Source: a virus
Direction: 5' to 3' (one strand)
DNA length: 64,000 bases
IMG/VR virus record: IMGVR_UViG_3300045988_126367
Part shown: piece after piece, positions 1 to 64,000 of the stretch
Layout of the letters: each line of letters starts with the position of its first letter
Position numbering within the stretch: the first letter of the stretch is position 1
Position numbers and translations under genes: made by a program
Notes under the pieces: generated by a model
Databases searched by the model: none
What the model saw: only the letters and a program-made list of their open reading frames with translations
Told to the model about the DNA's origin: nothing

Positions 1-120
1 CACATGCCAGCCGCACTTGTCCATCAGCACCATCGCCACCATGTCCATGCACTCCCGCGTACCCTTCAGCCGACCCTGCTGTATCAGCCGTTCATCGCGG
101 GATAGATGCTGCTTGCCCAT
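1..120 (-). CDS. hypothetical protein, N-terminal 40 codons only (gene runs off window start)
   Basis: ATG at 118-120 (minus) behind GGAGAAAC RBS-like; reads MGKQHLSRDERLIQQGRLKG; same strand as early operon. Confidence 0.45.
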   Translation of the reverse strand, partial: MGKQHLSRDERLIQQGRLKGTRECMDMVAMVLMDKCGWHV

Positions 121-132
121 AGGTTTCTCCTT

Positions 133-648
133 TTACGTCTCATACCGGAAGGTAAAGCCTCCCAGCATGTCAAATTCTTTCTCTGTCGGGACCTCCTCGC
201 GGCACCGTGCCGAAACCGAGGACTGTCCAACATGATTCTTCTTGGCCGCCTCCGCGGCGGACCGGTAGTTCTCCACCACCTCGCCCCGCCGGTCGATCTT
301 CACCACGGGTTTCCGCCGTGCGGAGGTGCCGTACCGTCTGCCGCCCTCCTTCGGCGTGATCACCTCAAGGTTTTCCAGGCGGTTATCCAGCCGCAGGCCG
401 TTTCGGTGGATGATCCACGTCCCAGGCTTCCTGCCGCCCATAAAGGCGTCCGCCATCAGCATGACCACCGCCTTGGGCCGCGCCCTTCCGTCCTTATGCA
501 CCATCTGCACGGTGGCTCTTACGCTGCCGTTATACAGTCCTGCTTTCAGCGTCAGCCAGTTCCCGTCGCCCAGCTGCCGCTGGATATCGCCCTCTCGGCT
601 GATGCGGTATCGGTACTTATAGCCCTTTATCTCTGCCCACCAGCTCAT
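133..648 (-). CDS. HNH homing-endonuclease-like protein (NUMOD4/HNH_3-like)
   Basis: ORF track 171 aa; WAEIKGYKYRYRISREG N-terminus and HRNGLRLDNRLENLEV HNH_3-like motif. Confidence 0.75.
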   Translation of the reverse strand: MSWWAEIKGYKYRYRISREGDIQRQLGDGNWLTLKAGLYNGSVRATVQMVHKDGRARPKAVVMLMADAFMGGRKPGTWIIHRNGLRLDNRLENLEVITPKEGGRRYGTSARRKPVVKIDRRGEVVENYRSAAEAAKKNHVGQSSVSARCREEVPTEKEFDMLGGFTFRYET

Positions 649-947
649 GTGTCCGCCTTTTCACACCGGCGCAGCGTCAGGCTCTCGGCCAGCTCGCCGG
701 CGGCCATTTTCCGCCGCTTCGTTCTCTGGTGTGCCTGGCAGTTGCGGCACTCAGGATACGGGCAGTTCATGCACTGCTCCACCTCTGCCGCCGTCGCCAC
801 CGCCATGTGATAGCCGTCGCCTGTGGTGAATTGGCCTGCGGCCTCGGCGTTCTTGGGGCCGCGCTTGCCGCCCACGTCGGCGGAAAGCCACGGCAGCACC
901 GCGCCGCTTGCCATTCTCAGGTACATCGCCTTTGCGTTTCCTCCCAT
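645..947 (-). CDS. hypothetical Cys-rich protein
   Basis: 100-aa ORF, stop overlaps next start; CMNCPYPECRNC cluster. Confidence 0.45.
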   Translation of the reverse strand: MGGNAKAMYLRMASGAVLPWLSADVGGKRGPKNAEAAGQFTTGDGYHMAVATAAEVEQCMNCPYPECRNCQAHQRTKRRKMAAGELAESLTLRRCEKADT

Positions 948-951
948 TTTG

Positions 952-1431
952 CTATACCTCCGTAATCGAAAAGCCGTACCGCTCCCGGAACAGTTTCGCC
1001 TTGTTCCGGTATACCTGCGTGCGGTACCCCTTCGCGTCCTCCACCACCTTCAGCCAGTGCACGTCGCCGTTGCAGTCCGGCGCCGTCTTGCGTTCGTACA
1101 CAAAGTCCGCCACATAGTACTCGCCATTGTGCTTCACGCCCTCCGGCGTTTTGAATCCTTCTATCAGGCAGAACCGCACCTGCAATTTCAGGTCCCGGAT
1201 CATGCCCGTCTGCCGCAGCAGCATCAGCTCGTCATACCGGCGGGCCTCCTTCTGGGAATCAAATATCAGTTCGCCTCGTCTGGCCTTCTCTGCGTGATAC
1301 TTGCTTCCTTTCTTCTTTTTTTCTTCTTCGGCGGCCCTGGTTTTCTCCGCCTCCCGCGCCATGATCTGCGCCATGGCCTGCTGCTGGGCTCTCGGCCCCA
1401 GCCGCGCCAGATCCGCCACAGAATAGCCCAT
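952..1431 (-). CDS. DUF1064-type protein (putative PD-(D/E)XK resolvase-like)
   Basis: SQKEARRYDELMLLRQTGMIRDLKLQVRF...YYVADFVY pattern typical of DUF1064; sits after DnaB. Confidence 0.7.
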   Translation of the reverse strand: MGYSVADLARLGPRAQQQAMAQIMAREAEKTRAAEEEKKKKGSKYHAEKARRGELIFDSQKEARRYDELMLLRQTGMIRDLKLQVRFCLIEGFKTPEGVKHNGEYYVADFVYERKTAPDCNGDVHWLKVVEDAKGYRTQVYRNKAKLFRERYGFSITEV

Positions 1432-1445
1432 GCCTTTGTTCCTCC

Positions 1446-1544
1446 TTATCGTCCCAGCCGCACCGCCAGCGCCTTTACCCTTCGCTCGTACTCCTTGGGT
1501 GAAAGCCCCTGCTGGCGCAGCTTCTTCTTTTCTTCTTCATACAT
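1446..1544 (-). CDS. small hypothetical protein
   Basis: internal Met of 61-aa ORF (MYEEEKKKLRQQGLSPKEYERRV); chosen to avoid overlap with the dnaB 3' end. Confidence 0.3.
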   Translation of the reverse strand: MYEEEKKKLRQQGLSPKEYERRVKALAVRLGR

Positions 1545-1560
1545 GCGCCAATCCGTTCTC

Positions 1561-2943
1561 TCAGTCGTCCTCCGATCCGAAAGACCGGCTTGCCCCGCTT
1601 CTTCCCTTCTTGCCATAGCCTCTGCCTCCACTGTCGTCCTCGTTTCGGTAACTCAGTTCCATAAAGGTCATTTTCGCGCCCTCGAAATAGAAGTTCACGT
1701 CCCCCGTCCGGCCTCGCCTATTCTTCGCCACGCTGCAGCCCACCTGACTCACGTCTGCGGGGTCCGTTTTCCAAAGGAACAGCACCTTCACGGCGTTCTG
1801 CTCCAACTCTCCGCTGTCACGCAGGGAGGATAGTCTGGGCTTGTCCGTCTCGTTCACGGTGCGGCTCAACTGCGCCGCCGCCACAATGGGGATCTCCATT
1901 TCCGACGCCAGCAGCTTCAGCTCCCTGCTGATGCCGCCCAGCTCAAGATTCCTGTTTTCGGACTTCTTTTCGCCGATCATCAGCCCCAGATAGTCCACCA
2001 CGATCATTTTCAGTCCCTCAATGCCCAGCGCCAGTTCATGGATACGGCTCACCGTCACGTTCGGCCCATCGTAGAAGTAAATAGGCAGCTTGGCCTCCAT
2101 GCTGGCCTCATATGCAATGTGCATCCACAGTGTTTCGTCGCTCTCCGGCACCCCGTCGATCATCTGGTCCATGGTCAGGCCCTCCACGTTCTTCGCCAGC
2201 AGGCGTTCGCCCACCTCTCCGGCCAGCATCTCCGCCGTCACGTACAGTACCGTGTTTCCTTTCCGCGCCGCCGTCTCCGCCAGCGCCATACACATGGCGC
2301 TCTTGCCGCATCCCGGCCTTGCGCCCACCAGGATCAACTGCCCAGGCCACATACCTTTCAGCGTGGCATCCAGCAGTGGGAATCCCGTGTCGATCCGGTT
2401 GTCCTTCCGGCCCGACGCGCTGTCCATTGCGTCCTGCATGGCCTCCGACATGGTTTTCAGCCGTCCGCCCCGCCGCGCCTTCATCTTCTGGTGGCATATT
2501 GCCGCCACCGACGCCTGCGGATCATCCTCGTCCCCCAGCGCCTCCATCACCGCTCGGGTAAAGCGGGTTTTCTCCGCCTTCTTCCGCACGATCTGGGCAT
2601 ATTCCATCACGTTGGCGCTGGTTGGCGTCACTTCCATCAGCTGGATCAGGTACTTTCTTGTGGTCTCCGTATAAACGCCGGAGCGCTCCATCTCCGCCGC
2701 CACGGTCACGCCGTCAATAGGCTTTGCTCCCGCGTGCATCTGCCGGATCACCCGAAACACGTCCTGATTTGTCTTTATGTAGAAATCATCTTCCTCCAGG
2801 CATTTCAACACGTCTTTCACGCACCTGGCGTCTATCAGCATGGAACCCAGTACCGCCTGCTCCGCCTCCGCGGAATAGGATGCCTGCCAGGGTAATGAAA
2901 AGCCCTGATTCTCGCTGCCTTTTTCAATCACGCCGATCTCCAT
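1561..2943 (-). CDS. dnaB: replicative DNA helicase DnaB
   Basis: 460 aa; DnaB N-domain (AEQAVLGSMLID), Walker A GARPGCGKSA, SRELKLLASEMEIPIVAAAQLSR. Confidence 0.9.
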   Translation of the reverse strand: MEIGVIEKGSENQGFSLPWQASYSAEAEQAVLGSMLIDARCVKDVLKCLEEDDFYIKTNQDVFRVIRQMHAGAKPIDGVTVAAEMERSGVYTETTRKYLIQLMEVTPTSANVMEYAQIVRKKAEKTRFTRAVMEALGDEDDPQASVAAICHQKMKARRGGRLKTMSEAMQDAMDSASGRKDNRIDTGFPLLDATLKGMWPGQLILVGARPGCGKSAMCMALAETAARKGNTVLYVTAEMLAGEVGERLLAKNVEGLTMDQMIDGVPESDETLWMHIAYEASMEAKLPIYFYDGPNVTVSRIHELALGIEGLKMIVVDYLGLMIGEKKSENRNLELGGISRELKLLASEMEIPIVAAAQLSRTVNETDKPRLSSLRDSGELEQNAVKVLFLWKTDPADVSQVGCSVAKNRRGRTGDVNFYFEGAKMTFMELSYRNEDDSGGRGYGKKGRSGASRSFGSEDD

Positions 2944-2950
2944 CTCACCG

Positions 2951-4036
2951 TCACTCCTTCACAGGCCCCTGATCCCGCACCATGTCGGCGAAGATGCTAT
3001 TGAAATGCTTCTTGAAGTCAAAGGCGGACTGCACCTTCCTGCCCCACCATTCGCTGTCCAGCGAATAGTCCATGACATTTGCCATGGTTTTCCAGCTCAC
3101 CTTGTTTTCCTGATGAAGCCGTTCCATGGCATCCGCCCAACGCTGCAGGTCGTCCTCTGTAGGCTGCGCCCACCCAGGATTGTCCATTTCCTTCTGCTCA
3201 GCAAAGTAGCGTGCCGCACGGTATGCCTTGCTCTCTGGGGGATAGACGGTCTCCGGCGCTTTCTTCCCCCTGTCCAGTTTGTCAAACAGGATGCCCTGAT
3301 AGTTGTTTGCCATGCTGTACCGTATCTGCTGCGCCACCGCACCATCTCCCATGGCTTTGGCCTTGTTCACCAGTTGGGAGATCAGGTTCTGATACCCCTT
3401 GGGCTTATAGAATTCCTTTCGGTTCCGCTCCCACTTGTAGTCCAGCCACTCATTCACCGCATCCAGCAGGTCGCCCGTAAAGCGTTCTTCTGTCTTTGGG
3501 TCCATCACAGGGCGGCTTTTTTTCTCCTTGTCCCCCCGTGGGGGGATATAGGGGGGTATATCTTCTATCTCTGACTCTATCTCTGACTCTGACTCTGACT
3601 CTCCGTAACCGATTTCGCACGGTGTTGTAACATCGTTACCGCCATGTTCGGGCAGGGCGCTGTTTTTCCTTGCCCGATACTCCCGCATACGCTGTGCCGC
3701 AGCGCCCTCGCTGCCCACATTCTTCACGGAGAAAGGCAGAAAAACCTCTGTCAGATCGTCGGACGCCTCCGCCAGTCCGCAGGAGATCAGGTACTGCAGC
3801 GTGACCTCCACATTGGCGGGATCTTCGTCCAGCTCCAAGGCCAGCTCGTCGGCAATGTTCTCCTCCAGCCCCGACCATTTCAGCGTGCCATCGTGCTTCA
3901 TTGCCACCAGCTGCATTTTCAGGTAGATGATGACGTAGGTGTCGCCTCCCGCGATCTTCCGCAGTTTTTTAATGCGCTTTGAGGTGAAGAAATCGTCATA
4001 CAGCCGCAGCCAGAAATACCGCTTTTCCTCCGCCAC
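2951..4036 (-). CDS. phage replisome organizer / DnaD-like replication initiator
   Basis: N-terminus MAEEKRYFWLRLYDDFFTSKRIKKLR matches the phage_rep_org_N pattern; GTG start after AAGGAGG; acidic (ES/EI)n linker encoded by DNA repeats. Confidence 0.8.
   Translation of the reverse strand: MAEEKRYFWLRLYDDFFTSKRIKKLRKIAGGDTYVIIYLKMQLVAMKHDGTLKWSGLEENIADELALELDEDPANVEVTLQYLISCGLAEASDDLTEVFLPFSVKNVGSEGAAAQRMREYRARKNSALPEHGGNDVTTPCEIGYGESESESEIESEIEDIPPYIPPRGDKEKKSRPVMDPKTEERFTGDLLDAVNEWLDYKWERNRKEFYKPKGYQNLISQLVNKAKAMGDGAVAQQIRYSMANNYQGILFDKLDRGKKAPETVYPPESKAYRAARYFAEQKEMDNPGWAQPTEDDLQRWADAMERLHQENKVSWKTMANVMDYSLDSEWWGRKVQSAFDFKKHFNSIFADMVRDQGPVKE
3537..3640. repeat. two exact sequence boxes plus CT-rich hexamer repeats inside the replisome-organizer gene (ori-like), repeated at 26835-26946
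   Basis: box1 CGTGGGGGGATATAGGGGGGTATAT (25 nt) and box2 CCGTAACCGATTTCGCACGGTGTTGTAAC (29 nt) identical at both loci; GTAAC-N3-GTTAC palindrome follows. Confidence 0.75.
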
Positions 4037-4039
4037 AGG

Positions 4040-4219
4040 CTATTCCTCCTTGATCTCACAAAAATCCACAATGCCGCTCCCATATCTCTCTTTGCAGGCC
4101 GGATTCAGCAGGCAGTTGCGGCAATACTCACGGTTTATCGAATTTCTGTTGGCAATGCACCTGTCCAGCATCTCCGCGAACTCCCGCTTTGTGCATGTGA
4201 CTTTAACTTCCACGTCCAT
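4040..4219 (-). CDS. small Cys-rich hypothetical protein (59 aa)
   Basis: hand-translated MDVEVKVTCTKREFAEMLDRCIANRNSINREYCRNCLLNPACK; GGAGG RBS; fills gap between SSB-like and organizer genes. Confidence 0.45.
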   Translation of the reverse strand: MDVEVKVTCTKREFAEMLDRCIANRNSINREYCRNCLLNPACKERYGSGIVDFCEIKEE

Positions 4220-4228
4220 GGCCTCCTC

Positions 4229-4792
4229 TCAGATGCTCAATTCAAAGTCATCGTCTCCGCCGGCCTGATCCCACGGCATGGGCTCATCGTCCTCCATTTC
4301 ATGAAGCCCTCCGGCCACGTCCGCCGTCTGGGGCGCTGCGGCTGCCGCGCTCTGCGCCGTTGGCATTTGCCCCTTGCTCATGGCCTCCAGCTGCGGCAGA
4401 AGGGCGATCAGGCGATACAGCATGTCAACGGGGATCTCCAACAGCGCTTCCAGTGCACCCAAAGGAATCACATGGTCGGCCCGCAGCTCGCTCCACACTT
4501 TTTTCTCGCCGTCCTTGGTGGTGTACGGACGCTGCCGCCAGGTACCCACGGCGATCACGTCATCGCCCTTTTCGAGACAGGCGGCCAGCCTTGTGGCCGC
4601 CCTGTCTCCCATCGCCAGCACGTTCATGAACATCTTGCTGTCGTAGGCAACGCCGAACTCCGCCTTCGGCGTGTGCTTCTGTGGCGTCTCGCTGGTGCGG
4701 GCGTCTCGGCTGACGGAGCCGGTACAGATCATGTACTGGCTCCCGTCAGCGTTGCCCTCTGCATCTACGCATTTTCTGACGAACAGCGGCAT
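4229..4792 (-). CDS. single-stranded DNA-binding protein-like (OB fold, acidic tail)
   Basis: LEKGDDVIAVGTWRQRPYTTKDGEKKVWSELRADHV OB-like core and C-terminal DDDFELSI acidic tip; next to RecT. Confidence 0.55.
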   Translation of the reverse strand: MPLFVRKCVDAEGNADGSQYMICTGSVSRDARTSETPQKHTPKAEFGVAYDSKMFMNVLAMGDRAATRLAACLEKGDDVIAVGTWRQRPYTTKDGEKKVWSELRADHVIPLGALEALLEIPVDMLYRLIALLPQLEAMSKGQMPTAQSAAAAAPQTADVAGGLHEMEDDEPMPWDQAGGDDDFELSI

Positions 4793-5805
4793 TACTGCTC
4801 ACCCTCCCCGAAGAATCCGGCAGAGTAATCTCTTGCCTCCACTTTGGCCTTTACAGCGCGTTCTACACGTTTTTCGGCCTCAGTTGTGTTCTTCGCCTCA
4901 GAGGCCACAGGCGGCTCCACAGGGGCGGACTCAGCGGTTTTCGTCTGTACCTCTCCGGTGCTCTCGTCCACCACGTAGCCCGTGGTGGGAACCACCGGTT
5001 CCTGTCCGCCCATCGGCATATCGGGGATCACGCCGTCGTCGCTGTCCTCATTGAAGTAGCTGCGCACCTCGTTGCTCAAGGGAGCATAGCCGCTGTTCAG
5101 CAGCTGCCGCAGCATGGTCTTGCGGCACATCTTGTCCTGGCCGCCGCCCACGTCGTACCAGGGCGTACCCCTCAGCAGCTTCTTCTGCTCATCGGCGCTC
5201 AGTTCTCCGGCGATCATGGCGTTGTACTTTTCCAGCTTAAAGGCGGGCGAATAGCGGTCTGCGTGGCGCAGCAGTTTGTCCATGCTCCAGTATTCGTAGC
5301 GAAACGCACCGTCTTTCAGCTCGTAATAGGCGTAGTAGCCGATGATCTTGTGGCTTTCCCTCTCCTCATCCGTGTCATACTTGGCAAGGTTGATGGTGGG
5401 CTTTCCGGTGCGGCGGTCGCGGCCTTCCAGCTCACCCTCGCGCACCTCAATGCAGTCGATGTCGGCGTAGTGACCCGTGGACATCGCCAGCTGGCAGTAG
5501 CCTTTGTAACCCATGCTGAACTGCGCCACCGAGTCATAGGGCACGATGTAGTAGCCGTGGCCGTAGATCAGGCCCATGCCCTCGCCGCGCAGTCCGGCGG
5601 CAATGATGGTGCCTGGGTCGCACTTTTTCAATGCGTCGCTGGCGCTCACCGCGCCGATCAGCGTACTGGTGAACCGTGCCGCCATCCGATTGTCTTTCAG
5701 CGCCCGCATGATCATCTGCTGGGTGCCGGGCGCCGTAATTGCCATGCTGAATGTTTTCTTCTCCCGCGTCACAGGGGTGAATCCTGTCTGATTCTGTGCT
5801 TTCAT
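4792..5805 (-). CDS. recT: RecT-family single-strand annealing recombinase
   Basis: 337 aa; GYKGYCQLAMSTGHYADIDCIEVREGEL and surrounding RecT-like blocks. Confidence 0.8.
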   Translation of the reverse strand: MKAQNQTGFTPVTREKKTFSMAITAPGTQQMIMRALKDNRMAARFTSTLIGAVSASDALKKCDPGTIIAAGLRGEGMGLIYGHGYYIVPYDSVAQFSMGYKGYCQLAMSTGHYADIDCIEVREGELEGRDRRTGKPTINLAKYDTDEERESHKIIGYYAYYELKDGAFRYEYWSMDKLLRHADRYSPAFKLEKYNAMIAGELSADEQKKLLRGTPWYDVGGGQDKMCRKTMLRQLLNSGYAPLSNEVRSYFNEDSDDGVIPDMPMGGQEPVVPTTGYVVDESTGEVQTKTAESAPVEPPVASEAKNTTEAEKRVERAVKAKVEARDYSAGFFGEGEQ

Positions 5806-5814
5806 GCTTCCTCC

Positions 5815-6771
5815 TTACTCCTTCGGCACCGGCATAAACCGGATGCCGTTTGCTTGCATATAGTCTCTCAGCCCGTCCAGTTTCCTCGCCGTGCTAATTG
5901 CGAGGAACGCCACTTTGTACTCAGGCTCCTGTACGGTGGCCTGTTCAAAGGCTTCCCGCTCCGTGGAGCGGATCACATCCGCCACGCTGGGGGCATCGGC
6001 CAGCTCCTGGCCATCCTCGTCCACCAACTCGTTCACGGAACCGGTCTCCGCCTGCTGCCCGTACATCTCAGGCGGCATGGCGTACATCTTGAAGCGCTGT
6101 TCCTTCTTCGCTTCCGACTCCCTGCGCTTGCGCTCGTCCTCCTCGGCTTTCAGCTGCGTCAGGGTATTGTTCTTCATCAGCACCGCGCCGATGTTCCGCG
6201 TCGTGCGGTATTCCGCCAGCAGCTCCGTCTCAAACTCGCTGCCCAGTGCACGGATGGCGTTCAGGTCGGCGCGGCACCGGTCAATGGCGGCGCACATGTC
6301 CGCCTGGGCTGTGCTTTCGGCATAGGTGGCGTTCAGCCACTTGGGGTTGAAGCAGTCGTCGAAGGTGATCCACTCCGCCATATCGCCCACGGTCTTGGCG
6401 AAGTAGTCCATCAGCCGCAGCCGCTTCTCCTCCTTCACCGCGTTCTCCATGGCCTTGATCTGCACGTCCAAAGCGTTGGCCGCCTCGTCGCACAGGGCCG
6501 TCAGCTCCTTGCACTTGGCTTCAAAATCGCTGTAAGCCTCCATCGCCGCCGCCTTCGCCAGCTTCCGGCTCTCGTCAATGCGGTCGCGGACCTTCCGGAT
6601 GGAGGCGCGGTACTGCTTGCACTGGCTCATGCTCTCCGGCGTCACCGCCATGGTGCGCAGCGGTTCCAGATTCTCCGTCAGCCACGCCTTCGTCTCGTCG
6701 AAGTTGGCGCTGATGCTCTGCTTCCGCAGCTCCTGCAAGTCGCTGGTGATTCGGAACTCGATCATGTTCAT
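5815..6771 (-). CDS. DUF1351-like phage protein
   Basis: 318 aa, coiled-coil rich, directly upstream of recT as in many Firmicute siphophages. Confidence 0.5.
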   Translation of the reverse strand: MNMIEFRITSDLQELRKQSISANFDETKAWLTENLEPLRTMAVTPESMSQCKQYRASIRKVRDRIDESRKLAKAAAMEAYSDFEAKCKELTALCDEAANALDVQIKAMENAVKEEKRLRLMDYFAKTVGDMAEWITFDDCFNPKWLNATYAESTAQADMCAAIDRCRADLNAIRALGSEFETELLAEYRTTRNIGAVLMKNNTLTQLKAEEDERKRRESEAKKEQRFKMYAMPPEMYGQQAETGSVNELVDEDGQELADAPSVADVIRSTEREAFEQATVQEPEYKVAFLAISTARKLDGLRDYMQANGIRFMPVPKE

Positions 6772-7010
6772 GCCTGCGGTTCCTCCTCGTCATACTGGGT
6801 GATCCACTTCACCCTGTCGGCCCACTCCGGCTTGATGTCGCTCTCCGGACAGTTGACCTCCACCACGATGGCCCGCTTCGGTTCCTCATTGCCCGCCGGA
6901 GCCAGCACCTTGTCGCCCACCTTCAAAAAGGGCAGTCGGGTGCGGAAGGTATAAGACGCACCGGCGTAGCCGTTGCTCTGTGGTTTGTAATACTTCACCT
7001 TGCAAATCAT
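6768..7010 (-). CDS. hypothetical protein
   Basis: 80-aa ORF, start/stop overlap with neighbours. Confidence 0.45.
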   Translation of the reverse strand: MICKVKYYKPQSNGYAGASYTFRTRLPFLKVGDKVLAPAGNEEPKRAIVVEVNCPESDIKPEWADRVKWITQYDEEEPQA

Positions 7011-7285
7011 TTTTCGTTTTCCTCCTTGTTTCTCTCCCGCAGCACGGGAACCACGGCCATGGCCCGTTTCAGGTCAGGTGTTTCCTCTACCAGATCGACC
7101 AGCGAACGCTGCAGCAGGTCGATCAGCGTCGCCGCACCGATAAAGCTGATATCTCCGCGCCAGCAAACTTGAGCATCCGCGCCGCTCTCATCGTCTATTG
7201 CAACGCCAAAAATGATGTAGTTGCCCTCCGCCGTGTCCACGGTTTTGCCCGTGTCCAAATCCGTAAGCGTCACCCGCACATTCAT
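7007..7285 (-). CDS. hypothetical protein (paralog-like of 7282-7629)
   Basis: internal Met MNVRVTLTDLDTGKTV; ATGA overlap with upstream stop; same N-terminal pattern as neighbour (MKLKLVMSDAETGEV). Confidence 0.45.
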   Translation of the reverse strand: MNVRVTLTDLDTGKTVDTAEGNYIIFGVAIDDESGADAQVCWRGDISFIGAATLIDLLQRSLVDLVEETPDLKRAMAVVPVLRERNKEENEK

Positions 7286-7629
7286 TTCGCTGCTTCCTCC
7301 TTTTTCTCCGCGTTGGCATCCACCCAGCCACCTGTCGCTTCTTTGATCACTTCGTTCACCAGTTTCATAAGCGCGTCCTTGTTCAGTCTCATCGTGATGT
7401 CCTGCACGCTCTGCGGCGCTTCCTTTACGGCTTTCGATACGGAATTGTGTACATGTTGCAGGCACTGGGCATATCCGTAAGCAGAAAGATCATCGGTTGT
7501 TACCCGGCTTTTATAGTTCAGCTCCTTCCCATCTTCCGTTGCGAAGCACATCATAGCGAATTTCAGGTCGGTGGCCTCCTGCAGCACCTCGCCCGTCTCC
7601 GCGTCGCTCATCACCAGTTTCAGTTTCAT
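7282..7629 (-). CDS. hypothetical protein
   Basis: 115-aa ORF in operon. Confidence 0.5.
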   Translation of the reverse strand: MKLKLVMSDAETGEVLQEATDLKFAMMCFATEDGKELNYKSRVTTDDLSAYGYAQCLQHVHNSVSKAVKEAPQSVQDITMRLNKDALMKLVNEVIKEATGGWVDANAEKKEEAAK

Positions 7630-7642
7630 GTTCTTTCTCCTT

Positions 7643-8293
7643 TCAGAGTCGTAATATTGCTGCGGGGGGTATCCCCGTCAGTACATTGTTTTTCCAGAAA
7701 TGCTCAAGCTTCGGAATGATGTAATCAATGTCTGTTTGGCACTCTGTTTTCTCGAATTTGTAACACCGGAGAGTTCCGTCGCCCTCCGCGTTCACCAGCA
7801 ACGCCCACACTACGGCGTAGTCGTACTCGCCGGTAAACATCTGTTCACAAATCTGCGCATAGTAAAGGTCTGGGATTTTGTCACGCCACTTGTCCCAATC
7901 GGCGCGGTTTAAACAAGTGGCCGTCTTGCTCTCGTAGATGCCGCGTCTGCCGGTCTCGCGCTCCACCAACTCGCCGTCCGGCGTACAAGTCAGGAAACTA
8001 TACCGGCCCGTCTGCCGCACGATCAGGTAAGGTTCAAAACTCAGCTCGTACTCTGGGTGCATAAGCCGAAACATGGCTCTCAGTGGTTCTTCCGCCCGGT
8101 TGCCGAAGTCGATACGCTCATTTCCGCTTATCTCCTTGTTTTCCACAGCGCCGATCTTCTCCCGCCACAGCTGCAGCGGCGTTTTGAAGTTGGACACTCC
8201 CAGAACTATTCCGCAGTCGCTTGCACCAAGCCCACCACGACGGCCTTCAAGCCACTCTGCGCGGCTTCCATATACCGTCCGTTCCGTCATCAA
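7643..8293 (-). CDS. YqaJ-like (lambda Exo-type) viral recombinase exonuclease
   Basis: 216 aa; GASDCGIVLGVSNFKTPLQLWREKIG YqaJ signature. Confidence 0.8.
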   Translation of the reverse strand: MMTERTVYGSRAEWLEGRRGGLGASDCGIVLGVSNFKTPLQLWREKIGAVENKEISGNERIDFGNRAEEPLRAMFRLMHPEYELSFEPYLIVRQTGRYSFLTCTPDGELVERETGRRGIYESKTATCLNRADWDKWRDKIPDLYYAQICEQMFTGEYDYAVVWALLVNAEGDGTLRCYKFEKTECQTDIDYIIPKLEHFWKNNVLTGIPPAAILRL

Positions 8294-8405
8294 GACCGCC
8301 TCCGTTCCTTTCGGTCAATAAAAAAAGCGCCGCCAAGCAGTTCGGAAATTCCGAACCACTCGACGACGCTCCGCCCTTCCCGCCAACTGACTTAGGCGGG
8401 GTACG

Positions 8406-8546
8406 CTATTTGGTTTTCAGCTCGTCCCGTTTCACCACCACGATTTTCAGCCTGTCTTTCAAGGGGATCAGCTCTACTCTCTGCCCCCTCGCCAGTGCCG
8501 CGTTGATGGCGAATACCTGATCCGCCGTAAGATTTATGGATGCCAT
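8406..8546 (-). CDS. small hypothetical protein (46 aa)
   Basis: hand-translated MASINLTADQVFAINAALARGQRVELIPLKDRLKIVVVKRDELKTK; not in ORF track (<60 aa). Confidence 0.3.
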   Translation of the reverse strand: MASINLTADQVFAINAALARGQRVELIPLKDRLKIVVVKRDELKTK

Positions 8547-8764
8547 TCTCTCTCCTCATATGTATAAAGCCCAAGGGCTTTACAGCTTGTCCATACGCCC
8601 ACCATGGCGATCACCACGAAGATCAGCAGCCACAGCGGGCCGCCGCTGCTCACGCCGCCCAGGAAGCCCAGAGCCGCCATGGCGCTGACGCCCAGCAGCC
8701 ACTTCCACTTCCGGTCACGCCGGCGCTCGTTCCGCGTTCTGCTCACTGTCTGTGTCCTCCTCAA
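8534..8764 (-). CDS. small membrane protein
   Basis: 76-aa ORF with two hydrophobic segments; start uncertain. Confidence 0.4.
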   Translation of the reverse strand: MRRTQTVSRTRNERRRDRKWKWLLGVSAMAALGFLGGVSSGGPLWLLIFVVIAMVGVWTSCKALGLYTYEEREWHP

Positions 8765-8900
8765 AGTCGTCTCCGCCGCACTTGGGGCATCGTTCCTCCC
8801 GCCGCGTCTCCCAGCCGTTCTCGCCGTCCAGATTCTCTCGCACGGTCACGATCTCCGGCCTGCGGAATCGCTTTCCGCATGTATAGCAGCGGTATCTCAT
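8715..8900 (-). CDS. zinc-ribbon protein
   Basis: internal Met MRYRCYTCGKRF...CPKCGGDDF (CxxC x2); ATGA overlap with upstream stop. Confidence 0.45.
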   Translation of the reverse strand: MRYRCYTCGKRFRRPEIVTVRENLDGENGWETRREERCPKCGGDDFEEDTDSEQNAERAPA

Positions 8901-9148
8901 TTCTTCGCCAGCAGGCACTCGCACAGCTCCTCCATGGGGATGTGCAGCTTCTTGCAAGCCCTGTCCAGTTCACGCAATGTGAAGTCCATCGGTGTGTCCT
9001 GCTTCCGGTGCAGCGTCGAGGGGGATATTTTCATGGCCGTTGCCAGGTTCTCCCGTGTTACCCTTTCCGTACCCATGGCCCCCCGCAGCATCCGGCTCAG
9101 TTTCTGATCCACTGGGTTCGTCCCCAGCAGCGGTCTTACTTTAGGCAC
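8897..9148 (-). CDS. putative HTH DNA-binding protein
   Basis: 83 aa; VTRENLATAMKISPSTLHRK helix-turn-helix-like. Confidence 0.5.
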   Translation of the reverse strand: MPKVRPLLGTNPVDQKLSRMLRGAMGTERVTRENLATAMKISPSTLHRKQDTPMDFTLRELDRACKKLHIPMEELCECLLAKK

Positions 9149-9921
9149 AACTGTCCCTCCCCTCTGTCCATCGCCGCGGTGATACCTTTAGCGGTCAAGA
9201 TCTCGTGGATCAGCAGCCGCCCCTTCTGTGTCCACTGCGTCAGCATCCTCGAATCGTGGCTTCCGTCACTTCTCAGGATCGGAATTGTCTTGCTCTTGGT
9301 GTAGCCTTTCCCCATGTGTCTCTTGTAGAGGATCCACTGTCCGTTTACACTGCGTTGGATACCTGCATCGAAAAGGATCTTGTTAAGTGCCTTGGCGCTC
9401 AAGTTGTAATCCGCCGCCACCTGTGAGGTAGCCATAGCAGACGGGCTTTCAAGGATTGTGTCCACATACTGGCGGATCGGTTCAAAGTCGGCGATGGCCT
9501 GTGCCTGACGCTGGTTCTCGGCCAGCAGCTTCATTTTCTGTTCCTCTGCATCTGCAAGGGCGCGGAGAGCGGAGGGATAATCCTTCGGTACGGCGTAAGC
9601 GCCGGTCTTGCGGATGGTGGGGAGAATTTCATCAAAAATCCAACTTTCAAACTTCTCCGCGCCAGGAAGCTTGGATCGCGCCGCAAGGCGATAAACATTT
9701 CCCTCCGCAATAAACGTTGCTTCCTGCGTTCTTCCGAGGGCATCAACGATGGGGTAACGTTTCGTTAGGTCACCCCGGCAATGGTCGGAAATTGCCTTAC
9801 TGGGGTTTTGGTAACCCAGCGCTTTTGCGACATCGCTTGCGCAAAAGAGGACGTTTCCGTTTTCCTCAACGGTACGGATGGTGCCGAACTCCGGGCTGTT
9901 GAAAATCTGCAGCTCGTTCAC
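9136..9921 (-). CDS. phage antirepressor (BRO-N plus KilAC/ANT domains)
   Basis: MNELQIFNSPEFGTIRTV...FCASDVAKALGY Bro-N motif; C-terminal KilAC-like. Confidence 0.8.
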   Translation of the reverse strand: MNELQIFNSPEFGTIRTVEENGNVLFCASDVAKALGYQNPSKAISDHCRGDLTKRYPIVDALGRTQEATFIAEGNVYRLAARSKLPGAEKFESWIFDEILPTIRKTGAYAVPKDYPSALRALADAEEQKMKLLAENQRQAQAIADFEPIRQYVDTILESPSAMATSQVAADYNLSAKALNKILFDAGIQRSVNGQWILYKRHMGKGYTKSKTIPILRSDGSHDSRMLTQWTQKGRLLIHEILTAKGITAAMDRGEGQLCLK

Positions 9922-10154
9922 TTTTTCTCCTCCCCTTTCAGAAGCTCATCAATGGTGCAGCGATATACCTCCGAGATTTTCAAAAGCATATCAGCGCTGG
10001 GCTTGTACGTTCCGCGTTCCCAGGAATAAACGGTAATGCGATTTACACCAAGTTTTTCGGCAGCCTCGTCCTGCGTCATTCCCGCTCGAACACGACACAG
10101 TTTGAATCCATTTACTCGCAAATTCTCACTCTCCTCACTTAAAATACTTATCAT
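9918..10154 (-). CDS. Cro-like XRE-family HTH regulator
   Basis: 78 aa; RVRAGMTQDEAAEKLGVNRITVYSWERG; first gene of leftward early operon. Confidence 0.8.
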   Translation of the reverse strand: MISILSEESENLRVNGFKLCRVRAGMTQDEAAEKLGVNRITVYSWERGTYKPSADMLLKISEVYRCTIDELLKGEEKK

Positions 10155-10169
10155 TTTGCTTAGCTACAC

Positions 10170-10198
10170 TTGACATTCTCGCAATCGTATTATAAAAT
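10170..10198 (+). promoter_or_regulatory. sigma-70-type promoter toward repressor-like gene
   Basis: TTGACA (10170-10175), 17-nt spacer, TAAAAT (10193-10198). Confidence 0.45.
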
Positions 10199-10285
10199 GC
10201 AGTTGAACAAGAAAGCATTTATAAATTCTCCTGCAAGATTTTGCCGGGGTGTGGTTTTGTGTACCTGTTCTTGCTTCGCATACTT

Positions 10286-10313
10286 AGTATATCACTTCGT
10301 ATTGCTAAGTCAA
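10286..10313 (-). promoter_or_regulatory. sigma-70-type promoter toward cro-like early operon
   Basis: minus strand TTGACT, 16-nt spacer, TATACT; faces the plus-strand promoter about 90 bp away. Confidence 0.4.
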
Positions 10314-10371
10314 GACTAATTTTGCGCACAAGATCGCTTTCTATGATTTGCACAAATAAAGGAGATGTTTT

Positions 10372-10710
10372 ATGGACACTTCGACAATGCTCTTTCGTAT
10401 TGAGTGCCTTCTTAAAGCAAAAAAAATGTCAAAGGGCGATTTTTACGCCGCAATTCCCATTTCTTCCTCTGCCGTCGCACAGTGGAGGCAGGGGCGAGTC
10501 CCCAAAATGGAAAACATTCTTCGCATGGCCGAAATTCTTGAAGTTGAACCCAGCTATCTTTTATGTGAGGATATAAAAAAAGAGTCCGCTCCTACATCGG
10601 AAAGCGAACTCGACGGTGCCCTTGTGAAATTACTCTGTTCTCTTACGCCTACTGAGCTTGCGCAGGTACAGGGCTTTGCCGCAGCCCTGATAGCAGCTCG
10701 TAAAGCTTAG
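10372..10710 (+). CDS. CI-like XRE-family HTH repressor candidate
   Basis: 112 aa; KKMSKGDFYAAIPISSSAVAQWRQGR HTH; divergent from cro-like gene; AAAGGAG RBS. Confidence 0.7.
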   Translation: MDTSTMLFRIECLLKAKKMSKGDFYAAIPISSSAVAQWRQGRVPKMENILRMAEILEVEPSYLLCEDIKKESAPTSESELDGALVKLLCSLTPTELAQVQGFAAALIAARKA

Positions 10711-11021
10711 TCTTCTCTTCCAGTGTCATCTGGGAAATGAATTCCCATGCCTGCTCTTCGCTCATGCTCTTTCTCCTCTCCAGCCGTTTGTTTTGTGTTC
10801 CCCGCTGCCGCTGATCCCGGCAGCGGGAAAATAGCAGATCGCTGTAAATCCGACATATCTGCTACACCTTCATGGTAGCAGAAGCGCCATGCCCCGTCCA
10901 CCCGCAAAACGGGGAATCCTGTCTTGATTTGGGGAATCTCTCCCCAATGGCGGGAAAATGGGCTTATCCAAATATGGGTAGGGCAATTCCTATTGGGATT
11001 TCTGTTATCAGGGAGGTTATC

Positions 11022-11633
11022 ATGTCAATTATGCAGAATTTGGGGGACTATATCGTTCAGTTTCCCGCCGTACTTAAAGCCGCCAGGATGCGTGCCGGTC
11101 TCACCAATGAGGAGTTGGCCAAGCGTTCCGGTGTTCCATACTCTGCCATCTGCAAGATGCAGTCCGGAGAACGTGATCCAAAGCTTTACGACGCTGTGGC
11201 CGCCAGCTATTGTGTAGGCCTCCACATTGATGCAGCTTTTGGCAACGCCTCTGAAAAAGACCCGTCCGCCATCCTGCAGCAGCGTGTCCACGATCTGGAA
11301 TTGACCGAGACCACCAATTCCGGCGACATCGCCCGTCTGAACCAAGTGAACGAAATCTATCTCCAGCAGCTGCAGGAAGCAAAAAAACGGGAGCGGTTCT
11401 ATAAGCGCTGGTCTTTGCTCACCACCGTTTTTTCTGCTATCCTCTCCGGTTTCCTGATCGCCTATCTGATCTTTGACCTCCGGAGCCCCGATAAAGGCTT
11501 TATCCAGTATGGTAATCTCACAGCGGGGGTCTGGATCATCATTCTTTTAGTGTCCGTCTCCATCGGCGGCTGCGGCATCATGGGATACAAGTCTCTGCGT
11601 GAAACTGCCGAATTGACCAAGCTCCAGAAATAG
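11022..11633 (+). CDS. membrane-anchored XRE-family HTH protein
   Basis: start at MSIMQNLG after GGGAGG; ARMRAGLTNEELAKRSGVPYSAICKMQSG HTH; two C-terminal TM segments. Confidence 0.6.
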   Translation: MSIMQNLGDYIVQFPAVLKAARMRAGLTNEELAKRSGVPYSAICKMQSGERDPKLYDAVAASYCVGLHIDAAFGNASEKDPSAILQQRVHDLELTETTNSGDIARLNQVNEIYLQQLQEAKKRERFYKRWSLLTTVFSAILSGFLIAYLIFDLRSPDKGFIQYGNLTAGVWIIILLVSVSIGGCGIMGYKSLRETAELTKLQK

Positions 11634-11829
11634 AATCTTCGTTTCATCTGTGATTCAAATTCTATCACACAAGAATTTCGCTTTCAATATGTGTTTTAAC
11701 CAAACTCCTTGTTACTTCTCCGTCAAAACAGAAAAAGCCGCCCCTTTCGGAGCGGCTCTGCAACCCAGTCACCAAAATCAACCACGACATCAATGAAAGG
11801 AGATTGCCTATTTAGGGTAACACAAAACC

Positions 11830-12999
11830 ATGGAAAAGTCAACGAAATGTAAAAGCTGTAAACGAGAAGTTCCCGCCAATGCCCCCTTCTGTCCCTGGTG
11901 CGGAAAAAAGCAGATCAAGGAAAAGAAATCTGATGACATCATCAAAGTTCCGGAGCCGGAACAGCTTCCCTCTGGCAGTTGGCGTATCTATCTCCGCGCT
12001 GAAAAGCAATCTATCACAGAGCCAACCAAAGAGAGTTGCATTACAAGAGCCAAAGCCATCCGCGCTGGCTTTATTGAGAAGCAAAAAGAAGCTCCCTCTA
12101 TCACATGGTCTAAAGCAATAGATCAATTTCTTGCAGACAGAACTTCATCGCTTTCCCCTGAAACAATCCGCGGTTATCGTATCATTCAGCGCAATCGTTT
12201 CCCATCCGTCATGCAAAAGCCGATGAACAGCCCTGTCAACTGGCAGGCGGAGGTCAATGCGGCACTTTCTACATTGTCCGATAAGAGCGTTTCCAACTCT
12301 TGGGGACTTATATCGGAGATCATGCGGGTAAACCATATGGAAGTCCCCAACATTCTGATGCCATCCGCAAAAAAGTCCACTGACCGCGATTTTCTTGACC
12401 CGCAGCAGATCTTGACGTTTTGTGACACCATTCGCGGTGACACTTGTGAGAGCGCCATGCTCCTTGGTCTGCACAGCCTTCGCATGTCTGAGATAAAGGC
12501 GTTGAGAATGTCAAAGAACATTGATTTGGAGAACAACCTCATCCACGTTTCCGGTGCAATGGTGCGCGACGAAAAAAACAAGTCCATTTATAAAGACCGC
12601 AACAAAACCACAGCCTCTAATCGAACTGTTCCCATTATGATCCCGCGCCTTGCGGAACTCCTCGCTCAGTGCAAAGGCGAGGATGGATTCTTAGTCCCCC
12701 AACGCCCGTCTACCATCAACAAGCATATTCACGCCGCTGCGGACAGTGCGAAGCTTCCCGACATTACGTCCCACTGTCTGCGCCACTCCTTTGTTTCTCT
12801 TGGTTATCATCTGCGCCTTTCCGAACTTGAAGTCATGGAAATGGGCGGCTGGTCTGATAATCAGGTCGTTCACAGGATTTATCTGCATCTGGCGCGGCGT
12901 GATCGACTCAAGGCCGGAAATAAAATGGCAAAGTTTTATCGCACCGCAGCAAAGATGCTTTCTTCATCCCCAGATACAACAAAAGGTAACGACAAGTAG
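11830..12999 (+). CDS. int: tyrosine recombinase/integrase (int1) with N-terminal zinc ribbon
   Basis: 389 aa; CKSCKREVPANAPFCPWCG; catalytic-region HCLRHSF and HRIYLH. Confidence 0.9.
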   Translation: MEKSTKCKSCKREVPANAPFCPWCGKKQIKEKKSDDIIKVPEPEQLPSGSWRIYLRAEKQSITEPTKESCITRAKAIRAGFIEKQKEAPSITWSKAIDQFLADRTSSLSPETIRGYRIIQRNRFPSVMQKPMNSPVNWQAEVNAALSTLSDKSVSNSWGLISEIMRVNHMEVPNILMPSAKKSTDRDFLDPQQILTFCDTIRGDTCESAMLLGLHSLRMSEIKALRMSKNIDLENNLIHVSGAMVRDEKNKSIYKDRNKTTASNRTVPIMIPRLAELLAQCKGEDGFLVPQRPSTINKHIHAAADSAKLPDITSHCLRHSFVSLGYHLRLSELEVMEMGGWSDNQVVHRIYLHLARRDRLKAGNKMAKFYRTAAKMLSSSPDTTKGNDK

Positions 13000-13018
13000 G
13001 AGAGTCAGCGCCATGCTT

Positions 13019-13054
13019 CGTGTGTAAATCCGTGTGTAAATCCGTGTGTAAAAA
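13019..13054 (+). repeat. 3 tandem 12-nt repeats CGTGTGTAAATC (candidate integrase arm sites)
   Basis: read directly; just after the int1 stop. Confidence 0.6.
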
Positions 13055-13148
13055 TATCTGTTTTGAGCGCCTAAAACTACCATTTTCGGTCGGGATTCCT
13101 GTCAAAGTAGCCGGTCGAAGAAATCCCGCAAGCCCGCATAAACACAAG

Positions 13149-13180
13149 AAAAACCCGCAATCACAAAGATTGCGGGTTTT
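13149..13180. terminator. bidirectional intrinsic terminator
   Basis: AAAAACCCGCAATC-ACAAA-GATTGCGGGTTTT; 11-bp stem with A-run and T-run flanks. Confidence 0.7.
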
Positions 13181-13188
13181 CCCTATTT

Positions 13189-13216
13189 TGGTCGGAGTGG
13201 GGGGACTTGAACCCCC
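13189..13216 (-). other. tRNA 3' fragment (T-arm, acceptor 3' strand, CCA) = candidate att core
   Basis: minus strand GGGGG-TTCAAGT-CCCCC-CACTCCG-A-CCA; no matching 5' acceptor/D/anticodon arms upstream. Confidence 0.6.
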
Positions 13217-13260
13217 GAAGAAATCCGCATAACCCGCATGAAATCACGACTCACAAGGCA

Positions 13261-13284
13261 CGTGTGTATTTGCGTGTGTATTTT
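13261..13284 (+). repeat. 2 tandem 12-nt repeats CGTGTGTATTTN (candidate arm sites)
   Basis: same CGTGTGTA core as 13019-13054, on the other side of the tRNA fragment. Confidence 0.55.
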
Positions 13285-13352
13285 ATTGAAATGACAAAGC
13301 ACTCACCTCGCATCAAAATAGCACACTTTTTTGCACTTGTAAAGTATGGATT

Positions 13353-13994
13353 CTATTCCTCACACCACCAAACAGTCTCTCTCCGTACTCCCGCCAAGGC
13401 TGCATCGTCGTGGTGCATCAGGATATCGACGTGGTTTCCTTTCACCCCTGCATCCAGGGCGATGTATGTCTCGTCACCGATAATCACTGTGGAGCCGGTG
13501 GGAATGACGCTGGGATCCGTCGCCACACAGCTGCCGACCCATACCCATTGGCCGCTGGCCGTCAGCACACGGCCATCCTCGTCCCGGTTCATGTGGGCGT
13601 AAGGTGTACAGTCAGCGCAGTAGCCGGTGATGATACATTCCTCAATCACGTTGCTCTTTGCCTTGATGGCCTCCCGCGTCTTTTCTTCTTCGTCTGGATC
13701 TTCCCATGCCACTGGTTCCGACTCTCCTGTGTCTGCCGACTGGATAAGAGGCTCATCCGGTGTAGCGGCAGGCGTGGCTTCCTCTGTGCGCCAGGAGATC
13801 AACAGGCACAGCACAACGGCCAGCACGGTGCCCAAAAGGATTTCCGCCATGATGTGGATGGTGTTCTGAATCGCCACGCGCTTATACTCATCCCGAAGTA
13901 TGGCAAACGGTTCCGGGCAAAGCCCAAACTCCCCCGCCAGCACAATGTTCCGTTCCATTGCGCTGCACACTTCTCTATTTCGTCTCGTCATCAT
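13353..13994 (-). CDS. membrane-anchored 3D-domain (MltA/RlpA-like) cell-wall protein
   Basis: C-terminus TASGQWVWVGSCVATDPSVIPTGSTVIIGDETYIALDAGVKGNHVDI 3D-domain pattern; N-terminal TM; start uncertain. Confidence 0.65.
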   Translation of the reverse strand: MMTRRNREVCSAMERNIVLAGEFGLCPEPFAILRDEYKRVAIQNTIHIMAEILLGTVLAVVLCLLISWRTEEATPAATPDEPLIQSADTGESEPVAWEDPDEEEKTREAIKAKSNVIEECIITGYCADCTPYAHMNRDEDGRVLTASGQWVWVGSCVATDPSVIPTGSTVIIGDETYIALDAGVKGNHVDILMHHDDAALAGVRRETVWWCEE

Positions 13995-14121
13995 CTTTCT
14001 TCACCTCGTAAAGCGGGCATCCGCAATTCACGAAATCAGCGCAGTGTTCGCTGTCCCCGTTGAAGCACGCCCAAGTCCATTCCTCGTGCCATTTACAGCC
14101 GACACAGCATGTATATTTCAT
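13975..14121 (-). CDS. small Cys-rich protein (48 aa)
   Basis: internal Met MKYTCCVGCKWHEEWTWACFNGDSEHCADFVNCGCPLYE; ATGA overlap with Lar-like stop. Confidence 0.4.
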   Translation of the reverse strand: MKYTCCVGCKWHEEWTWACFNGDSEHCADFVNCGCPLYEVKKDDDETK

Positions 14122-14339
14122 TTCCGTATACCTCTCTCCCTTTTCTCTCGCGCAATTGTATTCCAGCGATTTGTAGCGCTGCTCTGTGTGTTGCCCGACA
14201 CAATGAAACCGCAGGAGTAACACCTGACGTAGTACTTCTCCGGGAGGTTCACAGAGCATTTCCGTTCGCCGCTGTCTCTGCCGCAGTGGGGACATACCTC
14301 CAGTTTCCCGCTGGGTTTTCTGTTGTACTGGTTCATCAC
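14118..14339 (-). CDS. Lar-family restriction-alleviation-like zinc-ribbon protein
   Basis: 73 aa; CPHCG...CYSCG plus ATNRWNT resembling the Lar AxxAWNxR tail. Confidence 0.45.
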   Translation of the reverse strand: MMNQYNRKPSGKLEVCPHCGRDSGERKCSVNLPEKYYVRCYSCGFIVSGNTQSSATNRWNTIAREKRERGIRK

Positions 14340-14692
14340 TTATCCTCCTCCGGCAGAATAACGACACCAGCAAGTTCCCCGTTGTCCTCAAAATATTCCG
14401 CGCCGCAACATGACTTGAAAATGTAAGCGTGCCATAAGGCCGCATCCTCCCCATAAACAATACCGATAGTCCGTTCCGGTTTGCGGAAATCTCCGGTCTG
14501 TATCATCAGCGCCGCCTTATGCCGCTTCTTGTCATCAGGTAGTTTTTGTATGCAGCTTCCCTTGTTGGGTGGGGAAGAACCGTTCAGGGGCTTGTTGGGC
14601 TGATAGCCTCGCCCATTGTCCGTTGAAACGATGTCGATAAATGCGGCACCAGCCAGAACGAGGCCGACAAGGACGCCAAAAAAAGTTCCCAA
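14336..14692 (-). CDS. N-terminally anchored membrane protein (paralog-like of 17976-18314)
   Basis: 118 aa; TM at N-terminus; C-terminal TIGIVYGED...NGELAGVVILPE collinear with VIGVVIEEG...DGELCNVILKE. Confidence 0.5.
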   Translation of the reverse strand: MGTFFGVLVGLVLAGAAFIDIVSTDNGRGYQPNKPLNGSSPPNKGSCIQKLPDDKKRHKAALMIQTGDFRKPERTIGIVYGEDAALWHAYIFKSCCGAEYFEDNGELAGVVILPEEDK

Positions 14693-14705
14693 TATGCTTT
14701 CCTCC

Positions 14706-15110
14706 TCACAAATGTACGATCATTGCTCCCTCCAGTATTGAGGGCGTTTTCTTTCCGTTCACCCTCCTCGTGGGCATCGGGTTTATCTTCACCGCCTCCA
14801 TAGGATTTACTGGTAATAATTCCGTCCAGTCTCTGCCGCAAACATAGCACTTGTGGTAAATCTCGGTTCCGCGCTTTTGCACGAGAAGGAGGTTGTGCGT
14901 CTGGCAGCAGGTCGGTGCGTTTTGCCAGACCATCGTCGCATGGCCATCCTCTGTGCGGTGCCAGATAAATCGTCCATTTCCACCGGAGCCTCCTGAACCG
15001 GGCGTACATACACCGGATCCAGGCTCGCAGCCGGCACCACCATTAGCGATGTATGCCGGACCAACTCCACCTGCTCCGCCTGTTCCGAGAGCTTCTATCT
15101 TTCTTTTCAT
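14706..15110 (-). CDS. Gly-rich / Cys-His protein with KCYVCGxDW motif (paralog-like of 18308-18703)
   Basis: start at MKRKIEALGTGGAGG next to the MTase stop; GGSGGNG tract then CC..H..KCYVCGRDW. Confidence 0.5.
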   Translation of the reverse strand: MKRKIEALGTGGAGGVGPAYIANGGAGCEPGSGVCTPGSGGSGGNGRFIWHRTEDGHATMVWQNAPTCCQTHNLLLVQKRGTEIYHKCYVCGRDWTELLPVNPMEAVKINPMPTRRVNGKKTPSILEGAMIVHL

Positions 15111-15112
15111 CT

Positions 15113-15793
15113 TCACCACATCCTTACCTGTGCCGTATGCTCCGCAAACCGCTGCTCTTGCAGTTGAAAGTATGTCGGATCGATCTCGCACCCCACAAAT
15201 TCAAATCCGAGGTTGTAGGCCGCTATCCTGCTGCTTCCACTGCCCAAGTGTGTATCCAGTATGCGCCAGCCTTCCTTGGTGTACTTCTGCAGCAGCCACT
15301 CGTACAATGCCACGGGCTTTTGCGTGGGATGGATCCTCTTTTCGTTCAGCGCCTTGTTGCCCTGCTGCGTTGTGCCGTCCGTGATGCTTTTCCCTTGAAA
15401 CATCCCATTCCACATATAGCGGAATATGCGAACGCTGTCATGACAGTTTGTCGCCGCGATCTCACAGTCCGAAAAAGAACTGTTTTCGTTGCATTTATCC
15501 CAAACGATGCGGCCCGGAGGAAAAACAACATCAAAGTAATTGCATCCCCATACGATATATTTTTTCGTCACGCGCACCAACTCGGAAAAGTAGTCGATGC
15601 CTGGCACGTCCCACTTTGGTGATATGGGATAGTCCCGGTGTACGCCGATGGGGCTGACCTTGCGGCCGTAATACCCTCTGCGTTCCGGTCCGGTGAAATA
15701 CGGCGGGTCTACAATGGCAAGGTCAAACGCCTTATCCGGAAGCGTCCGCATATACGCCATGCAGTCCATGTTCAATGCGATCTGCTCTGCCAT
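15113..15793 (-). CDS. DNA methyltransferase, N4/N6 beta-class
   Basis: IVDPPY (motif IV) N-terminal, HPTQKP, DTHLGSGSS (motif I) C-terminal. Confidence 0.85.
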   Translation of the reverse strand: MAEQIALNMDCMAYMRTLPDKAFDLAIVDPPYFTGPERRGYYGRKVSPIGVHRDYPISPKWDVPGIDYFSELVRVTKKYIVWGCNYFDVVFPPGRIVWDKCNENSSFSDCEIAATNCHDSVRIFRYMWNGMFQGKSITDGTTQQGNKALNEKRIHPTQKPVALYEWLLQKYTKEGWRILDTHLGSGSSRIAAYNLGFEFVGCEIDPTYFQLQEQRFAEHTAQVRMW

Positions 15794-15795
15794 GA

Positions 15796-16518
15796 CTACT
15801 TAGCCTTTCGCAGTTCATTCACGGCATCTATCAGCTCGTTGATTTTGTCTTGCATGACTTGCGTGTCTGGGACGTATCTCATAGTCCCGTTTTCGGACTT
15901 CCACACGCTCCCGCAGTGAAAAATATCCTTGGGCTTCTTCACTACTGCTTTCTCATTCTCCCACCGTCCGATGCGCTTATAGCCCTTGAAGCCGTTTTCC
16001 GCCTCGTACTTGGTGATGCAGTCCTCCTCGCCGTCCGTAAAATGTACGGTCGGCTCATAGAACCCACGCTCCCGGCATTTCTCACACCGGCAGATGCCTT
16101 TGACGTACCCCACCCGGCCATCCACAGTCTCTACATAGTCTCCTTCGTGCAGGTTTCCGGCCAGCATCATCGCATTTGAAAACTTCCTCATATTGGTTTC
16201 CCTCTCTTTCCCATTCCCGAAAATTCTTACCGGCGTAATACCTCTCGGCACTACAACGTAGATTTTGTCGTCCTGTTGATCTTCGTTTTCCGGCTTACAT
16301 TGACGCCGACACGCATCCGCAAGCTCTTCGTAACCGTAATCGCGCCAATCTCCATCAATTTCGCAAAGCGCATAATGGGTCTCATGGTTCTCAATGCAAC
16401 TCAGCGCAGTTTCCAGCCGCTTCCGCGCCTCCTGGCTGTCAATCACACAGCCGTGTACGCTGCCACGCTTCCTGTGGTAAATAACCAAAGACTTCACTTC
16501 TGCTCCTCCACATAGCAC
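15796..16518 (-). CDS. hypothetical protein
   Basis: 240-aa ORF in operon; CRCEKCRERG cluster. Confidence 0.55.
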   Translation of the reverse strand: MLCGGAEVKSLVIYHRKRGSVHGCVIDSQEARKRLETALSCIENHETHYALCEIDGDWRDYGYEELADACRRQCKPENEDQQDDKIYVVVPRGITPVRIFGNGKERETNMRKFSNAMMLAGNLHEGDYVETVDGRVGYVKGICRCEKCRERGFYEPTVHFTDGEEDCITKYEAENGFKGYKRIGRWENEKAVVKKPKDIFHCGSVWKSENGTMRYVPDTQVMQDKINELIDAVNELRKAK

Positions 16519-17036
16519 CAGCTTTGGGGCGGGCGTTTGATCTCATCATCCTCCAACCGCAGCCCCGTTGGATACTCCGGCTTGCGGAACGCCCCCAGCT
16601 CCCGTGGCTGATCGTAGATTTTCAGTTCGGAGATGTGCCAGCCGTAGCCGACGCCCTTGAGATACCGAACGATCTCTTCCCGCGTCAGACAGGCTTGCTG
16701 CTCCACATCGTCTGGTGCATGGTTGAGCGGTGCGAGCTCGTAAATGCGGTCGCAGGTAAACTCGCCAATGACCTTTTGGCGCTTACCCCACATATCGCAG
16801 ATCGAGCCTTCACCGGTCTTAATGAAAACCGTCTTGCCGTGATAGGTCTCCCCATAATTCTCGTCGCCATCTCTTAGGATACCGATGAGCCGTTCCTTCG
16901 CTTTCGTGCAGTAGATATAGCACTTAAACGGCGTTTCCAGTTTTGGGCGCGTCTTGCGAACCTCCACGGTCTTTTCGCCTCTGGCGATCTTCTCGCACCA
17001 CTTCGGGCGGATGCTGATAAGTACGGCCTTGCTCAT
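16494..17036 (-). CDS. ASCH (PUA-like) domain protein
   Basis: start MSKAVLISIRPKWCEKIARGEKTVEVRK typical ASCH opening; ATGA overlap with upstream MTase. Confidence 0.65.
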   Translation of the reverse strand: MSKAVLISIRPKWCEKIARGEKTVEVRKTRPKLETPFKCYIYCTKAKERLIGILRDGDENYGETYHGKTVFIKTGEGSICDMWGKRQKVIGEFTCDRIYELAPLNHAPDDVEQQACLTREEIVRYLKGVGYGWHISELKIYDQPRELGAFRKPEYPTGLRLEDDEIKRPPQSWCYVEEQK

Positions 17037-17668
17037 GCTTTTCCCTCCATTTCCGGCTTCGCCAGCGGCTTGTACACTGTCTGCACACTCCTGATCTGCG
17101 GTGTCAGCCACACGCACCACATCACGTCCATCAATGGGCTGCCGCCGTGGTCATCCTTGAAGAAGAAGTCCGGTCGCCACGTCAGCGGCAGTATGTAGCT
17201 GGGCGGGAACTCCTCAAACAGCTTGGCGCGGCTGGCCGCGTGCCAATACTGTGATTTCAGCAGGAACGCGAAGGGCCGTCTGAGGGACGCCGCCTTACGG
17301 ATGAACTGTTCTGCCAGCTTGAACGGCGGATTGGTGATGATCCAGTCGAAGCTCATGTGCCACTCCGGCGAATCAACTGTAGCCAGAAAATCCAGTCCCA
17401 TGGAGATATCGGTGCCTGACACATGCTCATATCCGCAGCTTTGGATGGCCTTGACCATATCGCCCTCACCTGCTGCCGGCTCCCAGATCATCGTCCGCTG
17501 CGGCAGGTTCAGGAACTCCATCAGCGCCACCGTCACCTCCGGCGGCGTGGGATAAAGGTCGCTTGTCCGCCGCCCCACGGCACTGTTGCCGCCATTGATG
17601 CGGCTTGCCTGCAAACTGTCCATACTGCCCTCCTTACGGTCTATACCAGCCGATGTAGTGGCTCTCAT
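17033..17668 (-). CDS. SAM-dependent DNA N6-adenine methyltransferase-like
   Basis: EPAAGEGDM (motif I) then ITNPPF (motif IV); start may be the internal MDSLQ. Confidence 0.7.
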   Translation of the reverse strand: MRATTSAGIDRKEGSMDSLQASRINGGNSAVGRRTSDLYPTPPEVTVALMEFLNLPQRTMIWEPAAGEGDMVKAIQSCGYEHVSGTDISMGLDFLATVDSPEWHMSFDWIITNPPFKLAEQFIRKAASLRRPFAFLLKSQYWHAASRAKLFEEFPPSYILPLTWRPDFFFKDDHGGSPLMDVMWCVWLTPQIRSVQTVYKPLAKPEMEGKA

Positions 17669-17760
17669 AGAAGATGAACCGGATACCCGGTAGGCACAGA
17701 TAGGTGATCTTTGGATTCTCTACGCTTCTCTTAAACATTTCTTCCTCCCTCCGTTTTCTT

Positions 17761-17979
17761 TCACAATGACGAACTCAGATCAAAGCGTGTAAAGATCCAG
17801 CGCAGGCAGTTGATCAAGTCCGCCTTGCTGATGCTGTTGTGTGTCGCCATGTTTACTACGTTCTCAATAGCCAGCGCCTTGGACTTCTCGGCAATATTGG
17901 GATCATCCAGATGGTTCTTCACGACCTCTATGGAATCTCCCAACGATAGGTTGTAGGTTGGAAATCTCACTGCTTTCAT
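17761..17979 (-). CDS. hypothetical protein
   Basis: internal Met MKAVRFPTYNLSLGD; overlaps upstream stop by 4 nt. Confidence 0.4.
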   Translation of the reverse strand: MKAVRFPTYNLSLGDSIEVVKNHLDDPNIAEKSKALAIENVVNMATHNSISKADLINCLRWIFTRFDLSSSL

Positions 17980-18314
17980 GTCCGTCCTCTCTCCTTCAAA
18001 ATTACATTGCACAACTCTCCGTCGGGCCATCTTTCTTCGCTGGCGTAGTACTTGAGGATCAGGCACTCATAGTAGAAATCGCCCTCCTCTATGACTACGC
18101 CTATTACCCTGTCTCCCAAGCCATCCGGAATGGTTAATGGGACTTTGCCAATTCCAATATCAGCATCATCGGCGCCCTGTGCATCACTGTTCTTGTTGCG
18201 TCTTTCCTGTAAACGCACACCCATCAGAAACCCAAGTCCAAACAGCGCCAATGCCGTCAATATGGCGCGTACAATCGTCAGTGCTTCTCCCATGTTCAGT
18301 TCCTCCTTTACCAT
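17976..18314 (-). CDS. N-terminally anchored membrane protein
   Basis: 112 aa; TM ALTIVRAILTALALFGLGFLMGV; C-terminal similarity to 14336-14692. Confidence 0.5.
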   Translation of the reverse strand: MVKEELNMGEALTIVRAILTALALFGLGFLMGVRLQERRNKNSDAQGADDADIGIGKVPLTIPDGLGDRVIGVVIEEGDFYYECLILKYYASEERWPDGELCNVILKERGRT

Positions 18315-18703
18315 CTCTCCACCTTTGTCAGTATCGGTGCAATTTTTATATCTTTAAGGAGATTTTGCTTTACAGCCGGTATCAGCCAATCGCTCCCGCA
18401 CACATAGCACTTGATGAACTTCATTCTTCCGTGGTCGCAGGAAAGCTCAAGGCAGTGTTCGCTGCACCGGCAGGACTGACCCGTACCATAGAACGTCCAT
18501 AGCTGTCCCGCGCCACCGTTTCCGCGTTGGCCGGCACCAGCGCCGCCATCTCCAGCCTGTGGTGTGTAGGACGCAGGGGATGGCCCATTACCCCTCTTTG
18601 ACTCCTGAAAACTGTCATCCCAAAGGAATTTGAAGCACAGAAATAATGCGTATAGCCATGGTGCCGAAAACAACACGTTCATAATCCAAAAGCCTACATC
18701 CAT
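18308..18703 (-). CDS. TM plus Gly-rich / Cys-His protein with KCYVCGxDW motif
   Basis: start MDVGFWIMNV after GGAGGAG; GDGGAGAGQRGNGGAG tract then C.C..HC...C.H...KCYVCGSDW. Confidence 0.5.
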   Translation of the reverse strand: MDVGFWIMNVLFSAPWLYALFLCFKFLWDDSFQESKRGNGPSPASYTPQAGDGGAGAGQRGNGGAGQLWTFYGTGQSCRCSEHCLELSCDHGRMKFIKCYVCGSDWLIPAVKQNLLKDIKIAPILTKVERW

Positions 18704-18707
18704 GCCC

Positions 18708-19136
18708 TCACTCCTCCATAAACCATATCCCGACAGGGTGCAGGAAGTCACCACACACAATGTTCCGCTCCAAAATGTCTCGAACATTTACATCAGGAAA
18801 TTTTTCGGCCACCAATGTTGCCACACGGTTTCTGCACTCAAGCACATTGTCCTCCTGTATCTCGATGGTGTAGTACGATGCCACAGCAGTGCGGACATCC
18901 TTCAGCGTCTTGCACTTCACCAGCTTTCTGCCGATGATCTCCACAGCAAAGTTCCCAGTGCCACAGCACGGCTCAAGGAACGTTTTTTCAATGTCGAAGG
19001 CGTGTCCATCGTTTTCGGCATCCAACATGTCGCACATCTTTTTGACCATCCATGCGGGGGTAAAGACCTCACCGAACTTCTTAACGCGCTCCTTGCTCTT
19101 TTGCAGAGGCTCTTTCTTCGTACCTTTCGCAGCCAT
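18708..19136 (-). CDS. truncated-looking N6 DNA methyltransferase N-terminal module (no NPPY/F motif seen)
   Basis: GEVFTPAWMV and LEPCCGTGNF (motif X/I of Eco57I/TaqI-like MTases) but only 142 aa; GGGAGGTGG RBS. Confidence 0.55.
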   Translation of the reverse strand: MAAKGTKKEPLQKSKERVKKFGEVFTPAWMVKKMCDMLDAENDGHAFDIEKTFLEPCCGTGNFAVEIIGRKLVKCKTLKDVRTAVASYYTIEIQEDNVLECRNRVATLVAEKFPDVNVRDILERNIVCGDFLHPVGIWFMEE

Positions 19137-19605
19137 ATTCCACCTCCCAGCGTTTCAGGTATTCCGCCCTGTTCTCCACGCACTTCCTGTATGTTGCGAT
19201 GGCAGAGGGAGTGTCGATTCTCACCCACCCGACCATGCGCGGTCCCTTTGCCTTACGGCCCATCCAGGCCGCACGACACGTCTGTGCATAGCACTTGGCG
19301 CAGGTGCGCTTTCCAGCAATATGAGGTGCTCCGCCGCACTTGGCACACAGGCCGTTTGCGTAATACTCTGATTTGGGGATATCCCGCTTCTGCCATATCC
19401 GCTTTTTTTGCGCTTCAATGCGGATGACGGGCGGATGGCCATGCTTTCTTTCAAAACAGTCTTGACACAGCGCCCCGCCGCCAATCGTCAGCGCATCCTC
19501 ATTGCCGCACTCTGTGCAGACATGGTGTGCTCGAAGCCACGCCCTCCGCTCGCGCATATACTCGCGGTGATACGCCCTTTTGTCCTCAATGTTTTTATAG
19601 GCCAT
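19081..19605 (-). CDS. Cys-rich (multi CxxC) protein
   Basis: start MAYKNIEDKRAYHREY after GAGGTG; CTECG, CQDC, CAKCG, CAKC motifs. Confidence 0.5.
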   Translation of the reverse strand: MAYKNIEDKRAYHREYMRERRAWLRAHHVCTECGNEDALTIGGGALCQDCFERKHGHPPVIRIEAQKKRIWQKRDIPKSEYYANGLCAKCGGAPHIAGKRTCAKCYAQTCRAAWMGRKAKGPRMVGWVRIDTPSAIATYRKCVENRAEYLKRWEVEYGCERYEERASAKEQGAR

Positions 19606-19613
19606 GACGCACC

Positions 19614-19916
19614 TCAAAAGCAGAACTCAAGGTAAGACCGGAGATTGGCCTTTGCCCTGCTGATCGTCCGACTCGCCACAGACTTGTCAATCCCATGCCG
19701 CACCGCGATTTCAGTCACCGTCAACCCCTCCGAATAGCGCTCCAATAAGTAGGTCCGCTGCGTGTCTGTCAATTTCGACAGCGCAAGAGGGAGCTTTCTT
19801 TTCAAGCGCAACAGGACTTCTTGATTGTCCTCCCCGTTTTCCTCCCTGTACCTTTGAAGCGACATAAGGACGTCCTGGCATGTATTTTGTAGCCTGGTAG
19901 GCTCGAAATTCTTCAT
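19614..19916 (-). CDS. sigma-70 region-4-like HTH transcription regulator (candidate late activator)
   Basis: LTDTQRTYLLERYSEGLTVTEIAVRHGIDKSVASRTISRAKANLRSYL. Confidence 0.6.
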   Translation of the reverse strand: MKNFEPTRLQNTCQDVLMSLQRYREENGEDNQEVLLRLKRKLPLALSKLTDTQRTYLLERYSEGLTVTEIAVRHGIDKSVASRTISRAKANLRSYLEFCF

Positions 19917-20217
19917 CCAGCCAATACCCCCTTTCGTAATACATCCGGCAGGCGCGTTCCAGACGCCGCAGCTCCCCGCGCACCTGCTTTAGTTTGTTCA
20001 ACACACTCATATCGGAAGATCCTGTTCCACCAGCTATGGCAGCTTCCAACTCCTTGATCCGCCTGTCAATGAGCATTGCACTCTCTGCGTACTGCTCCGC
20101 AATCTCTACCAACAGCATCTCAGCCACCACCGCCTTTCGTGAGGAAATGTGCCCTTTATAGGATTTTGCTACCCGTGTCAAGAACCTTTCCTTGAAAATC
20201 TCAAATTCTGGCCGCAT
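19711..20217 (-). CDS. hypothetical coiled-coil protein; 3' about 200 nt overlaps 19614-19916 out of frame
   Basis: plausible sequence to ...RACRMYYERGYWLDEEF, then low-quality readthrough; start (ATG 20217 or GTG 20244) uncertain. Confidence 0.35.
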   Translation of the reverse strand: MRPEFEIFKERFLTRVAKSYKGHISSRKAVVAEMLLVEIAEQYAESAMLIDRRIKELEAAIAGGTGSSDMSVLNKLKQVRGELRRLERACRMYYERGYWLDEEFRAYQATKYMPGRPYVASKVQGGKRGGQSRSPVALEKKAPSCAVEIDRHAADLLIGALFGGVDGD

Positions 20218-20397
20218 CTCATCACCAGCCCACCCTTGCTCCACCCTTCACCCACCAACTTGCTGGCAACTTGCCGCCGCCCCGCCACATGCCCTTCACC
20301 TATATGGCGCTTTGCGCCCGACGATATTTTATTTTGGGGCCTCCCCTTTTGGGCAAACGCTTTTTCGCCTTCCATTTCTAAACTACCCCCCACCCGC

Positions 20398-20511
20398 AAT
20401 CTTGCGTCTAACTTGCGTGTAACTTGCGTCCATCTTGGTACTAACTTGGGACTTGGTTCCAATAAGTCATCTTTGGAGTTGGGTATGGGAACATGGAGTT
20501 AGGAACATGGG
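20398..20511 (+). repeat. two sets of tandem direct repeats in a gene-free region
   Basis: about 5 x 11-nt (T)AACTTGCGTN/AACTTGGGAC units (20398-20456), then 2 x GGAGTTRGG..GGAACATGG (20475-20511). Confidence 0.6.
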
Positions 20512-21455
20512 GACGGGGGGAAGAGTTACCTACTGGGTACGCCAAATTTCCGCCCTCGGAATTGCAAACCACCCCCTCCCCGCCCCCGCGGAGCCGCCGC
20601 CCCGCCGACGCCCCGCCGACGTTCTTGCAAGTTCTCCCGTCATTCTGCCGCCACTCCGTTTCGATAACATCCGTTATCACAACCGACGCCCCCGATTCCT
20701 GCAAGATTCCCTGCATTTCCGCCCTCTCCCCCCGTTCCGCCGCCCGTCTCCGACGCTCCGCCCCTCTCCGCCTGCCGCCTGCGCGTCCGGATGGCGAGAC
20801 GGAGCCGCCCCCGCTCTCCGCCCTCACCGCCTGAACATGCCCGCCGCGGTGACTCCTCTCCCTTCCCCTCGCCCTGGCTCTCCTCTGGTCTCCGCTGCCG
20901 GTGGCTGGTCTGGAGCGCCGACGCCCTCACAAGCTGAGGCCCTGCCCTTCGATCTGTCTTCTTCTGGCTCTCCCCTTGATGGCGTTTTACAAGAGAATAT
21001 TCTACTCATCACAACCGCGCGGGGAATAAACGCGCGCGCACGCGTAAGGGCCTGCCGTTGGTCTTCCCCGTCTCTTTGCCATTTTAACGGCTGCTGGTGC
21101 TGTTTTTCTTTGGGGGTCTGTGTTCCTGTACTCCCCCGACGCTTGGTGGGGCTTCTGGGGCTTCCTGTGGCGTTTCTGCGCTTCCGGCGTATTTCTGAGG
21201 GCATACCGCGCAGGCGGGAAAGCCTGCCGGATGCCCTGACGATCTGCGGGGCTGGCGGGGCTTCCCGGCTGCCATTGGCGGCCATTGGTGGCGGCCTGGG
21301 GCGAAAAATCCACACAAAAAAAGAAAGAGCGCCGGCGGTTTCCGGTGCCCTCTCTGGCTCGTATGAAATATGTCAGGCGGTGAACCACCTGCCGCGCCCT
21401 TCCGGGGCGATATTGTACCGCTTTTCTCCGCTGTTGCTCATATCCTCGCCCCCTC

Positions 21456-22001
21456 TCACGCCGTCCGGCCCTGCTGGGCCTCCATCAGGTCGAAAAGCCG
21501 CGCCTTTAACCTCATGACCTCGGCGGCCAGCTTCCGGGTCTCTGCTTCCATGTCCTCGGCGTGCTGCAATGCGTTCTCGACGCTCTGGGCCAGGTCGTCG
21601 CACTCGGCTTCCTTGTCCGCCAGGGCTTCGCGGGCGTCCTCAAGCTCCCCTTGTGCCAGGGCGTTGGCCTCGTCGGCCTTCCGGGCGGCGGCCTCGGCTT
21701 CCTTCCGCTTCTGGATCTCGCGGGCCAGGGCTTCCGCCTGTTCCGCCTGCTGGTGCTCGGCCCTCAGCGCCTCGGAATTGATGCTGATCCGCTGGCTGCT
21801 GCCGTCGTCATAGTTGATCTCTAATCCGGTGCCCAGATCGCAGATATACGCCCGGCTGTCCTCGCTGGTGGCGCGGTAAATGGGATATCCTGCCCGCTCG
21901 CTGCTGTTGTCGTCGCGGATGTAGTCGCCGGGGAAAAGCTCGTCTACGATGGCCCAGGCGTGGGCGGTGCTCCATGCGGTCTTGCTCTCGTGCTTCTTCA
22001 T
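21456..22001 (-). CDS. hypothetical protein with long C-terminal coiled coil
   Basis: start at MKKHESKTAWST; EAL/AEA heptad-rich C-terminus. Confidence 0.55.
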   Translation of the reverse strand: MKKHESKTAWSTAHAWAIVDELFPGDYIRDDNSSERAGYPIYRATSEDSRAYICDLGTGLEINYDDGSSQRISINSEALRAEHQQAEQAEALAREIQKRKEAEAAARKADEANALAQGELEDAREALADKEAECDDLAQSVENALQHAEDMEAETRKLAAEVMRLKARLFDLMEAQQGRTA

Positions 22002-22062
22002 GTTCTGTTCTCCTTTCGTGCCCTCGCGGGCCTGTCGTGGTTGATCTTTTATACTCAGTATT

Positions 22063-22085
22063 ATACACGGTTTAACCGTATAAAT
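22063..22085. promoter_or_regulatory. operator-like near-palindrome containing CGGTTTAACCGTATA
   Basis: same motif as three copies at 22719-22810; lies upstream of 21456-22001. Confidence 0.5.
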
Positions 22086-22123
22086 CAACCGTCAAAACGC
22101 CGAAACGAGTCGTCATTTTATAC

Positions 22124-22168
22124 AAAAAACAGCAACGGCGAAAAATCGCCGTTGCTGTTCTCTTTTTT
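22124..22168. terminator. bidirectional intrinsic terminator
   Basis: AAAAAACAGCAACGGCG-AAAAAT-CGCCGTTGCTGTTCTCTTTTTT. Confidence 0.6.
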
Positions 22169-22197
22169 CCTGTGCCTGCCGGTGCAGGCGCTGCCGG

Positions 22198-22440
22198 TCA
22201 TTCCCCCGGCTGCTTCTGATCGTCCCCGCCTGCCGTCTCGCTCTCGCCCAGGCTGTCCAGCACAAAAGACTTAATTTCCGCGTTGACGGTGGTACCCCTG
22301 GCCGCGCAGTGGGCCTTGTACCGCTCCGCCGTCTCCCGATCCACCTTGCAGCCAATTACCGTACGGTTGGCATAGTCCCATTTGTTGTTTGCCCGCCGCT
22401 GGGCATCGGTGCGCGTGGCGCTGGTCTTAGGCTTTGGCAT
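22198..22440 (-). CDS. putative ribbon-helix-helix-type DNA-binding protein
   Basis: start MPKPKTSATRTD; RTVIGCKVDRETAERYKAHCAARGTTVNAEIKSFV resembles RHH beta-alpha-alpha. Confidence 0.4.
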   Translation of the reverse strand: MPKPKTSATRTDAQRRANNKWDYANRTVIGCKVDRETAERYKAHCAARGTTVNAEIKSFVLDSLGESETAGGDDQKQPGE

Positions 22441-22454
22441 GTGCTCCGCCCTCC

Positions 22455-22661
22455 TCAGACGCCGACGCGGACATATTTTCCGCCGTCCTCCGGCGTCCAC
22501 TTGACGCGGGAGATCACGCGCCCCGTCGTCATGGTCTCGATCTGGACGACCTCGCCGCCCTCGCAGCGTCCCAGGTCCGCCGCCGCCTTCATGGCGGATC
22601 GCGTCTTGACGTCATATTCGCGGCCGTTGCTGCTGTTGCTCCAAATAACACACTTGTACAT
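22455..22661 (-). CDS. hypothetical protein
   Basis: 68-aa ORF, first gene leftward of the divergent control region. Confidence 0.45.
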   Translation of the reverse strand: MYKCVIWSNSSNGREYDVKTRSAMKAAADLGRCEGGEVVQIETMTTGRVISRVKWTPEDGGKYVRVGV

Positions 22662-22718
22662 CTGTGTATCCCTCCTGTCTTTTGATGTCTCCCATTATAC
22701 ACCCGCCCCCGTCATCCG

Positions 22719-22810
22719 TCAACGGTTTAACCATATACAAAATTGCCAAAAATCCGGTTTAACCTTGTACACTTTGCCACTTGTTTGTGCGGTTTAACCG
22801 TGTATAATAA
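22719..22810. promoter_or_regulatory. divergent control region: 3 copies of CGGTTTAACC(N)TRTAYA plus TATAAT box
   Basis: motif cores at 22723-22732, 22755-22764, 22790-22799; TATAAT at 22803-22808 overlaps the last copy. Confidence 0.55.
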
Positions 22811-22854
22811 GAATTACAAAATCAACCACGACAAAAAATTGCAGGAGGCACACC

Positions 22855-23298
22855 ATGAAAAATCTGATCCAATTTGAGGACATCCACACCGGCGGCGCGT
22901 ATATCGCCGTTGCCGCTACGGGGGAACTGTTCCGCGCCACTTACAGCGAGACGCATAAAAACATGTTTTTCGCCATCCCGTCAATGTACCAGATCGCGGG
23001 CTACCGTCCCGCCGCCCTGGCCGAGGGCGACCGCGTCCGCGTCCACCTCTACGACACCGCAGGCCGCGAGATCATCACCCGCCACTTTGGCGACGTGTTC
23101 ACCGTCCGCCGCGAAAATTCCGCCCTGGGCATCGACTGGAACACCGAGCGCAGCCCGTACACCTGCCGCGGTGAAATCTTCGCCCCGTTTTCCACCTTTG
23201 CCCCGTCCGTGATCTTTGAGCAGGTCGGCACCGGCTACCGCTTTTATTGGGATAATATCGCCGACGCCCTGACCCGGAAGGAGGCCGCCACATGCTGA
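22855..23298 (+). CDS. hypothetical protein
   Basis: 147-aa ORF after GCAGGAGG RBS. Confidence 0.55.
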   Translation: MKNLIQFEDIHTGGAYIAVAATGELFRATYSETHKNMFFAIPSMYQIAGYRPAALAEGDRVRVHLYDTAGREIITRHFGDVFTVRRENSALGIDWNTERSPYTCRGEIFAPFSTFAPSVIFEQVGTGYRFYWDNIADALTRKEAATC

Positions 23299-23390
23299 CC
23301 GCTTTCTATTACCTCGTCATTCTCACCGGCGCGGCCACTCTGGCCCGCCTGGTGCTGGCCCTGGTGGATCGCATCGAGCGCCGCCGCTGA
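23292..23390 (+). CDS. tiny hydrophobic peptide (32 aa)
   Basis: hand-translated MLTAFYYLVILTGAATLARLVLALVDRIERRR; overlaps upstream stop. Confidence 0.25.
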   Translation: MLTAFYYLVILTGAATLARLVLALVDRIERRR

Positions 23391-23441
23391 TCTTCCCCAA
23401 AATCTACACAAAATTTCATCTTTTCAAAGGAGATTTCAAAA

Positions 23442-24692
23442 ATGACTACTTCCATCAAGTTTTTCTACAACGGAATCAAGCTCAACGGCGAAAATAAGTT
23501 GATCCGCTGCTTCTACTCCCTGGATAATTCCATTTCCCAGCCCGGCCCCAGCGTTTCCATCAGCGCCCGCGATTATGACGATCTCCCCGGGGACCTGTTC
23601 GACGTCCGCAACGACTCCGACCCCTACACGGATTATTTCGACACCGACCGCGCCACCCTGACCCCGGCCCATCCTCTGTACCCTTACGCCCGCGCCGCCG
23701 CCCTGAAGGCTGCCATGCGGGGCGAGCCGGAATATATCGCCAAGCTGGAGCAGGCGGAACAGGACGCCAAGACCCCCGGCCGCTACCATTGGCGCAGCGC
23801 GGACGCCATCCGCGCCGAGATCAACCGCCGCCGCGAAAAGCTGGCCGCCATGGAGCAGGAGCTGCAGCGCCTGCCCAAGGGCCACCCCACCGCCGCCGAC
23901 GTGGAAGCCGTCCACGATATGAACACCGCCGCCGAGACGGCCCGCCGCGCCCGTGAACATGCGGAGCAGCTGGAACGCCGGGAAAAGGCCATCCGCACCC
24001 GCAACGAAAACCGCGCCTTTATTGCCGAGATCGCCGCCGCCCACCCCATCACCGACGGCGCCCCGGTGGTCACGGTGGACTGGAGCGAAAATGCCGCCTT
24101 TGAGGACGGGGAGAGATTCTCCGTCGCCGCCGCCGAGATCATTTTTAAAACGCTGGATGAGAAGATCCACGCCGACCCGGAAAGGGGCTATGACAAGACC
24201 AGTTTCACCATTGACTACACTAACCAGGACGGCGAGGCGGACACCTACAAAGGCCGCTATGACCTGGGTGACAATGACGGCGGTCTGATTGCCCACATTC
24301 GGAATTATGGCAAATTCTACATGGAAAAGGGCCGTTTCGGCACCGGTCCCACCGACGAGGATCGCAAAATGGGCGCGGACATCGTGGCCGTGGCCGACCT
24401 TCTGGACGGCTACACCCACAAGCCCCGCGTGATCTCCGTTACCCCGGCCCCGTGGCTGGCGGAGTACCAGCGCCAGAAGGCGGAGCAGAAACAACAAAAA
24501 CTTGCCGAGATCCGCGACATCATGGACGCCGTGGAAATGCTCACCGATGAGCAGGTGGAAAGCGTGATCTTTGCCATCTCTCCGCACGACAAAGAAAAAT
24601 TGGACGTGGCCCGCTTCTTTCTTCAGGAACTGCGCCGCCGGGACGAGGCCCACGCGCTGGACGTGTTCCGCCGCTGGAAAGCCGGCGCGTGA
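23442..24692 (+). CDS. hypothetical protein (416 aa)
   Basis: AAAGGAG RBS; protein-like composition, whereas the antisense 446-aa ORF is Gly/Val/Arg-rich junk. Confidence 0.65.
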   Translation: MTTSIKFFYNGIKLNGENKLIRCFYSLDNSISQPGPSVSISARDYDDLPGDLFDVRNDSDPYTDYFDTDRATLTPAHPLYPYARAAALKAAMRGEPEYIAKLEQAEQDAKTPGRYHWRSADAIRAEINRRREKLAAMEQELQRLPKGHPTAADVEAVHDMNTAAETARRAREHAEQLERREKAIRTRNENRAFIAEIAAAHPITDGAPVVTVDWSENAAFEDGERFSVAAAEIIFKTLDEKIHADPERGYDKTSFTIDYTNQDGEADTYKGRYDLGDNDGGLIAHIRNYGKFYMEKGRFGTGPTDEDRKMGADIVAVADLLDGYTHKPRVISVTPAPWLAEYQRQKAEQKQQKLAEIRDIMDAVEMLTDEQVESVIFAISPHDKEKLDVARFFLQELRRRDEAHALDVFRRWKAGA

Positions 24693-24768
24693 CCTGCGCC
24701 CCACCCCGCCACCAAAAACACACACTCGACCAGGGGCGGCCCAGCGCCGCCCCGGAAAGGAAACGAAA

Positions 24769-25077
24769 ATGACCACTTACACCGAACGCCGACTTTTAGA
24801 CTACAACGCCGGAATCTGGGCCGATCCCATCGTCTGGACCTTCGCCGCCGACGGCCCCGACCGCCTGACCGTCAAGCGCGACGGCGTGGCAAAATCTGTC
24901 CGCGTGGAGAACTGCGGCGAATTTGCCTATAAGCTGCAAAAATCCCGCATCCTGGCCCAAGGCGGAGCGCCCGGGCTCTGCGCCACCCTGACCGGCTGGG
25001 CAAATGAAAACTTCTGCTTGTCCCTGCTCAACAAGATCTTGCACCATGCGTTTGACGTGTGCCGCCCGGCCCGCTGA
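24769..25077 (+). CDS. hypothetical protein
   Basis: start MTTYTERRLLDYNAG after GGAAAGGAAAC. Confidence 0.5.
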   Translation: MTTYTERRLLDYNAGIWADPIVWTFAADGPDRLTVKRDGVAKSVRVENCGEFAYKLQKSRILAQGGAPGLCATLTGWANENFCLSLLNKILHHAFDVCRPAR

Positions 25078-25095
25078 CCGTGAAAACGGCGGCCT

Positions 25096-25189
25096 GCACC
25101 CCAAGGGTACTTGTTTCACTGCGGGGGCAGGCCGCCCTACACACCAACCACCGATAAACCGCCGTAGGGCGGGGTGCCCTCACCCCGCC
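25096..25189. repeat. REP-like hairpin cluster R1
   Basis: inverted long module ending CCCTAC, then GTAG-GGCGGGGTG-CCCT-CACCCCGCC (hairpin 25168-25189). Confidence 0.8.
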
Positions 25190-25213
25190 GCCAGACAGAA
25201 AGGAGCCGCCACC

Positions 25214-25366
25214 ATGCGCCAGACCTTCAAAATATGCACCACCGCCGCCGAGCTGGAACAGTTTACCGCCGATCTCCGCCGACGCCGCCGAAAATATCAT
25301 GTCACCCCCTGGAGCAGCCCCGACCGCCGCGAAACCGGCTTTGTCGTCTGGTACTTCACCCGCTGA
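25214..25366 (+). CDS. small hypothetical protein (50 aa)
   Basis: AGAAAGGAGCC RBS then MRQTFKICTTAAELEQF. Confidence 0.4.
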   Translation: MRQTFKICTTAAELEQFTADLRRRRRKYHVTPWSSPDRRETGFVVWYFTR

Positions 25367-25382
25367 CCGTGAAAATATCCGG

Positions 25383-25460
25383 CGGGCTGTCGAGGACGCC
25401 AGCCCCTACGCACCAGCCACCGAAAGAACGCCGTAGGGGGCGGCGTCCCCGACGCCCCGT
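25383..25460. repeat. REP-like hairpin cluster R2
   Basis: GGGCTGTCGAGGACGCCAGCCCCTAC (inverted) and GTAGGGGGCGGCGTCCCCGACGCCCC. Confidence 0.8.
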
Positions 25461-25492
25461 CAAACCCAACCAAAACTTGAAAGGAGCCGCCC

Positions 25493-25726
25493 ATGCTCAA
25501 CCGCTATCAAGTCGTCACCTGGTCCCGCGATACCGGCGCGGATGAAAAAATGGACTTCACCCGAAAAGCGGACGCCATCCGCCACGCCCGCAGCTTCCGC
25601 AAAATCGAGGACTACGCAGCCGTATACGACGCGGCCACGAAAACAGCCACCGTCATTTTCGGCAATCTCTACACCCCCGTTTTCGCGGACTTTGTGACCG
25701 TCCGCCCACTCCGCCCCGCACATTGA
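25493..25726 (+). CDS. hypothetical protein
   Basis: 77-aa ORF after GAAAGGAGCC. Confidence 0.5.
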   Translation: MLNRYQVVTWSRDTGADEKMDFTRKADAIRHARSFRKIEDYAAVYDAATKTATVIFGNLYTPVFADFVTVRPLRPAH

Positions 25727-25784
25727 CACGGGGCATATGATCACCACGACACACGAAACGAAATCTTGAAGGGAGAAAATCAAA

Positions 25785-33984: not shown

Positions 33985-35034
33985 ATGAAATTCATCAATT
34001 TCGACAAGGCAGCATCCACCCCCCTGCACCCGGCGGCAAAACGTGCCTTTCTCCAAGCCTGTCAGGGAAACCCCGCCAGCGCCCACGCCCTTGGCCGAGA
34101 AGCAAAAGCGGAGCTGGAACAGGCCCGCCAGGCCATTGCCCATTGCCTCAACTGCGAAAGCGACGAGGTGTATTTCACCTCCGGCGCCACGGAAGCCTGC
34201 AACTGGATGATGTACTGTCTCTCCACCACTGGCCATAAGGTCTACCCCTTCTCCGATGTCCATCACGCCGTCAGCGAATACCCCGTCCCCCACGCCAGGG
34301 GTAACGAGGGCGTCAGCAGCGGAAATGTGGCCGCTTCCCTCGTCAATAACGAGACGGGACAAGTTTGTAGCATTTCTCCTCTCCGTGCCGTCTGTGGCGG
34401 CCTTATTGGCCTTGACGCCACCGCCGCGGTAGGACATATCCCCATGGACTTCAAAGCCCTTGGCGCGGATTACATGGCCTTTGGCGGCCACAAGTTCGGC
34501 GCCCCCAAGGGCATCGGCGCTCTCATCGTCCGCCGCGGCGCACCCATCCGCCCCATGGTCTACGGCGGCGCGCAGGAGCGCGGTATGCGCGGCGGCACAA
34601 CACCCGTCCCGCTGGCCGCTGCCATGGCCGCCGCCCTGGAATGGCATACCAAACACATGAAAGAAAACATGCTCTCCGTGTCGGACGTCAATAATGAACT
34701 CACGCGGTATCTCTTTATCCTTGGTGTGAAACACGATAACAACCTCCCCAATGGCGCAATCTTCGCCCCCCATATCCTGTCCCTTCGCTTCCCCGGCGTC
34801 TACGGGGCCACCCTGGCCGCCGCCTTGAGCGACAAGGGCGTCTTTGTCTCCACCGGCTCCGCCTGTTCCTCCGGCTCCAACCGCCCCAGCGATGTCCTCC
34901 GCGCCGCCGGCCTCACCTCCCAGGAAGCCCTCTCCACCATCCGGTTTTCCTTCGACTATGATAACACGGAGGACGAGGCCCGCACCGCCGCCGCCATCAT
35001 TGCCGAACTCATCCCCACCCTCAAGCACGATTGA
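33985..35034 (+). CDS. NifS/IscS-type cysteine desulfurase (class V aminotransferase), short form
   Basis: start MKFINFDKAAST after AAAGAAAGGAA; PLP-lysine context GGHKFGAPKGIGAL; active-site loop STGSACSSG. Confidence 0.8.
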   Translation: MKFINFDKAASTPLHPAAKRAFLQACQGNPASAHALGREAKAELEQARQAIAHCLNCESDEVYFTSGATEACNWMMYCLSTTGHKVYPFSDVHHAVSEYPVPHARGNEGVSSGNVAASLVNNETGQVCSISPLRAVCGGLIGLDATAAVGHIPMDFKALGADYMAFGGHKFGAPKGIGALIVRRGAPIRPMVYGGAQERGMRGGTTPVPLAAAMAAALEWHTKHMKENMLSVSDVNNELTRYLFILGVKHDNNLPNGAIFAPHILSLRFPGVYGATLAAALSDKGVFVSTGSACSSGSNRPSDVLRAAGLTSQEALSTIRFSFDYDNTEDEARTAAAIIAELIPTLKHD

Positions 35035-35051
35035 TTTCCTGGATTTGTCAT

Positions 35052-35172
35052 TGCGCGGGCGGCCCCGCCGCCCGTGGCATCTATCTGGACTTGCACCGCA
35101 CCATCTCCCGTGCGTTTCGTAGGGCGGGGTGCCCTCACCCCGCCGCTTCATAGGGGCGACCCTTGCGGTCAC
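35052..35172. repeat. REP-like cluster R9
   Basis: CGGGCGGCCCCGCCGCCCG palindrome, GTAGGGCGGGGTGCCCTCACCCCGCC, ATAGGGGCGACCCTTGCGGTCACC. Confidence 0.8.
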
Positions 35173-35197
35173 CTGAACCCACCAGAAAGGAGCCATT

Positions 35198-35368
35198 ATG
35201 AACCTCGTCACCAACGTCACCAAACGCGAATACCCCATCCCCGTCCGCCGCAAGCGCGACGGTGCGGTTTTCACCATGCTCATCCAGGCCGAATCCGAAG
35301 CCGCCGCCCGTCTCCTGATCCCCGACACCGTGGAGATCGTCGAGCCCCAAAAAGGCGCAAAAAAATAG
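35198..35368 (+). CDS. small hypothetical protein (56 aa)
   Basis: hand-translated MNLVTNVTKREYPIPVRRKRDGAVFTMLIQAESEAAARLLIPDTVEIVEPQ; AGAAAGGAGCC RBS. Confidence 0.4.
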   Translation: MNLVTNVTKREYPIPVRRKRDGAVFTMLIQAESEAAARLLIPDTVEIVEPQKGAKK

Positions 35369-35500
35369 CGGCCTGCCGTACCCCGTCAATAGTCCAGCAA
35401 ACCGCTATTTTCATCACGACCTTTTTTGAGAGAGGGTCGTACCATTATTGTATGCCCTCTTTCACCAAAAATCAACATTATTTTGAAAGAAGGTATCCCT

Positions 35501-36526
35501 ATGCCGCGCACCTCAAAAGCGGAAAGAAAGCTCTGTCAAGCCTCAGACGCCTACCTGAAAAACGTGGCCGCCACCTCTCCCTCCCCCCGTACCGTCACCA
35601 CCTACGCCAGCACCCTCACGGATTTCATGAATTTCTTCATCTCCGGCGACGAGAATTATAAAGACCCCAGCTATACCACCATCGCCGCCTGGCGGGACAG
35701 CCTCGTGGAGCGTGGTCTCTCCCCCAACACCGTTCGCCAATATCTGGTCCGCCTCCATATGTTCTTCGACTTCGCCTGCGACGTGACCTGCGGCGGCTGG
35801 TATTCCGCCAATCCCGTCTCCAAGCGCTTTTTCCCCAAAACGGCCCGCGAGGAGGCCCGCCCCTACGATCCCATCCTCACCGACCGGCAGGTCATGCTCC
35901 TCTGGCGCTATGACAAGGCCCCCGGCTGCCGTCGTGACACATGGCCCCGGAATTACGCCATCGTCATCATGCTGCTCACCACCGAGCTGCGAAACGCAGA
36001 GCTGTTGTCCCTTACCCCCGCCGATCTCGACTGGGAGGCGGGAGAGCTGATCGTCGAGCGGGGCAAGGGCAATAAATTCCGCCGCGTGGAGTTTCCGGAA
36101 ATCGCCCAGTCCGCCGTCCGGCTCTATCTCGCCTCCGGCCTGCGCCCCAAAGACGTACCCGATACCGCCCCCCTCTTCGGCACCACCAGCCCCAAGGAGT
36201 TCGGTGCCCGCGTCCGTGACGGCGCGTGGGTGCGCGGCTCCTCCCAGTGGCTCTCCGGCGTCGTCCTGCGCCATGTCAAGGCCGTCACCGGTGTGGATAA
36301 CGTCCGTACCCACGACCTGCGCCACGTGGGTGCCCGTCTGGATCTCAATTCCGGCATGTCTCAGGCGGAACTCCAATCCAAGCTGGGCCACGCCAACCCC
36401 AACACCACCCAAATCTATTCCGGCCGCCTCCTCAGCCGCACCGGCCGCAAAAGCGCCGTCCTCGTCCGCGAAGAACAGGAAAAACAGTCCGACCTCATCG
36501 CCAATCTACTCGACTCCGGCGCATAA
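35501..36526 (+). CDS. int: tyrosine recombinase/integrase (int2)
   Basis: start MPRTSKAERK; SAM-like N-domain (TVTTYASTLTDFMNFF), RNAELLSL, HDLRHVGA, TTQIYSG catalytic-region motifs. Confidence 0.85.
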   Translation: MPRTSKAERKLCQASDAYLKNVAATSPSPRTVTTYASTLTDFMNFFISGDENYKDPSYTTIAAWRDSLVERGLSPNTVRQYLVRLHMFFDFACDVTCGGWYSANPVSKRFFPKTAREEARPYDPILTDRQVMLLWRYDKAPGCRRDTWPRNYAIVIMLLTTELRNAELLSLTPADLDWEAGELIVERGKGNKFRRVEFPEIAQSAVRLYLASGLRPKDVPDTAPLFGTTSPKEFGARVRDGAWVRGSSQWLSGVVLRHVKAVTGVDNVRTHDLRHVGARLDLNSGMSQAELQSKLGHANPNTTQIYSGRLLSRTGRKSAVLVREEQEKQSDLIANLLDSGA

Positions 36527-36553
36527 ACACACCGCAGCACCCTTGTACCCGCC

Positions 36554-36762
36554 CTTGGCTCCCCTTGCGAGGGGAGCTGTCAGCCGAAAGGCTGACTGAG
36601 GGTCGGGGCGTTAGGAAAACATGCCGGTGGCATGTTTTTAGCCCCGATCTTGGCGGCTATGCCGCCAAAGCATCCATCTGTATTTGCACCGCACTATCGG
36701 TGTTCGTCCGTAGGGCGGGGTGCCCTCACCCCGCCGTAGGGGCTGGCGTCCTCGACAGCCCG
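36554..36762. repeat. REP-like mosaic cluster R10 (between int2 and endolysin)
   Basis: two-hairpin module 36554-36604, AAAACATGCC module, two GTAGGG hairpins. Confidence 0.85.
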
Positions 36763-36815
36763 TTTCAACCCGTGCCGCAGGCACACCACATCTTTTCACT
36801 TTTCACTCTTCACTC

Positions 36816-36849
36816 AAAAAAAGAGGTACGCCCTGCGTACCTCTTTTTT
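36816..36849. terminator. bidirectional intrinsic terminator shared by convergent int2 and endolysin genes
   Basis: AAAAAAAGAGGTACGC-CCT-GCGTACCTCTTTTTT. Confidence 0.7.
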
Positions 36850-36850
36850 C

Positions 36851-38056
36851 TTATTTCTTTTCCACCGTTGTGACAAACGTCTCCGGAAACACCTTCTGTA
36901 CCTTCTTCAAATACGCTTCCGCGTTGGCCTTCACGCTGAACGCACCCACCTGAACCCGATAGATCACGTTCCCCGCCGTGGCCGGCTTGCTGGCCGCCGC
37001 CTTGAACGTCACACCCAGATAGCTGCAGATGCCCTTGGCGATGGTCTCGCCGATCAACTCCGTGTTGTCGATGATCCACTGTGCCACCTCCGGCACATCG
37101 TGGAAATCCACCTCAATGTACACCGTAGGAGCGGCAGGCGTTTTCACTTCAAACAGATTGGGGTTGGCCTTGATGTTCTCGCTTGTCCCCGGCGTCAGCG
37201 GGGCCAGCACATCGAATACGGCCTTCGCCGCCTTGTACCCTTCCGTGGTCTTGTCCAGCTGATAGCAGAAGATCCGCGTCCCGCTGGCCTTGCCGTTGGC
37301 TGCGTTGGTGTGGATGGGCACATGCAGATTGGCCTTAAAGGCGTCCGACGCCTTGCACCGGTTCGCCATCGTGTCGTACTGTCCCACCATCACCTTCACG
37401 CCGCTGCGCTCCAGCGCCGTCTTGCAGGCCGCAGCGATCTTCCCGCACTGCACGTCCTCCGTGGTGTTGCCCACGGCGTAGGTGTTGCTTTTCTGATCCG
37501 ATGGTGAAAGATATACCCGCTTTTCCATCGTCTCCTCCTTCTCTCCGTAGGGCGGGCGGAAGATGGCCCATGTCCCGCCCGTGGGCATGTTCCGCTTCTT
37601 GTACCCGATGCCCTCAAAGGCGCCCGTCCCCGCGGTGGATAGCCGCGCCTTCTCCGCCGTGGAGAATACCATGTTGTTCCCCTCCAGCGTGATGAACGTG
37701 GTGCCGCTCACCTTCTCATAGACAAAGAACACATGCTGGTACATCCACCGCTTTTCCTTCTCGTTGTACTGGCAGAAAAAGGCGATGTCCCCCTTCTGCG
37801 CCTTGCTGTTGTCGCGCAGCCGCCAGCCCTTGGCCGTCAGCCACTCGCCCAGGCTGCGGCACCACGCGGGGTTGGCGCACCCGTCCAGGATGTAGGGCTT
37901 CCCGCTCATCCGGTCGGCGTACCAGATGGTGTACCCGCAGTACGCCACTCCCTCCGCGTTCCAGTATCGGTTTACCATGGTGTTGTTGCCGCTGCCGGTC
38001 TCCCGTTCTCCCGCCAGCTTCTCTACAGGAGCCAGCATTTGAGATACAGTTTTCAT
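36851..38056 (-). CDS. modular endolysin: CHAP/NlpC-P60-like peptidase, N-acetylmuramoyl-L-alanine amidase (Amidase_3-like), SPOR domain
   Basis: GVAYCGYTIW...QHVFFVYE (Cys/His peptidase); VPIHTNAANGKASGTRIF...YIEVDFHD (amidase_3); C-terminal YRVQVGAFSVKANAEAYLKKV (SPOR). Confidence 0.8.
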   Translation of the reverse strand: MKTVSQMLAPVEKLAGERETGSGNNTMVNRYWNAEGVAYCGYTIWYADRMSGKPYILDGCANPAWCRSLGEWLTAKGWRLRDNSKAQKGDIAFFCQYNEKEKRWMYQHVFFVYEKVSGTTFITLEGNNMVFSTAEKARLSTAGTGAFEGIGYKKRNMPTGGTWAIFRPPYGEKEETMEKRVYLSPSDQKSNTYAVGNTTEDVQCGKIAAACKTALERSGVKVMVGQYDTMANRCKASDAFKANLHVPIHTNAANGKASGTRIFCYQLDKTTEGYKAAKAVFDVLAPLTPGTSENIKANPNLFEVKTPAAPTVYIEVDFHDVPEVAQWIIDNTELIGETIAKGICSYLGVTFKAAASKPATAGNVIYRVQVGAFSVKANAEAYLKKVQKVFPETFVTTVEKK

Positions 38057-38069
38057 AGTGCCGTACCTC

Positions 38070-38408
38070 TCAGGCGGCCTTGCCCTCGCCGTTGACCACC
38101 TTCGCCGCCGCGCAGATGGCGTCGATCATGTCGCTCACCTTCTGCGCCGCCTCGTCGTCATAGGGGAAATTGGCGCTCTTGGCGGCGCTCTGCACACCCG
38201 CCATGACCCACGCCTTGCGAGCCGCTCCTTCGGCAAACAGGCCCTCCGCCTGCTGCATCAGATCCAGCACGATGGCCACGATCTGAGGCCAGTTCTTCTC
38301 CTGCACAGCCGCCTTGACGGTCTGCACCAGCTTCACCACCAGCGGAATGCACACGGCCAGACCGCTCAAAATGCTTACTACGATTTCAACCCAGCTCAGA
38401 TTATTCAT
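38070..38408 (-). CDS. holin-like protein (LL-H-type architecture)
   Basis: single N-terminal TM WVEIVVSILSGLAVCIPLVV then soluble tail; directly upstream of endolysin. Confidence 0.55.
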   Translation of the reverse strand: MNNLSWVEIVVSILSGLAVCIPLVVKLVQTVKAAVQEKNWPQIVAIVLDLMQQAEGLFAEGAARKAWVMAGVQSAAKSANFPYDDEAAQKVSDMIDAICAAAKVVNGEGKAA

Positions 38409-38638
38409 GACATTACCTCATCTTTCGTTTTGATTTTGATCCCTGCCAGCAGGGCCAACTCAACTGTCCACGCCCCGAACCACGCTACCGTCAGCGCGTC
38501 CGGCACGATCTTGTCAAAAAACGCCGCCACGATCACCGCGATGCAGTACCACGTCAGGTTCACCACCGCCAAAATCGTAAACTTCGTCCGCCGCTTCATC
38601 GGCTGTTTCTTCTCCACCCGCTTCACATCCTCCATCAT
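38405..38638 (-). CDS. two-TM holin-like membrane protein
   Basis: 77 aa; FTILAVVNLTWYCIAVIVAAFF and WFGAWTVELALLAGI. Confidence 0.5.
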   Translation of the reverse strand: MMEDVKRVEKKQPMKRRTKFTILAVVNLTWYCIAVIVAAFFDKIVPDALTVAWFGAWTVELALLAGIKIKTKDEVMS

Positions 38639-38674
38639 CTCCTTTCACTGCTTGGCACTCCTTGTGCCCCGCCC

Positions 38675-39050
38675 CTTGGCTCCCCTTGTCAGGGGAGCTG
38701 GCAACGCGAAGCGTTGACTGAGGGGTAGTCCGTAGGGGCTGGCGTCGGGGCGTTCAGAAAATATGCCGGTGGCATATTTTTAGCGCCGATCTCGGCGGCT
38801 ATGCCGTCGGCGTGTTAAGAAAACATGCCAGTGGCATGTTTTTAGCCCCGATCTCGGCGGCTATGCCGCCGTAGCTTCCATCTGGGCTTCCACCGCACCA
38901 TCGGTGATCGTTCCGTAGGGCGGGGTGCCCTCGCAGTGAAACAAGTGCCCTTGGGGTACACCCCGCCGCTTCGTAGGGGCTGGCGTCCCCGACAGCCCTT
39001 GCCTCCCTCTGACGAGGGAGGTGTCACCGAAGGTGACGGAGGGAGAGAAC
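38675..39050. repeat. REP-like mosaic cluster R11 (between lysis and tail-fibre genes)
   Basis: two two-hairpin modules (38675-38728, 38998-39050), two AAAA(C/T)ATGCC modules, three GTAGGG hairpins. Confidence 0.85.
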
Positions 39051-39119
39051 AAAAGTCTTAAATTCTCTCCCCCATCCTCGCTACCGCTCGGCAGCCCCCT
39101 CCCAGAGGGGGCCTTTCCC

Positions 39120-39389
39120 TCACTCGCCCTCGCTCGCCCCATTCTCCGCAACCTCCACCCCCAACGTCTCCAGCGCCTCGGCATACAGTGCGGCGGCCTG
39201 CACCGCCTCTTCCTCCGCCGTCAGCACCTCCACGCCGTCGCGGTAAAACCTGCCGTCCTCATAGGTGTCGCCGATCTCCACCTGCCGCTCCCCCAGCTTC
39301 ACCGCGCCGGGGAATTCGTCGGCGTTGGTCTCATACAGCCAGATGATGTTGGTCACGATCCCGTTTTCTACCAGTGCGTAATTCATCAC
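39120..39389 (-). CDS. hypothetical protein
   Basis: 89-aa ORF, ATGA overlap with upstream gene. Confidence 0.5.
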   Translation of the reverse strand: MMNYALVENGIVTNIIWLYETNADEFPGAVKLGERQVEIGDTYEDGRFYRDGVEVLTAEEEAVQAAALYAEALETLGVEVAENGASEGE

Positions 39390-40222
39390 GCCACCTCCTT
39401 GTGCTTGCGCATGATCACGATGCCGGAGCCACCTGCACCGCCGACGCCAGCAGCCTTATAGCTGTGTGAGCCAATGGTGTAATTGGCGCCACCGCCGCCG
39501 CCGCCGCCGCCGCCGCCTTTATTTACCCCGCCGGCAACACCGGCACCGGCTACACCATTTATTTGTTGTTCTGAATATATGAATCCTCCTGCACCACTAC
39601 CGCCGCTTCCTCCGCCGGCAGCACCCGATCCAGGACTTCCAGCGGTTTTATACAGACCGCCAGAGGGTGGCTTCATGCCTCCGCCGCCACCGCCGCCGCC
39701 GCCGCCACCGTAATATGTGCCACCGGATTCGCCAAACTCCGGAGTCCCTGGACTGCCAACGCCTCCGGTCCCTGCGGCGCTTGTGGTACTCGTTCCTCTA
39801 CTGCCACCAGCACCACCGGAAGCTCCGCCACCACCTGCCGCGCTTTGTCCCAATGCCATTGTAGTGCCGCCGCTGCCGCCGACGACAATGTTATAACTGG
39901 TGCCCTTTGTAGCAGTAAGCGACTTCACGGTTTTTACCGCTCCCCCAGTCCCGCCACGACCTCCAGCACCAGGGAATGTGCCACCACCAGCAACTCCGGA
40001 GTTTCCGGCAGCGCCGCCCCCCACCAGAAACAGATCCACCAGCCAGTCGGCGGTCAGCACCGTCAGCGTCCCCGAGGTCAAAAATTTAATGCGCCACTGC
40101 ACCTCGTCCCCCACACTGTCGTCGATCACCTGACAATTTCCGGAATAGGAAAAATCCTCCCCCAGAACCGGTACGTGGTCTTTGGTGTTCTTCAGCACCG
40201 GCGACGTCATGTTAAAGATCAT
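39386..40222 (-). CDS. glycine-rich tail-fibre-associated protein
   Basis: 278 aa; LVDLFLVGGGAAGNSG then long GGxGG tracts including poly-Gly encoded by (GCC)n runs. Confidence 0.6.
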   Translation of the reverse strand: MIFNMTSPVLKNTKDHVPVLGEDFSYSGNCQVIDDSVGDEVQWRIKFLTSGTLTVLTADWLVDLFLVGGGAAGNSGVAGGGTFPGAGGRGGTGGAVKTVKSLTATKGTSYNIVVGGSGGTTMALGQSAAGGGGASGGAGGSRGTSTTSAAGTGGVGSPGTPEFGESGGTYYGGGGGGGGGGGMKPPSGGLYKTAGSPGSGAAGGGSGGSGAGGFIYSEQQINGVAGAGVAGGVNKGGGGGGGGGGANYTIGSHSYKAAGVGGAGGSGIVIMRKHKEVA

Positions 40223-40240
40223 ATAACCTTCTCTCCTTCC

Positions 40241-40606
40241 TCAATAAACCGTCAGCACATTGGCCGTCAGATTCTCTGTGGGGATCTCCTCACAGGCGAA
40301 GGTCAGCGTGTCCGTTCCCTGCCCCGTGCACCGTACCCCCGCTTCGTTATAGGGGATGTAGCTCTCCGGCGCCGCCACCACAATGATGATGGCGCTGGCG
40401 CTCATGCCTGCGGCGTTCACCGTCTGGGTCTTTGTCTCGCTGTCCCAGCCCGCCACCGGCAGCGTATAGCTGGCGGTGGTCGCCTTGTCCGCCTTTTCCG
40501 GCAGCGCCTCGTCATGCTCCTGCACCGCGTCTGTCAGCGCCTGCAATACCTCCGCGCTCAGTGCCGGTGCGCTCCCGTTTTTCCACGTTGGGGATGTATA
40601 GCTCAT
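40241..40606 (-). CDS. tail-fibre-region protein; C-terminal domain shared with 57102-57560
   Basis: start MSYTSPTWKNGSAP; TLPVAGWDSETKTQTV...AGVRCTGQGTDTLTFACEEIP parallels TLTAGGWNSDGQQTV...AGVLCTGQAADQLTFTCQETP. Confidence 0.5.
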   Translation of the reverse strand: MSYTSPTWKNGSAPALSAEVLQALTDAVQEHDEALPEKADKATTASYTLPVAGWDSETKTQTVNAAGMSASAIIIVVAAPESYIPYNEAGVRCTGQGTDTLTFACEEIPTENLTANVLTVY

Positions 40607-40611
40607 TGCCT

Positions 40612-42693
40612 TTACGCCTCCTTTCCTCCCTCCGGCCACAGGCCGTCCTCTTTCGTGATCACCAGCCGCGTTCCCTCCGTGCTTCCCGTTTCCACCCACG
40701 GCACCGACGCGATCTGCGCCTGCTGCCGGGTGCTGTCCTGGGTGTCCATGGCCACCGCGCCGTTCAGGAAGATCCGCAGCAGGTCACCCTTCCGGTTCTT
40801 CAAAAATAGCGTCCGCTTCGTCACCGACAGGGCGTAGATCCTGTCTCGCGTCTCAATGTCGTCGTGGTATTCGCCGTCCCGTCCCACGCTGCCGATATAG
40901 CCGCTCAGCTTGCCGCTCTGGTAGTTGGCGGGCGACATCTGAATGGTGGGATACCGCGTGTAGTTGTTCAGCGCGTTGGGGATGTTGTTGTTGCCGATGG
41001 TGCCGGAGGTCACGTTCAGCCGGAACCGGAATATCTCCTCCGTCCGGAAGGTCCCGTTCGCGTCCTCCTCCGCCGCCAGAATGGTCCAGTCCCACAGAAT
41101 CGGCTTCACCTTCTGGCTGGCGATGCCGTTGGTGGCGAACACGTTCTGTCCCGTGCCAAAGATGTAATAGGTGTACGTCTCCTGGGACTTCACGCTGCAG
41201 TCCACAATGACGTTCTGCTCATAGGGCGTGTCCGCCACATGGAACAAAAGCGTCTCTCCCTCCGTCAGCCGGTAGATGCTCCATCCGGCAAACGTGGTGT
41301 CCGTGGTCACGTTGCCGCCGTTCAGGCCCCCCGCGAAGTTGGTCAGCAGCAGCGTCCGCTCCTCCCACATGGGGGTGTAGCTGCCCGCCAGCACGGAAGC
41401 CATCTCCGCCGCCGTCAGCGTCCCGCTTACCATCCACACGTATTCGCACACCTGCGCCCCGTTCAGCGCCACAGAAGTTACCGTTTTTCCCGCCCCCATG
41501 GCCGCCGCCGTATACAGCTTCGTCAAATTCTGCCCCGCTCTGGGATAGAGGCCGGTGCTGGGGTAAAGGGTCGTCTCCGGATTCAATCCGTCCAGATAGT
41601 ACCGCCGCTGCACCCGCAGCCCGTCGGGAGTCAGGATCACCGTCACGCCGTCCCCCGCGGCAAACGTCGCCTGGGTCCGGCTGGCAGCGCCGCCCTCCGT
41701 CACCTCGAAATAGCTCTCCGTCAGCGTCAGCGTCCCCGTGGCGCCGTCTGCATACGTCAGCGTCAGCAGCGTCACCGGCACCGCCGTCAGCGTTCCCCGC
41801 CATACAATGGACCACGGCGGTGTAAAGGCCATGTCCTTGCCTTTCACCTGATTCCAGGTCAGGGCGCTTCCCGCCTCCAGCGTCAGTTTGCCGCCTTCTG
41901 TGGAGTAGTCCCCCGTCACCTCGCCAGGGATGTCATAGGCCCCCGGCCATGTCACCAGCACCCCGCTCAGGTCGGACCGGATCTGCGTCGTCACGTCGCC
42001 GGTATATTCCGCCGCCGTGTAGGAAACCACGAAGGTCTGCCAACCCGTGTCCGCCGTCACGCCGTTCACCGTCTCCACCTGGCACCGCACCGCATACTCC
42101 TGTCCGGTGAACAATCCGTCATAAGTGAAAGAGAGAAGCGCCGTCGCCACGTTGCCTGTGTCATAAAGCGGTTCCTCCGTGTTCCCCGCCTGTGCCAGCA
42201 TCCACCTTGCCCAGATGATGGCGTCCCCCTGTGCCTGCGCGTAGTCCGCCGTCCAGGTCATCTTTTTCTGGGCCACCGGCGTGGTAAATGCGTGTATCGT
42301 CAGCGTCGGGGCTGCACGGCATACAAAAACCGAGGCCGACTGCTGCGTCACGCTCTCTGTGCTGCTCCACCATTGGGTGATCAGCAGCTTATAGGTGCCG
42401 CCGTTGACAATGCCCGCTCCCGCCAACGCGCTTTTGGGAATGGTGTAGGCAAAGAACACCACGTTGCCCATGGCGTCCCGCCCGTAAAAGGGGCACCCGT
42501 CCGTCCGCTTTCCCGTGTCGTACAGCACGGCGCTTGCCGCTGTGTTCGCCATGATCTTGATGGAAAAGGCCGTCATGGCGTTCTGCCCGTCCACCTGCCA
42601 GCTGACGGTCAGGTCCTCCGCCGCGTCCACCGTCCCGTTGCCCAGCGCCCCCAGCGTGGACGGCGTAATGTTGGTGGGCATGAAAAGTGCCAT
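40612..42693 (-). CDS. large tail/baseplate (receptor-binding-region) structural protein
   Basis: 693 aa, downstream of the tape measure block; function by position only. Confidence 0.6.
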   Translation of the reverse strand: MALFMPTNITPSTLGALGNGTVDAAEDLTVSWQVDGQNAMTAFSIKIMANTAASAVLYDTGKRTDGCPFYGRDAMGNVVFFAYTIPKSALAGAGIVNGGTYKLLITQWWSSTESVTQQSASVFVCRAAPTLTIHAFTTPVAQKKMTWTADYAQAQGDAIIWARWMLAQAGNTEEPLYDTGNVATALLSFTYDGLFTGQEYAVRCQVETVNGVTADTGWQTFVVSYTAAEYTGDVTTQIRSDLSGVLVTWPGAYDIPGEVTGDYSTEGGKLTLEAGSALTWNQVKGKDMAFTPPWSIVWRGTLTAVPVTLLTLTYADGATGTLTLTESYFEVTEGGAASRTQATFAAGDGVTVILTPDGLRVQRRYYLDGLNPETTLYPSTGLYPRAGQNLTKLYTAAAMGAGKTVTSVALNGAQVCEYVWMVSGTLTAAEMASVLAGSYTPMWEERTLLLTNFAGGLNGGNVTTDTTFAGWSIYRLTEGETLLFHVADTPYEQNVIVDCSVKSQETYTYYIFGTGQNVFATNGIASQKVKPILWDWTILAAEEDANGTFRTEEIFRFRLNVTSGTIGNNNIPNALNNYTRYPTIQMSPANYQSGKLSGYIGSVGRDGEYHDDIETRDRIYALSVTKRTLFLKNRKGDLLRIFLNGAVAMDTQDSTRQQAQIASVPWVETGSTEGTRLVITKEDGLWPEGGKEA

Positions 42694-42696
42694 GGC

Positions 42697-43986
42697 TTAT
42701 GCGCCTCCTTCCTCGTTTACCTTGCCCCATTCCGTCACCGTGGCCGTGGGGAAGTCCGCCACGCTCACCGCCGTAATGGTCATCTCTCCGGCATAGGCCA
42801 AGGGCCTTGAAAAGCCCTGCACCAGATGCCGCTCCGTGGGGTTCCCCGGCTTGTCCGTCCGCACAATGGTCACCAGCTCGTTTTCCTTGATGTGGAAAAT
42901 CTGGGCGCAGCTGATGTCCACGCTCTTCTGCAGCACGGTGGAGCGTTTCAGCATCCACTCCGCCTTGTCCCTGCACTGGGTGTCGGTGGTGTAGCCGCTC
43001 TCCGCCGTCCGTATCGTCTTGCGCCCGATCAGCTTCACGTTGGTGTCGCTCTCCGGATCATAGTTGGTGGCTCTCGCCCCCGGCTGGCTGTTGTCGTCCA
43101 GCGCCTCCCCCATCACGATGTAGTCGTTATAGACCTCCGTGTTCTTCGCCGTGTAGGAAAGGCCCAGCAGCGTCACCTCCCCCATGGAAAAGGCGTAGGC
43201 AACGGGCTTCTCCGTGTCCAGCAGGTCGTCCTGGCTGGGGTCGATCCGCAGCCGCCCCGTGGCGTCATAGCCCACCCAGGCGTTCAGCATCTCGCAAAAT
43301 CCCAGCACCACCGAGGAGTAGGTGCCTCCGCTTCCCGGCGATACCTCCAGCGTGTAGGGCGCGTCCACCAGGTTTGCTGTTGTCCCGTCCGGCAGCTTCT
43401 GGGTCTTTCCGTTGTAATACTCGGTGTAAACCGGCTTCATCCGGTCCACCGGCACGCCGTTTCCCTTGTCGCCCTGTAAAAGCGCGTCGATCTGCTGGAA
43501 GATGTTTACCCCCAGCTGCCCCCGATAGGTGCCATCCAGGTTGCCCCACAGCGTCCCATCCAGATTGGCCCACTTGTCCACCAGGTTGAAAACCGCCGTC
43601 CGCTGGGTGGGGTCAACGGTCTCCTCCGGATCTTCCACCAGAAATACCCCCTGCTGTATGTAGTACTCCTCGCCGTTGGGCAGCGTCAGCCCCTCATCCA
43701 GCGCGATCTCCTGTCCAAACCAGATGTGGTTCACGTCGTAGGAGAATTCCTCCCCCACGTTGCTCAGTGTCACGCTGGCCGTCCGCCGCACGCCGTTCTG
43801 TAGGTTCACCGTCAGCGTCCCGTTGGAGACGAAGGCGGCGCTGTAGGGGTTTTTCCGGTTGTTGTCCACGAAAAAGGCGGTGCTTCCGTCCGGATTCAAA
43901 AACCGCAGCCGGCACAGCTTTTCAAACGGCCCCTTCAACGCCCTCAGATACGCCGCGTATCGCTCCTGTGCCGTCACCTGCGCCAC
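42697..43986 (-). CDS. tail structural protein (distal-tail/baseplate-like)
   Basis: 429 aa, downstream of tape measure; function by position only. Confidence 0.55.
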   Translation of the reverse strand: MAQVTAQERYAAYLRALKGPFEKLCRLRFLNPDGSTAFFVDNNRKNPYSAAFVSNGTLTVNLQNGVRRTASVTLSNVGEEFSYDVNHIWFGQEIALDEGLTLPNGEEYYIQQGVFLVEDPEETVDPTQRTAVFNLVDKWANLDGTLWGNLDGTYRGQLGVNIFQQIDALLQGDKGNGVPVDRMKPVYTEYYNGKTQKLPDGTTANLVDAPYTLEVSPGSGGTYSSVVLGFCEMLNAWVGYDATGRLRIDPSQDDLLDTEKPVAYAFSMGEVTLLGLSYTAKNTEVYNDYIVMGEALDDNSQPGARATNYDPESDTNVKLIGRKTIRTAESGYTTDTQCRDKAEWMLKRSTVLQKSVDISCAQIFHIKENELVTIVRTDKPGNPTERHLVQGFSRPLAYAGEMTITAVSVADFPTATVTEWGKVNEEGGA

Positions 43987-44177
43987 CGTCCCCTCTTCTC
44001 CAGCCGGTCCGTCAGCGCCTCACATTCCGCCTCCGTGGCCTGCCGAATGGCGCTGATCTCAGGGTCCTTCTTCCGGTAGCTGCCCTCCCGCGTCACATAG
44101 TGCTGCCGCGTGATCCCCGTCACAGGGATCTCTCTCCCGTTCCGGAAGATCAGAATGTGCCGATTTTTTCTGCCCAT
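43974..44177 (-). CDS. small hypothetical protein
   Basis: 67-aa ORF, 13-nt overlap with downstream gene. Confidence 0.35.
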   Translation of the reverse strand: MGRKNRHILIFRNGREIPVTGITRQHYVTREGSYRKKDPEISAIRQATEAECEALTDRLEKRGRWRR

Positions 44178-44231
44178 TGGCTCCCCGCCTTTCTCATTTG
44201 ATTGAATTTGAAGGTACTCCGATAGACACTC

Positions 44232-44439
44232 CGTAGGGCGTCGGCGCGTTAAGAAAATATGCCAGTGGCATATTTTTAGCGCCGATCTCAGCGGCTATGC
44301 CGCTGTAGCATCTATCTGGATTTACACAGCACCCTCTTTTTAGCCCCGATCTCAGCGGCTATGCCGCCATAGCATCCATCTTATCTTTGAAGGTACTACG
44401 GTAAACACTTCGTAGGGGCGGGGTGCCCTCACCCCGCCG
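44232..44439. repeat. REP-like mosaic cluster R12 (inside tail operon)
   Basis: GTAGGG heads, AAAATATGCC-AGTG-GCATATTTT module plus partial second copy; flanking about 40-nt direct duplication TTTGAAGGTACT.CG.TA.ACACT.CGTAGGG. Confidence 0.85.
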
Positions 44440-44449
44440 CTCCGTACCC

Positions 44450-44764
44450 TCACAGGTTCGATCCGTCCGCATACATGATGATCTTCTGGTTCTCCGCGTT
44501 TTTCTTCTCGCCGAATACCAACACCACCACCTGCGCCCCCTTCTGCGCTCCCGCCATGCTTCCCACATACGAAAGCGCCGTCTCCGTCTCGTCAAAGGGC
44601 CGCCTTACCGTGATCTTGCCGTCCACTGCCGCCGCCGTCACCTCCGCCCGGTAAAACCGCAGCATGTCCGTCTGCGTCTCCTTCACCCTGTGGCGGAAAA
44701 AGTTGTTCCACAGCCTCTGCGCCAGCGTCACCAGCGCCCTCGTCTCATTTCCCATGGGTATCAC
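44450..44764 (-). CDS. hypothetical protein (tail operon)
   Basis: 104-aa ORF just downstream of tape measure. Confidence 0.5.
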   Translation of the reverse strand: MIPMGNETRALVTLAQRLWNNFFRHRVKETQTDMLRFYRAEVTAAAVDGKITVRRPFDETETALSYVGSMAGAQKGAQVVVLVFGEKKNAENQKIIMYADGSNL

Positions 44765-44818
44765 CCTTTCGCTTTTTAATAGCTTCCCTTGCGCAAGGGG
44801 GCCTTTAATGCCCGCCCC

Positions 44819-47800
44819 TTATGCGCTGAACGCCTGCAAATTGTGCGCCTGCTGCGCCGCCTCATAAATGGTGGTGTTCTTCGCCTGCTGCTCCGTCATC
44901 ACAATACTGCCGATCTGATAGCGCGTTCCGCTGTTGTCGGTGTAGCTTCGGTTGTCGCTGTTTCCTCTCAGCGACTTGGGAATTCCCTGTTCCGCCCCGT
45001 ACACATACCCCAGCTCACTCACTCTTGCCTGAAACACCTGGCTTGCCTGGGGCGTCAGCATCCTGGCCGCCAGCTTCGGCGGCAGCACGATCTCATCCTG
45101 TGGCGTGGCCTTGATGCCGCCCATCCCCTGCAAAATGCCGCCCTCGTCGTAATAGCCCGTGGCGCTCTTGAACTTAGCGTAGCTGTTGTATTTTTCATAG
45201 AAGTTCAGCCACAGTTTGTTGGCACGCTCCGCGTCTCGTCCGCCTGCGGCGTTGTAGCTTCCCGCGCCCCACTTGCCGTCATCATTGGTTCCGAACCACT
45301 TTTGCATATACATGATGGTGGCTGTGGTAAGCCCCATATTGTTGTAGCCACTGGGCTTCGTGCCACCAGGCGCCACATAAAGATACGACCAAGACCGCTG
45401 CGCTTCGCCCAGCGTGTCGCCCGCGTCGATCCGGTCCTGAATCCAGCCGTTGGGGCTGCTCTGTCCCGTACCGCCGGTGCTGCCGCTGTCTCCGCTGTCG
45501 CCTCCACTCCCGCTGCCGCTTCCACTGTCCACCTTCGTGTTGTTGGCGGCGTTCTTCGCGTCGATGATGCTCTGCATCGCCTGATTGATCTGGCTGGCCG
45601 CGTCCCAGTTGTTCAAAACGCTCTCGTCCAGCAGCGCTTTTTCCGCCGCAATGGAGCTGGATAGCCCGTCCAGATAATCCTGCCATGCGTCGATCTTGAT
45701 CTGATACGCCGCCTTAATGGCCTCCTGTCGGGTTTTCAGCTCCTCCACCGCCAGGTCAAGCTCGATCTTGCGCTCATATTCCCGCAGCGCCTTCTTGGCG
45801 TTTTCCAGATCCTCCTCGGCCTTCTTCACCTTGGTGGCGTCCGCCACCCATTCCCACTGGCCCGTCGAGGCGTTGTACTGGCGCACTGTCCGCTCGTTTC
45901 GGGCGTTCATCACGGCGTCCTGCTTTTTCAGGATGTCCAGCTTGTATTCCTCGATCTTGGCCTGCCGGTCTTCGATCTTTGCCTGCTCCTCCAGCGCGTC
46001 GATCTGGTCCTGGATCACGTCCAGCTCCGCGTCCCGCTCCTTTTTCAGCTGCTTGATCGCCGCCTGGGCTTCCTTCCGTGCCGCACTGTCGCTTCCGCTG
46101 CTGCCGCTTCTGGAGGAAGAAGATCCCCGCTTGCCGGAACTCCCGCTGCCGCTGCCGCCGGAGCTTCCGCTGCCGGAATAGCCACCCCCGGAGGGATAGG
46201 AAACCGATGGTGTGCTGATGGTGGGCGTGTAGTTGTTTTTCAGCGCGTTCCATCGCTCATTCAACAGCGCCGACGCGGCTTCCTGCTCCGTCACCGTCTT
46301 GCCGTATTTCAGTTTCATGGTGCGGATATAACCGCTGATCTGGTCGTGGGTCACGGTGGCGTTGCCGTACATGGCAAACACCTGGGCCATGGCCTGCGCC
46401 GTATAGCCCGCCTGCTGTGCGATAGCTTGCAGCGCCGCGATCTGCTGACTGACATTCAGCTGTGTGTTGCCTGCGGTGACAAGGCTTGCTGCGTAGTCGT
46501 ACATGGCCTGTCCCGTATACCCGGCCTGCTGTGCTTCTTCGATCAGCTTATTCACGGTGTTCTGGATCTCCGCCTGCTGCCGCTGCTCCGCGCTCATCAG
46601 GTTTTCCAGCGCGTCCTTCTGGATCACATACCCGTCCGCCGTCTGCGTCGCCGCCTCCGCCAACTGCGGATACACCGCGATCAGCGCCTGATACATCTCC
46701 TCCGTCAAATGGCCCGCACTGGTCAGCTCCGCCATAGCCTGCACTAAAACATCCTGTTCCTGCGCCGCCGCGCCTGTGGCCTCCACAGTTCCCTCCAGTG
46801 CCTCTATCACCCGCAGCTGCGATTCCGTCAGTGTGTCCCCGTTAGCTGCCAGCACTTCATAGGCGCCCGCCTGCTGCTCCGCCGCCTCCTTGGCGCCCTC
46901 ATATTCAATGATCTGCTGATCCGTCAGGGCAATGCCCTTGCGCATCATGTCGCTGTATTTTTCTATTGTGTTGGCAAGGTAGTTGTTCAGCGCGTCCCCG
47001 CTGGCCTTGATGGTGTCGTTTACCTCCGCCAGATTGCTGATATAAATTCGGCTTGCCAGAGTCCCCTCACCGTAGATCCTGTTGATGGCGTCCACAGCAT
47101 CTTCCATGCTGCTCCATTCCATCCCCAGCAATCCGCTCTTTACGCTGGTGCCCCGCGTTACCTCCACTTCCGCGCCCGCCTGTGTGTCAGCCGCCTTGTA
47201 ATTTTTCTTTTCCATCAGCTGGATGTTGGCTTCCAGCTCTGCGTTTTCCTTTTCCAGCGCTTCCTTTTCCGCCAGAATCGCCGTCGTCCGCTCGTTCCAC
47301 GGCGTGTTGTTGATCTCGTCCAGCCGCGCCTTGTTGTCCTTGATCTTCTCGTTGGCCGCGGCAATGTCCTCGGTAAACACATCATAGTCGCCGCCCACCG
47401 ACCTGGCCCACTTGGAAACCGCGCCTATGGTCTTGCCCAGTGCCGAAACCAGCGTACTTGCCAACTCGATCACAAAGGAAATGGCTTCTCCGAAGATGGA
47501 AAGCGCCTGCGCTCCCTCATCCAGCCCCCCCACAAGATCGGTCACGCTGTCAATGAGGTTCTTAATACCGTCCGTCTCCACCAGGTGGCTGATGAACTCC
47601 GTCCACTTGTTCCGCAAAATCTCCGTCTTGCGGCTCCAGCTGTCCAGCGCGTTCTCCACTTCCTTGTCCGCGCTGCCAAGGGCGTTTGCATAGTCCCCCA
47701 GCATGGACTTATACATATCCCAGTTCTGGATCAGCGCCAGCAGCTGCGAGGTACGCAGCTTGCCGCCGATGTCGCTGACCATTTCCATCAGCTGCTGCTC

Positions 47801-49141
47801 CGTCAGCAGCCCATCCTTCATACTCTGGGCCAATCCGCCGATGGCCTCCATGGGGTTGATGACGCTGCCGGTCGCCTCCGCCGCCTCATAGGCGTCCTTG
47901 GCATAAAGCTTGATCACGTCTCTCAGGCCCGCGATCTCGCCGGTGGTCCACGTCACGCCCTCGTCGATCTCCGTCTTGGTGTCGCCGATAATGTTCAAAA
48001 ACAGAGCACGCAGGGCGGTGGCCGCCTCCGTGCCGCTCCGCTGGGTCACCGCCGTAATGGTGCCGATGGCCGCCGTCAGCTCATCTACACCCACATGGGC
48101 CTGAGACGCAATGGGCGCCACCTTGCCCAGTCCTTCCGCGATCTTCTCAATGCTGGTGGCGTACCGGTTGTCTATCTCGTTGGCCCCGTCCAGCACGCGG
48201 CTCAGGCTCTCAATGCTGCCCTGATACTTGTAGGCCGCGTCCACGGAAAGCAAAAACTGCTGCGCCGTTTTCGCGTCCGTGTCGCCCACGATCTGGGTTT
48301 TCGTCGCCAGCTCCGCCAGCGCCGACGCCTGGTCGCCGTAACCGGCTCTTGTAAAAGCGGCCACAGAATTCAGATATTCGTCCGCCGCCACGCCGTAGGC
48401 GCTGGCGGTCTTGTATGCCTGCGCCTCGATCTTTTCCAGTTCCTCCGTGGAAGCGCCCGTCACCTTCCGGATGGTCACCATCTCGTCGTCCACCGACTTC
48501 ATGGTCTCCAGCGCGTCACGGAAGGCGTTCGTCACCCCGGAAATGGCGCTGCCCAGCAGCTGCCACGCCGCCATCTTGCCCACCACGTTGGCAAGACTGT
48601 CGCCCATCATTCCGGCAAAGCCGCTGCTCTCCTTGGCGCTCTGCCCCACCTTGGTGAGGTTCCCTGCCGCCTTAGCCGCCGCCGTCGCCGTCTTCTCCTG
48701 CTGCACAGCCAGGTTGGCGGTGGCCGTCGCCGCCTTCTCCTGCTGCAGCGTCGCCTGTGCTGCCGCCGTCTTCTGCTTTTCCTGCTCTGTGGTGGCCTTC
48801 TGGATCTCACGGCTCAGGTCAAGGTTGGCTTTCCGTGCTTTCTCCTCCGCCGTGGCCGTTTTCTCCATCTGGGTGGCCAGCTGGTTGGCCGTCTGGGTGG
48901 TTTTCTGCTGCGCCGCCGCAAGCTGGTTCGCCGTCTGCTTCGTTTTCTCCTGGGCCACGGCCAGCTCGTTCTGCGCCTTCGTCAGCCGTGCCGTGGCGTT
49001 CATGGTCTTAATAGCCTGGTTGGAAAGCGCATTGAAGTCTGTTGCGTCCACCTGGATCTTCACCGGCGTGGACGAAAGCTTCGTCAGCTCACTGCGCAGC
49101 TGCGTAAAATCCGGAACCGCCTTTACCTTAAACAGTGCCAT
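44819..49141 (-). CDS. tail tape measure protein (TP901-type core)
   Basis: 1440 aa; coiled-coil N-terminus, core AFTRAGYGDQASALAELATKTQIVGDTDAKTAQQFL...TAVTQRSGTEAATALRALFLNI. Confidence 0.9.
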   Translation of the reverse strand: MALFKVKAVPDFTQLRSELTKLSSTPVKIQVDATDFNALSNQAIKTMNATARLTKAQNELAVAQEKTKQTANQLAAAQQKTTQTANQLATQMEKTATAEEKARKANLDLSREIQKATTEQEKQKTAAAQATLQQEKAATATANLAVQQEKTATAAAKAAGNLTKVGQSAKESSGFAGMMGDSLANVVGKMAAWQLLGSAISGVTNAFRDALETMKSVDDEMVTIRKVTGASTEELEKIEAQAYKTASAYGVAADEYLNSVAAFTRAGYGDQASALAELATKTQIVGDTDAKTAQQFLLSVDAAYKYQGSIESLSRVLDGANEIDNRYATSIEKIAEGLGKVAPIASQAHVGVDELTAAIGTITAVTQRSGTEAATALRALFLNIIGDTKTEIDEGVTWTTGEIAGLRDVIKLYAKDAYEAAEATGSVINPMEAIGGLAQSMKDGLLTEQQLMEMVSDIGGKLRTSQLLALIQNWDMYKSMLGDYANALGSADKEVENALDSWSRKTEILRNKWTEFISHLVETDGIKNLIDSVTDLVGGLDEGAQALSIFGEAISFVIELASTLVSALGKTIGAVSKWARSVGGDYDVFTEDIAAANEKIKDNKARLDEINNTPWNERTTAILAEKEALEKENAELEANIQLMEKKNYKAADTQAGAEVEVTRGTSVKSGLLGMEWSSMEDAVDAINRIYGEGTLASRIYISNLAEVNDTIKASGDALNNYLANTIEKYSDMMRKGIALTDQQIIEYEGAKEAAEQQAGAYEVLAANGDTLTESQLRVIEALEGTVEATGAAAQEQDVLVQAMAELTSAGHLTEEMYQALIAVYPQLAEAATQTADGYVIQKDALENLMSAEQRQQAEIQNTVNKLIEEAQQAGYTGQAMYDYAASLVTAGNTQLNVSQQIAALQAIAQQAGYTAQAMAQVFAMYGNATVTHDQISGYIRTMKLKYGKTVTEQEAASALLNERWNALKNNYTPTISTPSVSYPSGGGYSGSGSSGGSGSGSSGKRGSSSSRSGSSGSDSAARKEAQAAIKQLKKERDAELDVIQDQIDALEEQAKIEDRQAKIEEYKLDILKKQDAVMNARNERTVRQYNASTGQWEWVADATKVKKAEEDLENAKKALREYERKIELDLAVEELKTRQEAIKAAYQIKIDAWQDYLDGLSSSIAAEKALLDESVLNNWDAASQINQAMQSIIDAKNAANNTKVDSGSGSGSGGDSGDSGSTGGTGQSSPNGWIQDRIDAGDTLGEAQRSWSYLYVAPGGTKPSGYNNMGLTTATIMYMQKWFGTNDDGKWGAGSYNAAGGRDAERANKLWLNFYEKYNSYAKFKSATGYYDEGGILQGMGGIKATPQDEIVLPPKLAARMLTPQASQVFQARVSELGYVYGAEQGIPKSLRGNSDNRSYTDNSGTRYQIGSIVMTEQQAKNTTIYEAAQQAHNLQAFSA

Positions 49142-49144
49142 GCA

Positions 49145-49717
49145 CTACCTCCAATCCTCGCTCTCCCGCGCGATGTCCCCATCCGCTATGACTTCCAGCG
49201 TCGGGGCCGCCGCGTTCATGGCCGCCACCAGTGTGTCCTCGGCCCGCCGCCCCTCGATCATCTCCTCCACGAAGCTGCGGAAGAACGGGCGCTTCTTCGG
49301 CTTTCGCCGCCAGTTGTACTCAGGGTCTTTTTTCTCAATGCGGTTCACCAGGTCGTCGCCGCTCACCGCGTCCGGCACGTCGTTTCCCTCGCCGTCACGG
49401 CTTCCGTCCGGCTGATACCGCAGCGTCAGATTCATGCCGCCGTCCCGCTCGTCGGAATAGACCGTTGTGTTGGCCCTCATGTCCGAAAGGCCTCCGCTGT
49501 CTCGCCGCCGCACATATTCGCTGGGCTGGAACTCGTCGTAAACGTCTGTCTCCACATGCTCCTGCAAACACGAACGCATGTCGTCCGCCAGCGTCTGGCG
49601 GGAGGCGCGAAAGGCGTTTTTCACCTCCGCTTCCAGCGCCGCCAGATCCTCCTCAAGCCCGCTGAAGGTTCCCACCATCTCCATGGCCTCCTCCGCCTCC
49701 CGTCTCTTTGTTTCCAC
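49145..49717 (-). CDS. hypothetical protein at the tail-assembly-chaperone position
   Basis: 190 aa between major tail and tape measure genes; no slippery-site/GT frameshift identified by eye. Confidence 0.45.
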   Translation of the reverse strand: METKRREAEEAMEMVGTFSGLEEDLAALEAEVKNAFRASRQTLADDMRSCLQEHVETDVYDEFQPSEYVRRRDSGGLSDMRANTTVYSDERDGGMNLTLRYQPDGSRDGEGNDVPDAVSGDDLVNRIEKKDPEYNWRRKPKKRPFFRSFVEEMIEGRRAEDTLVAAMNAAAPTLEVIADGDIARESEDWR

Positions 49718-49796
49718 ACGCCAGGGCGCGCCGTTTCGCCGCGCCCTCGCGTCTGTCCCCTCCCGCCGGAAAAGCGGGAGGGGAATTCGTTTTTCT

Positions 49797-50921
49797 TTAG
49801 TCCGTCACGCTCACGGTGCACTGGTCGGTAAACGTTTCGCCGTTGTCCTCCAGGGTCACGGTCAGCTTGCCGTCGCCGGTGGCAGTACCCGCGGTGATCA
49901 CGCCGCTCTTGCTCACGGCGGTGCCGCTGGGTGCGCCGGTCAGCTCATAGGTGCACTTGGCAGGATCCAGGTTCACCAGCTGTCCGTTTGCCACCACGGC
50001 CTTGGGCTGCACCTGTGCGGTGCCGCTCTTGGGCACGCTGATCACGCCGCCGATCTGGGCCACAATGCCGTTCACCACGCTCACGCCGTCATCCAGCGCC
50101 AGCACATACCACGCCAGGGTAGACTCAGCGCAGTCCTCGCAGGTGTCGCTGATCACGCCGCTGTCCTTGGCGATGGCACGTCCCACAATGGCGGTGGTGT
50201 CATAGGTGCTCTGGTCGCCGGTCACGGTTGCGCCGTCGGCCTGCAGTTTCAGGGGCACGTGGATGTACAGCCAGCCGCAGCGGGTGCCCTCGTTGGTCTT
50301 GGCGTTCACGTTGCTGTAGACTGCCAGCTGCGCCGTGAACATGCCGATCTTACCGTTCATGGCGCTGGTCAGGGTGCCCACGGCGGCGTTCAGCTTGCGG
50401 GTGAAGTACCACACCTTGTACTGCTTGCCCACCGTTGCGGTAAAACCGCTGATCGCGCCCGTCTCGTTGATATCATAGGCGGTGCCGCCCATGGCGATCT
50501 TGCTGGGCGCGTTCGTCTCCTGCACGTAGCAGTACGCCTTGTCCATGCCGTAACTGGCAACCGGTGCACCCTCGGAAACGTCCACGGTCAGCGCCGCGGC
50601 GGTGGCGGTCACCACCTGGCACACCGGCACAATGGCGTTGTAGGTCACATGGGCGCCCACGGCGGCCATCTTGGTGTTCAGGTTGAAATCCGCCTGAGTA
50701 AAGTTCACCTGAATATCAGGCTCGCTCTCAATGATGGTGGCAATGGGGCTGTTCAGTCCCGCACGCAGGGGATCCGCGTTCACCGTGCAGGTGATGTTGC
50801 CGCTCTGGTACTTGTTGCTGGAAAACAGCACGTCGCCGTTCGCCATGTCTGCCAGCTGTGCGCTGCAGATACCGCGCACATACAGGGGGGTGTCGGTAAA
50901 TTTGATCATGTGTCTGTCCAC
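49797..50921 (-). CDS. major tail protein with C-terminal Ig-like (Big_2-like) domain
   Basis: 374 aa; position upstream of chaperone/TMP; C-terminal YELTGAPSGTAVSKSGVITAGTATGDGKLTVTLEDNGETFTDQCTVSV. Confidence 0.65.
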   Translation of the reverse strand: MDRHMIKFTDTPLYVRGICSAQLADMANGDVLFSSNKYQSGNITCTVNADPLRAGLNSPIATIIESEPDIQVNFTQADFNLNTKMAAVGAHVTYNAIVPVCQVVTATAAALTVDVSEGAPVASYGMDKAYCYVQETNAPSKIAMGGTAYDINETGAISGFTATVGKQYKVWYFTRKLNAAVGTLTSAMNGKIGMFTAQLAVYSNVNAKTNEGTRCGWLYIHVPLKLQADGATVTGDQSTYDTTAIVGRAIAKDSGVISDTCEDCAESTLAWYVLALDDGVSVVNGIVAQIGGVISVPKSGTAQVQPKAVVANGQLVNLDPAKCTYELTGAPSGTAVSKSGVITAGTATGDGKLTVTLEDNGETFTDQCTVSVTD

Positions 50922-51030
50922 TCCTTTTTCTTAAAAAATAGCGGGGCAAAGCCCCACCGGTCTTCCGGTGTGCTTCGCCCCGTTTGGCGTTCCCCTCCGC
51001 CCCTTTGCGAAGGGATGCGTTCTTCTCTTG

Positions 51031-51834
51031 TCACTGGGCCGTCATGCCCCTTGTCACGTCGCTCATGGGCCGCAGCGCCCCGCTCTCGTGGTCTGTTCTC
51101 TCATAAAAGAGGCTGGGATATGGATTTCCGCCCTTCCAGCGGCTCCCCTGGGCCTGCGCAATGCCGCACACCATAAAGCCCATGATCCGCTGCCAGGCCC
51201 TGGCCCTCGTATCGAATTTCAGAATAGGCCATTCCTCTACCTCGGCCTCCTCCACACGGCACAGGGCGCACACCGCCGCGATCTTTTCTCCCAGGTCGCC
51301 GCTCAGCGCCGCACTCTCCGCCTCATGCAAGGCTCTCTCCGCCTCCACCAGTTCCGGATTGGCGTCGTCCGAGGTCAGCGCGATCCCGTTCTGCGCCGCG
51401 ATGATCTCCCGCAGCCGCTGAAACTGCACCGGCGTCACGCTGTGCATCTCCTCCCCCTCCGCCCAGAACACCACCGCCGTCAGGCGGCTTTGATCCTGGG
51501 CGTCCACTTTCAGCCGAAAGAGCTTCAGCCGCTCCTCTGCCGTCCGGCCCGTCCCCAGCCGCAGGGACAGCGCCAGCATCAGCAGCGCTCCGGCAAAAAG
51601 CCCCACCGGCTCCTGCCCCGCCGTGACCGCCTCATGATCCATCTTAAAATAGGCGCTCAAAAGGGGCATCGCCGCGTAAAGGGGCGGCATACTCTGCTGC
51701 ACCATGTCAATGGCGGGCCTTGCATAGATAAAATCCTCCCGCTCTGCCATCGTCACCGGATACAGCGTCAGTCCTTCCGCCTCCACCGGCTCATACCGTT
51801 GGATGCGTTTTTTTATGTAAGGTGTGAGTGCCAT
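51031..51834 (-). CDS. hypothetical virion-module protein
   Basis: 267-aa ORF. Confidence 0.5.
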   Translation of the reverse strand: MALTPYIKKRIQRYEPVEAEGLTLYPVTMAEREDFIYARPAIDMVQQSMPPLYAAMPLLSAYFKMDHEAVTAGQEPVGLFAGALLMLALSLRLGTGRTAEERLKLFRLKVDAQDQSRLTAVVFWAEGEEMHSVTPVQFQRLREIIAAQNGIALTSDDANPELVEAERALHEAESAALSGDLGEKIAAVCALCRVEEAEVEEWPILKFDTRARAWQRIMGFMVCGIAQAQGSRWKGGNPYPSLFYERTDHESGALRPMSDVTRGMTAQ

Positions 51835-51864
51835 CTTTTCTCCTTTCCCACACGAAACAACGTT

Positions 51865-52167
51865 TTACATGTGAAGTCCCGCCTGCGCCAGCATCGCCGC
51901 GATCACGCCGCCAATCACCAGCCACACGATCTTTTCCACCACGTCGTTCCACCGCTTCGCCGGCAGCGACGTCAGGCTCTTCACGTCCTTCTTCACCTCA
52001 GAGATATCCTCCTTGATGTCCTTCTGCTCCTGGGTCATCAGCGCCACCGACGTGGCAAGCGTCTCCAGCGCCTCCTGCCGCTCCTCCAGCTTGTCGATCC
52101 GGTGCCCGTTGCTCTTGCACCGCTGCTCCACCGCCGTCAGCCGTTTTTCCATCTGCATCTCGTCCAC
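51865..52167 (-). CDS. XhlA-like coiled-coil protein with C-terminal TM
   Basis: 100 aa; coiled coil then WLVIGGVIAAMLAQAGL anchor (architecture resembles hemolysin XhlA family). Confidence 0.45.
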   Translation of the reverse strand: MDEMQMEKRLTAVEQRCKSNGHRIDKLEERQEALETLATSVALMTQEQKDIKEDISEVKKDVKSLTSLPAKRWNDVVEKIVWLVIGGVIAAMLAQAGLHM

Positions 52168-52186
52168 GGGCGTCGTCCTCCGTCCC

Positions 52187-52882
52187 TCAGAATGTCGTCA
52201 CGACGTCCTCGCCGTCGCTCTCCGCCCATGCAAGGCTCATGTGCAGCCGTCTCCCCACGTTGGTTCCCTCATCATAAATGGGCCTGGACCCGTTGTCGGG
52301 ATGTGCGCCCCTGTCAAAGCTCATCACGCCCGCTCCGCCGATGTTCACGCCGTTCAGCGCTTCAATCAGGCATTGCTCCATGTCGTAGCTGCGGGAATAG
52401 GCGTCCGTTTTCGTGGTGTTCTCCTGCCCATAGTTGCACAGGATCTCGAAATACACCCCCACGCTGGCGGTAAACGCCGTCAGAGGGATCACCCGCCCGA
52501 TGTACACCTTAATGGTGCTCTGAGCCATGCTCTGGGCCTGCCCCCAATACTCCTGGGGATACAGGCGGTAGCCCTTGGGGTGCCGTTTCTTCTGCTCCGT
52601 GGTGTCCACCACCGGCTCCTCGCCGTCAAAAAGAAGACTCATCTTCTCCTCCGGCGTGGGCAGCGCCTTGGCAAGTGGCCGTGCCCCGTCGTGCCACAGG
52701 TATTTCATCAGCCTCACCCGCGGCCTTTCGTTGTCATCCACGGGAAGATACCCCGCCCTGTCCGGAAGATCCAGCAGGTAGTTCACCACCTTCTTGGGGA
52801 CGATCTCCGTCCCCTTATAGGTGCTGTATCCCGTTTGGACTTTCTCAAATGGATACCAGGGACTTTCAAAGCTCACCGCCAT
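52187..52882 (-). CDS. hypothetical virion-module protein
   Basis: start MAVSFESPWYPF after AGGAGG. Confidence 0.5.
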   Translation of the reverse strand: MAVSFESPWYPFEKVQTGYSTYKGTEIVPKKVVNYLLDLPDRAGYLPVDDNERPRVRLMKYLWHDGARPLAKALPTPEEKMSLLFDGEEPVVDTTEQKKRHPKGYRLYPQEYWGQAQSMAQSTIKVYIGRVIPLTAFTASVGVYFEILCNYGQENTTKTDAYSRSYDMEQCLIEALNGVNIGGAGVMSFDRGAHPDNGSRPIYDEGTNVGRRLHMSLAWAESDGEDVVTTF

Positions 52883-52961
52883 GCGTTCACCTCCTGTTTT
52901 TGCAACTGTTTCACGTGAAACAAGGCTCATTTCGTTACATTTCTGTTATTATTGCAACTTT

Positions 52962-53516
52962 TCACTTCGTTTCACTTTTGATATTGCGCAGCATGTCCTT
53001 CAGTTTTGCCGCCTCGTCCGTCATCCGCTGCACCGCCTCCGGCGTCATAGCGCTTGCCATTGCCATAGACAGCCGCGCCACCGGATCGTTCATGATCTGG
53101 AGGTCGGCGTAGATCTCGCTGTTCAGCCGCTTTTCCATCTCCCGATAGTCGCCGATCAGGTCAAAGGCTCTGTTCCGGCTCTCGCCGCCCTCCGCCTTCA
53201 TCCGCTCAATCTGGTGCATCAGGTGGTCTCCCGCCCATCGGTCGTAGTCGTCGGCGCTCATCAGCCACTCGTCGCCCTCGGCGCCCTCAAAGTCCCGTTT
53301 CAGATACCACCGCAGCAAAATGCCCATCAGGAACCGGGCCTTCTTCTGGGCGTTCTCCCGATACATGGGGGGCGTGTCACCGCCGGCGCGTCCCTCCGTC
53401 GTGATCCTGACCTCTTCCAGACACTTTTCGGCGCACCGGCTTGCGATCTCCGTCTTTTTCATCAGCGGCATGTACGTTCTCGCTTCCGCCAGCCACTTCG
53501 CGCTCATCTTCTCCAT
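52962..53516 (-). CDS. hypothetical virion-module protein
   Basis: 184-aa ORF after GAGAGGAG. Confidence 0.5.
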   Translation of the reverse strand: MEKMSAKWLAEARTYMPLMKKTEIASRCAEKCLEEVRITTEGRAGGDTPPMYRENAQKKARFLMGILLRWYLKRDFEGAEGDEWLMSADDYDRWAGDHLMHQIERMKAEGGESRNRAFDLIGDYREMEKRLNSEIYADLQIMNDPVARLSMAMASAMTPEAVQRMTDEAAKLKDMLRNIKSETK

Positions 53517-53727
53517 CGTTTTCCACTCCTCTCAGATCCACAATGGCGTCCTCGTTTTTCTTCTCGCGCAGGGAACAGCTCCGCCGCTCCTCCGCGTTTT
53601 CATACTGGCCCGTCTGGGGGCAGTAGTATTGATAGCAGCAGTAGTTGGTCGCGCCCGTCTGCTTCCGGCACCGCAGCGATATCTCCCGCCGCTGCCGGTA
53701 GGCGTTTTCACACATGGGTCTGCCCAT
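53377..53727 (-). CDS. small Cys-rich protein; 3' end uncertain (140-nt overlap with next gene)
   Basis: MGRPMCENAYRQRREISLRCRKQTGATNYCCYQYYCPQTGQYE plausible; tail looks like readthrough. Confidence 0.3.
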   Translation of the reverse strand: MGRPMCENAYRQRREISLRCRKQTGATNYCCYQYYCPQTGQYENAEERRSCSLREKKNEDAIVDLRGVENDGEDEREVAGGSENVHAADEKDGDRKPVRRKVSGRGQDHDGGTRRR

Positions 53728-53728
53728 C

Positions 53729-55048
53729 TCAATATCCCTCCAATACCATAGCGCCGTTGGCGCTCTCCTCTCCGTAGGCCGCCGTGATGGTAAGCGGCGT
53801 CCCGCTGCCGCTCCAGCACCGGATAGTGGCCTTGTTCCCGTCCACTTCGGTGGAAAAGGCGTCCTCCTCTCCGGTGAACGTCCACGTCACTTCCTTCTCG
53901 GTCTCTGCGCCGTTTTCCACATACACCGCGCCGATCTCCACACTTTCATAGGGTCGCAGCCGATCCGGCAGTTCGCCGGTAAACCGTACCCCGGTAAAGT
54001 TCTCCTCCACCGTCACGGTCATCTCGCCCCGCAGGGTCCGGTTCTCTGCCACCACCGCCCGTATGGCGCAGCTTCCCGCGCCCACGGCAGTCACCTTTCC
54101 GTCCGAGTCCACCACGCACACGCTCTCGTCGCTGCTCTCCCACAGGTAGTGTACGGGGTGTGCCTCGTCGCCGTCCGCCGCCGCGCCGTTGCGGGTGCTC
54201 TGGGCCGCAAACTGTGCCGCCGTGCCGCCGCTCATGGCGGGTGAGCCGGTCACACGCACCTCCCAGCGGAAGGGATAGGCGTTTGCCACCCGCCGTTTCA
54301 GGTCGTCCTTCTCCCTGTCCGGCTCCTGTATCCGCGCCGTAAAGTTTAAGAGGTGCACGCTCTCCTCGTCCCCCGTGAACATCTCCGATACGTCCGCATA
54401 ACCCGTGATCTGGTACAGGGACCTTCCCAGCATCAGGCGGCTGTTCACATCCAGCTCCGCCGTTTCCTCATTGAACTGCGTGATGATGTTGAAATAGCCC
54501 TGCATCTGCAGCACCGTTTCCTGGAAGTTGTTGGCCGTGGCGTTCATGGCCGCTTTCTCCACCACCATGGGCTCTTTTTTAAGGTTGCCGTACCAGTCCA
54601 GATGGTTCCATGTGGCGTTGCACCGCCGCATGATGCCGCTGCCCACCGAGCCGGAGATGTTGGCGGGGTTCGTCACCAGCCAGGTGCTTCCCATGGTCTC
54701 CACCTTGGCCCCCTCCGGCACATATTCGATCTCGTGGGCCTCCACCAGAAATTCCTTGTAACCGTCCGTGGGCCGGTCAATGGCGCCGCCTCGCTTGTTC
54801 ACGTCCGCCAGCCGCAGCAGCTGCTCCGACCAGGCGTAAAAGTCCGCCGTGTTCAGTCCCTGCATCCGCGCCGCCGTGTGGTTGGTGGCGAACCTTGCGT
54901 ACTCCGCGATAAACCGCCCCGTGGCGTCCGCGAAATAGGGGGTTTTCCGGTCGCTGTACGCCTTGGGCCGGTTGGACGCCGTCTGCAAAGACCGCACCCC
55001 CGCTCCAATGTTCCCCAGCCCTCTTTTCATGTCATACATCGCCCTCAC
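53729..55048 (-). CDS. structural protein with C-terminal Ig-like (Big_2-like) repeats
   Basis: 439 aa; YLWESSDESVCVVDSDGKVTAVGAGSCAIRAVV Big_2-like. Confidence 0.6.
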   Translation of the reverse strand: MRAMYDMKRGLGNIGAGVRSLQTASNRPKAYSDRKTPYFADATGRFIAEYARFATNHTAARMQGLNTADFYAWSEQLLRLADVNKRGGAIDRPTDGYKEFLVEAHEIEYVPEGAKVETMGSTWLVTNPANISGSVGSGIMRRCNATWNHLDWYGNLKKEPMVVEKAAMNATANNFQETVLQMQGYFNIITQFNEETAELDVNSRLMLGRSLYQITGYADVSEMFTGDEESVHLLNFTARIQEPDREKDDLKRRVANAYPFRWEVRVTGSPAMSGGTAAQFAAQSTRNGAAADGDEAHPVHYLWESSDESVCVVDSDGKVTAVGAGSCAIRAVVAENRTLRGEMTVTVEENFTGVRFTGELPDRLRPYESVEIGAVYVENGAETEKEVTWTFTGEEDAFSTEVDGNKATIRCWSGSGTPLTITAAYGEESANGAMVLEGY

Positions 55049-55076
55049 CCCTTCCTCGGCACTCCGTTAGAACTTT

Positions 55077-55275
55077 GTAGGGGCTGGCGTCCCCGACAGC
55101 CCGTCGGGGCGTTCAGAAAACATGCCGGTGGCATGTTTTTAGCCCCGATCTCGGCGGCTATGCCGCCGTAGCATCCCTCTGGATTTGCATCGCACCATCG
55201 GTGTTCGTCCGTAGGGCGGGGTGCCCTCACCCCGCCGTAGGGGCTGGCGTCCTCGACAGCCCGCTCCGTAGGACG
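55077..55275. repeat. REP-like mosaic cluster R13 (inside virion operon)
   Basis: four GTAGG heads plus AAAACATGCC module. Confidence 0.85.
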
Positions 55276-55284
55276 GAGAGAATC

Positions 55285-55485
55285 TTAACCTCCGCCCCCG
55301 CCTCTGATCCCTGCAAGCCCGTAAAACCACTCGACCCTTGTTATCCCCTCGTGGTCCGTCGTAAGCATCGGATATGGATATTGCGTGCCCTGCGGCAACT
55401 TTTCTCCTTCTTCCCAGCACGCCTTTTGTATGTCATCCAGCGCGTTGGAAGTCATCTTCTCAATCGTGATCCGAAACGGTTCCAT
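55285..55485 (-). CDS. small hypothetical protein
   Basis: start MEPFRITIEKM; C-terminal GGGGG tail abuts the repeat cluster. Confidence 0.35.
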   Translation of the reverse strand: MEPFRITIEKMTSNALDDIQKACWEEGEKLPQGTQYPYPMLTTDHEGITRVEWFYGLAGIRGGGGG

Positions 55486-55498
55486 CTCACTTCTCCTC

Positions 55499-56224
55499 TC
55501 ACACAAACTGCATGACCCCTGTGCTTTTCCGTCCCCGGCGCACCACGTTCAGGTGGGCGCAGTCCTGTTCATACTTGCGCAGCTCGTCCATCAGCCTTGC
55601 CCGGTTCTTCCCGTGCTTCTGGCTGCTTTTCTCCATATAGGTGCCCTCGTTCACCGTCTCAAAGCTGGCGTCCTTCACCTTCATCTGGTCGTTCAGCCAG
55701 TTGTGGCCGTAGAATCGCTCGTCCCACACCGCCGCCACGCACAGACCCAAAATGCGCTTCTGCCGCATGGTCAGCTCCTGGGCAAAGCTTCCGTCGGTAT
55801 AAAAGTCCAGCGTGTAGCTGATGCCCGCCCCGTCCTGGGCAGGGAAGGTCACAATTCCGCTCTCTGCGTCGTAGCTTGCGGCGCTGTACGGTTCGTAGGA
55901 AAGGGTCCCCGCCGCATCCTGCCGCACCACCGCGCAGGAGAACAGCTCGTAGCCCTTCATCCCCGTGTCCACCCGGGTCTCTTTCGTGGTGCTCTCCGCC
56001 GTGCTCTCCCAATAGAAGTCGCCGTACTGTGGATATACGATCCCGTTTTCCAGCCAGTCCGTCATCTCCGGCGGCATGTTGAAAAGAGGGATGGCGTTCA
56101 CCATATAGAGCGCCATCTTCCGCATAAAGGCCGCCGCGTCCTCTCTGGCGCTCTCAATCAGCCTCACATCGTCGATCTCCACCATCGCGTGATCCGTGAT
56201 GATCTCACCCCACATGGTTCCCAT
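55499..56224 (-). CDS. hypothetical virion-module protein
   Basis: 241-aa ORF. Confidence 0.5.
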   Translation of the reverse strand: MGTMWGEIITDHAMVEIDDVRLIESAREDAAAFMRKMALYMVNAIPLFNMPPEMTDWLENGIVYPQYGDFYWESTAESTTKETRVDTGMKGYELFSCAVVRQDAAGTLSYEPYSAASYDAESGIVTFPAQDGAGISYTLDFYTDGSFAQELTMRQKRILGLCVAAVWDERFYGHNWLNDQMKVKDASFETVNEGTYMEKSSQKHGKNRARLMDELRKYEQDCAHLNVVRRGRKSTGVMQFV

Positions 56225-56261
56225 GACATTCCCTCCTTGTGCTTCATGCTCTTTTGACTTC

Positions 56262-56622
56262 CGTAGGGGCGGGCGACTTTGCCCGCCCTATCGAGGGCGC
56301 TGCGGTCATCGTTTGGGCGGATACCCCAAGGGCACTCGTTTCGCTGCGCTCCACAGCGCTGGTCGTCCGACCCTACGCACCATCCGCGGCAACCCCTTCG
56401 TAGGGCGGGGTGCCCTCACCCCGCCGCCCGATCTCCGCCGCACCCCTTGTACCCGTCCGTAGGGGGCGGCGTCCTCGACGCCCCGTGCCTCCCTTGTGTA
56501 AAGGGAGGTGGCGCGTAGCGCCGGAGGGATTGTCCTAAGATGGTGCGGTGTATACTTGCTGGATGCTACGGCGGCATAGCCGCCGAGATCGGGGCTAAAA
56601 ACATGCCACCGGCATGTTTTCT
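56262..56622. repeat. REP-like mosaic cluster R14 (inside virion operon)
   Basis: several GTAGGG/CCCTAC hairpins, two-hairpin module 56485-56535, inverted AAAACATGCC module. Confidence 0.85.
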
Positions 56623-57078
56623 TTACGCCCCGACCAATGTGAAATACTGCCCCACCAGCTCATGAGGCATGTAATGCAGCGTGATCTTGCCGCCCGGCTG
56701 CTCGCCGATGCGCTCACAGAGATAGAGTTTTCCGTCCTCTCCGTCGCGGTAATACAGGCCGTATTCATACTCCATGCCCCGCGCCGCGGGGATTGGGTCA
56801 TCCTTCGTGCCCTCATGCTCCACGTCAATTACGGTAAACAGCGCGGGCACGACGTCCGGCGTCCAGTTCTCCTGGGACGTGTGGGCAGTAATGACCTTGT
56901 AAAGCCGCTTCGTTCCGGTGTAATACACGCGGTCGCCCACCTTGTATTCCACCCCATCCGCGCTCCATTTGGGATACAGCAGCGGCGCCTTCGCCGCCTG
57001 GGGATCGCCCAGCAGGGCCGCCGCCGTGTCCATGCTCTTCCTGATGTCCTGGGCCTGCTCCATAATATCCGTTCGCAT
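56623..57078 (-). CDS. protein with CBM5/12-like carbohydrate-binding motif
   Basis: start MRTDIMEQAQ after GGAAGGGAGAAGG; YKVGDRVYYTGTKRLYKVITAHTSQENWTPDVVPALF. Confidence 0.45.
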   Translation of the reverse strand: MRTDIMEQAQDIRKSMDTAAALLGDPQAAKAPLLYPKWSADGVEYKVGDRVYYTGTKRLYKVITAHTSQENWTPDVVPALFTVIDVEHEGTKDDPIPAARGMEYEYGLYYRDGEDGKLYLCERIGEQPGGKITLHYMPHELVGQYFTLVGA

Positions 57079-57101
57079 ATGTCCTTCTCCCTTCCTTGCC
57101 A

Positions 57102-57560
57102 TCACAGCGGCTGCACATAGACGTAGACCGACAGATCCACCTCCGGCGTTTCCTGGCACGTAAAGGTCAGCTGATCCGCCGCCTGCCCCGTGCACAGCAC
57201 ACCCGCCGCGATATACGCCGTCTGGTTGTCCGCCACGTTGGTGGCTGGCATGGGCATGATCAGCTGCGCCGCCTCGCTTGCCACAACACCCTCTGCCGTC
57301 ACGGTCTGTTGGCCGTCGCTGTTCCAGCCGCCGGCTGTCAGTGTCACCAGCCGGTAAAACGGCGCCTTTGCCACCACCACGTCGCCCGTTTCCCCGTTTA
57401 CCGAGGTAACGGGCGGCGCATAGGTGCCCACAATGCGGTTGCCCGCTGCGTCATGGGCGGTCACGCCCTCCATCAGCGTCTCCGGCGTCACGCTGTCACC
57501 GGTCAGGTCCAGTATGGTCTCTCCGTTTACGGTGACTTTGTTGACCGCCATCTTATGCAC
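57102..57560 (-). CDS. fibre-like structural protein (N-terminus paralogous to 57553-58152, C-terminus to 40241-40606)
   Basis: NKVTVNGETILDLTGDSVTPETLMEGVTAHDAAGNRIVGT versus NKVIIGTEVKLDLTNDDVTPEKLAKGIKAHDKSGAPIVGT. Confidence 0.5.
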   Translation of the reverse strand: MHKMAVNKVTVNGETILDLTGDSVTPETLMEGVTAHDAAGNRIVGTYAPPVTSVNGETGDVVVAKAPFYRLVTLTAGGWNSDGQQTVTAEGVVASEAAQLIMPMPATNVADNQTAYIAAGVLCTGQAADQLTFTCQETPEVDLSVYVYVQPL

Positions 57561-58152
57561 CCACTTTCAGCGTCTGTCCTCCCTGCTCGTTGTCGGTATA
57601 GGAAACGGGAATGGGGTTCACCGTCACGCTGGACAGGAAGTTATATTCCGGACTGTCGGGGGTGATCTCCTGAGATTCAAAGGTGGGCGTCACCGTCTTG
57701 GCCTGGGGATTGGCGTCCTCCGTACCGCTCATGGTGCCCTCCACACCCAGAATGGTGATGCCGTCTCGGATGTTTTCGGGGATGATCTTGGCCGCCTCCG
57801 CAGGGGCGATCTCCGCCTTGCCGCTTCCGTCGTGGAAGCCCATAGGGATGCTCACCGGCGTATTCTTGTTGGTGATGTCCAGGGTCGCCGCACCGTTGTT
57901 GGGCATCGTACCGGTGACCTTCTGTCCCTTCACGTAGGCGGTTTTACTCTTCAGGATCTCCGCCGCCGACGCCGTGGCGTCGCTGGTGTCCGCGTCATAT
58001 GTATTGGTACCCACAATGGGTGCGCCGGATTTGTCGTGGGCCTTGATACCTTTGGCAAGTTTTTCCGGCGTTACGTCGTCGTTGGTCAGATCCAGCTTTA
58101 CCTCTGTTCCGATAATTACCTTGTTCACATACTGATTAGCCATCGTATTCAT
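57553..58152 (-). CDS. fibre-like structural protein
   Basis: 199-aa ORF; shared N-terminal module. Confidence 0.5.
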   Translation of the reverse strand: MNTMANQYVNKVIIGTEVKLDLTNDDVTPEKLAKGIKAHDKSGAPIVGTNTYDADTSDATASAAEILKSKTAYVKGQKVTGTMPNNGAATLDITNKNTPVSIPMGFHDGSGKAEIAPAEAAKIIPENIRDGITILGVEGTMSGTEDANPQAKTVTPTFESQEITPDSPEYNFLSSVTVNPIPVSYTDNEQGGQTLKVGA

Positions 58153-58402
58153 CTCCTATAATAAAAGTTTTTCCGCCCGCATCATTGCTTACCTCATACT
58201 GCGGGATCTTTCGGATCACAACGTCCTCGCGCATACGCAGCGCCTTTGTTTTCAGCGTCACCGCCGTCTCCACCTTCGGCGTCACCTCGTATGGCCCCTC
58301 ATACAGCGGCGTGTCCCCGCCCGTCTCGACCACGACGTTTTCTATCTCCACCGTGATCTCCGGCATACGGCCCACCGCGAAAAACAGCGGGTTTCTCTCC
58401 AC
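58136..58402 (-). CDS. hypothetical protein
   Basis: 88-aa ORF. Confidence 0.45.
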   Translation of the reverse strand: MERNPLFFAVGRMPEITVEIENVVVETGGDTPLYEGPYEVTPKVETAVTLKTKALRMREDVVIRKIPQYEVSNDAGGKTFIIGDEYDG

Positions 58403-58403
58403 C

Positions 58404-58721
58404 TCAGATCACCCCTTTGGACTGGCTCTCCAGCACACGGATAGACCGTCCCTTCCCACCAAACACGCTTCCATCCATCAGGCGCACACGCACCTGCGTT
58501 TCCATTTCTCCGGCAGGAAAGGCAAACGTCTGCTCCTGGGTCAAGGGACACAGCCACTGCTGCCGCTTTTTATCGTAGGTGATCTCCCCCGGGTACAGGC
58601 GCGACAGTGTGCCAATGGTCAGCTCTACCGCATCCGCCATGTCCGGCGTCACCGCCGTTCGGTCTGCTTTTACCACAAACGGCACCTCGCAGGCGTCCCC
58701 CTGCATGATCGTGATGTCCAA
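58404..58721 (-). CDS. hypothetical protein
   Basis: 105-aa ORF. Confidence 0.45.
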   Translation of the reverse strand: MDITIMQGDACEVPFVVKADRTAVTPDMADAVELTIGTLSRLYPGEITYDKKRQQWLCPLTQEQTFAFPAGEMETQVRVRLMDGSVFGGKGRSIRVLESQSKGVI

Positions 58722-58772
58722 GGCTGCATCCCTCCCTCCGTTTTTTATCTAAAGGGGTCGATATCGACTCCT

Positions 58773-59585
58773 TTACGCTTCGTCCTCGTCCTCCGCGCCG
58801 TTCAGCATCTCGATCACCGGCTGGAACATGCCCTTCTTCCGCACGTCGCTTGCCGGAACGTCCTTGTAGCGCTTCTTGTTCTTGGTGTTCAGCTTCTTCA
58901 CCAGGCCCCGCCAGCTGTCGTCCAGCTTGCCCTCCTGGGCCGCCTCGCAAAAGCTCTTTGCCACCATCTCCTGGTGCTCGGTGCACAGGTCGTCAAATAC
59001 ATCCAGCAGCTCATCCCCCATGGCGAAGATGTTGGCAAAGCCCTTCTCGTCCAGCACCTCGCCCTTGCGGTAGTCGCAGTTGTAGAGCTTGCGCTCGTCA
59101 TCCGTCATGCCGCTCAGTACCACCAGCCAGCGCCGGTCCATAAAGCGGCGCATGGTCTCGTCGTAGAACCGGCTCCACTCGCTCTTGGGCACCATCACCG
59201 TGCCGTTCTTTCCGGTCACCTGACCGTACCGCCCATTCTCGCCGAAGGTCGCCACATTCTCGTCGGACACCGGCGCCATCCACCGCATGACCACCTTCTC
59301 CGTGTCCGCCATCACCTGCACCACCTGGGGCTGCTGGGGCATGGCTTTCAGCGCCTCGGCCACGGCGGCGGCAGCGGCCTCCTTCATCATCTGGGCCACC
59401 TGCTCGGCGGTGTACATCACCTGCGCGGCAGGAACCTCGGTCGCCGGAGTCTCGCCCTTCTTCTCCTCGGTCTGGGCTTCGGTGATCTCCGCGCTCTCCG
59501 CGCCCAGCACCACCTGCTGCTCCTCGCTCTCCGCCGCGGCGATCTGGGCGGCCACCTGGTTGCTGTTTCTCTTGCTCTTTCCCAT
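58773..59585 (-). CDS. hypothetical protein (acidic/Ala-rich N-terminus)
   Basis: 270-aa ORF. Confidence 0.5.
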   Translation of the reverse strand: MGKSKRNSNQVAAQIAAAESEEQQVVLGAESAEITEAQTEEKKGETPATEVPAAQVMYTAEQVAQMMKEAAAAAVAEALKAMPQQPQVVQVMADTEKVVMRWMAPVSDENVATFGENGRYGQVTGKNGTVMVPKSEWSRFYDETMRRFMDRRWLVVLSGMTDDERKLYNCDYRKGEVLDEKGFANIFAMGDELLDVFDDLCTEHQEMVAKSFCEAAQEGKLDDSWRGLVKKLNTKNKKRYKDVPASDVRKKGMFQPVIEMLNGAEDEDEA

Positions 59586-59718
59586 GTTGTCTTGTCTCCC
59601 TTCGGTTCATGGTGTTGTTTGAAAATGTCCCCCCTGGGCCACATCGTGGAGAGGTGCGGGGGGTCCTGTCTCAGGCTTCCTTTTGCACTTTATATATAAG
59701 AGGTGTGGAAGAACTGTC

Positions 59719-59806
59719 TGGCGCAGAACGGAGGACTCGAACCCCTTACCTTGCGGTACGAAACGGTTTAGCAAACCGCCGCCGGTGCCTCCCGGCTTCA
59801 TCCTGC
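59719..59806 (-). tRNA. tRNA-Ser(GCU)-like (type II, long variable arm) with atypical D-arm
   Basis: minus strand GCAGGAT/GTTCTGC acceptor (2 G-U), GCCGG-GAGGCA-CCGGC, GCGGT-TTGCTAA-ACCGT, variable arm TACC-GCAA-GGTA, AGGGG-TTCGAGT-CCTCC, G73-CCA. Confidence 0.55.
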
Positions 59807-59812
59807 ATATCC

Positions 59813-59834
59813 GGGAGGGGCTTGCGCCCCTCCC
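59813..59834 (-). terminator. strong GC hairpin (GNRA-type GCAA loop on the minus strand) after the capsid gene; attenuator/processing-site candidate, no U-tract
   Basis: GGGAGGGGC-TTGC-GCCCCTCCC, 12 nt after the capsid stop and 6 nt before the tRNA 5' end. Confidence 0.45.
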
Positions 59835-59846
59835 ATGTTGTCTTTC

Positions 59847-61094
59847 TCAGACATTGATAAGTCCCATCTTGTTCGCAATAACCGGTACCGCGTCGATGCT
59901 CATGGAAACCACGATGTCGATGCTGCCGTCCGCGGTCTCGCTGGGAGTAAGCTCCAGCGTGATGGGGGTACCGTCCTCAATGCCGATGGCAATGGGCTTG
60001 TAGCCGCCAACGGGCAGCAGCCACACCTTGTCGCTGGGCACCATCTCTGTCACAGTGGTGTTCTGGGTGCCGGGGACGACCGCGTTGTCGATCGGCATCA
60101 GGTTGATACCCATGTACTCACCCAGGAAGCCGTAGCGGGTCCACTCGATACCCAGCATGGTGGACAGGGCGGCGTCCAGGTTCACGGTGCTGGCGTTCAC
60201 CACGCCGCTGGGCAGCGCCTTGGTCAGCGCGTTGGGGTCGCCCACGGCGATGACGTTGCGGTAGCGGGTGCCGTTCACAATGCTCACCTTCTTGGCCGCG
60301 GTGACCCAGTTGGCGCTGGTGTTGGTAAAGGTCAGGGCGGCGGGGATCACGGCGGTGTTGTTGGTCACCGCAACCAGCTGCTTGACCCACAGCGCGGTGA
60401 TCTTGCTGTACATGCCGGCGGCAATGGCGTTGTAGAGTCGGCCCATGTCCGCGTCGTTGGCGGCCAGCTGATACCACTTCATGCTGCCGCGGGCGGTGCG
60501 CAGCTGGGGGTTCAGGGTCACGCTCTTGTTGTACAGGGTGTTCACCGGCTTGGAACGGCTGGCGCCCCAGCTGTCGTCCTCAAACAGGAAGATGTCGTTG
60601 GACATGATGTCCAGTTCCTTGGTCTTGCCGAACTCCACGGGGTACATGTCGGCCAGCCAGCCAAGGCCGGAACTCATCACGGTGGGCAGCATCGGGGTCA
60701 CGATCTCGGTGCTGATACCGGCCAGCAGCTTCAGGAAGGTGCTGTCGTTAAAGTACTTGCGCTGGCTGCGGCGGAACGCCTCCATGGTGGTGGGTGCGAT
60801 CTCTCCGCTGATGGAGCAGGCCCGCTCCGCGCAGAACAGCAGCAGGTCGTGCTGGAAGCCGCGGTTGATGATGGAATAGCTTTTCTCGCCCTCACCGTCC
60901 TCCAGCATGGCGGTGAAGCCGCGGGGGTTCAGCTTTGCCAGGATGCGCAGGTCCTTCTCGTCGCGTCCCAGGCGTTCGCGCATCAGCAGGCGTCCGCAGG
61001 TCACGATGTCCGCGCGTTTGCGCTGCACGCCGTTGAATTCGGCGCTGTTGCTGTCATAAACGCTGGGATTGATGTTGTTAAGCATGATAGGCAT
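59847..61094 (-). CDS. putative major capsid protein
   Basis: 415 aa; position after scaffold-like gene; strong hairpin downstream; family not recognised by eye. Confidence 0.55.
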   Translation of the reverse strand: MPIMLNNINPSVYDSNSAEFNGVQRKRADIVTCGRLLMRERLGRDEKDLRILAKLNPRGFTAMLEDGEGEKSYSIINRGFQHDLLLFCAERACSISGEIAPTTMEAFRRSQRKYFNDSTFLKLLAGISTEIVTPMLPTVMSSGLGWLADMYPVEFGKTKELDIMSNDIFLFEDDSWGASRSKPVNTLYNKSVTLNPQLRTARGSMKWYQLAANDADMGRLYNAIAAGMYSKITALWVKQLVAVTNNTAVIPAALTFTNTSANWVTAAKKVSIVNGTRYRNVIAVGDPNALTKALPSGVVNASTVNLDAALSTMLGIEWTRYGFLGEYMGINLMPIDNAVVPGTQNTTVTEMVPSDKVWLLPVGGYKPIAIGIEDGTPITLELTPSETADGSIDIVVSMSIDAVPVIANKMGLINV

Positions 61095-61119
61095 GTCTGT
61101 TCACTCTCCTCTCTCTGAA

Positions 61120-61752
61120 TCAGCCGCCAGCGGGCACGGTGTCCACCTTGCAGGCCATCAGGTCGTAATAGTTGAAAGCGCTCTGCGCACCTTCGGTGAA
61201 AACGCCGGTGTCCAGCAGCTTGAAGTACGGGGTGCCCGCAGCGGTGGGAGCCGCGGCAGCGGGCACCAGCAGACCATCCTTGATGGTGAAGAAGGTGTTG
61301 CTGCCGATGGTGCCGTTCACGTTGCCCTCACCGAAGCGGTAGATGCGTCCGCCCCGGAAGTCGATGCGTGTAAAGGTCACGTTCCAGCCCTTGGGGGCGG
61401 GCAGACCCAGGGTGTTGGCGCCCACCTTGTACAGATTGCCGGTCACGGGATCCTCCACCATGTTCACCTCATAGGTGTTGCAGGCGTAGATGCCGGTTCC
61501 TTCGCTCACCACGGTGCCGGTGGCCTTCATAACCCAGCTGTTGCCGTTTTTCAGGGTCACCTGGCTGCCGCTGGGGCCAAGGTTCTCATAGCCGTCGCAG
61601 TTCAGCAGGCTGTCCTCCACGCACAGGAACCCGGCACTGCAGGTCTCCTCCGCGTCGCTGGCGTTGTGGAATCGTCCGGTGATGTTCAGCGTCTCGCCAA
61701 ACACGCGGTCACTCACGCGGGGCCAAAATGCGGTTTTTTCGATATAAGCCAT
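61120..61752 (-). CDS. hypothetical head-module protein
   Basis: 210-aa ORF between scaffold-like and capsid-like genes. Confidence 0.45.
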   Translation of the reverse strand: MAYIEKTAFWPRVSDRVFGETLNITGRFHNASDAEETCSAGFLCVEDSLLNCDGYENLGPSGSQVTLKNGNSWVMKATGTVVSEGTGIYACNTYEVNMVEDPVTGNLYKVGANTLGLPAPKGWNVTFTRIDFRGGRIYRFGEGNVNGTIGSNTFFTIKDGLLVPAAAAPTAAGTPYFKLLDTGVFTEGAQSAFNYYDLMACKVDTVPAGG

Positions 61753-61779
61753 GTCTTGTCACTCTCCTTCTTTTCGTTT

Positions 61780-64000: not shown

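Follow-up and report, generated by a model that had tools for sequence, protein, structure and literature searches.

Why does a single phage operon carry, twice over, a gene for a small glycine-rich Cys/His protein (ZnF) followed by a gene for a single-pass membrane protein (Mem), each time downstream of a methyltransferase-type gene, and do these proteins serve the methyltransferases? A sequence-only reading of the locus had proposed that they do, in a DNA-modification accessory or counter-defence role.

The operon and its two ZnF–Mem segments

The window, the whole stretch of DNA that was analysed, is 64,000 nucleotides long. The source phage is temperate and non-integrated, has a genome of ~64–90 kb and infects gut Oscillospiraceae. 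The last of its operons, a mosaic of accessory genes with many for DNA modification, lies on the minus strand between 19.9 kb (sigma-r4 regulator) and 13.35 kb (3D-domain protein); Pfam and PHROG searches identified three methyltransferase-type genes, an ASCH gene and a weak Lar-like match. The anti-restriction-type setting that had been described for the two pairs therefore stands; their link to the methyltransferases does not (see below).

The operon begins with a sigma-70-region-4-like regulator (19614–19916; Pfam Sigma70_r4_2, E = 4e-8). Upstream of the first pair lies an N-terminal fragment of an N6-methyltransferase-like protein (18708–19136; 142 residues) with motifs X and I only. As had been read from its translation, it retains the SAM-binding part (FTP and LEPCCGTGNF) and lacks NPPY/F; it matches phrog_21201 (E = 5.5e-17) and, below the cut-off, Pfam N6_Mtase (E = 5e-4). 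ZnF1 (18308–18703; 131 residues) and Mem1 (17976–18293; ~105 residues) follow, and downstream of this pair is a complete NPPF N6-adenine methyltransferase (17033–17668; phrog_799, E = 3e-42). The second pair, ZnF2 (14706–15110; 134 residues) and Mem2 (14336–14692; 118 residues), is located downstream of a gene at 15113–15793 that had rightly been called a complete DPPY methyltransferase (N6_N4 DNA methyltransferase; Pfam, E = 3e-16; phrog_23224, E = 1e-55). A Lar-like zinc ribbon (14118–14339; Pfam Lar_restr_allev, E = 0.0034, below the cut-off) comes next, and a membrane-anchored 3D-domain protein (13353–13994; Pfam 3D, E = 5.5e-7) is encoded by the final gene of the operon, ahead of attP and the integrase; in one related locus (L021) the bacterial flank begins immediately past the 3D-domain gene. 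All of these genes are on the minus strand, and the six ORFs of the two series are located where the sequence-only reading had placed them, with one amendment. The membrane ORF given as 17976–18314 is real and stays open up to 18314, but its start is most likely ATG 18293 (MGEAL...) rather than ATG 18314: AGGAGG comes immediately after the stop codon of ZnF1, and ATG 18293 lies 7 nt beyond it. The ZnF2/Mem2 junction (TGA-GGAGG-8 nt-TTG) has the same stop–SD–start layout, with TTG as the Mem2 start, a likeness that speaks for paralogy of the two pairs.

Two orphan protein families

ZnF1 consists of an N-terminal hydrophobic anchor, a Gly-rich segment, a zinc-ribbon-like Cys/His core (CRCSEHC...KCYVCGSDW) and a KIAP tail. 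ZnF2 is soluble and consists of a conserved Gly-rich N-terminus, a zinc-ribbon-like core (CC..H...KCYVCGRDW) and a Pro/Lys-rich tail. The KCYVCG(S/R)DW motif and the (I/V)KI(A/N)P tail are common to both. The kinship that had been proposed for the two proteins is borne out by BLASTP (35% identity over 68 residues, E = 2e-8) and by hhalign of the subfamily profiles (probability 100%, E = 1.6e-40), in which the Gly-rich part is aligned too; on these alignments ZnF1 and ZnF2 are paralogues. The pN/pS ratio of ZnF2 is 0.35 in the Gly-rich part and 0.31 in the core, so that the gene is coding and constrained in both. The candidate ligands C68, C69, H72, C88 and C91 vary little or not at all in the family. 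The AF2 model of ZnF2, whose overall confidence is low (mean pLDDT 46.6), displays β-strands in the core (pLDDT ~70) with disordered flanks. We infer from the conserved Cys/His residues that ZnF has a zinc-binding core, predicted to resemble a zinc ribbon, after its conserved Gly-rich segment.

The best 19-mer of ZnF1-type proteins has a hydropathy of 1.82, with no Lys or Arg on its N side, and ZnF2-type proteins have no TM segment (hydropathy 0.53). Besides the additional N-terminal membrane anchor, some family members contain a second, classical zinc ribbon; this N-terminal ribbon (NEYYxCxxCG...RCPxCG) is present in most ZnF1-type relatives and missing from ZnF1. It is matched by the zf-ChsH2 (PF12172) and TFIIS zinc-ribbon (PF01096) models in 12/35 and 11/35 members, respectively (best E = 6e-7). 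Both window copies, however, differ from such rubredoxin-like zinc ribbons in being without this module, and their KCYVCG core matches no model; structural matches are all at E ≥ 0.5, the best Foldseek E value for the core being 0.55 and the top, non-significant matches being zinc ribbons (Elf1, eIF2-beta and NrdR). ZnF resembles Lar (PF14354) in being a small, phage-encoded, Cys-rich protein of an anti-restriction-type operon, and its second knuckle (KCYVCG) resembles the RCYSCG of the neighbouring Lar-like gene. Membership of the Lar family was nevertheless rejected: ZnF1 and ZnF2 have no Pfam match, and hhalign against the alignment of neighbouring Lar-like proteins gives a probability of 3% over 11 columns. 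The first knuckle is CC/CxC..H instead of CPxCG, and outside the core ZnF has a tail, a Gly-rich segment and, in some members, further N-terminal modules.

Mem1 contains a TM helix, an acidic linker and a C-terminal β-domain, and Mem2 a TM helix, a Pro-rich linker and a five-stranded β-domain; the AF2 model of Mem2 places the helix at residues 4–23 and the β-domain at residues 60–112 (pLDDT 82–91). BLASTP between Mem1 and Mem2 is weak (E = 0.013) and aligns the TM segment alone, and the subfamily profiles align the C-terminal 60 columns (probability 81.5%, E = 1.1e-5, 32% identity), the very region in which a collinear pattern had been noticed. Mem1 and Mem2 are thus probably paralogues as well. 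The best 19-mer of Mem has a hydropathy of 2.56, with a K+R value of 0.09 on the N side versus 2.21 on the C side. Mem is probably N-out/C-in with its β-domain in the cytoplasm, a topology based solely on the positive-inside rule; an extracellular stalk would likewise be compatible with the Pro-rich linker of Mem2.

Searches of Pfam, PHROG, PADLOC, PDB and Foldseek returned zero matches for either family, and the PADLOC-DB defence models gave nothing at E ≤ 0.1 for ZnF1, ZnF2, Mem1, Mem2 or their neighbours. As judged from these searches, ZnF and Mem are orphan, lineage-restricted families, with 13 representatives among 1.84 billion proteins for ZnF and more than 179 clusters found for Mem, a number that speaks for Mem as a coding gene, too.

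Genomic neighbourhoods

The neighbourhood survey covered ~45 related phage contigs and, in all, 66 loci. ZnF1-type genes lie directly downstream of the sigma-70-region-4 gene or an overlapping partner ORF in every locus other than the window (L009–L016, L066 and L147), and the truncated methyltransferase upstream of ZnF1 occurs in the window only, being missing from all related loci. The DPPY methyltransferase directly precedes ZnF2-type genes in ~17 of 29 distinct contigs (~60%), but ZnF2 occurs without this methyltransferase in ~12 distinct contigs and the methyltransferase without ZnF in ~11; it is as common in loci without ZnF, giving a rough odds ratio, from the tally, of ~0.8. The view that the pair aids the adjacent DNA methyltransferase in targeting, regulation or specificity has in its favor the methyltransferase-type gene ahead of both pairs in the window, the ~60% adjacency and an operon given over entirely to DNA modification. 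It is very improbable and was rejected, since the linkage is neither recurrent nor specific across the survey, an outcome that the sequence-only reading had itself named as refuting it; a membrane anchor would moreover be odd in a DNA-methylation cofactor. We conclude that ZnF and Mem are not methyltransferase partners. A counter-defence role is possible, by operon-level association only.

One ZnF–Mem segment occupies slot A, after the sigma-like gene. The other occupies slot B, a variable slot with the DPPY methyltransferase before it and, as its right flank, the Lar-like gene, which is kept in all loci surveyed. Slot B contains ZnF and Mem, Mem alone (L017–26, L040, L042 and L045), ZnF alone (L046, L047, L051 and L054) or a dGTP-diphosphohydrolase-like gene (dGTP_diPhyd_N; L009, L012 and L015). 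Genomes G001–G004 (97–100% complete by CheckV; terminal repeats in two) encode ZnF and nowhere Mem, and G006 and G008 (100% complete, with terminal repeats) have Mem and are missing ZnF. As related phages with complete genomes can keep either gene and lack the other, ZnF and Mem are not an obligate pair, and an obligate two-component module of Rex-like or toxin–antitoxin-like type was rejected on these single-gene genomes. Mem is located directly downstream of ZnF in most ZnF-bearing loci, an order that could mean that a real partnership is underrated.

Possible roles at the membrane

Such a partnership, with Mem as the anchor and ZnF as an adaptor or sensor on its cytoplasmic β-domain in a Rex-like or Sie-like system, is unlikely in our estimation; the single-gene genomes would then reflect decay or partial redundancy. 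In most loci, and in both slots, ZnF comes immediately before Mem across an SD-containing spacer that is invariably 13–14 nt long, the two genes have diverged to a similar extent between the copies, and the soluble ZnF2 would need an anchor that self-anchored ZnF1-type proteins have. The complete genomes with one gene only argue against it, as do the lack of strict covariation between ZnF tail type and Mem subtype and the point that a single segmental duplication would account for the adjacency at both slots, making a functional link unnecessary. Lambda RexA/RexB and mycobacteriophage Sbash gp30/gp31 are obligate prophage defence pairs of a cytoplasmic sensor and a polytopic membrane effector. 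ZnF–Mem shares with them the order of a soluble-protein gene and then a membrane-protein gene in a temperate phage, but each of its genes occurs alone, Mem has one TM helix and PADLOC matches none of the proteins. Superinfection-exclusion proteins of Gram-positive prophages, such as lactococcal Sie2009, are small and membrane-anchored, and genes of the Sie2009 type are located between repressor and integrase. Mem resembles them in size (~100–170 residues), in its single N-terminal TM anchor and in being a patchy phage accessory gene; however, neither sequence nor fold similarity was found, and Mem is located in a long operon across attP.

ZnF, with Mem, might instead be an anti-sigma-like, membrane-tethered zinc regulator of the upstream sigma-region-4 protein, as the tight triad of sigma-r4, ZnF1 and Mem1 in L012, L013, L015, L016 and L066 and the combination of a TM anchor with zinc domains in ZnF1 would suggest. 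This is highly doubtful: ZnF2 never adjoins the sigma-like gene, two genes separate that gene from ZnF1 in the window, and the complete genome G008 has the sigma-like gene and no ZnF. Assignment of ZnF to the zinc-binding anti-sigma factors (ZAS) was rejected, since the helical HxxxCxxC domain is absent and the core is predicted to be β; it is also contradicted by G008 and by the position of the TM segment of ZnF1, N-terminal to the zinc domains. Least probable of all is an envelope module in which Mem, with or without ZnF, acts alongside the membrane-anchored 3D-domain hydrolase, either like a holin or as a regulator of the hydrolase. Most loci do have a conserved operon end made up of Mem2, the Lar-like gene and the 3D-domain gene, and Mem is small and single-pass, but the canonical endolysin (CHAP, Amidase_3 and SPOR; 36851–38056) is 23 kb away, Mem1 is distant from the 3D-domain gene, some genomes have that gene without Mem, and the predicted topology places the Mem domain in the cytoplasm. 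The position of the endolysin relative to the Mem genes (14.3 and 18.0 kb), together with the one TM helix, also led us to reject Mem as a holin or lysis cassette.

We tentatively favor, with a probability of roughly 0.42, the reading that ZnF and Mem are accessory genes, separable and exchangeable, that occupy a variable slot in the DNA-modification operon and whose products would act at the inner membrane face. The two segments are old, diverged paralogues (identity ~35% for ZnF and 25–32% for Mem), most likely derived from a single segmental duplication or from recombination between phages with the segment at either slot. Both products may be active on the cytoplasmic side of the membrane, Mem with its predicted N-out/C-in topology and β-domain inside, and ZnF through its own anchor or perhaps through docking on Mem. 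Each would be functional by itself in phage–host or phage–phage conflict and might, for example, hinder the entry of DNA or a host function associated with the membrane. Somewhat less likely than the functional pair is a modular membrane-face conflict device restricted to Oscillospiraceae gut phages, in which the Mem β-domain would recruit ZnF as a zinc-ribbon sensor or adaptor whose Gly-rich segment and tail would bind nucleic acid entering the cell or a defence protein of the host; with self-anchored ZnF1-type and anchor-dependent ZnF2-type proteins, either gene could be lost.

At present, the separable accessory genes favored here represent a well-documented orphan gene pair whose methyltransferase link is incidental, which spares follow-up work in that direction. 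Should a function be found, two new phage protein families would be defined: ZnF, a zinc-ribbon core with just those 13 representative clusters, and Mem, a small membrane-anchored β-domain that is frequent within a single lineage of abundant phages of the human gut. Slot B would then be marked as a site where these phages exchange accessory cargo.

Operon organization and phage setting

The six ORFs on which the sequence-only reading was based, taken there as two copies of a methyltransferase-type gene followed by a ZnF gene and a Mem gene, were all found on the minus strand of the window. ZnF1 and ZnF2 are Gly-rich Cys/His proteins carrying the KCYVCGxDW motif, and Mem1 and Mem2 are the membrane proteins encoded after them. 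In operon order, the minus-strand genes are a coiled-coil ORF (19711-20244, start 20244), a sigma-70-region-4-like (sigma-r4) regulator (19614-19916; Pfam E 4e-8), a 178-aa Cys-rich protein (19081-19617), a 142-aa N-terminal fragment of an N6-methyltransferase (18708-19136; phrog_21201, E 5.5e-17) with the FTP and LEPCCGTGNF motifs and without NPPY, ZnF1 (18308-18703), Mem1 (17976-18293 or 17976-18314), a 73-aa protein (17761-17982), an NPPF methyltransferase (17033-17668; phrog_799, E 3e-42), an ASCH protein (16494-17120; Pfam and PHROGs scans), a 240-aa protein (15796-16518), a DPPY N6_N4 methyltransferase (15113-15793; Pfam E 3e-16), ZnF2 (14706-15110), Mem2 (14336-14692), a weakly matched Lar-like zinc ribbon (14118-14339; E 0.0034), a 48-aa Cys-rich ORF (13975-14121) and a membrane-anchored 3D-domain protein (13353-13994). 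An integrase (11830-12999) lies on the plus strand beyond the 3D-domain gene, past an attP-like gap.

The phage genome in the window has the attP configuration: phage genes lie on both sides of the integrase, as in several contigs of 70-82 kb. The 3D-domain gene is the last before attP in every relative. In one 149-kb contig (L021) the same operon stops at the 3D-domain gene and is followed by bacterial genes with 81-99% identity to Oscillospiraceae MAGs and isolates (Vescimonas, Oscillibacter), which places the prophage junction directly after the 3D-domain gene. The phage has two wall-active proteins; since a canonical endolysin with CHAP, Amidase_3 and SPOR domains is encoded at 36851-38056, the separate 3D-domain protein is not the main lysin.

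The operon in relatives also includes MT-A70, PAPS-reductase-like, HNH, DUF4406 and dGTP-diphosphohydrolase-like genes, and we therefore regard it as an accessory module for DNA modification and nucleotide metabolism with interchangeable cargo. The dGTP_diPhyd_N (MazZ-like), DUF4406/nucleoside-deoxyribosyltransferase-like, PAPS-reductase-like and MT-A70 genes of relatives (for example L009:10417-10881, L012:8793-9245, L017:804-1310 and their neighbours) hint that bases are modified in ways other than methylation; exactly the slot taken by ZnF2/Mem2 in the window is filled in some phages by the MazZ-like gene.

Several other features of the window were recorded. The 48-aa ORF between the Lar-like and 3D-domain genes contains eight Cys residues (MKYTCCVGCKWHEEWTWACFNGDSEHCADFVNCGCPLYE...) and is kept in relatives, for example inside the 71-aa product of L023:4083-4298. 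The coiled-coil ORF and the sigma-r4 gene overlap by 205 nt, third-position variability moves from the first to the second frame near 19900, and the frame chosen by gene callers differs between relatives; the region 19614-20244 may hold two genes that overlap or, alternatively, a site of recoding. The ∼1.2 kb upstream of this operon (20240-21410) contains no credible ORF and has no Rfam match. Six or more related phage contigs share it at 73-77% DNA identity, and its variable sites are without three-base periodicity; it may encode a large non-coding RNA, or serve in regulation or as an origin. A cluster of four tRNAs predicted by ARAGORN [Phe(aaa), Arg(ccg), Ser(gga) and Gly(tcc), three of them backed by Rfam] is located at 31674-32443 on the plus strand, opposite to most phage genes.

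Homology and architecture of the ZnF and Mem proteins

ZnF1 and ZnF2 align by BLASTP over 68 residues with 35% identity (E 2e-8). Comparison of their family profiles, built from 21 clusters for ZnF1 and 20 for ZnF2, gave a probability of 100% and an E value of 1.6e-40 with the Gly-rich stretch inside the alignment, which identifies the two proteins as paralogues. A C-terminal tail, PTKWENGK..IPEG..IV.L, is found in both subfamilies, tails having been exchanged between them. The BLASTP match between Mem1 and Mem2 is unconvincing (E 0.013) and confined to the TM segment. Profiles of the Mem1 (four members) and Mem2 (43 members) families align in the C-terminal domain, across 60 columns and with 32% identity (probability 81.5%, E 1.1e-5), and this is the region in which a shared pattern had previously been recognized by eye; Mem1 and Mem2 are thus probably paralogues. 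At the ZnF1/Mem1 junction the stop codon is followed by AGGAGG, 7 nt and ATG-GGA, and at the ZnF2/Mem2 junction by GGAGG, 8 nt and TTG-GGA. From the layout of the former, the start of Mem1 is likely to be at 18293.

The conserved core of ZnF has the form C-C (or CxC)-x2-H ... G ... K-C-Y-V-C-G-(R/S)-(D/E)-W and is a putative zinc-binding motif. The AF2 model, computed from a 35-sequence alignment, is of low confidence (mean pLDDT of 46.6); residues ∼62-100 alone reach a pLDDT of ∼70 and form short β-strands in a zinc-ribbon-like arrangement, while the Gly-rich N-terminus and the tail are disordered. The Gly-rich segment is nevertheless conserved and evolves under purifying selection (pN/pS of 0.35, versus 0.31 in the core) and stays in frame at loci that were given a later start by gene callers. 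Most ZnF1-type relatives possess an N-terminal hydrophobic segment and an additional classical zinc ribbon (NEYYxCxxCG...RCPxCG) that matches Pfam zf-ChsH2 in 12 of 35 members and TFIIS in 11 of 35. ZnF1 of the window retains the hydrophobic segment and lacks the ribbon; the ∼42 residues missing between that segment and the Gly-rich stretch are likewise deleted in one relative (P0028). In the Mem2 model, a TM helix (residues 4-23) is joined through a Pro-rich, disordered linker to a five-stranded β-domain (residues 60-112) with a pLDDT of 82-91.

Lys and Arg residues average 0 before and 2.7 after the hydrophobic segment of ZnF1-type proteins, and 0.09 before and 2.21 within 15 residues after the Mem helix. 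By the positive-inside rule, both are predicted to be N-out/C-in with their folded domains in the cytoplasm, and they may act on the cytoplasmic side of the membrane.

No meaningful match was obtained for ZnF1, ZnF2, Mem1 or Mem2 in Pfam, PHROGs and PADLOC scans, or for ZnF and Mem in sequence-profile searches of the PDB, and Foldseek returned nothing at E < 0.1 for the ZnF and Mem models against the PDB or for Mem against BFVD. When 1.84 billion representative proteins were searched exhaustively with the ZnF profile in HMMER, only 13 proteins were recovered. Mem forms a larger family of at least 179 clusters (90% identity), none of which has a name; one of these clusters is present in 311 blocks of the collection. 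Two distant ZnF relatives (P0164 and P0166) have no loci in IMG/VR, and neither ZnF nor Mem was found in GTDB representative genomes. ZnF and Mem are restricted to one phage lineage. A relationship of ZnF to the neighbouring Lar-like proteins (probability 3%) and of Mem to the 240-aa neighbour (probability 0.3%) was ruled out, and no alignment was obtained between the Gly-rich part of ZnF2 and a Gly_rich_2 tail protein (39386-40222).

Variable slots for separable genes

Six-frame ORFs of 66 loci from related contigs were scored for ZnF, Mem and nine window proteins. At slot A the order is the sigma-r4 gene, ZnF1, Mem1, a 72-aa gene, a 34-aa gene and the NPPF methyltransferase (L009-L016, L066 and L147); among these loci, the Cys-rich gene and the truncated methyltransferase are inserted before ZnF1 in the window only. 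At slot B the DPPY methyltransferase or another gene is followed by an optional ZnF2, an optional Mem2, the Lar-like gene and the 3D-domain gene. Four states of this slot occur, the commonest with both ZnF and Mem, the others with Mem alone (L017-L026, L040, L042 and L045), with ZnF alone (L046, L047, L051 and L054) or with a dGTP_diPhyd_N gene in place of both (L009, L012 and L015). Both slots are occupied in the window and in no other genome sampled.

The adjacency of ZnF and Mem at both slots might be taken to indicate a true docking pair. One segmental duplication, or recombination between a slot-A and a slot-B phage, would give the same gene order at both, so that the double adjacency counts as one observation and not two. 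Strict covariation of ZnF tail type with Mem subtype, tested as a sign of interaction, was not found. Whole-record searches identified four IMG/VR genomes (97-100% complete, two with terminal repeats) with ZnF and without Mem anywhere, and two others, both 100% complete and bearing terminal repeats, that have Mem and lack ZnF. The genes are therefore separable and an obligate pair is ruled out; a docking pair is rated lower than separable accessory genes.

A role as methyltransferase accessories had been proposed from the position of each pair after a methyltransferase(-like) gene, but recurrent linkage was not borne out by the survey: ZnF1 follows the sigma-r4 gene in the related loci, and the DPPY methyltransferase is immediately upstream of ZnF2 in ∼17 of 29 distinct contigs and about equally frequent in contigs without ZnF, and hence there is no specific linkage. 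We also consider less likely an anti-sigma-like regulator, favoured by the sigma-r4 neighbour at slot A and disfavoured by its absence at slot B, and an envelope or lysis helper, favoured by the 3D-domain gene in the same operon and disfavoured by the predicted cytoplasmic position of the folded domains. We favour ZnF and Mem as separable accessory genes in a variable slot of a DNA-modification operon. The theme of the operon and the hotspot-like pattern of presence and absence suggest that they may serve in phage-host or phage-phage conflict.

Follow-up and report, generated by a model that had tools for sequence, protein, structure and literature searches.

The question raised by positions 38,675–39,050 of the window (the whole 64,000-nt stretch of DNA analysed here, IMG/VR record IMGVR_UViG_3300045988_126367) is why a repeat of only about 50 nt should carry three related segments: a pyrimidine arm (A), a purine arm (A') that closes hairpin 1 with it and, beyond a second hairpin of unrelated sequence, a G-rich tail (A''). 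The first-pass annotation read the tail as a repeat of the 3' arm of hairpin 1 and proposed that A could pair with either A' or A'', in the manner of an alternative-structure switch or a pseudoknot.

Copies of the module in the window

Nine copies of the module were found in the window, of which seven are complete, one is eroded and one is truncated. Five complete copies lie on the + strand (31379–31426, 33369–33417, 38679–38726, 39002–39045 and 56488–56530) and two on the − strand (33475→33434 and 39112→39067), each of the latter standing tail-to-tail with a + strand copy. Pattern matches and the sequence itself placed every copy listed in the first-pass annotation where that annotation had put it, and its + strand set was borne out. 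The repeat is real and not a product of chance: the hairpin 1 pattern gave five matches in the window against 0.00 expected (100 dinucleotide shuffles), and a tail-blind census for a pyrimidine-arm hairpin with a matching third segment counted seven modules in the window and none in each of 20 Markov resamples. Folding as single-stranded DNA predicted both hairpin 1 and hairpin 2 in every window copy, with the tail unpaired (Z-scores of −2.7 to −6.0); nearest-neighbour folding of this kind admits Watson-Crick pairs only and leaves the tail free in every copy.

The copy at 38.7 kb on the + strand, recognised by pattern and by folding, begins with the pyrimidine arm A (GCTCCCCT; 38679–38686), which is the 5' arm of hairpin 1, followed by loop 1 (TGTC, the commonest loop of the family; 38687–38690) and the purine arm A' (AGGGGAGC; 38691–38698), the predicted Watson-Crick partner of A and the proposed central strand of a triplex. 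Its bridging hairpin 2 (GGCAACGC-GAA-GCGTTGAC; 38700–38718) was predicted to have a GAA three-base loop with C-G closing, includes the motif GCGAAGC and, close to the base, a single G.A mismatch. The putative third-strand segment A'' (TGAGGGGT; 38719–38726) is the mirror of A' and agrees with the triplet code described below at 8/8 positions. A second-type copy, supported by folding and sequence, occupies 39002–39045 (+ strand), with A (CCTCCCTC) at 39002–39009, loop TGAC, A' (GAGGGAGG) at 39014–39021, hairpin 2 (GTCACC-GAA-GGTGAC) at 39023–39037 and A'' (GGAGGGAG; 8/8) at 39038–39045. The census added a copy overlooked by the first-pass annotation on the − strand (39067–39112), tail-to-tail with the 39002–39045 copy, in which A (GCCCCCTC) lies at 39112–39105, the loop is TGG, A' (GAGGGGGC) lies at 39101–39094, hairpin 2 with tandem G.A lies at 39092–39075 and A'' (TGGGGGAG; 8/8) lies at 39074–39067.

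Elsewhere in the window, the + strand copy at 31379–31426 (folding, census) consists of A GCCCCCTT, loop GTGTA, A' AAGGGGGC, a hairpin 2 of GCCGAGC-AAAA-GCGAGGC with tandem G.A, and A'' TGGGGGAT (8/8). The + strand copy at 33369–33417 (folding), which lies upstream of an HU gene, has the arms GCTCCCCT and AGGGGAGC around loop TGTG, hairpin 2 of GGCACGGC-GTAT-GCCGTGAC, and A'' TGAGGGGT (8/8). Tail-to-tail with it, on the − strand at 33434–33475, is the other previously overlooked copy (folding, census), in which A is (C)CTCTCCT, loop 1 is TTTA, A' is AGGAGAG, hairpin 2 is GGCGC-GAA-GCGCC and A'' is GGAGAGGT. Between the integrase stop and the endolysin stop, the eroded + strand copy at 36558–36604 (folding) retains A GCTCCCCT, loop TGCG and hairpin 2 (GTCAGCC-GAAA-GGCTGAC), and its A'' is eroded to TGAGGGTC (6/8), with a neighbouring repeat abutting. 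The + strand copy at 56488–56530 (folding, census) lies within the prophage and carries A CCTCCCTT, loop GTGTA, A' AAGGGAGG, hairpin 2 GGCGC-GTA-GCGCC and A'' GGAGGGAT (8/8). The copy near the end of the window, previously called degenerate, is a truncated one (63946–63965, + strand) that reads GCCTCCCTT GTGTA AAGG and then passes into unrelated sequence; it is cut inside the 3' arm and would not be triplex-competent.

The relation of the tail to the arms

Comparison of the three segments revealed that A'' is the mirror image of A', so that, base by base in the same 5'→3' direction, it is simply the complement of A; examples in the window are GCCTCCCTC → CGGAGGGAG, GCCCCCTC → TGGGGGAG, GCCCCCTT → TGGGGGAT and GCTCCCCT → TGAGGGGT (A → A''). 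The direct repeat of the 3' arm seen in the first-pass annotation is perfect in 0/342 unique copies and the flanks are unrelated to the tail, and on these grounds A'' was rejected both as a direct repeat and as the target-site-type duplication that the annotation had set against its own reading. Watson-Crick pairing, replication-based copying and symmetric protein binding cannot yield a mirror relation, which points to the third-strand geometry of a triple helix.

The rule was counted in 180 unique modules from the window, IMG/VR viral contigs, Clostridia and Bifidobacterium, chosen blind to the tail and read in a fixed register. Base C in A corresponded to G in A'' in 923/960 instances (96%), base T to A in 235/354 and to T in 110/354 (31%; A or T in 97%), and base G, at the stem base, to T in 120/125 (96%); as copies share descent, these cell counts overstate the independent events. 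Judged by sequence, these correspondences match the code of an antiparallel purine-motif DNA triplex (G.GC, A.AT and T.AT), the motif to which T over a C-G pair is also assigned. The purine (GA/GT) motif permits A and T to replace each other freely opposite A-T pairs (PMC2532714), as is seen in A''.

In the whole set, which comprises 50 arm sequences in 342 unique arm/tail pairs, 0.827 of positions obeyed the triplet rule in the register parallel to A, compared with 0.692 when tails were shuffled among copies (z 21.6). The rule held at every stem position in 193/342 unique copies and with no more than one mismatch in 227/342. Pair covariation was tested on 32 distinct arm/loop/tail haplotypes with 500 shuffles. 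With A set against reversed A'' (the parallel register), 84.4% were paired versus 75.7% in the shuffled sets, a level reached by 0/500 shuffles, with a covariation score of 0.283 versus 0.163; slid-register controls gave 43–68% paired, all below the parallel register. The three-way covariation of A, A' and A'' first noticed by eye is genuine and strong. The antiparallel register gave 66.4% versus 65.5% shuffled, with 119/500 shuffles reaching the observed value, and this lack of any covariation signal led us to reject pairing of A with A'' in a switch or pseudoknot.

About 20 arm types were distinguished, each with its matching tail, and the state combinations at positions 1, 3, 7 and 8 all occur among them; as all four combinations at positions 1 and 7 are found, each with a matching tail, the changes have recurred. 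The strand order of a class II triplex (pyrimidine arm, complementary purine arm, putative reverse-Hoogsteen segment) was present in all full window copies and in 241 copies with distinct flanks, and the third domain would run antiparallel to the purine domain with G.GC, A.AT or T.AT triplets, the motif calling for at least 6–8 such positions with no more than one mismatch. The covariation of three segments suggests a three-stranded fold kept by natural selection.

All three segments are homopurine or homopyrimidine, which makes partial matches easy, and four G-tracts are present in the high-GC types (GGGGAGGG ... GGGTGGGG). That the relation is a by-product of low-complexity G-rich/C-rich sequence, of target-site duplication or of a G-quadruplex repeat is nevertheless very improbable: the shuffled-tail, slid-register and resampled-window controls all fell below the observed values, the interruptions of A and A'' shift together at positions 1, 3, 4, 5, 6, 7 and 8, the upstream flanks bear no relation to the tail, and the commonest types have two G-tracts only, too few for an intramolecular quadruplex.

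A prospective test was made with two scans that specified only A and A' and left the tail free. These returned mostly chance hairpins, together with high-GC viral contigs (64–73% GC) with the full architecture, whose new types follow the triplet rule (test-set z 6.5). The new A → A'' types in these contigs were CCCTCCCC → GGGTGGGG, CCCTCTCC → GGGTGAGG, CCTCCCCC → GGAGGGGG or GGTGGGGG, CCCTCCCT → GGGTGGGA, and CCTTCTCC → GGAAGAGG or GGATGAGG. A scan with position 6 of the arm set to T (SCTCCTCY) gave chance hairpins only. Two features count against a triplex, namely a fixed non-canonical position in some abundant types (CCTTCCCC → GGATGAGG; CCCTCCCC → GGGAGAGG or GGGCGGGG) and a one-base insertion in others (xCTCCCCC → xGAAGGGGG).

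Hairpin 2, the proposed fold and the strand concerned

Hairpin 2 was surveyed in modules defined by A, A' and A'' only, which provided 214 unique middle segments. A single hairpin was formed by 203/214 of these, which upholds the earlier remark that hairpin 2 sequences are unrelated and still pair. The loop-closing pair was C-G in 176/203, and G-N-A loops accounted for 88/203, being C-G-closed in 85/88. On sequence grounds, a G-N-A loop with C-G closing is taken as the signature of the very stable DNA (not RNA) mini-hairpin d(GCGNAGC); d(GCGAAGC) melts at 76.5 °C versus 39 °C for r(GCGAAAGC), and mini-hairpins of this type occur in single-strand initiation signals and phage origins (PMC13037366). 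Subfamilies of hairpin 2 with compensatory changes were identified (for example GTCGGC/GCCGAC versus GTCAGC/GCTGAC), and only a few subfamilies occur among the Bifidobacterium copies, which excludes hairpin 2 being made anew for each copy.

Loop 1 is 3–5 nt long, and the second connector consists of T and a 14–25-nt hairpin (modal total 16–20 nt). The end of A' and the start of A'' both lie at the base of hairpin 1, joined by T, hairpin 2 and 0 nt, so that hairpin 2, which spans from A' (3' end) to A'' (5' end) at the stem base, stands where a class II triplex needs its connector. This connector is longer than the loops admitted by published searches (1–6 nt in the ITxF finder and 0–10 nt in Hoyne et al.; PMC4666352), a restriction that belongs to the search tools and not to triplex chemistry.

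We consider it probable that the module is a member of a widespread set of dispersed intergenic repeats of ~50 nt, one strand of which is built to form an intramolecular purine-motif triplex when single-stranded. The order would be that of class II, with a 5' pyrimidine arm, a purine arm and then a 3' reverse-Hoogsteen strand. Hairpin 1 (A with A', 8 bp) would provide the Watson-Crick duplex, and hairpin 2, as a fast-folding and very stable DNA mini-hairpin in place of the short second loop of the classical triplex motif, would turn the chain and bring the G-rich A'' into the hairpin 1 major groove in an orientation antiparallel to A'. There, A'' would form G.GC, A.AT or T.AT triplets, with T over the C-G pair at the stem base. 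Such a triplex might form transiently wherever DNA becomes single-stranded, in replication, repair, transfer or phage strand displacement, and selection would then act on the triplex fold.

The two strands are not equivalent in this respect. On this strand, 96.5% of positions agree with the purine-motif code; for a pyrimidine motif on the complementary strand the figure is ~80%, since its code is violated at T>T and G>T positions. The comparison bears on an alternative in which the module is an RNA element, with two transcript hairpins and a tail that serves as an alternative partner of A, as a Shine-Dalgarno mimic or, on the complementary strand, as part of a pyrimidine-motif RNA triplex (C+.GC, U.AU). 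Both hairpins would fold as RNA too, GGAGG-like strings are found within tails, and on the complementary strand the third strand comes first, ahead of the pyrimidine arm and then the purine arm, as a class IV triplex allows. RNA can adopt intrastrand triplexes of the pyrimidine motif but does not form purine-motif triplexes (PMC4666352). A pyrimidine motif would, however, place 4–5 protonated cytosines side by side, which is unfavourable at neutral pH (PMC2532714), and the G-N-A loops with C-G closing favoured on the purine strand are a DNA-specific stabiliser. The lack of antiparallel covariation among the 32 haplotypes also speaks against A'' as an alternative partner of A in a transcript.

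Signals expected of RNA-level roles were likewise absent or rare. With gene orientation judged by a GC3-based gene caller, copies in bacterial genomes lay in no preferred orientation relative to the genes beside them (35 same, 28 antisense, 17 convergent and 20 divergent), and viral contigs showed a mild antisense bias (30 antisense versus 14 same), such that the complementary strand would be in mRNA in 30/44 of the co-oriented viral-contig cases, a point in favour of an RNA element. A T-run followed the module in only 3/211 copies, and only 18/211 had an ORF whose start codon lay no more than 14 nt from the tail. These counts, with the absence of genomic orientation bias, ruled out intrinsic terminators and Shine-Dalgarno or SD-sequestering roles, and the modules would accordingly be neither terminators nor ribosome-site switches. 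An Rfam scan of the window yielded three tRNAs only and no relevant match at gathering or E-value thresholds, with only noise in 38600–39150 (E > 0.8). Taken with the poorer fit of the pyrimidine code, these results make an RNA element unlikely.

Relation to known elements, dispersal and turnover

Intrastrand triplex repeats have been known for 25 years and, to our knowledge, without evidence for any importance of the third strand in vivo. The E. coli BoxC repeats are the PIT (potential intrastrand triplex) elements, also named TMECO (Hoyne/Maher 2000; Holder et al. 2015, PMC4666352), with the consensus CCCTCNCCC N3-6 GGGNGAGGG N3 GGGNGAGGG. NMR and CD show that TMECO forms an intrastrand triplex of the class II purine motif, although in vivo DMS footprinting detected no stable triplex; it has no known function or orientation bias and is associated with variable loci (PMC4666352). 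The hairpin-bridged family described here has in common with TMECO that it is short, dispersed and intergenic, that it follows the class II order of pyrimidine arm, loop, purine arm, loop and mirror purine/T strand, that it uses G.GC, A.AT and T.AT triplets, and that it shows no orientation bias, no promoter or terminator role and local genome variability. The TMECO triplet set itself is used by one high-GC type (CCCTCTCC / GGAGAGGG / GGGTGAGG).

The two nevertheless differ in several respects. Loop 2 is a variable hairpin of 14–25 nt with a DNA mini-hairpin loop in the present family and 3 nt in TMECO, the stem has 8 triplets as against 9, the arm types are many and covarying whereas TMECO has essentially one conserved sequence, and the hosts are gut Clostridia, Bifidobacterium, their phages and high-GC viral contigs as opposed to Proteobacteria or cyanobacteria. 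The TMECO consensus had 0 matches in the window and 0 in 301 loci, and a published finder limited to loops of 1–6 nt would miss the hairpin-bridged family. Neither Bifidobacterium, Firmicutes, Clostridia nor covariation is mentioned in PMC4666352, and no published description of the hairpin-bridged family was found in the full-text literature by sequence or related terms. The first-pass statement that this is not a described element thus holds for the hairpin-bridged, multi-type family, which appears to be undescribed, and fails for its kind, the intrastrand triplex repeat being already known.

H-DNA likewise has purine-strand mirror symmetry and purine-motif reverse-Hoogsteen triplets; it differs in arising from duplex under supercoiling with one half-strand left free, whereas in the hairpin-bridged module one strand would supply all three segments, its own Watson-Crick partner A included, in tracts of only 8 nt. 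Hairpin 2 is often exactly a d(GCGNAGC)-type motif (GCGAAGC, GCGTAGC, CCGAAGG). Mini-hairpins of this kind are found at the G4 origin, RSF1010 ssiA and the N4 early promoters, where the structures act on single-stranded DNA and resist SSB (PMC13037366); unlike the module, such signals occur as functional sites in a single copy and lack a triplex arm.

The near invariance of the E. coli motif makes comparative tests impossible there, and the in-cell triplex question has stood open for BoxC/PIT elements since the 1990s. The present family would add evolutionary evidence for selection on the third strand, as RNA secondary structures were established on evidence of this kind, here a third strand that changes with its duplex by the purine-motif code. 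If the triple helix is itself the selected, functional object, the three-way covariation would for the first time prove by comparative (evolutionary) means that living cells form intramolecular DNA triplexes and that these matter there. The question also becomes testable, in culturable Bifidobacterium and in small phages with ~20 copies. Triplex finders built on short loops overlook hairpin-bridged designs, and the module, as a natural example of a triplex clamped by a mini-hairpin, could serve DNA nanotechnology.

Related loci were recovered from IMG/VR viral contigs by an exact 22-mer and by arm-only patterns, and a genome scan gave at least 120 loci, the hosts among the matches listed being gut Clostridia (Faecousia, Acutalibacteraceae, Oscillospiraceae, Ruminococcus and Fimenecus) and many primate and bat Bifidobacterium species. 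The identical 22-mer is common to Clostridia, Bifidobacterium and phages. In the 241 copies with distinct flanks, conservation ends at one G (−1) upstream and AG(T/A) (+2 or +3) downstream; these limits, with the unrelated flanks, define a dispersed unit of ~50 nt.

Such dispersal is also what would be expected if the module were a REP- or MITE-like site of a mobile-element protein with no triplex, its hairpins being read by a transposase or other protein and its tail being a guide-like or cleavage-site segment matching the stem. IS200/IS605 and REP-associated transposases read folded single-stranded DNA via non-canonical base contacts and so provide a precedent. REP/BIME (RAYT Y1 transposases), BOX and MITE-type repeats are also short, structured and intergenic, form mosaic arrays in which inverted pairs are frequent, and change rapidly from one strain to another; the window modules sit inside mosaic arrays with other repeats, including GTAG-hairpin, REP-like repeats. 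The module departs from the REP/BIME pattern of a 5' GTAG-type tetranucleotide with an imperfect palindrome and RAYT, as its conserved upstream base is a single G and GTAG occurs only inside the 3' tail of one type. Neither do the terminal inverted repeats and target-site duplication of MITEs occur, the flanks being unrelated and the ends not being inverted repeats, since the tail mirrors the arm and is not its reverse complement; in their place, the module has a third segment with a triplex code. Protein symmetry gives no known basis for a mirror relation, as dimers read inverted or direct repeats, and the module-densest contig, a small podophage-like contig of 14.7 kb (L013) with ~20 modules, mostly in convergent pairs between genes, has phage structural genes only and no transposase adjoining the modules. 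A protein site of this sort is hence improbable, and it competes with the proposed triplex only in its "no triplex" form, since a protein might equally recognise the triplex.

With low confidence, we suggest that the likeliest role of the intramolecular triplex would be to act in cis on single-stranded DNA, as a compact, SSB-excluding knot. The knot might be read by a structure-specific protein (a primase, a nuclease or the element's own transposase) or might stall polymerases, and either would explain both the spread of the element and the local genome instability. That the module is a single-stranded-DNA signal in which the triple helix itself is the selected functional object, for instance such a knot, carried between phyla by phages, is a possibility that we entertain seriously but tentatively; primase, nuclease or transposase would again be the candidate readers.

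Genes were called on a metagenome contig identical to the window (L171), which carries HU (33555–33830, +), cysteine desulfurase (33985–35034, +) and integrase (35426–36526, +), followed after the integrase by a prophage with endolysin (36851–38056, −), a tail protein and a tape-measure protein. HU and cysteine desulfurase are chromosome genes and stand with the integrase in the 33.5–36.5 kb region, for which reason the whole window was rejected as a phage; the modules lie in both chromosome and prophage parts. Relatives with desulfurases 94% and 89% identical keep the gene order. Nevertheless, the modules appear to turn over between close relatives, a pattern that a mobile-element site would share: in the integrase/endolysin spacer, the window carries the GCTCCCCT module (+), L174 has a GCCCCCTC module (−) and L176 lacks a module. 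Among the relatives compared, only replaced or disrupted sites were seen, and no empty orthologous site with clean insertion boundaries. At a site shared by two Bifidobacterium species, one species has the module intact and in the other ~110 nt disrupt it, and one phage contig has a 59-nt insertion within loop 1 of a module.

A sister family in high-GC viral contigs

A large sister family of the triplex module, the repeat of about 50 nt in which pyrimidine arm A, loop 1 and purine arm A' are followed by hairpin 2 and tail A'', was found in high-GC IMG/VR viral contigs (L246, L254, L256, L265, L266, L281, L282, L288 and L301), which have a GC content of 67–73%, L265 being the sole contig below 70%. 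One type reads CCCTCCCC / GGGGAGGG / hairpin / GGGTGGGG, and a second reads CCCTCTCC / GGAGAGGG / long hairpin / GGGTGAGG; the latter has its triplet set in common with TMECO (BoxC/PIT), the published intrastrand triplex repeat of E. coli.

Paired modules and an insertion within loop 1

Two extra triplex modules lie on the minus strand of the window (33434-33475 and 39067-39112), each tail-to-tail with, and convergent on, a plus-strand module. Most intergenic regions of the small podophage-like viral contig L013 are likewise filled by tail-to-tail module pairs.

Comparison of L013 (4103-4157) with a second phage contig, L011 (approximately 9655-9770), revealed a 59-nt insertion located exactly within loop 1 of the CCTCCCTC module in one of the two, the contigs being otherwise near-identical, which suggests that other small elements use hairpin loops as targets for insertion.

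Repeat arrays, tRNA genes and assembly

The window also carries three families of REP-like repeats, each unit consisting of a GTAG(G) motif and then a GC-rich hairpin (e.g. GTAGGGCGGGGTGCCCTCACCCCGCC): one set on the plus strand (25164, 31143, 32722, 33340, 35119, 36710, 55211 and 56400), a related set (26457, 36729, 38966 and 55070) and a further related set (26369, 32741, 33927 and 35143). These repeats and the triplex modules are stacked in mosaic intergenic arrays. A separate family of about 115 nt per copy starts with an AT-rich hairpin, AAAATATGCCGGTGGCATATTTT, followed by TAGCGCCGATCTCGGCGGCTATGCCGCC (31192, 33208, 36580, 38722, 38784, 44218, 55081 and 63824), and is also present in the orthologous spacer of the relative L174. 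Two copies of a 69-nt repeat (3566-3634 and 26861-26929; 87% identity) begin with short CTCTGA/CTCTAT tandem units, with CCGTAACCGATTTCGCACGGTGTTGTAAC after them.

The public metagenome contig L171 is identical to the window but has a different join across the repeat array (L171 1-1846 compared with window 31213-33058), which is probably a repeat-induced misassembly. A cluster of three plus-strand tRNA genes (31674-31753, 31928-31998 and 32369-32437) adjoins the repeat arrays; in the Rfam alignment, the anticodon region of the first spans 23 nt, compared with the usual 17.

Prophage site

The relatives L174 and L176 also carry the block of integrase, endolysin and tail genes that runs from 35426-36526 (plus strand) onward in the window; there, too, it follows HU and cysteine desulfurase and so occupies the same position in the chromosome. 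As these relatives are only 89–94% identical, the prophage site is either old or a repeated target. An unrelated ORF takes the place of the integrase gene in L177.
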